Shown here: positions 1 through 24,000 of the stretch, one piece after another
Position numbering within the stretch: the first letter of the stretch is position 1
How the letters are laid out: each line of letters opens with the position of its first letter
Assembly: GCA_964430885.1 (NCBI GenBank)
Contig: CAYSHM010000029.1
Location: 1-24,000, forward strand
DNA length: 24,000 nucleotides
Reading direction: 5' to 3'
From: an uncultured archaeon
Lineage (GTDB): Archaea > Thermoplasmatota > Penumbrarchaeia > JASLWR01
The notes under the pieces: model-generated
Seen by the model: the letters and a program-made list of their open reading frames with translations, nothing else
The model's database searches: none
What the model was told of the DNA's origin: nothing
Made by a program: the position numbers and the translations under genes

Positions 1-188
1 GGCGGGGAGGGATGAGCAGGGGTTTGATATTGGATTACTCAGGCGGGCTCTATACGTATATATATATTTTCCCCAACATCATTTGAAAGGATTTCTGGAA
101 CAATCAGGATTTTTTTATCCAAATTCAGAAGCAGAGTAAAAAACCGGTAAAAATGAACTCGAATTCAATTCAAAAGCTGTTCCAATTC

Positions 189-198
189 TTTTATATAT
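189..198 (+). promoter_or_regulatory. TATA-box-like element (TTTTATATAT) upstream of a hairpin
   Basis: TTTTATATAT at 189..198 closely matches the archaeal TATA consensus. A start site about 24-27 nt downstream of its centre would fall at about 219-222, which is where a 14-bp stem begins. The region is AT-rich, so a chance match is possible. Confidence 0.3.
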
Positions 199-218
199 GC
201 TCAAGATTATTTCGAATA

Positions 219-293
219 CAGTGAAGGCGGAACTCCCCTATTTTATCAGATGAAACCCACCAATCTATTTCTTTTCCGCCTTTACTGATTTTT
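219..293 (+). ncRNA. candidate small structured RNA, class unknown (14-bp terminal stem, 41-nt loop, oligo-U tail)
   Basis: CAGTGAAGGCGGAA (219..232) pairs with TTCCGCCTTTACTG (274..287). The only non-Watson-Crick position is G223-T283, a G-U wobble on a plus-strand RNA but an A-C mismatch on the minus strand. The stem is followed by A and TTTTT (289..293). No ORF of 30 aa or more covers it. Confidence 0.25.
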
Positions 294-450
294 ATTGGGA
301 ATGGATCTTTGATTGTGTAGTGATATCAAAAAGATGTATTATAGCTGAAGATATTTCAATAAAATCACTATTTTGCATAATCAATGATTGTGTTTCAAAG
401 AAATATTGCCATGGGATAAGTCTAAGTCGCGATAATAACATGATGTTTTA

Positions 451-469
451 GCTCTCGCCGGGATCTGAA
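451..469 (-). repeat. partial direct duplicate of the tRNA-Glu 3-prime end (acceptor 3-prime strand, T-stem 3-prime strand and part of the T-loop)
   Basis: GCTCTCGCCGGGATCTGAA (451..469) versus GCTCCCGCCGGGATTTGAA (533..551, the 3-prime end of tRNA-Glu in plus-strand notation). This is 17 of 19 identical in the same orientation, 82 nt apart. Confidence 0.55.
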
Positions 470-515
470 AATTTCGTCAGAAATTTGCAGGGCAAGGCGA
501 GGGCCTTTTATTTTT
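451..515 (+). terminator. long irregular hairpin followed by a T-tract (terminator-like, or the 3-prime end of a small RNA)
   Basis: The outer stem pairs 451..459 with 496..504 (9 bp, T453-G502 being a wobble only on the plus-strand RNA). There is a 5x5 internal loop. The inner stem pairs 465..474 with 481..490 (10 bp, one A-G mismatch) around a 6-nt loop. TTTTATTTTT follows at 506..515. Confidence 0.3.
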
Positions 516-531
516 GCTCACAAAAATAAAA
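506..531. terminator. perfect AT-rich palindrome, a putative bidirectional terminator just 3-prime of tRNA-Glu
   Basis: TTTTATTTTTG (506..516), CTCA, then CAAAAATAAAA (521..531): an 11-bp perfect inverted repeat that gives T-runs on both strands. It abuts the tRNA-Glu discriminator at 532. Confidence 0.4.
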
Positions 532-606
532 TGCTCCCGCCGGGATTTGAACCCGAGTAACTGGCTCGAGAGGCCAGAATGATTGGCCGGACTACACCAC
601 GGGAGC
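532..606 (-). tRNA. tRNA-Glu (anticodon CUC)
   Basis: The reverse complement folds as a cloverleaf. Acceptor GCTCCCG/CGGGAGC; D-arm GTGTAGTCCGGCCAATCAT, typical of euryarchaeal tRNA-Glu; anticodon stem CTGGC/GCCAG with loop CTCTCGA (CUC); T-arm TCGGG-TTCAAAT-CCCGG; discriminator A. No CCA is encoded. Confidence 0.9.
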
Positions 607-641
607 ATCGTATGAATTCGGAATATGGGAATTGTCCAGGT

Positions 642-657
642 CATTTATATTATTTTT
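642..657 (-). promoter_or_regulatory. possible TATA-like promoter element for tRNA-Glu
   Basis: The minus strand reads AAAAATAATATAAATG about 40 nt upstream of the mature tRNA 5-prime end. This is farther than the usual -26, so it would imply a short leader. The background is AT-rich. Confidence 0.3.
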
Positions 658-696
658 GGGTATTTAACCCCATGTGGCTAATTTGATACTACAGCG

Positions 697-2388
697 CTAT
701 TTCTTCCTGTTCTTCATCTGCTTCTGGATCTTCTTCCATGTATCTCGAAGGCCTACTGTCCTGTTGATCACCAATTTATCCTCGGTGGTGTCAGGATCGA
801 TGCAGAAATATCCCGTTCTCTCGAACTGGAATCCGAACAATGATTCCTTAAATTGTAAAGCAGGGTCAACCTTGCAGCCCTTCAGAACATTCAATGAATC
901 CAGAGAAAGATAATCGAAGAACTCCCCTTTATCCTGGGATAAGGGATCCTCAACAGTGAACAATCGGTCGTAAAGCCTTATCTCTGCGTCAACACCGTAT
1001 TTTGCCGATACCCAGTGAAGTGTTCCACGGACCCTCCTTCCGTCGGGGGCATTTCCGCCTTTGGTCTCAGGGTCCACTGTGCAACGGAGCTCGACAACCT
1101 TATCACCTTCCTTGATAACATCCGTACAGGTTATCAGATAGGCGTTCCGTAGCCTTACCTCTCGGCCCTTGGTCAAACGGAAGAACTTCTTTGGAGGATC
1201 CTCCATGAAATCGCTCTGCTCAATATATATCTCCTTGGTGAACTTGACCGTTCTAGTACCCAGTTCAGGTTCCTCGGGATTGATTATGACATCCATATCC
1301 TCTTCCTTGTCCTCGGGGTAATTCTCCATAACTACCTTCAGAGGGTCAAGAACGCCCATGAATCTGGGGGCAGTTCGGTTCAGATGGTCTCTGACACAGG
1401 ATTCAAGAAGCTCTATTGCTATTGTGCTGTTCACCTTAGCGATGCCCACCCTGGCGCACAGGTCCCGAATGGACTCTGGGGAATAACCCCTGCGTCTTAA
1501 TCCGCTCAAGGTCGGCAGACGCGGGTCGTCCCAACCGTTAACATATCCCCTTTCCACAAGGTCCAGGAGTTTCCTCTTGCTCATAACAGTATATGTCAGG
1601 TTTAGCCTAGCAAACTCGGTCTGCTGAGGTCTATAAACCCCCAGCTCGATCAGGAACCAGTCATAAAGCGGCCGATGATTCTCGAATTCAAGGGTACATA
1701 GTGAATGGGTGATTCGTTCAATGGAATCCTCCAGACCGTGGGCCCAATCGTATGAAGGATAAATGCACCATTTATCCCCCGTATGGTGATGGGTTTTATG
1801 AAGTATCCTGTACATGATAGGGTCGCGCATGTTGAGATTGGGGTGGGACATATCTATTTTGGCTCTTAGAACCTTATCCCCGTCCTGAAACTCGCCTTCG
1901 CCCATCCTTCTGAAAAGGTCCAGGTTTTCTTCCACACTTCTATTGTGATAAGGACTGTTTACACCCGGCTGGATGAATGACCCCCTTTGTTTGCTTATCT
2001 CTTCGGCACTTTGATCGTCAACATAAGCTTTGCCTTTTTTGATTAGGTCCTCGGCATAATCATACATTTCCTGAAAATAATCTGAAGCGAAATATATTCT
2101 ATCCTCCCAGTCAAAACCCAGCCATTTTATATCCTCCTTTATTGATTCAACATACTCCTCATCCTCCTTGGAGGGATTGGTATCGTCAAAACGAAGGTTG
2201 CAAAGACCATCATACTCCTGGGCTATTCCGAAATTGAGGCATATTGATTTTGCATGCCCAATATGGAGATAACCATTTGGCTCAGGAGGAAAACGTGTAT
2301 GGACCCTGCCGTTATGTTTCCCTATTTCATTATCATGATCGATCATTTCTCTTATGAAATCCTTACCCTTTACCGCTTCGTCAGTCAT
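697..2388 (-). CDS. glnS: glutaminyl-tRNA synthetase (GlnRS), bacterial-type length with no N-terminal extension
   Basis: 563 aa. HIGH motif (PNGYLHIGHAKS) and KMSKS variant (VMSKR). It aligns by eye end to end with E. coli GlnS blocks: TRFPPEPNGYLHIGHAKSICLNFGIAQ, CNLRFDDTNP, LRAKIDM, WCIYPSYD, THSLCTLEF, GWDDPRLPTLSGLRRRGY, VRLRNAY, FQFERTGYFC. GGTGA lies 8 nt upstream of the ATG. Confidence 0.95.
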   Translation of the reverse strand: MTDEAVKGKDFIREMIDHDNEIGKHNGRVHTRFPPEPNGYLHIGHAKSICLNFGIAQEYDGLCNLRFDDTNPSKEDEEYVESIKEDIKWLGFDWEDRIYFASDYFQEMYDYAEDLIKKGKAYVDDQSAEEISKQRGSFIQPGVNSPYHNRSVEENLDLFRRMGEGEFQDGDKVLRAKIDMSHPNLNMRDPIMYRILHKTHHHTGDKWCIYPSYDWAHGLEDSIERITHSLCTLEFENHRPLYDWFLIELGVYRPQQTEFARLNLTYTVMSKRKLLDLVERGYVNGWDDPRLPTLSGLRRRGYSPESIRDLCARVGIAKVNSTIAIELLESCVRDHLNRTAPRFMGVLDPLKVVMENYPEDKEEDMDVIINPEEPELGTRTVKFTKEIYIEQSDFMEDPPKKFFRLTKGREVRLRNAYLITCTDVIKEGDKVVELRCTVDPETKGGNAPDGRRVRGTLHWVSAKYGVDAEIRLYDRLFTVEDPLSQDKGEFFDYLSLDSLNVLKGCKVDPALQFKESLFGFQFERTGYFCIDPDTTEDKLVINRTVGLRDTWKKIQKQMKNRKK

Positions 2389-2631
2389 AATGCTTTCACC
2401 CTAAAATTGTGGTAATGAACTAATGATTATATATATTCAAGGATTGATTTTTTTTCAAATCCATATTGAAATCGGTATTAGAAATATTATATTCTCGTTC
2501 TGTGATTTGAATTTTAATATTCAAAAGGAACAAATAAAATACTTCCTGATGATATTGATTATCGTTCATAAGGGTGCAAATATTCAGGCAATTTTTATAT
2601 TCCTGAAAACCTGTAGGAAAATCCCGGAAGC

Positions 2632-3156
2632 GTGATCCAATTGAGAAAAAACTACAGATACAGAATTTGGAAGAGATCAGGCAATCGGCCAATGGTTATG
2701 ATCTATTTCATTATACTTCTAATGACCCTTCTGTCTTTTTTTTTCTTGGGCCATCCAATGCTGAAGATAGCCGTTCCTTTAATGGGATTGATCCTAATAA
2801 TAATTCCCTTTGCTCCATATATCTATACCGATATCAAGGATAAATGGAATTGGCAGTATTTGGATGTTGGATCAAGTCCTGAAAATATCAAGCGGGATAT
2901 GGAGATATTCCTCAATGAGATGAAACTGAAATTTAAGAAGCAATCCTATTACAGAAGTCATTCCCCGTTCCATAGGTTAAAAGGTTTGGACTACGATATC
3001 ACGAAATTCGATATCAATCTGAGGATCTTGGAAAATGAAACCAATATCTATATCGGCCCAGTGGACCGACTTAATCTCTTGTATGCAAGGGATCTGAAAA
3101 AAGAGATAACCCGTTTCATGGAGGAAATTTGGCTATTGGATAATGAAGAGGAGTAA
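2632..3156 (+). CDS. hypothetical membrane protein (basic N-tail, two predicted TM helices, acidic C-terminus)
   Basis: 174-aa ORF with a GTG start at 2632; an alternative ATG lies at 2692. TM-like segments are MVMIYFIILLMTLLSFFFLG and IAVPLMGLILIIIPFAPYI. A TATA-like ATTTTTATATTCC sits at 2591..2603. I recognise no family motif. Confidence 0.5.
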   Translation: MIQLRKNYRYRIWKRSGNRPMVMIYFIILLMTLLSFFFLGHPMLKIAVPLMGLILIIIPFAPYIYTDIKDKWNWQYLDVGSSPENIKRDMEIFLNEMKLKFKKQSYYRSHSPFHRLKGLDYDITKFDINLRILENETNIYIGPVDRLNLLYARDLKKEITRFMEEIWLLDNEEE

Positions 3157-3203
3157 ACCTGGAGATATTTAAAGAAGAAATGTTCAAGTATAGAGAGAAG
3201 AAG

Positions 3204-3275
3204 TAGCCCCGACCAGATTCGAACTGGTGGCGAGAGATCCAGAGTCTCTCATGTTAACCTCTACACCACGGGGCT
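3204..3275 (-). tRNA. tRNA-Gln (anticodon CUG)
   Basis: The reverse complement is AGCCCCG-TG-GTGT-AGAGGTTA-ACAT-G-AGAGA-CTCTGGA-TCTCT-CGCC-ACCAG-TTCGAAT-CTGGT-CGGGGCT-A. It is 72 nt with an A1-U72 first pair and discriminator A. No CCA is encoded. Confidence 0.9.
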
Positions 3276-3544
3276 CTAAGAAATACAATTGGGCATCAAA
3301 TATCCTCAAATATATTTAATATTTTTGTGCTGGTTCATTACAAAGCTTCAATAAAAGAATCCAGTTCAGCATCATTTCAAGCGAATATTTCAACTAAGCA
3401 GGATTGAAATTCTTCAATATCTCCTCAACTCACCAAAAAAAGTATATCTATACAGCATTATTTACATATCGATTTGTTCAGATATAACCTATCATTATCT
3501 GGATCATAAATATTGTAAGTTACGAAATATATGGAGCTGGAAAA

Positions 3545-4180
3545 ATGGTGGAAAGAGTACTGGTCATAGCCCCTCATCCTGACGACGGAGAACTCGGCTG
3601 CGGAGCAACTCTGGTTAAGTTCATTGAGCAGGGAAAGGAGGTTTTCTATATAGCACTTTCCAGGTGTGAGAATGCCATACCCGATGGATTTCCCAAGGAT
3701 ACACTCGTCAAGGAATGTTATGAAGCAACTAGTATTTTGGGTATTCCTAAAGAGAATGTGGAGATCTGCAACTACCCCAATAAGCTTTTCCCCAGCCAAA
3801 GACATGAGATATTCGAGAGAATGGAAAGGGCTGGAAGAGAGGTCGAACCGGACATTGTTTTCGTACCTTCCAGGCAGGACAATCACCAGGACCATAATCT
3901 AGTGGCTACTGAAGCGGTCAGGGCTTTTAGGAGAAAAAACACACTAGTGGCATATGAGGAGCCTTGGAATATCATCAATATCACCACGACTGGTTTTTCA
4001 CCCATTGAGAAGAGACATCTTGACCTGAAGATCAAGGCCTTGGACTGTTATGCCACCCAGTCCTTCCAAAAACGGGGTTATTTCGATGAAGGATATATAG
4101 AATCCCTGGCTAAAACAAGAGGTGTGCAGATAAACAGCAAGTACGCCGAGGCTTTCGAGATAGTAAGATGGATACTATGA
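3545..4180 (+). CDS. PIG-L/LmbE family N-acetylglucosaminyl deacetylase
   Basis: The N-terminal VLVIAPHPDDGELGCGATL (PHPDDxE) and NHQDH (HxDH) Zn-site motifs are characteristic of the PIG-L family. GGAG lies about 9 nt upstream of the ATG. The substrate cannot be inferred. Confidence 0.85.
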   Translation: MVERVLVIAPHPDDGELGCGATLVKFIEQGKEVFYIALSRCENAIPDGFPKDTLVKECYEATSILGIPKENVEICNYPNKLFPSQRHEIFERMERAGREVEPDIVFVPSRQDNHQDHNLVATEAVRAFRRKNTLVAYEEPWNIINITTTGFSPIEKRHLDLKIKALDCYATQSFQKRGYFDEGYIESLAKTRGVQINSKYAEAFEIVRWIL

Positions 4181-4205
4181 GATATAAATAGAAAATTTCT
4201 CGCGG

Positions 4206-5111
4206 TTATTTGTTATTCTTTTTTTCTTCAGCACCGCCCTTATGGGCTTTAACGGTTATGGCCAAATGATGCAGATGGGGGATCTTCTTCTTTGCCAATC
4301 GTTCCATTCTTATTTTCAATCTATCAACCTGGCCTATGGTCATTTTTTCTGGAACCTCGATATGAAGTTCACCTTGATAATAAGGACCGGACTGCCTGAG
4401 CTTCACCATGTTTGAAGATTTAATCTGGGGAAAATGGCGCATTATTTTCCTAAGAACCAGACCATGATCTACACAGCTTTTATTGCATGCATCCACAAGC
4501 ATAAGTGACGATTCTTTAATAGCCGCAAAAGCAATGCTCAGGACTACTAGTGCGATGATGAAGCCTGCTATAGCATCGGCAAGCTCATATCCGAATTTGG
4601 TTAGTGCAAGAGCAATAACAGCGGTAACAGAAGCTGCTCCATCCTTTATGGTATTAAATGCCTCCAATTTTGCTGATCCAAGACTGGTCTTTCGAGCAAC
4701 AATGAATTTAATAATTCCAATTATGATCGCACCCAATGCTGCCACTGATGCCAAGATCATACCCAGAATTGGGGACTCCACAGGGTGCGGATCTATCAGC
4801 TGCTGATAAGACCTCCATGAAATATAGGAAGCAAGCATAACCATCATAACTGCTGCCACTATGGATGCTAGGTTCTCTAATTTGAAATAACCGAAATGAA
4901 ATTTGTGATCAGCTGGCCTTTGAAACAGCTTCAGGCCGATAAATACAATACCAGACACCATACCATCACCGATACAGTCAATGCCATTTGCTGTGAGGGC
5001 AACGCTTTTGGAGATCATCTCACTTACAACAACCTGAACGGCTCCAATAATAATCAAGAAAACGGCGGTGAATCCCGCCATAGCTGCTGTACTTCTAAAA
5101 AAAGGGGTCAT
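4206..5111 (-). CDS. cation diffusion facilitator (CDF) family metal efflux transporter
   Basis: 301 aa with six hydrophobic segments and a C-terminal cytoplasmic domain. The CDF signature in TM2 is SVALTANGIDCIGDGMVSG (DxxxD). TM5 has NTIKD (NxxxD, not the Zn-type HxxxD). The ADAIAGFIIAL motif is present. Confidence 0.85.
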   Translation of the reverse strand: MTPFFRSTAAMAGFTAVFLIIIGAVQVVVSEMISKSVALTANGIDCIGDGMVSGIVFIGLKLFQRPADHKFHFGYFKLENLASIVAAVMMVMLASYISWRSYQQLIDPHPVESPILGMILASVAALGAIIIGIIKFIVARKTSLGSAKLEAFNTIKDGAASVTAVIALALTKFGYELADAIAGFIIALVVLSIAFAAIKESSLMLVDACNKSCVDHGLVLRKIMRHFPQIKSSNMVKLRQSGPYYQGELHIEVPEKMTIGQVDRLKIRMERLAKKKIPHLHHLAITVKAHKGGAEEKKNNK

Positions 5112-5244
5112 ATCAATATCCCTAGAAAGAGGGATTTCAATTATAACAATTATTCTTATTTTTGGATCAATAAGATTTATTGAAGTTTTCGAAATAGAGT
5201 ATCCAATAAGTTCAAGTTGCTTAGGAAATTACTTCAGTATTATT

Positions 5245-5258
5245 AAAAAAAAGAAAAA
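5245..5258 (-). terminator. oligo-T terminator after sfsA
   Basis: The minus strand reads TTTTTCTTTTTTTT starting 7 nt after the sfsA stop codon (5266..5268). Confidence 0.45.
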
Positions 5259-5265
5259 TCAGGAT

Positions 5266-5976
5266 TCAACATACTGGTATCAAACCCTTGTAGAATATTG
5301 CACCTTCATCAAAACCCATCAGGACCGGATACACCTCTACACCAGAATCAACGGCCTTTCTGAAAACCTTGGCGAAATCGGGGTCAGTGTCCTCCTTAGG
5401 TGCGAAGCAGATCGCATCATCCCGGAATACAAGTATTATCAGAGCCGCTCTGTGGCCTTCCCCTTTTGCCTTTATAAGCTCCTCCACATGCCGCTTGCCC
5501 CTGGTTGTAGGTGCATCAGGGAATAGAGCTCTTCGGTCAATAGCCAATGTACAACCCTTGACCTCCACCCATATATTCTTGCCCCCTTTTATTACCAAAA
5601 AATCGAGCCTGCTTTTACCATAGGTCTGTTCGGGACTACATTTTTCAATTTCCCCGAAAGGACTGATGGTGGCATCGTTCAGGATGGTTTGAGCTATATC
5701 CCGGTGGAATCCGGAATTGACAAGCACCCATTTATCCTCCACCTTTCCAGCAATAAGATCCCATCGGGTCTTTCGATTAGAGTTCTTAGCCTTTCTAATA
5801 AGCACCTGATTCCCTGGACATAGTATCTCCTTAAGACGACCTGGATCCCTGACATGCACCTTTTCTACCTTGTTTGTACCCTCGTCTTCAATATTCACCA
5901 ATCCGAGGAACCTGTTAGGTCGTTCTACAAATACCGCCCGAGCGTCATAATGTATCTCTAACAATTTCCTCTTCAT
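5266..5976 (-). CDS. sfsA: SfsA (sugar fermentation stimulation protein homolog; nuclease-fold DNA-binding protein)
   Basis: 236 aa. The N-terminal FVERPNRFLGLV (RPNRF signature), central WVEVKGCTL and C-terminal DAPTTRGKRHVEEL blocks are typical of the SfsA family. The gene starts only 40 nt downstream of the thioredoxin-like gene on the same strand. Confidence 0.9.
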   Translation of the reverse strand: MKRKLLEIHYDARAVFVERPNRFLGLVNIEDEGTNKVEKVHVRDPGRLKEILCPGNQVLIRKAKNSNRKTRWDLIAGKVEDKWVLVNSGFHRDIAQTILNDATISPFGEIEKCSPEQTYGKSRLDFLVIKGGKNIWVEVKGCTLAIDRRALFPDAPTTRGKRHVEELIKAKGEGHRAALIILVFRDDAICFAPKEDTDPDFAKVFRKAVDSGVEVYPVLMGFDEGAIFYKGLIPVC

Positions 5977-6016
5977 GCTATTACCCTATTGGTTTGATAT
6001 AAGTTATGTAGATAAC

Positions 6017-6637
6017 TCACCTTCTTCTGGATCGTCGTTCCATTACATAATTGATCACAAGAACTGCTACGAATATCCCAATGAGACCGAATAGTATCCA
6101 TGAGTTGGATTCAAGAGGACATGTCGGTGCGGAAGAAACGGGTGTGTCAGTTGTCATTGCGGTCATGAAATCTCCTGGACCCACATACCCCTTTATCCTG
6201 TTGTATTCCTCCCCGGAGGTATTGATGAAAACAACTGTTGGATATCCTTCCACATCGAACTTTTTAACCAGAGAAGGACTGTCATCACCGTCTATCTTCA
6301 CCGAAAAGAAGTCAACAGCTGTGCTTATTATATCTGGGTTCTTGAAGGTTTCTGCTTCAAGATCTGCACAGAATCCACACCAATCAGCATGAAAATAGAG
6401 TATAATTGGCATATATGGTAGATCAACACCGCCAGGTATATCCTCATATGAATTCCAGATTATATTTTCCGGTGCGGTCTGGTTGAATGAATCCCCAGTA
6501 TTGTTAGTGGTGTTACCATCACTGGCGGCTTCCGACATCTGGGAAATTGGCCCCATACCAAGAAGCATTATGGAAATTAAGACCAAAAATATTGGAAAAA
6601 ATGTTTTCAATGATCTTCCTCTATCAGCATATACCAT
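6017..6637 (-). CDS. membrane-anchored exported thioredoxin-fold protein (DsbD-gamma/Thioredoxin_7-like, WCGFC active site)
   Basis: It has an N-terminal signal or anchor (FFPIFLVLISIMLLGMG) and a linker with N-x-S/T sequons. The Trx fold carries YFHADWCGFCADLEAETF and a cis-Pro at EGYPTVVF. A C-terminal TM ends in RRSRRR. I prefer the ATG at 6637, which lies 1 nt after the upstream TGA (TGAtATG). The longer ORF starting at 6682 would overlap the upstream gene by 44 nt. Confidence 0.75.
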   Translation of the reverse strand: MVYADRGRSLKTFFPIFLVLISIMLLGMGPISQMSEAASDGNTTNNTGDSFNQTAPENIIWNSYEDIPGGVDLPYMPIILYFHADWCGFCADLEAETFKNPDIISTAVDFFSVKIDGDDSPSLVKKFDVEGYPTVVFINTSGEEYNRIKGYVGPGDFMTAMTTDTPVSSAPTCPLESNSWILFGLIGIFVAVLVINYVMERRSRRR

Positions 6638-6638
6638 A

Positions 6639-6887
6639 TCAGCATTCCCCCTGGTCTCTTGATAGATTATTTTCCTCATCATTCCCTATCTTCTCGACCC
6701 CGCAGGATGAAGCACATCTGCTTCCACGGTCGGTATAACGGGACAGAATGAAGGGTACAACATAAGCACTCACAATGAGAAGTAAACCCAAATAATAAAT
6801 GTATTTTATATAGAGTCCCACGATTATAAGCACTATACCTGAAATGAAAAAGATCATTCCCCATCTTGTACATAACGGACATCCCAT
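6639..6887 (-). CDS. Cys-rich two-TM miniprotein (82 aa), family unknown
   Basis: A strong RBS, GAGGTGAT, lies 3 nt upstream of the ATG at 6887. The sequence is MGCPLC, two TM helices joined by a KY turn, then a basic/acidic tail with CASSC and a terminal Cys. Its stop codon abuts the start of the thioredoxin-like gene. Confidence 0.6.
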   Translation of the reverse strand: MGCPLCTRWGMIFFISGIVLIIVGLYIKYIYYLGLLLIVSAYVVPFILSRYTDRGSRCASSCGVEKIGNDEENNLSRDQGEC

Positions 6888-7008
6888 GTTATCACCTCAT
6901 TTATCTCATTCCCATAGCAAGTCAAAATTCCCGGCGTTCATTCTATGCTTTTAATAATTCAAAATAAAACAAGAATATTATGGGCCTCAATTTAATAATT
7001 ATTTGGAT

Positions 7009-7036
7009 GGACCGGAAAGCCCTATCACTCCGGTCC
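7009..7036 (-). terminator. GC-rich hairpin downstream of trx
   Basis: GGACCGGA (7009..7016) and TCCGGTCC (7029..7036) form a perfect 8-bp stem with a 12-nt loop, 13 nt after the trx stop. No strong T-run follows. Confidence 0.35.
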
Positions 7037-7048
7037 ACTCTGATTAAA

Positions 7049-7369
7049 TTAAATATACTTCTCGATCTTGCCCGCCAACTGATCCTTGGACTGAAAACCC
7101 ACGATCCTGTCAACCTGATTACCGCCCTTAATAATTAGGAGGGTCGGAATACTTCGGACGCCGAACTTCATGGATGTGGCCGGATTGTCATCTACATTCA
7201 ACTTTCCTACAACAAGTTTTCCTTTATAATCCTTGGCCAATTCTTCAAGGACCGGACCTATCATCCTGCACGGACCGCACCAAGGGGCCCAGAAATCCAG
7301 CAGTACCAGTTCATTGTCGTTCACTATGCTGTCAAAAGTGGAATCCGTTACTTTAGTAGTTCCTACCAT
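7049..7369 (-). CDS. trxA: thioredoxin
   Basis: WAPWCGPC active site and the cis-Pro motif SIPTLLI. The product is 106 aa from the ATG at 7369. AGGTGATC lies 5 nt upstream and overlaps the arsR stop codon. The GTG at 7378 in the ORF track is less likely. Confidence 0.9.
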   Translation of the reverse strand: MVGTTKVTDSTFDSIVNDNELVLLDFWAPWCGPCRMIGPVLEELAKDYKGKLVVGKLNVDDNPATSMKFGVRSIPTLLIIKGGNQVDRIVGFQSKDQLAGKIEKYI

Positions 7370-7374
7370 TGTGA

Positions 7375-7701
7375 TCACCTATTATCTATCTCCTTCAAGA
7401 ACTCTGTGTCTTTTCGAAGCTGTTCAATTATCACCTGATGCATAATATCCATTGCATCAAGTATCTTTTTGTTCCCGATGCTGTAGAACACATTAGTGCC
7501 GTCCTTTCTAGATCTGACTATCTTTCTATCCCTTAGGAACCCAAGATGCTGGGACATGCTGGGCTGGCTCAACTCAAGCTCTTCGCACAGTTCACCCACT
7601 GACAATTCCCCATTCTTCAAGAGACTAAGTATTCTGAGCCTTATGGGGTTTGTGAACACCTTACAGATATCAGCATGCATCTTCAGTATTGCATCGGACA
7701 T
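7375..7701 (-). CDS. ArsR/SmtB family winged-helix transcriptional regulator
   Basis: ADICKVFTNPIRLRILSLLKNGELSVGELCEELELSQPSMSQHLGFLRDRKIVRSRKDGTNVFYSI is the canonical ArsR HTH region. It has two Cys (ADIC, GELC) but no ELCVCD arsenic-site motif. Confidence 0.9.
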   Translation of the reverse strand: MSDAILKMHADICKVFTNPIRLRILSLLKNGELSVGELCEELELSQPSMSQHLGFLRDRKIVRSRKDGTNVFYSIGNKKILDAMDIMHQVIIEQLRKDTEFLKEIDNR

Positions 7702-8019
7702 ATTATATCCCCGTTAAGCAGAGTTCAGACATCAGAGTCACTGCCTGACCTCCTGCCTACTATATTCACATATAAGAATATTATTATATTTATATATTAT
7801 TATATGATTTAATTTGGAAGAGGATTGGTGACAATTCATTGATGAAATGAAAAGCATCTTCAAATGAAAAATCAGTTCTTCAATAAATCGGGAAAAGGTA
7901 ATATTTCAATATTGCATTCAAGGTATTTGTATTAAGGTTGTTGCTTGCAGATTTATTTGACAATCCTGATATTTGGGTATGTTTAATACAGTTTACACCG
8001 AACGGATGGAGGAATTCCC

Positions 8020-9681
8020 GTGAATCCGGATATAGAAGAAGAAAATAGAAAGGAAGGTTACGACGATTGGTTGTTACCCGAGGAAACCCGTGAAATGCTG
8101 GTTGAGATGTTCCAAGAACTCAAAGACGATGTCAATCTGGAAGTCTTTTTGAACGATGACAACGAGGATCCTTTCAATCAACTGACCTATCAATTCACAA
8201 GGGACCTGGCTAGGATATCTGAAAAGATAAAGGTCAATGTAAATGACCTGAAAGGCGGAAGTGCAGAGAAATTCCATGTCGAGAGGGGCCCTTCCGTTCT
8301 GATATCTCCTGAAAAATACAGCATAAGGTTCACCGGAGCACCTGCCGGCGAGGAGGGGAAATCATTTCTGAAGGGATTGATACTTGCCTCCACTGGCGAT
8401 AGTGAACTAGAGGTGGCCCAGAGGAAACTGCTGGCCGAACTCAATGAAAAGCGCCAGGCAATGATATTCGTTACTCCGGGATGTCCATACTGTCCGGGTC
8501 AAGTGGTGAATGCCTTCAGAGCTGCAGTAGAAAGACCTGACCTTGTAAAGGCAGAGTGTATTGAGGCCAGCGGGAACATTGACCTGGCAAGGAAATATAA
8601 TGTGGGTGCGGTACCCCATACCGTGATCAATGGAATCACCACCAGCAGAGGACTTGAACCGGAAGATAGATTCATAGAGGAACTTATAACACTTGAGCTC
8701 GAGGAAGACATGAAAAAAGCTAAAGCAAAGCCTTCCCTCAAGGTTCCGGAATCAGGGACCGAAGATGTAGAACTGGTCATCATAGGAGCCGGACCTGCAG
8801 GAATCACTGCGGGAATATATGCAGTGAGGAGCGGAATGAAAGCGGTCATTATTGAAAAGGACAATGTGGGCGGACAGGTGGCCCTGACCCCCGTTGTAGA
8901 AAATTATCCCGGCTTCAAGAACATACCTGGGAAAAACCTCATGGACATATTGAAAGCCCAAGCCCTAGACTATGTTCCCATTCTTGAGAATGAGGGTATT
9001 GAGGAGATCAAAGTGGGTAAAAGGATAGAGGTAATCTCATCCAAGAGACGGTTCCTTTGCGATTCCGTGATCGTGGCCACTGGAGCAGAGCATAGAAAAC
9101 TGGGAGTAAAGGGTGAAGAGCGTTTATCGGGACGCGGGGTCTCCTACTGCGCTACCTGCGATGGTTATCTTTACAGGGGCAAAAAGGTCCTTGTAGTAGG
9201 CGGCGGTGATTCCGCCCTGACTGACTCGCTATACCTGAACAGCCTTGGGGCCAAGGTGCGTATTGTCCATAGACGCGACGAGCTGAGGGGCCAATCCTAT
9301 CTAAGAGAATCAATAGAGAGGGAGAACATACCTGTTATTTGGAATAGTGTGGTGAAACGCATAGGAGGTAAGGATAAGGTTAAGGGAATTGAACTTGAGG
9401 ACACTTCCAGCGGTGCAATCAAGAAGATGTCCGTAGATGCAGTATTCATCTCAGTTGGGTACAATCCCAATAGCCAACTGCTCCAAGATATCGGAGTAAA
9501 GGTCAATGAATACGGTTTTGTCCAAGTTGGTAGAAGATGTCGGACCAATATACCCCGCATCTATGCTGCCGGTGACATCACCGGAGGTGTCAGACAGATC
9601 GTGACAGCGGTCAGCGAAGGGGCTACCGCTGCACTTTCCGCATATGAGAACCTGCATAATCCTTACTGGAAATCCCGCTGA
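8020..9681 (+). CDS. fusion of a protein-disulfide-oxidoreductase (PDO)/AhpF-N-terminal-like double Trx-fold domain to NADPH thioredoxin reductase
   Basis: GTG start with GGAGG 6 nt upstream. The N-terminal 235 aa or so resemble archaeal PDO (IRFTGAPAGEE, IFVTPGCPYCP with Cys codons at 8482 and 8491, YNVGAVPHTVING). The first-fold CxxC is absent. The C-terminal part is TrxR: VIIGAGPAGITAG (FAD), CATCDG (Cys codons at 9148 and 9157), VVGGGDSA plus HRRDELR (NADPH). Confidence 0.9.
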   Translation: MNPDIEEENRKEGYDDWLLPEETREMLVEMFQELKDDVNLEVFLNDDNEDPFNQLTYQFTRDLARISEKIKVNVNDLKGGSAEKFHVERGPSVLISPEKYSIRFTGAPAGEEGKSFLKGLILASTGDSELEVAQRKLLAELNEKRQAMIFVTPGCPYCPGQVVNAFRAAVERPDLVKAECIEASGNIDLARKYNVGAVPHTVINGITTSRGLEPEDRFIEELITLELEEDMKKAKAKPSLKVPESGTEDVELVIIGAGPAGITAGIYAVRSGMKAVIIEKDNVGGQVALTPVVENYPGFKNIPGKNLMDILKAQALDYVPILENEGIEEIKVGKRIEVISSKRRFLCDSVIVATGAEHRKLGVKGEERLSGRGVSYCATCDGYLYRGKKVLVVGGGDSALTDSLYLNSLGAKVRIVHRRDELRGQSYLRESIERENIPVIWNSVVKRIGGKDKVKGIELEDTSSGAIKKMSVDAVFISVGYNPNSQLLQDIGVKVNEYGFVQVGRRCRTNIPRIYAAGDITGGVRQIVTAVSEGATAALSAYENLHNPYWKSR

Positions 9682-9684
9682 TGT

Positions 9685-10512
9685 TTACTTCTTTTCCACA
9701 ATATGAAGGTCCATCTGGGGATAGGGTATCTTGATGTCTGTTCGGTCATAGGATTCCTTCAGACTCTTCTTCATCTCAAAGAACACATCCCAGTAATCAG
9801 CGGTCTTGACCCAGGGTCTTACAACCAGCTTAACAGCCGATTCACCCATCTCCTTTACAGCGACCTGAGGCTCGGGTTTTTTCAGCACCTTTTTATGGGT
9901 GTTAAGAAGGTGCATTGTAACGGTCATGACCTTGTTCAGGTCCGCCTTATAGGACACTCCTACTTCCATATCCACTCTTCTCATGTTGTTCCGGGTATAA
10001 TTGATGATATTTGCACTCCATACCAGTTTATTGGGTATTATGATATGCTTATTGTCCGGCGTATCCATCTCGGTTGTATTGATTCCCACAATCTTTATTG
10101 ATCCTTCCACACCGTTCACGCTTACATAATCATCCTTCTTGAAAGGCTTGGTTACGGAGATCATGAACCCTGCGGCGATGTTGGACAGAGTTCCCTCCAG
10201 AGCAAATCCCAATACAAAACCTAAAACCACTGATATGCTCACCAATGCAGCACCAAGATTCACACCCAAGAAGGCCAAAGCTATACCAAAAACGAATATA
10301 TAGAGCAGTACTCTCAGCACCTTTGTGGTAAACTTGATAAGTATCTCATCCACACCGCTCTTCTTCATTGTCTTGGTCAACGATAAAGAGATCAGTTTAA
10401 CAATAAGTATACCTATGATCAGCACAATACAGAACATAAATATGTTCCATATGCTGACACCTACAACGGGTAGTTCTTCCGTCAATTCATAACCTAATAT
10501 TTCGGCAGCCAT
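9685..10512 (-). CDS. small-conductance mechanosensitive channel (MscS family)
   Basis: Three N-terminal TM helices are followed by the MscS core: GTLSNIAAGFMISVTKPFKKDDYVSVNGVEGSIKIVGINTTEMDTPDNKHIIIPNKLV. The ATG at 10512 is preceded by GTGAT. The ORF-track start at 10527 is a TTG. The stop lies 3 nt from the convergent trxR-fusion stop. Confidence 0.85.
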   Translation of the reverse strand: MAAEILGYELTEELPVVGVSIWNIFMFCIVLIIGILIVKLISLSLTKTMKKSGVDEILIKFTTKVLRVLLYIFVFGIALAFLGVNLGAALVSISVVLGFVLGFALEGTLSNIAAGFMISVTKPFKKDDYVSVNGVEGSIKIVGINTTEMDTPDNKHIIIPNKLVWSANIINYTRNNMRRVDMEVGVSYKADLNKVMTVTMHLLNTHKKVLKKPEPQVAVKEMGESAVKLVVRPWVKTADYWDVFFEMKKSLKESYDRTDIKIPYPQMDLHIVEKK

Positions 10513-10655
10513 TTTATCACAATACAACCTATAAAATCAATATTATTTAAGAATTCCCATAAGGCAACCCGAATAGAATAGAGTAAAATAAAATGGGGAA
10601 TTAAATCAATAAACAAACTGTAAATCGGGGGTGTATTAAGGGCGCCTAGGTAAAC

Positions 10656-11324
10656 CTAACAAACAAATATCTTCACCGCATCCAAAGTAACATCTACCTC
10701 TGCTTCTTCAAGTTCCTCGCCATTCTTGTAGATATAACCCTGAGAATCCAGAAGATATACGCTCCCTTCATGAACGGATATTGAGCGGGCGCCCATTGAG
10801 GTTTCGATCTCACCATCTTCGTACTCTGCACCGTTCTTGTAGACATACCCTTCTGAATCGAGAATATATATGTCGTCTCCTTCGACTGAAAGGTCCACCG
10901 CTTCGATAGCGGTTTCGGGCACCCTCGATTCATCTGAAACACCATTAACGTACAAATAGCCCTCGCTATCCAGTATATAGATCTGATCGCCAATGACATC
11001 AAGGGCTGCAGCATCAATTGTGATTTCAGGACATCGGGATTCATCTGAAATTCCGTTAATATAAAGATATCCCTGACTATCCAAAATATAGACAACTCCG
11101 TCAACAACTTTCATTGCTACAGCTTCCAAAGATATATCGGATTCGCCTTCCTCAAATTCTTCTCCATTCTTGTATACATAACCCTCGGAATCCAGAATGT
11201 ATAGGTCATCACCCTCTACACATATGTCTTTGGCTGAGATAGATACTTCGGGTACTCGATCATCTTCTTCGCCATTTCGGTAAACATAACCTTCGGTTTC
11301 CAATAAATAAACTGTTTCATCCAT
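10656..11324 (-). CDS. acidic six-repeat protein (6 x about 37 aa, consensus a-x-d-V-eGDd-iYiLDSeGYvYkNGee), probable small beta-propeller or beta-trefoil-like fold; no signal peptide
   Basis: The repeats are read directly from the translation. The ATG at 11324 (MDETVY) has GGTGAT 4 nt upstream and lies 5 nt after the PTP stop. The alternative ATG at 11336 would overlap the PTP gene by 7 nt. No known family is recognised by eye. Confidence 0.7.
   Translation of the reverse strand: MDETVYLLETEGYVYRNGEEDDRVPEVSISAKDICVEGDDLYILDSEGYVYKNGEEFEEGESDISLEAVAMKVVDGVVYILDSQGYLYINGISDESRCPEITIDAAALDVIGDQIYILDSEGYLYVNGVSDESRVPETAIEAVDLSVEGDDIYILDSEGYVYKNGAEYEDGEIETSMGARSISVHEGSVYLLDSQGYIYKNGEELEEAEVDVTLDAVKIFVC
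10659..11318 (-). repeat. intragenic tandem repeat, period about 111 nt (6 units)
   Basis: The six units are conserved at protein level but diverged at synonymous sites. For example, DDIYILDSEG is encoded gac gac ata tat att ctc gat tca gaa ggg in one unit, while DDLYILDSEG is gat gac cta tac att ctg gat tcc gag ggt in another. Confidence 0.8.
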
Positions 11325-11329
11325 GATTA

Positions 11330-11803
11330 TCACCATTTTCGCTTTATTTCTTTTTCCAATTTCCTAATGAAAAGCTCCACCGACTGCTCTAATATTCTCA
11401 CCATATCGCAGTATTTTGCATGAGGATAACCATATGGGTCCTCAACCTCCTGGCCCTTTGTTCCATATGCCCAGTCCATATAGAGATGAGTATTGCTGTG
11501 AACTGAAACATCCAGAAGGCCCTCCATCTCATAAACCCCCATGGGAAGTATCAGGTCCTGTTCACTGATGAGCGCAGGGGTAACTATCTTGGACCTATGC
11601 TCCATAACATCATCGATCCCCATATCTTCGGAAAGTATGGTGCGAACATGCCTTGACGCAGGATTCCCGGGATTGATCAGACCCGCCGAATCAACCAAAA
11701 CCTTACCATCCAAAGGGTGACCTTTTAGACCTTCTTTTAACAAATATTCAGCTGCGGGAGACCGGCAGATATTGCCGAGACAAGTGATCAGAATTTTGAA
11801 CAA
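11330..11803 (-). CDS. low-molecular-weight protein-tyrosine phosphatase (LMW-PTP)
   Basis: The P-loop is ILITCLGNICRSPAAE (CX5R-S) and the DPY general-acid motif is VEDPYGYP. The start is a TTG at 11803 with GGTG 7 nt upstream, and there is no in-frame ATG nearby. It lacks the extra Cys pair of LMW-PTP-type ArsC. Confidence 0.85.
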   Translation of the reverse strand: MFKILITCLGNICRSPAAEYLLKEGLKGHPLDGKVLVDSAGLINPGNPASRHVRTILSEDMGIDDVMEHRSKIVTPALISEQDLILPMGVYEMEGLLDVSVHSNTHLYMDWAYGTKGQEVEDPYGYPHAKYCDMVRILEQSVELFIRKLEKEIKRKW

Positions 11804-11868
11804 TATAACACCTTGGTCTTTTAAGTAAAAATATCGGTAATTGCATTAGTCTATTTCCCTGCATTATC

Positions 11869-12114
11869 CTAAATCCTGAATTTCACAATCCACTCAATAA
11901 GCTCAAGGGGAAGAGATTCATTAAGGGGAAACTTCATGCTCCCTTTAGAGTAAGTATAATCCGACAATTGATCTTCAAATTTCTCTATACCTATAGAAGT
12001 CAGACAGGAACCCAAATGGTTCTTAGAGGCTGGGGAATAGACCAACGGTACGTTGAGCTTGAAGGCCGGAATACAATAACTGAAAAGCTCATTGGTGAAC
12101 ATATCTTTAACCAT
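11869..12114 (-). CDS. DUF1801/YdhG-like domain protein, apparently N-terminally truncated (see finding on the in-frame TAA)
   Basis: SYCIPAFKLNVPLVY...KNHLG...YTYSKGSMKFPLNESLPLELIEWIVKFRI matches the C-terminal two-thirds of DUF1801 proteins (isYGMPaFkl...fKNHiGFYP...sKGtirFPldkPlP.eLI.kIVkfR). Several usually aromatic positions are substituted. Confidence 0.55.
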   Translation of the reverse strand: MVKDMFTNELFSYCIPAFKLNVPLVYSPASKNHLGSCLTSIGIEKFEDQLSDYTYSKGSMKFPLNESLPLELIEWIVKFRI

Positions 12115-12290
12115 TTGACGAAATCCATTTATTATAATTCTCGTGAAGTCATTTTAATGTACAAAATCTAATAGGACTTCCGTAATTTCAAACGCCTTTT
12201 TCTTAGAATCCATTTTTTAATTCACCTGTTTTATTAATAATGAACCCCATTTATTACGCTGTAATAATTATTATCGACGGTAGGAAAATC

Positions 12291-14504
12291 ATGGAACAAT
12301 ATATGAAAAAAATCAACATAGGCATCTCGGGCATGACCTGCGCCAAATGCGCATTGAATGTGGAAAAAGGCCTGAATTCCCTCAGGGGTGTGGAAAAAGT
12401 TAGTGTTAATCTTGCCGATGAATCGGCAGCTATTGTTTATGATAACTCTATTACCAACAAGACAAATATCAATGATGCAGTCCGAAAGGCGGGATACCGA
12501 CCCTTTGAACCCGAAGAGGAAGCAAGTGAGGAAGAAAACCGTAAAAGAGAACTTAAGAATAAGGTCATAAGGTTCTCCTTAGGATTCGCTTTGGCCGGAC
12601 CAATTATGCTCATAATGTACTTGATGAAGCTTGACCTTGTGATGATATCCAGAGTTAACATATTTCACTATATACTGTTTGGACTGGCCACACCCGTCTT
12701 CATATATATAAGCGCACCTATATTCAGTTCGGGCTTCAGATCTCTCCGGAACCGATCACTCAACATGGAAGTAATGTATTCAATGGGCATAGGTATCGCC
12801 TATGTCTCCAGTGTATTGGGCACCTTTGATCTATTCCTCAATGAGAATTTCATTTTTTACGATACATCCCTAATGTTGGCGTCATTCCTAATCCTGGGAA
12901 AATTCCTGGAAGCAAGAGCAAAGGGTAGAACCTCAAGGTCCATAAAGAAGTTAATGGGGCTTAGACCCGATTCTGCAAATATAATTGTGGATGGAAAGGT
13001 GAAAACAGTTCCTCTGGATATTGTAAATCCGGGTGACATTCTCGAAATCAGACCAGGTGATCGTGTTCCGGTTGACGGGAAGATAACAAAGGGAGAAGGA
13101 CTTGTTGATGAATCCATGATAACCGGCGAACCCATATCAGTCAGGAGAACCATTGGTGATAGTCTGATTGGAGGAACCATTAACAAGAACAGTATTCTTA
13201 GATTCAAAGCCACCAAAGTTGGCAATGATACAGTACTTTCAAGAATAATCGCTTTGGTGAAGGAAGCCCAGGGCAGCAAACCTCCGGTCCAGCGCCTGGC
13301 AGATAGGGTGGTTGCTTATTTCATACCTGTGATACTGGCAATAGCTATACTATCCTCAATTGCCTGGTACACTTACGATGGCTCACTGATCTTCTCCACC
13401 ACGGTTCTGATAAGCGTACTGGTTGTTGCCTGCCCTTGTGCTTTGGGATTGGCTACTCCCACAGCTGTGACCGTGGGAATTGGAAGAGCCGCCCAACTCG
13501 GAATCCTGATAAAAAGAGGTGAAATACTGGAAGTCGCCCCAAATTTGGATACAGTTGTATTTGATAAGACCGGAACATTGACCCAGGGTCATCCAAAAGT
13601 GATCAAGGTAATACCTTACGGCACACGAAAAAAGGACCTGCTTCTTTATGCCGGAAGTCTTGAAAAGAATTCCAACCATCCTCTTGCTGAAGCGGTTGTG
13701 AAAGCTGCTGAAAAATCCGGTCATAAATTACTTGATGTACACAATTTTAATTCGATCGAAGGAAAAGGAGTCGAAGGACAGATAGGAAATAAAAATGTCA
13801 TTGTGGGGAAACTGGGATTTCTCAATGAGAAGGGATTAACAGCGGAAAAAGAATATTTGGACGGATTAGGAAATGAATCTTCACAAAGCACTATAGTTTT
13901 TGTTGGTATGAACAACAGATTCATAGGCGCACTGGCCATTAGAGATAAGGAGAAAGAAAACTCGCACCAGGCAGTTAAAACCCTGAAGGACATGGGTTTA
14001 GAAGTGATAATGATAACCGGCGATTCTCAACAAACGGCAGAGAATATTGCAGAGATCCTCGGCATAGAAAAGGTGATCGCTGGTGTACTGCCTGAGGAAA
14101 AAGCGAAGGAAGTAAAGAAACTGCAGGCAGAGGGAAAAAAGGTAGCCTTTGTGGGAGACGGTATTAACGACGCTCCGGCCCTGGCACAAGCGGATGTCGG
14201 TATAGCTATTGGTGGAGGAACTGACGTAGCAGTGGAAAGCGGGGGCATCGTGCTCATGAAAGATGATCCTATAGATGTAGCCAGATCCCTCCTGATCAGC
14301 AAAAAGGTCATGGGCAGAATAAAGCAGAACCTCTTCTGGGCATTTGCCTATAATAGTGCTTTGGTACCCCTGGCTGCAGGTGGGTTGACCATATTCACGG
14401 ACCTCACATTCCCGCCTGAACTTGCAGGAGGGGCAATGGCCCTTTCATCTGTCACGGTGATCTCGCTATCATTGATGCTGAAAAAGTATGAACCGAAGTT
14501 GTGA
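12291..14504 (+). CDS. copA: copper-translocating P1B-type ATPase
   Basis: The N-terminal HMA domain carries GMTCAKC. Other motifs are TGE (ITGEP), the CPC metal site (ACPCALGLATP), DKTGTLT phosphorylation site, GDGINDAP hinge and HP (SNHPLAEA). I prefer the ATG at 12291 (MEQYMKKINIG) over 12240, which adds 17 hydrophobic residues upstream of the HMA fold. Confidence 0.95.
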   Translation: MEQYMKKINIGISGMTCAKCALNVEKGLNSLRGVEKVSVNLADESAAIVYDNSITNKTNINDAVRKAGYRPFEPEEEASEEENRKRELKNKVIRFSLGFALAGPIMLIMYLMKLDLVMISRVNIFHYILFGLATPVFIYISAPIFSSGFRSLRNRSLNMEVMYSMGIGIAYVSSVLGTFDLFLNENFIFYDTSLMLASFLILGKFLEARAKGRTSRSIKKLMGLRPDSANIIVDGKVKTVPLDIVNPGDILEIRPGDRVPVDGKITKGEGLVDESMITGEPISVRRTIGDSLIGGTINKNSILRFKATKVGNDTVLSRIIALVKEAQGSKPPVQRLADRVVAYFIPVILAIAILSSIAWYTYDGSLIFSTTVLISVLVVACPCALGLATPTAVTVGIGRAAQLGILIKRGEILEVAPNLDTVVFDKTGTLTQGHPKVIKVIPYGTRKKDLLLYAGSLEKNSNHPLAEAVVKAAEKSGHKLLDVHNFNSIEGKGVEGQIGNKNVIVGKLGFLNEKGLTAEKEYLDGLGNESSQSTIVFVGMNNRFIGALAIRDKEKENSHQAVKTLKDMGLEVIMITGDSQQTAENIAEILGIEKVIAGVLPEEKAKEVKKLQAEGKKVAFVGDGINDAPALAQADVGIAIGGGTDVAVESGGIVLMKDDPIDVARSLLISKKVMGRIKQNLFWAFAYNSALVPLAAGGLTIFTDLTFPPELAGGAMALSSVTVISLSLMLKKYEPKL

Positions 14505-14658
14505 ATTATCAATAAACCACAATAGTATTGCTCGAGCGTTTAGGTTATTTCCTTATCCATTAACTTCAATAGATAATAGCAAAATTGTGAAATAACATTA
14601 ATCATTCCATTGATTTTATCCAAATAACTTAAGACAAGCACTTTAATGAGGATTTTTC

Positions 14659-15246
14659 ATGATCGATAGTCAATATTCCAACGCCAACGATGTTTTCAAA
14701 GGAGACCTATTCAGAGTACAGGAAAAAGTGCTCACTATTGGAAAGAAATATTTCATATACCGGGGACAGGAGCAGGTTGGATTCTGCAAACAGAAGATGT
14801 TCAAACTCAAAGAGGATATCAGGATATACACTGACGAGAACATGGACCGGGAACTCATGAAGATCAAGCAGGAGCAGGTTCTGGATTTCTCGGGTTCTTT
14901 TCAGGTCATTGATTCAGCTACAAATGAACTCCTTGGAATCCTGAAACGGAAGGGTTTAAAATCCATCATAGTTGATGAATGGCACATATTCAACAGCAAC
15001 AGGGAGCAGATTGGAAAAATAAAGGAAGATAGCGTAATAATGGGAATAATAAGGCGGAAGTTACCCTTCATACCCAACGAACTGTATATCAGACATCATG
15101 GTTCCAAGATAGCGGTGATCAAGGAGCATTTCAAGATTTGGGGTAATAAATACGACCTTTTCATCAACAACGACCAGAAAATGACTCTGGATCGAAGGCT
15201 CGCAGTTGCCGTCCTTCTTATGATGGCACTGTTCGAATCCAAGTGA
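14659..15246 (+). CDS. LURP-one-related/scramblase-like (tubby C-terminal-like, DUF567/YxjI-type) protein
   Basis: 195 aa. The alternating beta-strand pattern and a C-terminal hydrophobic helix (RRLAVAVLLMMALF) resemble B. subtilis YxjI-type proteins by eye. GAGGA lies 6 nt upstream of the ATG. The family call is tentative. Confidence 0.55.
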   Translation: MIDSQYSNANDVFKGDLFRVQEKVLTIGKKYFIYRGQEQVGFCKQKMFKLKEDIRIYTDENMDRELMKIKQEQVLDFSGSFQVIDSATNELLGILKRKGLKSIIVDEWHIFNSNREQIGKIKEDSVIMGIIRRKLPFIPNELYIRHHGSKIAVIKEHFKIWGNKYDLFINNDQKMTLDRRLAVAVLLMMALFESK

Positions 15247-15350
15247 ACAGGTGATTGTTCGAAATTAAACATATTCGTGTCTGTTTTCTAACATTTATTT
15301 TTCAACTATAGTTTAATATAATATTTTCCAACTTACCATTTCTCGATATC

Positions 15351-15848
15351 ATGACAAAAGCATTGATCCTTTTCGCTACAAAATACGGCAACACCCAGGA
15401 GATCGCTGAGAAGTTGGCAATGGAGCTGGGTGTGCAGTATATGAATATCCTCAATATTAAAGACAAGTCAGAACTTGAACCCTACGACACATTGATCATC
15501 GGGACTCCCATCTATAATGATGATATCTATGATGACATGAGGTATTTCATTAATACATTCAAAGAGGAAATTACCGGGAAAAGCCTGATCCTCTATACTG
15601 TCCACGGTGCGGTAAAGGGATTTCTGGACACCAACTATACCAATAAATTCGCGAAATATTTCATCAATGAACCAATTTTACTATTCGGCCTGTGGGGACG
15701 GGCAACAATTTCCATGTTATCGGAGAAGGATCTTAAAATGCTGAAGAACTTCTATAGATTCAGACTCGGTGCAGAGTTTGAGGATTTCGACCATACATAT
15801 CTGAACAACCTGGAAAAGGTAGCACGAACAATTAAACAAGTCCTATAA
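15351..15848 (+). CDS. flavodoxin-like domain protein
   Basis: The N-terminal KALILFATKYGNTQEIAEKLA (FMN phosphate loop T-x-x-G-N-T) and DTLIIGTPIY are typical of short flavodoxin-family or HemG-like proteins. A TATA-like TAGTTTAATATAATATTTT lies about 30 nt upstream. Confidence 0.75.
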   Translation: MTKALILFATKYGNTQEIAEKLAMELGVQYMNILNIKDKSELEPYDTLIIGTPIYNDDIYDDMRYFINTFKEEITGKSLILYTVHGAVKGFLDTNYTNKFAKYFINEPILLFGLWGRATISMLSEKDLKMLKNFYRFRLGAEFEDFDHTYLNNLEKVARTIKQVL

Positions 15849-15878
15849 GCGGTGTGTTCAAACTCCTTCACGCCGATG

Positions 15879-15900
15879 AAATACACTGAGGGTGTATTTT
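15879..15900. terminator. hairpin plus T-run between convergent genes
   Basis: AAATACAC (15879..15886), TGAGG, then GTGTATTT (15892..15899) form an 8-bp stem that ends in TTTT. It lies between the flavodoxin stop (15848) and the PLD-protein stop (15905). Confidence 0.45.
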
Positions 15901-15904
15901 ATTC

Positions 15905-18718
15905 TCAGTTCTTCCCCCTTATTATTATTATTAATACTAGTATTATCAACAGAACAAGCGCTACTATAATCAGCCAAACCATCAATGAGAATGAAGACTT
16001 CTTTTCTTCAGTTTTTTTAGCGGACTGATTCTCCTCAATAGGTTCATTCTTAATATGGATCTCAATGCTGTGTTCGCCGATGTTATTTTCACCCTTAAAC
16101 AATCCGGCGATCAGACTATAGCTGCCGTTATGATATTGGGAAGTGTTCAATTGGCAGGTCCATGAGCTGCTGGGTGGGCCTAGATCGATCCATCCATATC
16201 CTTCAAGTCTAATACGGATAGACCAGTTCTCCTGATCAGTCGGGTATACCGCATTCCCGCTTATCTCAGCAATACCTTCCAGTGTAGAATTGGACACCGG
16301 ATACTTGATCAGTATGGAATTCTGGGGGGGACGCTTGATAACAGTGATGTTCACTTGTGCCGAAGCAGAGAGATTCCCGTCACTCACATGCAAAACTATT
16401 CCGTGCCGTCCCGGGGGCAGCACTGATTCGAAGAGCGGATCACCTGATAGGAATCCAGTGAGGTTGGAGGTCCAGTTGAACTGTATCGGCAAGCCTTCAG
16501 GGTCCAAACTTCCTGTTGCATTGAATAAGATAGTGTCATCATTATAGAACATTTCATCGTTATCCGGTGAGGAAATATCAATATATGGAGAAAGATCAAC
16601 ATGAGGTTCTTCGGGCGACCTTACCGTAACATTCACCCAATCCTTATCCACGCCACCTCTCCCATCGTTTACGGTGATCTCTAATCGGTAATAACCCGGT
16701 TGGCTAAAATTCATAATGAACCTGTCTTCATACCGGAGGGAACCATTGGGGAACTTCCAGATATATACAAGGGGATCTGAATCTGGATCATATGATGAAC
16801 TGCAGTCAAAAGTAACATTCTCCCCGATCAGAACATCTGCATCATCGGATACAACCGCTACTGGGACATGGTTCTCCCAATCCGACATGAACACTTTTTT
16901 AAAGAATCCGGCAACCTCTACATTATCAATTATCAGGGCAACCTCTCTGTTGTTAGTGATGGAATTGTGGTTCCAGTTTATGCTGGATACCAAGGAATAT
17001 CTGCCGTCAACTATCATACCTTTGTTGTGCGATTTGTTCAGGTTGGTCATTTCTGAATCAAATAGCTTTACTGTTAAATTCAGGTTCTCGGCCTCAGCGA
17101 TCTCCTGAAGATACTCAACGTCCGGCTCGTTGTCAGGTACTGTATTCTGGTCATAATCCGATGAATCCAGAAGTATCTTAACCTCACATCCCCTTCTGGC
17201 AGCATCAAGTAAGGATTCAATATAAGGGTTTGGACCTTTCTTTGCGTTCTCGTTCCACTCCCTGTCAAAATAGAATATCTCCGCCAAAACTTCCTCCTGG
17301 GCCGATTCCAGTAGATGGGTTACTCCCTGATCCTCAATAAGAGATGTATCCGGACTGATCACCGGAACGATATGAGTACTCTGTCCCGATGTATTGGAGT
17401 CGAAATGGAAATGCGGTCTGTAGTCGCCGTTGGGTGTGGACATATTTACTATAAAACCCTCTACTGGCCCGCCGAACTTGTAATGACCTGGAGTGAAGGG
17501 GAAAATATCAGGATAACTGCTGTTCCGGTCATTTTCAAATATACTGTTCAGGTATTCCGCCAAATCATGATCCTCCACCAGAACACCCCAACCCCTGTTT
17601 CCGGCTATGGAGTCGGTTGGTACTCCGGACTGTTTCCAGTTCTCCGTCATTACTACTGATCTATGATCATCGAATATAGCAAATTTGGAATGGAGAAAAT
17701 AATATCTATTGTGGATATGCTTATTCTCATCGTTTATCATAAATCTGACATCAGCACCTCTCTCATAGAGTTCCTGACAGATAAATTTCTCCTGGTTAAC
17801 ATCGGGATTCTGGTCCCCTGTATTTTCCATATGCCAGGCAACCGGGCCGCCTTCCAGTAGAAGATTTACTTCAACACCTCGGTCAAGAGCTTCGAAAAGG
17901 TGTTGGGCAATATGAATGTTAATGAACTGGTAAAGAGATATATTGATGATCGAATCTGCTGAATCGATCTCCCTTGAAATTATATCAAAAGACCCGTCCG
18001 GCGACACGAAAGGAATTATCGCTCCATTCACAGTGAAATTTGAAGGCCGGATCTCCTTCTGGCCCATCCAATGGTTTCGGTAATGGGCCCAATCCTGTCT
18101 CGTATCAGTATCAACATAGGGACCTGATATTCCATCTTTGTTCCGGGTCAGTACCTCTCCCTGGCTTGGATCGGGTATTGAATCCCCGCTCCATCCGGTC
18201 AGGGAGGGTGGGTCCTCACCCCAAGCAAGGGCATCGATGATATTATTGCCATTATCCAGAAGCTGAAGTTCGTCCTTTTCATTGGCCATTTTGAAAGTAT
18301 TATGCATCCCCGTGTCCGGAACGTCAATGGTTGTGTTAGCCCATTCAAGATCGGCACGGAATCCCATATCTTCATAAAAAGCTGTGGCGTTGCCCGTGAC
18401 ATAGAATGTCTGACCTGGTTCGATAAATGTGGACCCAGGAAAAATGATCCATCCCTCTCCGTCGTCTATCTTCCAGACCGACATGTCAACCGTAGTATTA
18501 CCCTGATTGTAGAGGGACACAAATTCATCAGGCTCGTACACATCTGATTCGGGTCTGACGGTGTTGGGGTATACTTCCACCATGAGAATATCCCCATTCC
18601 CTCGGGAGATTGTAGGGGGAACGGTGTTTCCACTTAGGGACATTGTTGAAAAGGTAGATATTAAAAATAACAACACTAGCAAGACTGCTGATAAAGTGCG
18701 GGTGTTCTTCGATTTCAT
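15905..18718 (-). CDS. surface-anchored multidomain protein: signal peptide, lamin-tail domain (LTD), two PLD-type HKD domains, PKD/Ig-like repeats, C-terminal TM anchor
   Basis: 937 aa. The LTD is MVEVYPN...DEFVSLYNQGNTTVDMSVWKIDDGEG. HKD motif 1 is LHSKFAIFDDHRSVVMTEN and HKD motif 2 is SHNKGMIVDGRYSLVSSIN. PKD-like blocks are VTFDCSSSYDPDSDPLVYIWKF and FNATGSLDPEGLPIQFNWT. The C-terminal anchor is LMVWLIIVALVLLIILVLIIIIRGKN. There are about two dozen N-x-S/T sequons. Confidence 0.85.
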   Translation of the reverse strand: MKSKNTRTLSAVLLVLLFLISTFSTMSLSGNTVPPTISRGNGDILMVEVYPNTVRPESDVYEPDEFVSLYNQGNTTVDMSVWKIDDGEGWIIFPGSTFIEPGQTFYVTGNATAFYEDMGFRADLEWANTTIDVPDTGMHNTFKMANEKDELQLLDNGNNIIDALAWGEDPPSLTGWSGDSIPDPSQGEVLTRNKDGISGPYVDTDTRQDWAHYRNHWMGQKEIRPSNFTVNGAIIPFVSPDGSFDIISREIDSADSIINISLYQFINIHIAQHLFEALDRGVEVNLLLEGGPVAWHMENTGDQNPDVNQEKFICQELYERGADVRFMINDENKHIHNRYYFLHSKFAIFDDHRSVVMTENWKQSGVPTDSIAGNRGWGVLVEDHDLAEYLNSIFENDRNSSYPDIFPFTPGHYKFGGPVEGFIVNMSTPNGDYRPHFHFDSNTSGQSTHIVPVISPDTSLIEDQGVTHLLESAQEEVLAEIFYFDREWNENAKKGPNPYIESLLDAARRGCEVKILLDSSDYDQNTVPDNEPDVEYLQEIAEAENLNLTVKLFDSEMTNLNKSHNKGMIVDGRYSLVSSINWNHNSITNNREVALIIDNVEVAGFFKKVFMSDWENHVPVAVVSDDADVLIGENVTFDCSSSYDPDSDPLVYIWKFPNGSLRYEDRFIMNFSQPGYYRLEITVNDGRGGVDKDWVNVTVRSPEEPHVDLSPYIDISSPDNDEMFYNDDTILFNATGSLDPEGLPIQFNWTSNLTGFLSGDPLFESVLPPGRHGIVLHVSDGNLSASAQVNITVIKRPPQNSILIKYPVSNSTLEGIAEISGNAVYPTDQENWSIRIRLEGYGWIDLGPPSSSWTCQLNTSQYHNGSYSLIAGLFKGENNIGEHSIEIHIKNEPIEENQSAKKTEEKKSSFSLMVWLIIVALVLLIILVLIIIIRGKN

Positions 18719-18791
18719 AAATTAATATTAAGATTATTGATTTATATTGCTTGTTAATAAAAGTCGAAATGCGGATAATAAAAAGATCAGA

Positions 18792-19949
18792 TCACCGGAG
18801 ACATTTCCTGTATACTTCCACGGTCTTCTCACAAATCCCTCCCCAATCGAACTCGGCATTAATGCGTTTTTTGCCGACCTTACCCATCTTTTGTCCCATT
18901 TGCTTATCCCCGAGCATCTTCTCAAGGTATACCGCAAAATCCCTGTGGTCTATCTCCGAGCGGTAGCCGTCCAAGCCGTGATCGATATAACCCACTGCTT
19001 TGGTGGCCATTACAGGTTTCTCTACACTCCAGGCTTCCAAGGCGGTAATGCCAAAGGGCTCGTTCCTGCTGGGCATGGCATAAATATCGCATATATTGTA
19101 GACTTCGGTCTTCTCTTCATCAGAAACATATCCTAAAAATCGGCAGTCATCTGCGATACCAAGCTCTCTTGCGAGTATCTTGCAGCTCTCCAGCATGTCA
19201 CCCCAGCCAGCAAATACATAATCTGCCCTTTTACCATTCCTTTTAGCCAGCTCAGCAGCTCTCAAGAGGATATCCGGGCCCTTTTGCCAGGCGATCCGTC
19301 CTAGAAATAGCACCATATCCCTACCCTTGTGAAGGTTGTATCTGAACTTGCTTTTTATGGAATCCAGATCGTTCAAAACCTCCACCTCTGTAACACCATT
19401 TGGAATTGCAGTGACCTTTTCCATGGGGATCTCGTAGACCTTCTTCAGTTCATGTCTCATGTGCTCGGAGACCGTTATCAGCCCAGAGGATTCAAATCCG
19501 GCCATCCACTCGATATGGGCGATCTCCTTCCCCACAATGGAGGATGCCGTCTGGTTGCCTCCCCTGCCGTACTCAGTGCTGTGGAATGTCATGACAAAGG
19601 GTGTGCCTCTGTGGGTCTTCACATTGAGAAGAGCCCTTACGGGATGCCAGTCGTGAACGTGCAGAACATCGAATTTGCCGAATAAACGCTCGACTGCATA
19701 GAACCTATCGGCCATGGCGTTGCACATTGCATTCATCTCTCGGATGATGTCACCGGCGTAATCGAATGAAACCCTCTGATAATGTACTCCGTCGATCTTA
19801 TCGTAACTGCGCATCCAGCCGGACCGGGTGAAAACATGGACCTCATGGCCCATCTTTGCCAGTCCCTCTGCCAGTGAACTAACGTGAGGCGACACTCCTC
19901 CGACCGTTACTGAATGCATACTTTCCCAGGAAAAAAGACCTATTCTCAT
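18792..19949 (-). CDS. GT-B glycosyltransferase, GT4/GT5 glycogen-synthase-like
   Basis: MRIGLFSWESMHSVTVGGVSPHVSSLAEGLAKMGHEVHVFT, HVHDWH and FHSTEYGRGG resemble archaeal glycogen synthase N-domains. The C-domain has the EX7E motif (NEPFGITALEA). Confidence 0.8.
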   Translation of the reverse strand: MRIGLFSWESMHSVTVGGVSPHVSSLAEGLAKMGHEVHVFTRSGWMRSYDKIDGVHYQRVSFDYAGDIIREMNAMCNAMADRFYAVERLFGKFDVLHVHDWHPVRALLNVKTHRGTPFVMTFHSTEYGRGGNQTASSIVGKEIAHIEWMAGFESSGLITVSEHMRHELKKVYEIPMEKVTAIPNGVTEVEVLNDLDSIKSKFRYNLHKGRDMVLFLGRIAWQKGPDILLRAAELAKRNGKRADYVFAGWGDMLESCKILARELGIADDCRFLGYVSDEEKTEVYNICDIYAMPSRNEPFGITALEAWSVEKPVMATKAVGYIDHGLDGYRSEIDHRDFAVYLEKMLGDKQMGQKMGKVGKKRINAEFDWGGICEKTVEVYRKCLR

Positions 19950-20042
19950 GTGGAGGGTGAAGGTTCCGCATGTTATTATTTATTTACGCCTTAGGTTGAT
20001 TATTATGGTGTTTACCTCAAAAAATATTAGTTTATATCTCAG

Positions 20043-21293
20043 TTACTTAACAAAGATCACAATCCGATTTGTGTTTGTCCCTCTCTTCATATTGTCCACG
20101 CCCCAGATATTGGAGGTCTTTGTGAATTCCTGGGCGTTTATGACAATACAGGACGCTATGAAACCCGCATCAATACCAATGGGTACAATGTGTTCCTCTA
20201 GCTTCACCCTGCCCCCTTTTACCTCTCCAACCTCGAATGCCACACAACCTCCAGGTTTGGTAATTCTATACAGCTCGTTGAAGGTGTCCTGCATGAATCC
20301 GCACCATTCTTCCATATCCCTAATAACAGTTATTCTCCTCTGGATGATAGCGAGATCAATATTGTTGAACCAGCATCGGAGCCAGTTATCAGTGGGATAA
20401 TCCACAACATTGAGAAATGGGGGGGAAGTGACGGTAAGTGAGACTGAATTATCGGATATATCAGGAGTGTCGGTGGAATCGCAGGAAAGGAATCTAGCAC
20501 TACGCCCAGCCTTTGAAAGGGAGTCCACTATTTTTGGTGTAATATCCCTTGTCAAGCTTCGGGTTTTCTTGATTAATATTTTATGGATGTCGCGGTAATC
20601 AGGTTTCTGCTCTCTTTTTTGATTTAATCTTATTTGTCTCTCTGGCGTGACCGCTTGATTGGGGGGAAGGGTGTAAACGGAAAAGAATCCCGAAGAATGA
20701 CCCGTCAGCCTAGTTGTAGCCACCATCCTTATCCATCGATCAACATCATCCTCTTTTCCTGCCTCCCTTCGGCTGATCAGATAATCCCTCAATGCCATTA
20801 ACTCCTCAAGGGTCTTAGGATGATAGAACATAGATAGATCGATACCGGGTGAATTACGGGATGTTCTTCCTATGTCATCCAGCCTACCCTGAAGCTCCAT
20901 CAATGATGGAATGAAGAACCTTGCACGTGAAAGTATCTCCATTAGAGGATTGGAATCGTTCAGTATCACTTTTCTGCTTAAAAGGCCCGCCTCAACTCCA
21001 GTTGTACCCCTACCGGAAAAGGGATCATATACCGTATCGTCAGGTTTTGTGAATTTATTTATAAAGAAAGCTGGCAGCTGGGCTTTGAAACAGGCACGGT
21101 AAGGGACCTCATGTATCGAGTTGGCCTGACGCTGCCTTGATGTCCAGAACTCTCCTCGGAATATGGGTATGACATCACCCATTATCTTCTGAGCAGTTCT
21201 TTTGGGCCTTCCTGCTCCATTTATCAATTCAGTTTTCGCAATGGCTTCCAATATACTATCCTGCCTTTTCATACAAACCTTGACATGGTCCAT
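20043..21293 (-). CDS. DNA methyltransferase (N4-cytosine/N6-adenine family), SPPF-type, motif I upstream of motif IV
   Basis: The AdoMet motif DPFSGRGTT is encoded at 21000..21026. The catalytic TSPPF is encoded at 20415..20429, followed by EEW...LYRITKPGGCVAFEV. The 5-prime end is uncertain: GTG at 21335, ATG at 21293, or ATG at 21272. A T-run (ATATTTTTTGAGG on the minus strand) follows the stop. Confidence 0.85.
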   Translation of the reverse strand: MDHVKVCMKRQDSILEAIAKTELINGAGRPKRTAQKIMGDVIPIFRGEFWTSRQRQANSIHEVPYRACFKAQLPAFFINKFTKPDDTVYDPFSGRGTTGVEAGLLSRKVILNDSNPLMEILSRARFFIPSLMELQGRLDDIGRTSRNSPGIDLSMFYHPKTLEELMALRDYLISRREAGKEDDVDRWIRMVATTRLTGHSSGFFSVYTLPPNQAVTPERQIRLNQKREQKPDYRDIHKILIKKTRSLTRDITPKIVDSLSKAGRSARFLSCDSTDTPDISDNSVSLTVTSPPFLNVVDYPTDNWLRCWFNNIDLAIIQRRITVIRDMEEWCGFMQDTFNELYRITKPGGCVAFEVGEVKGGRVKLEEHIVPIGIDAGFIASCIVINAQEFTKTSNIWGVDNMKRGTNTNRIVIFVK

Positions 21294-21390
21294 TGAATCG
21301 AATCCATTTAAAATTAATGTACCAATTATGTACACCGAAGATGGCAGACCCCAAAATGTTCAAATAGATGTCATTTAATATTGCATCTTC

Positions 21391-22497
21391 ATGGATATCC
21401 CCAACTTCGAACTTTTAGACTGGCTTCTGGAAGGCAAAAAGCATATGAAATACAACCTTGCCAGCAGCGAGATCAAGGGAGTAGCTCTGGATGAACTAAA
21501 TGATTTTTCAGGACTTGAGATTCCCCGGGACTTCGATCTTGGAAAGAATGACCATTTTGGTCACGGCGAGCTGAAAAATGTACTTTCCAGCATCTACGGA
21601 TGCACACCTGAAAACATTGTCACCTCTACTGGCGGAAGCGAGGCGAATTTCCTGGTCTATCTATCACACGTGAAGAGCGGAGATCATGTGATAGTGGAAA
21701 GCCCGGGTTACGAACCCATGTGGAGGGTTCCAGAGATGCTGGGTTGCGAGAAAAGAACATGGAATCGAACTTTCCAAAGCGGATTCAAACTGAACCTCGA
21801 ATCCCTGGAAAAGTTGATGGATGAAAAAACATCTCTCGTTGTGATCACAAACTTGCATAATCCCAGCGGAGTATATGCATCACCTGAGGACATTGCAAAG
21901 GCTGCAGATATGGCAGGCTATTTCGGAGCAAAACTGCTCATTGATGAGATATTTCTGGAAGGATGCTTATCTCAGGCAACATCGTCTGCGGATATGAAAA
22001 ATGTGATTATTACATCCAGCATGACAAAGGTGTTCGGTCTGGGGGGTTTAAGGACCGGGTGGATCATCGCCTCCGAAGAAGTTTCACGAAAATGCCAGAA
22101 AGCCAAGGCAATGGTTAGCGGAACATCACCCTTTATTTCCGAATATGTCAACGCTACAGCTCTCCTCAAGGCTCGGGATTGGCTCATTCAGCGTTTCAAA
22201 GGTATTGCCAAGAGGAATATGGGTATCATCTCAAAATGGGTGGAGGAATGTAAACATCTGGAATGGGTTGAGCCAGCGGGTGGCATTTTTTGTTTCCCAA
22301 GATTGCTGAAGCCTTTGGACTCCCTTACATTATGTAAAAAGGCGCTTATTGACGGAGGGGTGCTGATATCACCAGGATCAATGTTCGGACTGGAAGGGCA
22401 TTTCCGCCTAACCTGCGTATTTGACGACCCTCCGGTATTAGAAAAGGGCCTTGAAGCTCTTGGAAATGTTCTGGATTCCTTTACACCTGACATTTGA
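21391..22497 (+). CDS. class I/II pyridoxal-phosphate-dependent aminotransferase
   Basis: 368 aa. GGSEANFL, ITNLHNPSG (the NPxNPTG-type motif) and SSMTKVFGLGGLRTGWI (the SxxK PLP lysine plus GxRxG) are present. Specificity cannot be determined by eye. Confidence 0.85.
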   Translation: MDIPNFELLDWLLEGKKHMKYNLASSEIKGVALDELNDFSGLEIPRDFDLGKNDHFGHGELKNVLSSIYGCTPENIVTSTGGSEANFLVYLSHVKSGDHVIVESPGYEPMWRVPEMLGCEKRTWNRTFQSGFKLNLESLEKLMDEKTSLVVITNLHNPSGVYASPEDIAKAADMAGYFGAKLLIDEIFLEGCLSQATSSADMKNVIITSSMTKVFGLGGLRTGWIIASEEVSRKCQKAKAMVSGTSPFISEYVNATALLKARDWLIQRFKGIAKRNMGIISKWVEECKHLEWVEPAGGIFCFPRLLKPLDSLTLCKKALIDGGVLISPGSMFGLEGHFRLTCVFDDPPVLEKGLEALGNVLDSFTPDI

Positions 22498-22536
22498 TTT
22501 GATCATTTATGCCGCAATCGAGTGAGGGTGGGAAAA

Positions 22537-23349
22537 ATGAAAAATAACCATCGAAAAAATGATGAAAACTTCTCTATTAGGTGTTTATTGATTTTCGTAT
22601 TATTTATTATGGCTTTATCATTTACAATTCCAGGTGTTATTGCCCACGGCCCGTCCAAAATCGCACTGGAGATTGATGACGAACTTAATCAACTCAAAGT
22701 TACCCTAGACCATAAGGTGGCAGATCCCTCTAAGCACTATATATATCAAATAGTTATTAGGAAAAACGGCAATGACTATCTTGACTTCAATTACACCATC
22801 CAACCTGACGATACTTCTTTTTACCACACATATGAGGTGAATGTAACTGAAGATGATGTCGTTAAAGTCACGGCCTACTGCAATGTCGGCGGAGAACTAT
22901 CCGCTTCTTTAGACCTATCTAAGGAAACTGCGGCACAAACAGAAAATCCCAAACTATGGCCCTATCATGCTGGTCTAATGGGTGCTGGGTTATTGTGCAT
23001 GCTCAGCGCGGTAATTATAGCAAAATTCCTGAAGGGCAAGAAAAAATGGTGGCTCAAGATCCATAAACCTCTCGGAACCTTTGGCGGTTTACTAAGCTTC
23101 GGTGGTCTTGTCATGGCTTACATCATGGTAGAAAAGGCAGGCGGCGACCACTTCTCAGTACCACACACCTACCTGGGTTCTCTTACCATGCTGGCAATTA
23201 TTCTAACGGCCATATTGGGAAATCTTCAATTTAAGGTCAAGAACAAGAAGTATATGGCGACACTGCACAGATGGATAGGCAGAATATGCTTGGCTCTTAT
23301 GCTGTTCACCATTTTAGGCGGACTGTTCGCTGCCGGTGTGATCAGATAG
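22537..23349 (+). CDS. exported metal-binding beta-sandwich domain (superoxide-reductase-like signature) fused to a 4-TM module with one His per helix (di-haem cytochrome-b-like)
   Basis: The ATG at 22537 is preceded by GAGGGTGG; the ORF-track start at 22522 is a GTG. The signal peptide ends in GVIA followed by HGPS. The ectodomain has AHGP, DHKVADPSKHYIYQIVI and AYCNVGGE. The four TM helices begin PYHAGL, KIHKPLG, PHTYLG and LHRWIG, and the cytoplasmic loops are Lys-rich (KGKKKWW, KVKNKK). Confidence 0.7.
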   Translation: MKNNHRKNDENFSIRCLLIFVLFIMALSFTIPGVIAHGPSKIALEIDDELNQLKVTLDHKVADPSKHYIYQIVIRKNGNDYLDFNYTIQPDDTSFYHTYEVNVTEDDVVKVTAYCNVGGELSASLDLSKETAAQTENPKLWPYHAGLMGAGLLCMLSAVIIAKFLKGKKKWWLKIHKPLGTFGGLLSFGGLVMAYIMVEKAGGDHFSVPHTYLGSLTMLAIILTAILGNLQFKVKNKKYMATLHRWIGRICLALMLFTILGGLFAAGVIR

Positions 23350-23445
23350 TTCTGATATGAATGCACATTTATTTCCCAGTAATTAATCCCATAGTTAGTT
23401 TAAAGGCATATGCCCTGCATCTGAAAAAAATCAGGAGACCGAAAT

Positions 23446-23661
23446 ATGGAAATACATAAATGGGAATCTTCAACCGGTATAATTATTGGGATAGATTATG
23501 ATAAATGTAAGGGGCATGAGGAATGCGTGGAGGTATGTCCTGTGGAAGTTTTCCAGATGAAGGAGGGGAAATCGATTGCCAATAATATTAACAAGTGCAT
23601 AGAATGCTGTGCATGCGTTATGGCCTGTCCTGCGGGAGCCATTGAGCACAGCTCTTGCTAG
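23446..23661 (+). CDS. small 2x[4Fe-4S]-type ferredoxin with a non-canonical first motif
   Basis: 71 aa. Motif 1 is CKGHEECVEVCP (C-x2-H-x2-C-x3-CP). Motif 2 is CIECCACVMACP, which is canonical. AGGAG lies about 8 nt upstream of the ATG. Confidence 0.85.
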   Translation: MEIHKWESSTGIIIGIDYDKCKGHEECVEVCPVEVFQMKEGKSIANNINKCIECCACVMACPAGAIEHSSC

Positions 23662-23839
23662 GTCTCAATAGTAGATAGCGGGTAGGGGTCATGATTAGAG
23701 GGGACGGGATCAAATTAATTTTCGTGTACAAAACGCTGACTCTGGAATTATAAATGCACTGAAGGACTATGGACACAAGATTGTATCACCCTCTACCTAT
23801 GAATGCAATCTCTGCTCTGTCACCTACGGAAACTTGGGT

Positions 23840-24000
23840 ATGAAAAAGAAATGGACGGACTACATTACTGCACTGCCGTACAATTCGGTGTTTCTCCATA
23901 GGGATGAGTTTTCTGACAAATACAATATAGAAAAACCGAAACTACCTGCAGCTTATGTCCTCAAAGATGATAAAGTTAAGATATTTCTGTCCAAGAAAGT
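23840..24000 (+). CDS. partial ORF running off the window; start uncertain and the frame is open upstream to 23699
   Basis: From the ATG at 23840 it reads MKKKWTDYITALPYNSVFLHRDEFSDKYNIEKPKLPAAYVLKDDKVKIFLSKK. The same frame upstream encodes ...HKIVSPSTYECNLCSVTYGNLG, giving a CxxC followed about 45 aa later by LPAAYV (Trx-fold-like spacing). There is no ATG, GTG or TTG before 23834. Confidence 0.3.
   Translation, partial: MKKKWTDYITALPYNSVFLHRDEFSDKYNIEKPKLPAAYVLKDDKVKIFLSKK

Follow-up and report, generated by a model that had tools for sequence, protein, structure and literature searches.

The thioredoxin systems rank with the most thoroughly studied of redox machineries, yet they count few membrane-bound components, namely CcdA/DsbD, DsbB and VKOR. 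In an uncultured archaeon of the Thermoplasmatota, the window (the whole stretch of 24,000 nucleotides that was analysed) holds a gene for an 82-aa Cys-bearing membrane miniprotein between the genes of a cytoplasmic and an exported thioredoxin, which raises the question of what such a small protein contributes to either of them. A first-pass annotation had proposed it as a partner of the exported thioredoxin, for which a trans-membrane electron supply seemed to be missing.

The thioredoxin cluster of the window

On the minus strand, genes for an ArsR-family regulator and a cytoplasmic thioredoxin (Trx), a 160-nt spacer, the 82-aa ORF, and genes for a membrane-anchored exported thioredoxin and SfsA follow each other, with a Trx-like/thioredoxin-reductase-like fusion gene transcribed divergently from this cluster. 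The features are the following:

8020..9681, plus strand: fusion of a Trx-like domain and a thioredoxin-reductase-like flavoprotein (Pfam Pyr_redox_2 1.3e-52, Thioredoxin_3 1.1e-16)
7375..7701, minus strand: ArsR-family regulator, overlapping trx
7049..7378, minus strand: cytoplasmic Trx with a WCGPC site (Pfam Thioredoxin 9.1e-32)
7007..7038, minus strand: 11-bp stem-loop just past the trx stop codon, found in both the MFE and the centroid structure
6947..6972, minus strand: T-rich run (6960-6972), then A/T-rich TATA-like ATTATTAAAAGC (6947-6958), from the sequence
6891..6898, minus strand: Shine-Dalgarno-like GAGGTGAT, 3 nt upstream of the miniprotein ATG, read from the sequence
6639..6887, minus strand: ORF of the 82-aa miniprotein with N-terminal CPLC, two-helix membrane hairpin and cytoplasmic Cys-bearing tail
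6870..6881, minus strand: codons of C3-P4-L5-C6, the near-invariant CPxC motif, then T7 and G10 (alignments A3, A4, A5)
6753..6767, minus strand: codons of A41-Y42-V-V-P45, cytoplasmic end of helix 2 (alignment)
6702..6716, minus strand: tail cysteines C58 and C62 (CASSC; alignment)
6017..6637, minus strand: membrane-anchored exported thioredoxin-fold protein, DsbD-gamma-like (ORF, profiles, AF2)
5266..5976, minus strand: SfsA, starting 40 nt downstream of the exported Trx

The miniprotein begins with MGCPLC, continues with two hydrophobic helices and carries C58, C62 and C82 in its tail. A single nt separates its TGA (6639-6641) from the ATG of the exported thioredoxin at 6637, the tight arrangement which the first-pass annotation had pointed out; with the alternative ATG at 6682 as start, the two genes would share 44 nt. 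The cytoplasmic Trx gene upstream on the same strand, also recognized at that stage, is a conserved neighbour, with the same layout in the loci L003, L004, L130, L131, L046 and L142, and the ArsR-family regulator heads the cluster in six loci (the window, L003, L004, L010, L130 and L131). SfsA does lie at the position first reported, but is absent from the related miniprotein loci compared and is not a conserved neighbour. Nor is the neighbourhood conserved for the gene of a CDF metal exporter, which the window has ~1 kb downstream.

In the spacer, the region of the stem-loop is overall no more stable than shuffled sequences (z = -0.48), and the T-rich run with the subsequent TATA-like element might, judging from the nucleotides, represent a terminator and a separate promoter for the miniprotein and the exported thioredoxin. 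The divergently encoded fusion protein is a probable cytoplasmic source of reductant and is regarded here as context only.

The exported protein is matched in Pfam by Thioredoxin_2 (3.4e-15), Thioredoxin (6.2e-11) and also Thioredoxin_7, and in NCBIfam it matches the C-terminal gamma region of DsbD and TsoB. With an AF2 model of mean pLDDT 83 (Trx core at least 95), the top PDB matches by Foldseek are the DsbD-gamma structures 1uc7, 4ip1, 1vrs and 2fwg (E about 1e-7; rmsd 2.0-2.6 A; 25-27% identity), with DsbH (2ju5) also among the fold matches, and the modelled fold is closest to DsbD-gamma, as had been suspected from the active site and its flanks. With DsbD-gamma and DsbH the protein shares, besides the fold, the CxxC active site (CGFC at 6368-6379) and the GYPT cis-Pro motif. 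In contrast to DsbD, however, it is a stand-alone protein (206/221 aa) with N- and C-terminal TM tethers and no beta-domain fusion, and it has an additional juxtamembrane Cys-Pro (6116-6121, within TCPLE). An N-terminal TM or signal helix (residues 13-27), a linker with NTT/NNT/NQT sequons and, behind the Cys-Pro, a C-terminal helix (residues 179-205; TM 6023-6103) with a terminal RRSRRR complete an architecture which bears out the initial description.

The motif C-P-[LIV] precedes the C-terminal TM in all four exported thioredoxins encoded directly downstream of a miniprotein (the window, L004, L010 and L131) and is missing from relatives without an adjacent miniprotein. That TCPLE, TM segment and basic tail together constitute a generic sorting signal was considered and rejected, as a genome-wide scan showed PGF-CTERM to be common and the Cys-Pro tail to be unique. 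The pattern YFH[AT]DWC, searched in metagenomes, was found at 80 loci, mostly for bacterial periplasmic Trx-like proteins, and the miniprotein accompanies none of them.

The CPxC hairpin family

No Pfam, NCBIfam (E up to 10) or PDB family matches the miniprotein; only insignificant matches to Wzy_C, SMR, DUF3784, FeoB_associated and anti-TRAP were obtained and assignment to a known family was dropped. Nevertheless, homologues with 25-45% identity and a conserved motif occur in other archaea, which argues, at the level of sequence, that the 82-aa ORF with its ribosome-binding site is a real gene, as first annotated, and not a product of chance. A profile search among 1.84 billion representatives recovered 39 clusters, with lengths of 48-104 aa across all of them and with the window protein at 87.7 bits (E = 3.3e-20). 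The 82-aa protein is thus the founding member of a rare, unnamed and previously unannotated archaeal family of two-helix membrane proteins, hosted by Thermoplasmatota, Altiarchaeota, Woesearchaeota, Nanoarchaeota and Methanofastidiosa. Fusion proteins, which could reveal a partner, are absent from the 39 clusters. Members are very scarce, with 5 of 401 sampled genomes of the phylum carrying one and 7 loci in 185,579 species genomes showing the commonest motif, and the context counts given below therefore rest on few independent lineages.

Members are defined by CPxC-T/S-x-x-G before helix 1, A-Y-x-x-P ending helix 2, a length of 48-104 aa, K/R-rich termini and auxiliary Cys in an N-extension or tail, all of which the window protein displays. 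Conservation and Cys counts were taken from alignment A5, which comprises 36 diverse members with the window protein as the reference row. Y42 and P45 are invariant, and at least 90% of the members share C3, P4, C6, G10 and A41. The CPxC motif is intact in 33 of 36, appears once as CLLC and has lost one Cys in two members (SPFC, CPTS); conservation of the Cys residues, on which the first reading depended, holds for this motif, but not for C82. Auxiliary Cys are located only in the tail in 20 of the 36 members, only in the basic N-extension in 13 and in both in one, while two members have neither and possess the CPxC pair alone; the spacing of the auxiliary Cys is highly variable (2 to 13 residues). 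Conserved Cys within the helices or the loop were not found among the 36 members.

K+R averages 2.3 residues for the N segment, against 0.36 for the loop and 3.9 for the tail, and up to 10 K/R are present in type-2 N-extensions; the AF2 model is a helical hairpin with helices 8-24 and 30-52. By this bias between termini and loop, both termini are predicted to be cytoplasmic (N-in/C-in), with the conserved Cys at the cytoplasmic face, the same orientation that had been deduced from the window protein by itself; dual topology is ruled out by the strength of the K/R bias. The placement of the auxiliary Cys fits one Cys3-4 site to which both termini contribute on one side of the membrane.

Gene neighbourhoods and the presence of CcdA

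Of the 19 distinct miniprotein loci in the context survey, 14 have a Trx-fold gene right next to the miniprotein gene or with no more than a small ferredoxin gene in between, and 2 others have one within ~1.2 kb, giving a total of 16/19; the remaining three are without a Trx-fold neighbour. The miniprotein gene is placed between a cytoplasmic and an exported Trx in the window, L004 and L131, and beside one kind in other lineages. Its partners in Woesearchaeota and Altiarchaeota are cytoplasmic Trx, ferredoxin, FTRc or Grx/TrxR and not specifically exported Trx. In two Woesearchaeota the Trx and miniprotein genes share a 4-nt overlap, a small 4Fe-4S ferredoxin adjoins the miniprotein in L004, L130, L131 and the Altiarchaeales locus L048, and in L142 the FTR catalytic subunit (PF02943, 3.7e-26) overlaps the miniprotein 3' end. 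Rubrerythrin, ferritin, Grx, TrxR and rubredoxin genes surround the Altiarchaeota copy. The presence of FTRc was also tried as a discriminator and proved uninformative, with 30 of 37 genomes of the class carrying it. What the loci most generally have in common is some Trx-fold gene, whatever its kind. The partnership first proposed is thus borne out as a linkage to Trx-fold genes, exported ones included, but it is not specific to exported Trx, and the gene pair is not obligatory, as some relatives of the exported Trx have no miniprotein with them.

The lack of a trans-membrane electron supply, from which the first-pass annotation had argued, is true of the window, where CcdA (PF02683) has no match, but not of the genome, whose only PF02683 match lies on contig 19 as a CcdA domain fused to a different, TlpA-like Trx. 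No VKOR was found. A PF13386 match in this genome is a His-rich metal-transporter-like protein and was not counted as CcdA. Of the 37 genomes of the class, 32 have CcdA, among them four of the five with the miniprotein; in other phyla, three of five miniprotein-bearing genomes have it. That the miniprotein replaces a missing CcdA was rejected on this distribution, with CcdA in 7 of the 10 miniprotein-bearing genomes tested.

Like CcdA/DsbD-beta (PF02683), the miniprotein is a membrane protein encoded beside thioredoxin-fold genes with Cys next to Pro, and it holds the operon position between cytoplasmic Trx and exported DsbD-gamma-like Trx. On the other hand, it has 2 helices instead of 6-8, its Cys are at the cytoplasmic surface and not mid-membrane (inside TM1 and TM4), and CcdA coexists with it in most miniprotein-bearing genomes. 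Homology between the two was rejected, as hhalign of the A5 profile against the CcdA domain of this genome gave a probability of 0.25% and PF02683 has no match to the miniprotein in Pfam even at E = 10.

Possible roles and known systems

The miniprotein probably belongs to the thioredoxin system, as a new component at the membrane. Our preferred reading, with a probability of roughly 0.45, is that of a cytoplasm-facing, membrane-tethered redox or metal centre partnering thioredoxin; this chemistry and any physical interaction of the miniprotein are what we infer. In a membrane hairpin with both termini in the cytoplasm, the conserved residues CPxC-T-x-x-G and A-Y-x-x-P would come together with the one or two auxiliary Cys on the inner side of the membrane and may build one Cys3-4 centre. 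This could be a dithiol with redox activity and a resolving Cys, or a Zn/Fe-S site, possibly completed by dimerisation. The cytoplasmic Trx encoded alongside, itself presumably fed by TrxR or ferredoxin/FTR, would reduce the miniprotein or be docked by it; archaeal Trx can be reduced by NTR, DFTR, FFTR or FTR/FDR enzymes (PMC7278568). In Thermoplasmatota, with the gene in operons with membrane-anchored exported thioredoxins, it may support the function of these from the cytoplasmic side. Points against this reading are the tail that AF2 leaves disordered, the two members with no Cys beyond the CPxC pair, the three loci lacking a Trx-fold neighbour and the rarity of the family.

The miniprotein hairpin and the TM helices of the exported Trx could also constitute a minimal trans-membrane relay from cytoplasmic Trx to the exported CxxC in place of DsbD-beta/CcdA, which is possible, though unlikely and structurally disfavoured. 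A location beside cytoplasmic Trx, exported Trx or between both is the pattern expected of a coupler, the fold of the exported Trx is nearest to the very domain of DsbD that takes electrons from the membrane domain, and the juxtamembrane C-P-[LIV], confined to exported Trx with an adjacent miniprotein and not a general sorting signal in a genome that uses PGF-CTERM, would suit such a coupling. However, the conserved Cys, followed by K/R, are all at the cytoplasmic face of a strongly N-in/C-in protein and none is in the helices, so that a direct trans-membrane thiol-disulfide relay by the miniprotein alone is hard to picture. Besides the missing homology to CcdA and the occurrence of CcdA in this and most other bearers, no exported Trx is encoded beside the type-2 members of DPANN and Altiarchaeota, and among the genomes with exported-Trx relatives devoid of the miniprotein, some (G007 and the single-contig G012) are also without detected CcdA.

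Rather improbable is a structural zinc (Cys4) clasp or anchor without redox turnover, which would act as a scaffold, a tether or a thiol/zinc switch in oxidative stress, with the CPxC knuckle and auxiliary Cys, or the two CPxC of a dimer, as ligands. CPxC followed by Gly resembles zinc-knuckle motifs, 3-4 Cys with interchangeable auxiliary positions suit ligand sets, and oxidative-stress neighbours such as rubrerythrin, ferritin and desulfoferrodoxin, with HSP20 in one locus, are in line with a switch. The sole PDB profile match, zinc-binding anti-TRAP, is not significant (E = 0.038), however, the auxiliary Cys spacing is too variable to speak for the clasp, and AF2 predicts the tail to be disordered (pLDDT < 50) and no folded metal knuckle. 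The zinc-ribbon-like nature suggested at the outset was not upheld, as no zinc-ribbon Pfam model matches the miniprotein and, in place of two CxxC-type knuckles, the second Cys pair is variable or absent.

We give distinctly little credit to the miniprotein as the membrane core of a CcdA-independent outward reducing route, in which an Fe-S-linked centre feeds the exported thioredoxin. A miniprotein dimer, or the miniprotein packed with the TM helices of the exported Trx, would in this case hold a redox centre of CPxC and auxiliary Cys, with a disulfide beside an Fe-S cluster as in ferredoxin:thioredoxin reductase. Electrons taken from ferredoxin, FTRc or Trx encoded nearby would leave this centre for the exported thioredoxin, with its juxtamembrane Cys-Pro and its CxxC as acceptors. 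Very improbable is the handling of thiophilic metals under ArsR control, with Cu(I), Hg(II), Cd(II) or As(III) bound or passed at the inner face as by MerF/MerE, for although the ArsR-family regulator heads six clusters, type-2 members carry G-x-T-C before CPLC resembling the GMTCxxC metal-binding loop, the CDF exporter lies nearby and one type-1B locus has a weak TehB-like methyltransferase match, mer, ars or cop structural genes occur in no locus, the CDF gene is not conserved and the dominant neighbours are thioredoxins, ferredoxin and FTRc.

What is new is a family, so far without annotation, of archaeal membrane proteins of very small size. Their cytoplasmic CPxC hardly varies, and their genes hold a conserved position in the thioredoxin, ferredoxin and FTR operons of archaea that are strict anaerobes and mostly uncultivated, DPANN with reduced genomes among them. 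A role as client or adaptor of Trx at the membrane would make the miniprotein a new node in the thiol redox control of archaea, and a role as coupler of cytoplasmic and exported thioredoxins would amount to a new way of reducing disulfides across the membrane. Being short, with an obvious motif and obvious partner genes, the protein lends itself readily to tests in vitro.

Among known systems, MerF and MerE are two-helix mercury transporters of ~80 aa with two Cys clusters on the cytoplasmic side, and in size, number of TM helices and location of the Cys clusters the miniprotein, compared with them by description only, is alike. Their vicinal CC or CPC is situated inside or next to the helices, and they are encoded in mer operons with MerA and MerP, whereas the miniprotein loci are without mer genes. 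To our knowledge, CCS4 of plastids has no Cys motif. CCS4/HCF153-type helpers of the plastid CCDA-CCS5 system (bioRxiv 10.1101/2022.10.14.512171) are, like the miniprotein, small membrane proteins required alongside a membrane-anchored Trx-like reductase, but CCS4 is eukaryotic, acts together with CCDA and has no known homology to the miniprotein. By analogy only, ScsA of the Salmonella scsABCD locus (PMC10907172), which is bacterial and has a lipobox-like sequence, resembles the miniprotein in being small and without thioredoxin fold, with a single CX2C near the N-terminus and possibly two TM helices; encoded together with membrane-bound or periplasmic Trx-fold reductases, ScsA has been linked to peroxide tolerance (PMC10907172).

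The miniprotein and its gene neighbourhood

The two-helix miniprotein (residue numbers follow the window protein) is encoded between a canonical thioredoxin (Trx) and an exported, membrane-anchored thioredoxin-fold protein (xTrx).

Genes around the miniprotein in the window
7375-7701, (-): ArsR-family regulator (Pfam HTH_5), overlapping the Trx gene
7049-7378, (-): canonical thioredoxin (Pfam Thioredoxin, 9.1e-32)
6639-6887, (-): miniprotein ORF, 82 aa, after a 160-nt spacer
6017-6637, or 6017-6682 with an earlier ATG, (-): xTrx, thioredoxin-fold membrane protein
5266-5976, (-): SfsA (Pfam), 40 nt beyond xTrx
8020-9681, divergent from the cluster: Trx-like/TrxR-like fusion (Pfam)

A CDF transporter is also among the Pfam-confirmed neighbours. 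The minus-strand reading agrees with the layout given in the first-pass annotation, including the position of SfsA and the xTrx ATG at 6637, one base after the miniprotein TGA. GAGGTGAT lies upstream of the miniprotein ATG at a spacing of 3 nt, and a purine-rich stretch precedes the ATG at 6637, the resulting xTrx N-terminus being typically basic-hydrophobic. As the spacer contains an 11-bp stem-loop (7007-7038) immediately past the trx stop and a T-run, and as an A/T-rich, TATA-like box is found some 60 nt ahead of the miniprotein ATG, miniprotein and xTrx may have their own promoter. The window ArsR protein and its homologues at four further miniprotein loci (L003, L004, L010 and L131) have the N-terminal motif H-A-x-x-C-K-x-F in common, the single conserved Cys of which could mean that these regulators sense redox state through a thiol and not metals.

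On sequence evidence, the miniprotein is a real, rare and unannotated family, with no match in Pfam or NCBIfam and no significant relative in PDB. Six-frame searches found homologues in four other genomes of the class; in all, five of the 37 class genomes have the gene, and 5 of the 401 sampled across the phylum, absences being read as 'not found' at a MAG completeness of 78-97%. Word-seeded profile searches recovered 17, then 21 clusters, and an HMM search run exhaustively over 1.84 billion representatives only 39, all of 48-104 aa and none a fusion protein. In a scan of 185,579 species genomes, the pattern CPLCTK[TE]G[LIV] turned up at seven loci (two Thermoplasmata, two Woesearchaeota, three Altiarchaeota or Altiarchaeales); Nanoarchaeota and Methanofastidiosa are also among the source names of homologues.

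Gene orders at miniprotein (mini) loci; auxiliary Cys in the tail (type 1) or in the N-extension (type 2)
Type 1A, window: ArsR-Trx-mini-xTrx
Type 1A, L004 and L131: ArsR-Trx-mini-ferredoxin-xTrx
Type 1A, L130: ArsR-Trx-mini-ferredoxin, then contig end
Type 1A, L010: ArsR-mini-xTrx-DsrE-like
Type 1A, L003: ArsR-Trx-mini
Type 1B, six loci: N-anchored outward-facing Trx (about 150 aa), mini, opposite-strand SAM methyltransferase, xTrx, DUF6125
Type 2, two Woesearchaeota: Trx and mini genes with 4-nt overlap; in one, next ferredoxin:thioredoxin reductase (FTR) catalytic subunit (PF02943, 3.7e-26), CoA-binding protein, HTH protein
Type 2, Altiarchaeales IMC4: 4Fe-4S ferredoxin 2 nt upstream of mini, Trx 0.9 kb downstream
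Type 2, Altiarchaeota MAG: rubrerythrin-mini-ferritin-Grx-TrxR-rubredoxin

The family is firmly linked to the thioredoxin system: a Trx-fold gene is adjacent in 14 of 19 distinct loci and within about 1.2 kb in 16, in at least five different arrangements, and no Trx-fold neighbour was seen at three, all type 2. Linkage to an exported thioredoxin is specific to Thermoplasmatota. The conserved 4Fe-4S ferredoxin-like gene positioned between miniprotein and xTrx (L131:3217-3438 (+), missed by the gene caller and read from the sequence; L004:1222-1443 (-); L130:982-1218 (+)) encodes 73-78 aa with an atypical first and a canonical second Cys cluster, CxxCxxCxxxCP. The N-anchored type 1B xTrx (200-235 aa) is of the DsbH/Thioredoxin_7 kind, and its N-terminus is very basic; the block following the miniprotein is conserved in L009, L011, L025, L132 and L133, its DUF6125 protein being Cys/His-rich, and an MFS transporter comes next in the two to three loci reaching far enough (L009, L011, L133). 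In L011 the thioredoxin gene is apparently split into two ORFs.

Anatomy and topology

In the family alignment, which is shallow and comprises few independent lineages, Y42 and P45 are invariant, and 90% or more of the members keep C3, P4, C6, G10 and A41. As these residues are located just ahead of the first helix and where the second one ends in the AF2-modelled hairpin (helices 8-24 and 30-52, tail disordered), they would lie on the same membrane face. On average the N segment has 2.3 K+R, the loop between the helices 0.36 and the tail 3.9. Type 1 proteins (Thermoplasmatota, window included) begin directly with M-x-CPLC and have one to three tail Cys, whereas type 2 proteins (DPANN, Altiarchaeota, Methanofastidiosa) lack tail Cys and have instead an N-extension rich in lysine, in which G-x-T-C precedes CPLC by 3-5 residues. 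Of the members, 20 have auxiliary Cys solely in the tail, 13 solely in the N-extension, one has them at both ends and two at neither. Among the internal evidence this either-or placement weighs most: it puts both termini on one side, the cytoplasm, where they would contribute to a single Cys3-4 site. The cytoplasmic assignment of the Cys clusters is upheld by charge bias and Cys placement. The terminal C82 of the window protein is not conserved; nor is any intra-helix Cys.

The exported thioredoxin and its possible electron supply

The DsbD-gamma-like reading of xTrx is borne out: besides Thioredoxin_2 and Thioredoxin_7 (Pfam), it matches DsbD and TsoB in their gamma region, PDI a-domains and DsbD-gamma are the closest solved structures by sequence, and DsbD-gamma structures and DsbH rank best in Foldseek. 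The AF2 model, built from 26 sequences (mean pLDDT 83, core at least 95), comprises helix 13-27, a disordered linker, the thioredoxin fold and a C-terminal helix 179-205. A juxtamembrane Cys-Pro-[LIV] before a C-terminal TM helix is common to all four xTrx directly after a miniprotein (window, L004, L131, L010) and absent from relatives without an adjacent one, which speaks in favour of a specific partnership. In a genome-wide scan the window's Cys-Pro plus TM tail was unique, the common C-terminal signal being PGF-CTERM; since (S/T)PGF, TM and basic tail form the C-terminus of dozens of large proteins predicted to lie at the cell surface, the organism probably uses archaeosortase A type anchoring. 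One xTrx relative (L026:1366-1944, genome G002, same family as the window) no longer has the first active-site Cys (EDNSQC) and has a PGF-CTERM-like tail of SGF, TM and basic residues.

The partnership had been argued from a missing trans-membrane electron supply, which is true of CcdA in the window only. The genome encodes CcdA (PF02683) on contig 19 (L001:1474-3639 (-)), as the C-terminal membrane domain of a large protein (721 aa or more, in an open frame of 942 aa). Its N-terminal domain is extracellular, and TM helices and a TlpA/ResA-like WCPGC thioredoxin precede the CcdA part, an architecture that recurs across the class in open frames of about 900-950 aa. Of the 37 genomes of the class, 32 have a PF02683 match, among them four of the five with a miniprotein; so do three of five type 2 genomes. 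The search found no VKOR. Conversely, xTrx relatives occur without miniprotein in G002, G007, G008 and G012 (in G007 directly after a cytoplasmic Trx), and none of 80 metagenome loci with the YFH[AT]DWC signature has one. Thus, this xTrx family does not require the miniprotein, nor does the miniprotein replace CcdA at the level of the genome; its family profile is unrelated to CcdA. A PF13386 (DsbD_2) match on contig 7 (L134:1363-2079 (+)), downstream of an HxlR-like regulator gene, is a membrane protein of 238 aa that has a long loop rich in His, and resembles a metal transporter of the Ni/Co type more than it does CcdA.

Possible functions and known analogues

As all conserved residues, every conserved Cys among them, are at the cytoplasmic surface and the topology is strongly N-in/C-in, the favoured reading, at a probability of roughly 0.45, is a redox or metal centre tethered to the membrane on its cytoplasmic side and dedicated to thioredoxin as its partner. 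Such a centre would be reduced by Trx or would dock it, with ferredoxin/FTR or TrxR upstream (archaeal Trx reductase classes are reviewed in PMC7278568). A trans-membrane electron relay to xTrx, attractive from gene context and the DsbD-gamma likeness of xTrx, is doubtful, as it would have to bridge the bilayer, for which the sequence offers no means. A zinc site serving as a structural clasp or as a zinc-thiolate switch is unlikely, and handling of thiophilic metals under ArsR control very improbable. That the family represents something mechanistically new also seems quite unlikely; it is rated, though unannotated, among the membrane components of thiol-redox systems. On contig 13 of the window genome (L146:1173-1845 (+)), a homologue of the FTR catalytic subunit, with C-F-C in place of C-H-C as its third Cys pair, is overlapped at its start by a gene for a glutaredoxin-like protein (CVWC); together the two genes resemble a ferredoxin:disulfide reductase module.

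Conceptually, and with no claim of homology, the closest analogue is ScsA of the scsABCD operon, a small CX2C protein with no thioredoxin fold, possibly two TM helices and an unknown mechanism, which is encoded together with Trx-fold envelope reductases (PMC10907172).

Follow-up and report, generated by a model that had tools for sequence, protein, structure and literature searches.

A superoxide-reductase-like ectodomain fused to a cytochrome b561 core in an uncultured archaeon: a candidate outward electron conduit

What might an anaerobic archaeon do with an exported domain, reminiscent of superoxide reductase (SOR), that is fused to a membrane module with one His in each helix? The locus raising this question lies in a stretch of 24,000 nt (hereafter the window), in which a first-pass annotation had proposed a chain of electron carriers leading from a ferredoxin, across the membrane, to an exported metal site. 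The relevant features are the following.

22537 to 23349 (stop included), + strand: gene for the fusion of an SOR-like ectodomain and a cytochrome b561 core; open reading frame of 270 aa with GGGTGGG before the ATG
22537 to 22644, + strand: signal peptide, aa 1-36; basic n-region, hydrophobic core and A-x-A-type c-region, with predicted cleavage between VIA and H37
22645 to 22920, + strand: ectodomain, aa 37-128; seven-stranded beta-sandwich with candidate ligands H37, H59, H67 and C115, and invariant Q89
22951 to 23346, + strand: four-helix cytochrome b561 core, aa 139-270; PF03188, PDB profile match, Foldseek and conserved His
23446 to 23661, + strand: ferredoxin-like gene of 71 aa, 96 nt downstream of the fusion gene; Fer4 dicluster Pfam matches

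The 270-aa fusion protein starts with a signal peptide, continues as an all-beta ectodomain of 90 aa and ends in four TM helices carrying one His each. Its residues are numbered here from the ATG, which is preceded by the Shine-Dalgarno-like GGGTGGG; the first-pass annotation had counted from an alternative GTG start at 22522, so its numbers are higher by five and its H149, H181, H215 and H249 are H144, H176, H210 and H244 here. The motifs it quoted (VIA/HGPS, DH-x7-HYIYQIVI and VTAYCNVGGE, with Gly at Cys+3) were all found in the sequence. The AF2 model built from a 31-sequence alignment (pLDDT 88, pTM 0.75) has seven strands and four TM helices; the model from the single sequence was poor (pLDDT 62).

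A word-indexed protein search returned the fusion protein itself only, and five proteins when the 31-sequence profile was used. Relatives were obtained by an exhaustive HMMER search, which gave 1335 cluster representatives at E<=1e-3; such source names as were found for them were generic labels or read 'hypothetical protein'. The architecture recurs in 50 of the 150 best relatives and is therefore no isolated case, and the relatives occur in anaerobic lineages (Syntrophales, Thermoplasmatota and Methanomicrobiales). Related loci were gathered with a 5-sequence alignment and counted on 72 non-redundant loci, nine of which have the ectodomain-TM fusion and 13 adjacent ectodomain and TM genes. 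The authors of the annotation knew of no characterised protein with such an architecture, and in the literature that we searched we likewise found no account of an SOR-like/b561 protein.

We analysed the membrane module by profile and by structure. PF03188 matches the fusion protein at 27.3 bits, above the gathering cut-off of 23, and is matched by 30 of the 31 full-length relatives (best E 7.8e-11). Searched against the PDB, the 31-sequence profile found Arabidopsis b561 (4o6y, E 3e-9) and human Dcytb (5zle, E 5e-7), H144, H176, H210 and H244 matching the four columns of haem-ligating His in 4o6y, and the top Foldseek matches of the module were 4o6y, 4o7g and 5zle. By these comparisons, the module is the core of a eukaryote-type cytochrome b561, with four core helices only instead of six, the flanking TM1 and TM6 being absent. 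The four-helix, four-His, di-haem-type module of the annotation therefore stands, but not its kinship with the CybB type, because PF01292 scores 14 bits (E 0.045) against a cut-off of 30.1.

The four His are invariant in 127 of 127 membrane modules, and H205 in the outer loop is kept in 110 of them. Two bis-His b haems are predicted, an outer one held by H144/H210 and an inner one by H176/H244. As in eukaryote-type b561 and Dcytb (PF03188; 4o6y, 5zle), four consecutive helices each bring a haem-ligating His, the pairing is 1+3 and 2+4 with one haem per membrane face, and a motif resembling SLHSWLG, here RVPHAxLG, precedes helix 3; a role in trans-membrane electron transfer is presumably shared too. 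The fusion protein differs from them in its N-terminal ectodomain, predicted to bind a metal, and in its prokaryotic hosts, which are not known for ascorbate use. A parallel for the predicted design is E. coli CybB, a membrane protein reduced to four helices and two haems, which trades electrons with superoxide on its outer side; it belongs, however, to another Pfam family (PF01292), has no ectodomain, and oxidises superoxide, sending the electrons inward to quinone.

The annotation's four-helix topology was also borne out: four hydrophobic helices were found, and Lys-rich loops after TM1 and TM3 put the ectodomain and H144/H210 on the outer side of the membrane and H176/H244 on the cytoplasmic side. 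The export signal is common to the family, with Ala at -1 in 57 of 63 signal peptides, Val or Ala at -3 in 56 and a hydrophobic h-region in 62. Cleavage probably occurs between A36 and H37, making His37 the first residue of the mature chain. This N-terminal His, predicted earlier for the single protein, is predicted here family-wide: H37 is present in 60 of 65 members, always directly after an A-x-A signal-peptidase site, while a few members carry Asn, Asp or Ser at this position. In one bacterial ectodomain the export signal is of the Tat type; such signals are typical of exported redox proteins bearing cofactors.

We then asked whether the ectodomain has the marks of a functional site. At a mean pairwise identity of about 35%, H59, H67, Q89 and C115 are invariant in 69 of 69 ectodomains and G119 is kept in 68. 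Every residue singled out by the annotation, in the ectodomain and in the TM helices, is kept in the homologues, a conservation indicating that these residues are more than chance occurrences. Judged from the AF2 strand order, the conserved residues of the ectodomain would all fall on loops that share one end of the sandwich.

The kinship of the ectodomain with SOR was assessed in several ways. PF01880 was its commonest Pfam match, although a weak one (37 of 65 members, best E 1.2e-4; CopC matched 3 of 65 and DOMON none), and scores for the full fusion protein (13.0 bits) and for the ectodomain alone (15.9 bits) were below the cut-off of 22.2. Aligned by hhalign with 120 SORs, the ectodomain family gave P 7.5e-4, pairing H37 with H16, H59 with H41, H67 with H47, C115 with C111 and G118 with H114; the score of 25.4 compares with 11.2+-2.3 for column shuffles and was attained by 0 of 200 of them. 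When only three SORs were used, the last strand alone was aligned. In the reciprocal HMM search SORs scored up to 14 bits and reversed controls at most 3 bits. Foldseek placed the SOR of A. fulgidus among the top matches (E 0.03, probability 0.97-0.99, TM 0.43-0.45), with other Ig-like folds scoring similarly. PDB sequence-profile searches returned no SOR at E<=10. They did return the PX domain of PI3K-C2alpha (E ~1e-3, ~45 residues), a local match of beta-hairpin and composition that we rejected because it covers half of the ectodomain, leaves the Cys region outside and is unsupported by Pfam and by fold searches.

Could the SOR similarity be fortuitous, and the ectodomain a metal-free, structural Ig-like spacer? 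Ig-like folds are indeed common, MHC II, FnIII and SoxYZ are among the Foldseek matches at similar E-values, and all SOR signals fall under curated thresholds. A spacer, however, would not be expected to keep four residues invariant at such low identity, nor to gather them, as the strand order suggests, on loops at a single end; moreover, the profile score exceeds those of all 200 shuffles and the ectodomain is persistently paired with haem modules. We consider this explanation extremely improbable. On the profile evidence, the ectodomain founds an unannotated family whose relationship to superoxide reductase is remote but significant, and the exported SOR-like domain of the annotation is upheld, all SOR ligands except the fourth His having a counterpart in register.

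The family nevertheless departs from the 1Fe SORs (neelaredoxins; PF01880; PDB 1do6, 4bff). Its AF2 model suggests a small seven-stranded Ig-like sandwich like theirs, the axial Cys and His ligands one to three align in register (H-x-P and C-N-x-x-G), and both groups occur in anaerobes; the H-x5-H spacing of SOR is H-x7-H here. The fourth His is missing: 0 of 69 ectodomains have His at Cys+3, which is Gly, Ala, Ser, Tyr or Phe, and only two have any His within the eight residues after the Cys. The Glu-Lys that precedes the first His in SOR (E-K-H-x-P) is also absent, its place being taken by the A/V-x-A of the signal-peptide c-region; since that position falls in the signal peptide, the catalytic Glu-Lys pair is impossible in the ectodomain, and the family alignment has no conserved basic residue at the ligand end. 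Without the fourth His and the Glu-Lys pair, the ectodomain is SOR-like and not an SOR. Further differences from SOR are the invariant Gln added on another loop, the Sec-type export signal with the first ligand predicted to be residue 1, the tether to a haem membrane module and the scores below the Pfam cut-off. The statement in the annotation that known SORs are cytoplasmic was too strong, as SORGOdb predicts seven SORs to be Tat-exported (PMC3116461). These too place an SOR-type domain outside the cytoplasm of anaerobes, but they have the canonical His4Cys site, are soluble and have no described membrane haem partner.

A small ferredoxin adjoins the gene in only one of the 72 non-redundant loci, the source locus itself. 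Recurrent neighbours in the other loci are WrbA, peroxiredoxin, genuine SOR, GSDH and cupredoxin. WrbA neighbours scored above 300 bits in loci of ANME-1 and of Deltaproteobacteria/Syntrophaceae; Methanothrix loci have peroxiredoxin, genuine SOR and TspO, and locus L013 has a ferritin-like protein upstream. These oxidative-stress neighbours are found mostly with TM-only relatives, and not at the source locus. In one clade, stand-alone ectodomain genes immediately follow a gene for a GSDH-type propeller (at least nine non-redundant loci), and a cupredoxin lies between the ectodomain and TM genes in three loci. Within the window, a CopA gene is located 8 kb from the fusion gene and is unlinked to it. 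No ribosomal markers are present in the flanks, and the taxonomic signals are mixed, a GlnRS occurring alongside a homologue of the archaeal RNA-binding family PF01877.

The annotation had taken the downstream ferredoxin as a dedicated cytoplasmic donor, passing electrons to one haem b, to the other and to the metal site. Its report of a 2x[4Fe-4S] ferredoxin 96 nt downstream on the same strand is largely accurate, except that the first motif (C21-x2-H24-x2-C27-x3-C31-P) is not the canonical four-Cys type; the second is C51-x2-C54-x2-C57-x3-C61-P. The short gap on a common strand would suit co-transcription, the arrangement is repeated in other assemblies of the source organism, and in anaerobes a low-potential ferredoxin could plausibly act as the donor. 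A dedicated circuit is nonetheless improbable in our opinion. The synteny is not conserved, as no small ferredoxin is present at the other 71 non-redundant loci, including those of the closest full-length relatives (L031-L040). In addition, the intergenic region contains an A/T-rich TTTAAA box and the ferredoxin has its own ribosome-binding site, suggesting that it may have a separate transcript, and its best NCBIfam match is HgcB-like and below the cut-off.

The GSDH and cupredoxin neighbours suggest another role for the ectodomain, that of a non-catalytic one-electron carrier, similar to a blue-copper or rubredoxin-type site of His2-Cys-Gln, shuttling between GSDH-type dehydrogenases or cupredoxins and the membrane haems; the flow may then run inward, to quinone or the cytoplasm. 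The strictly invariant four residues are two His, Cys and Gln, which we take to be the ligand set of stellacyanin-type T1 copper, H37 is conserved less than H59, H67, Q89 and C115, and one relative (P0050) joins ectodomain, b561 and GSDH in a single protein. We regard this possibility as unlikely, though by no means negligible. The cupredoxin ligand order is not found, there being no His or Met after the Cys and the invariant Gln standing before it, and no cupredoxin Pfam family matched any of the 65 members, compared with the 37 matched by PF01880. That these operons already encode a genuine cupredoxin of their own speaks for a different job of the ectodomain. Moreover, the WrbA, peroxiredoxin and SOR neighbourhoods, together with the DOMON variants described below, fit outward flow, and the fusion gene has neither GSDH nor cupredoxin nearby at the source locus.

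A third possibility concerns metal handling. CopC, YcnI and LPMO are also beta-sandwiches in which signal-peptide cleavage, predicted in our case, leaves a conserved His as first mature residue, and an N-terminal histidine brace could bind Cu (or Fe) in the ectodomain while the b561 core, in the manner of Dcytb and CYBDOM proteins, reduced cupric or ferric ions to be taken up or detoxified. The His right after the signal-peptidase site, the weak CopC matches (best E 0.013) and the retention of H205 in the outer loop are compatible with such a role, as are the ZIP metal permease upstream of L037, the nearest full-length relative in the metagenome scan, and the JGI name of one cluster member, 'iron-regulated membrane protein'. 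Eukaryotic b561 and CYBDOM proteins are reported to act as ferric reductases (PMC10784552, PMC10784544). Against this role, CopC, YcnI and DOMON profiles match the ectodomains far less than SOR does, with negligible similarity to CopC, and DUF1775 is not among the 25 most frequent Pfam families of the 65 ectodomains. The Tat-exported member has Ser at the N-terminal His position, no metal transporter or copper gene is a recurrent neighbour among the loci, and the distant CopA gene offers no link. Invariant Cys and Gln are, to our knowledge, not features of histidine-brace sites. All this makes metal handling distinctly unlikely.

We favour, and give an even chance to, an outward electron conduit that ends at a metal site outside the cytoplasm, where an oxidant would be reduced. 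The fusion protein would be a cell-surface redox protein whose two modules have travelled together in evolution. Its ectodomain, a beta-sandwich descended from the iron domain of SOR, would start at His37 and hold one metal ion by H37, H59, H67 and C115; Q89, or else the free amine of the N-terminus, would stand in for the fourth His of SOR. In such anaerobes the metal is more likely to be iron. Electrons would be drawn from a cytoplasmic or membrane reductant pool, in the relatives perhaps through the NAD(P)H:quinone oxidoreductase WrbA, the recurrent neighbour, and at the source locus possibly from a ferredoxin or flavodoxin. From the inner haem they would pass to the outer haem and on to the exposed metal site, where an oxidant outside the cytoplasm would be reduced. 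The leading candidate for this oxidant is superoxide or a related oxygen species, whose removal would protect the surface of an oxygen-sensitive cell. The same logic presumably operates in MsrP-MsrQ, in which a haem b membrane subunit feeds electrons from inside to an extracytoplasmic repair or defence enzyme; we take the families to be unrelated, MsrQ being of the FRD type and MsrP a molybdoenzyme.

A more specific version of the outward conduit has the alpha-amine and imidazole of His37 acting with H59 and H67 to supply the four equatorial nitrogens, which in SOR come from four His, with C115 as axial ligand; this metal centre would be of a kind not described before. The protein would then be the first membrane-bound, outward-facing reductase of superoxide (or of O2 or H2O2), with two b haems linking its metal centre to either NAD(P)H/WrbA/quinone or ferredoxin. 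Although unlikely in so detailed a form, this arrangement would represent a surface shield against reactive oxygen species in strict anaerobes, including syntrophs and relatives of methanogens.

In the current view, strict anaerobes meet superoxide only with soluble SORs, cytoplasmic and rarely periplasmic, and cytochrome b561 conduits are essentially eukaryotic. Here, bacteria and archaea of anoxic habitats have repeatedly coupled a b561 core to an SOR-like domain, to DOMON and to GSDH-type propellers. The fusion protein probably gives the cell a means of directing internal reducing power at an oxidant outside; if so, it represents a new route for using cytoplasmic reducing power at the cell surface and a new SOR-derived metal site. 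The family would also provide prokaryotic counterparts, possibly ancestors, of the eukaryotic CYBDOM proteins. CYBDOM proteins (DOMON plus b561, in plants and animals) likewise fuse an extracytoplasmic redox domain to a b561 conduit, through which electrons go outward. In the fusion protein, by contrast, the Pfam scan of the 270 aa gave no DOMON match, and the terminal domain would be a non-haem Cys/His site, not a haem b domain. The CYBDOM layout does appear among its relatives: some combine the ectodomain with Ig repeats, DOMON and b561 in a single chain, DOMON lies between the SOR-like domain and b561 in P0003, P0005, P0006, P0017 and P0027, and in TM-only loci it also occurs as a separate upstream gene.

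The gene lies downstream of an aminotransferase gene and is followed by a ferredoxin-like gene:

22537 to 23349, forward strand: target ORF of 270 codons, its ATG preceded by GGGTGGG
23446 to 23661, forward strand: ferredoxin-like gene (71 aa), 96 nt after the target

A GTG alternative start lies five codons 5' of the ATG, which is why the residue numbers of the first-pass annotation, made from the sequence alone, exceed ours by 5. The target motifs it quoted are all present. On inspection, the protein opens with a basic and hydrophobic N-terminus terminating in VIA/HGPS, followed by about 90 residues without a hydrophobic stretch and then by four hydrophobic helices. The loops after helices 1 and 3 are rich in Lys, which by the positive-inside rule would put the ectodomain outside, with H144 and H210 close to the outer face and H176 and H244 close to the inner one.

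Residues 144-233 match the Pfam family PF03188 (eukaryotic cytochrome b561) with 27.3 bits against a cut-off of 23, and PF01292 (prokaryotic b561/CybB) reached just 14 bits. An exhaustive HMMER search returned 1335 cluster representatives as relatives (E≤1e-3). In the PDB, the profile of 31 full-length relatives found Arabidopsis cytochrome b561 (4o6y, E 3e-9) and human Dcytb (5zle, E 5e-7), with all four haem-ligating His columns aligned, and an AF2 model of the target made with the 31-sequence alignment (pLDDT 88, pTM 0.75) had 4o6y, 4o7g and 5zle as its best Foldseek PDB matches. The four module His are invariant in all 127 near-complete modules from the best 150 of the 1335 relatives, and the module would be expected to bind haem. 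Eukaryotic b561 proteins have six helices, whereas the target module has only the four core ones; family membership of the target was found for this b561 core only. The four-helix, four-His module of the first-pass annotation is thereby upheld and its CybB type is not. E. coli CybB, which it cited, belongs to another family and is described as oxidizing superoxide. A fifth His, H205 (23149-23151), lies in the outer loop and is kept in 110 of the 127 modules, in the motif GGxH-F/L-R/S-V-P-H, five residues ahead of the outer haem ligand H210. A role in docking, electron transfer or metal binding is possible, the last as for the apical His of Dcytb.

The ectodomain is present in 69 of the best 150 relatives. 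H59, H67, Q89 and C115 are invariant in all 69, G119 is kept in 68, and H37 is kept in 60 of 65, with Asn or Asp in the remainder. Ahead of H37 there is the hydrophobic core of a signal peptide (62/63 relatives) and a signal-peptidase-type site, with Ala at -1 in 57/63 and Val or Ala at -3 in 56/63, so that by predicted cleavage the mature protein should start with H37. A mature N-terminal His had been anticipated by the first-pass annotation, and the ectodomain His and Cys that it singled out have proved conserved across the family. The strand order of the AF2 model would bring the N-terminus and the loops of H59/H67, Q89 and C115 to one end of the sandwich. A bacterial ectodomain (L060, 2183-2587, forward strand) has Ser at the N-terminal His position, which shows this His to be apparently dispensable there, and its predicted twin-arginine signal (SRRKFLG) implies export folded and cofactor-loaded in some bacteria. 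Another locus, L023, encodes two convergent paralogues, the first ending in a PGF-CTERM-like sorting signal and the second (5451-5801, reverse strand) having Asp for the otherwise invariant Cys (VTAYDSLFG).

When 65 ectodomains were scanned one by one, PF01880, the Fe domain of desulfoferrodoxin and superoxide reductase (SOR), gave a weak match in 37 (best E 1.2e-4); the next families reached at most 8, CopC 3 and DOMON none. Profile-profile alignment with 120 genuine SORs gave P 7.5e-4 across the entire domain, with H37, H59, H67 and C115 aligned to the P. furiosus SOR ligands H16, H41, H47 and C111, and G118 to H114. The hhalign score (25.4) exceeded the reversed control and all 200 column-shuffled controls (11.2±2.3, maximum 19.6), and in the reciprocal search the ectodomain HMM scored SORs at up to 14 bits and reversed SORs at no more than 3. 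The best Foldseek matches were A. fulgidus SOR (E 0.03, prob 0.97-0.99) and SoxYZ. That the resemblance is due to chance, or the domain a structural spacer, seems to us barely credible. Every SOR signal lies below curated thresholds, SOR is absent at E≤10 from PDB sequence-profile searches with the relatives' profiles, and the fourth SOR His ligand is missing in 69/69 ectodomains; a Glu-Lys pair before the first His is not possible because that position is signal peptide. On this evidence, the ectodomain is SOR-derived or SOR-like but outside the SOR family proper, and forms a new family remotely related to it. The SOR-like domain of the first-pass annotation survives in three His and a Cys in register with the SOR ligands and in the remote profile similarity, but not as a member of the SOR family. 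A PX domain, that of human PI3K-C2alpha, matched the ectodomain profile at E ~1e-3 over ~45 residues (...H-x7-HYIY-x-V-x-I...), and this was judged a chance local match.

With its N-terminal His, the precedents of Dcytb and CYBDOM (the DOMON plus cytochrome b561 proteins of plants and animals) and a ZIP neighbour in one relative, the target might handle or reduce metals through a histidine brace. Since Cys and Gln are invariant, CopC matches are weak and metal genes do not recur among the loci, this is improbable. A copper exporter is encoded in the window, not adjacent to the target, and bears on the question of Cu or Fe only as a sign of copper handling by the host:

12240 to 14504, forward strand: CopA-type copper-exporting P-type ATPase with one HMA domain

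Loci with relatives were collected from GTDB (29), metagenomes (73) and several look-ups; 96 had a called family-domain ORF and collapsed to 72 non-redundant loci. Ectodomain and b561 are fused in 9 of these and adjacent genes in 13 (we inspected the split loci L005 and L013 by hand), the ectodomain occurs without b561 in 14, and 36 have the b561 module only. The two modules go together, in a family of modular build. Longer relatives carry ectodomain, Ig repeats, DOMON and b561 in a single chain, and further ones have DOMON-b561 alone or a separate DOMON gene 5' of the TM gene, all of them prokaryotic forms of the CYBDOM layout. One ectodomain, from Thermoplasmatota, closes with a PGF-CTERM-like anchor. 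In the records, hosts of the ectodomain are Syntrophus/Syntrophales, other Deltaproteobacteria, Thermoplasmatota and Methanomicrobiales, and those of b561-only relatives ANME-1, Methanothrix/Methanocrinis, Desulfobacteria and Spirochaetes. Where source names are given, they are 'hypothetical protein' or generic labels, and no NCBIfam model matches the target.

Several neighbourhoods recur. In three ANME-1 loci the neighbour of b561 is WrbA (NAD(P)H:quinone oxidoreductase type IV; >300 bits, cut-offs 132-141), which also lies directly 3' of split ectodomain and TM genes in one deltaproteobacterial and one Syntrophaceae locus. In Methanothrix, a 1-Cys peroxiredoxin gene and b561 are followed by opposite-strand genes for a genuine cytoplasmic SOR and for TspO, an order found in five to six non-redundant loci, which suggests that this b561 subfamily has a part in the defence against oxidative stress also when it lacks the SOR-like ectodomain. 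The Methanothrix/Methanotrichaceae cluster loci are L014, L016, L017, L018, L021, L022 and L026, and their b561 has four helices, no ectodomain, ~183 aa and an N-terminal anchor. In a Thermoplasmatota-like clade, stand-alone ectodomain genes come immediately after a gene for a GSDH-type propeller dehydrogenase, in some cases with a true cupredoxin behind them, and these operons possibly form an extracytoplasmic electron-transfer chain. They occur at L083/L084 (2310-3427), L023, L028, L089, L092, L098, L103, L105, L108 and L109; the propeller has ~535 aa, and some operons add the cupredoxin (121 aa, PF13473/PF00127) and a short b561 fragment with two helices. Together with a protein that fuses ectodomain, b561 and propeller, such operons speak for a His2-Cys-Gln site relaying electrons for GSDH-type enzymes and cupredoxins, possibly inward. 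We hold this to be rather unlikely, given the ligand order of the ectodomain, its lack of any cupredoxin signal and the true cupredoxin encoded separately in the same operons.

The downstream ferredoxin had been proposed as the cytoplasmic donor. Its first motif reads C21-x2-H24-x2-C27-x3-C31-P, His replacing the second Cys, and the second is canonical with an additional Cys55; Cys71 is the C-terminal residue, and the best NCBIfam matches are HgcB/HgcAB-like, below cut-off. The cluster may be His-ligated or 3Fe. Of the 72 non-redundant loci, that of the window is the only one with a small ferredoxin gene no more than two genes away; around the nearest full-length relatives (L031-L040), the adjoining genes are unrelated. 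The ferredoxin is no conserved partner: it may serve as donor in the window organism, but this is no property of the family, and a dedicated donor role is decidedly improbable.

For the target itself, we see even chances that it is an outward electron conduit to an extracytoplasmic metal site reducing an oxidant, superoxide-type species leading. Electrons would pass from a cytoplasmic or membrane reductant to the inner haem (H176/H244), then to the outer haem (H144/H210) and finally to the mononuclear metal site of the ectodomain, which would reduce an extracytoplasmic oxidant, superoxide or a related oxygen species being the leading candidate. The fourth equatorial ligand might be replaced by the invariant Gln89 or, more interestingly, by the alpha-amine of the N-terminal His. 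We favour this outward conduit because of the apparent descent of the ectodomain from SOR, the known outward direction of b561/CYBDOM proteins, the WrbA, peroxiredoxin and SOR neighbourhoods, the anaerobic hosts and the DOMON-containing variants. We are more confident that haems conduct electrons across the membrane to a redox metal site outside the cytoplasm than that superoxide is the substrate. In predicted role, the target resembles a CYBDOM or Dcytb-type conduit with SOR at its tip. SORGOdb contains predicted Tat-exported SORs and no membrane-wired ones (PMC3116461). A literature search found no published description of an SOR-like domain joined to b561, in agreement with the first-pass annotation, which knew of no characterised protein so built. 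What is new is the putative terminal metal domain on a b561-type trans-membrane conduit, itself of a known type.

Elsewhere in the window, a flavodoxin 7 kb and a thioredoxin/thioredoxin-reductase cluster 13 kb upstream are without demonstrable link to the target. Encoded in this redox cluster (6017-9681) are an ArsR-type regulator, two proteins with a thioredoxin fold, and a protein of 553 aa in which an N-terminus resembling protein-disulfide oxidoreductase is fused to thioredoxin reductase (AhpF-like). A class-I synthetase was identified as GlnRS, unusual in an archaeon, with a tRNA gene nearby:

697 to 2388, reverse strand: GlnRS (TIGR00440, 718 bits against a cut-off of 426)
3203 to 3275, reverse strand: tRNA-Gln(CTG)

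Another gene of the contig belongs with PF01877, an archaeal family of RNA-binding proteins, as a homologue. At 15905-18718 on the reverse strand, a predicted protein of 937 aa combines lamin-tail, two PLD-like and PKD/Ig domains, an unusual combination.
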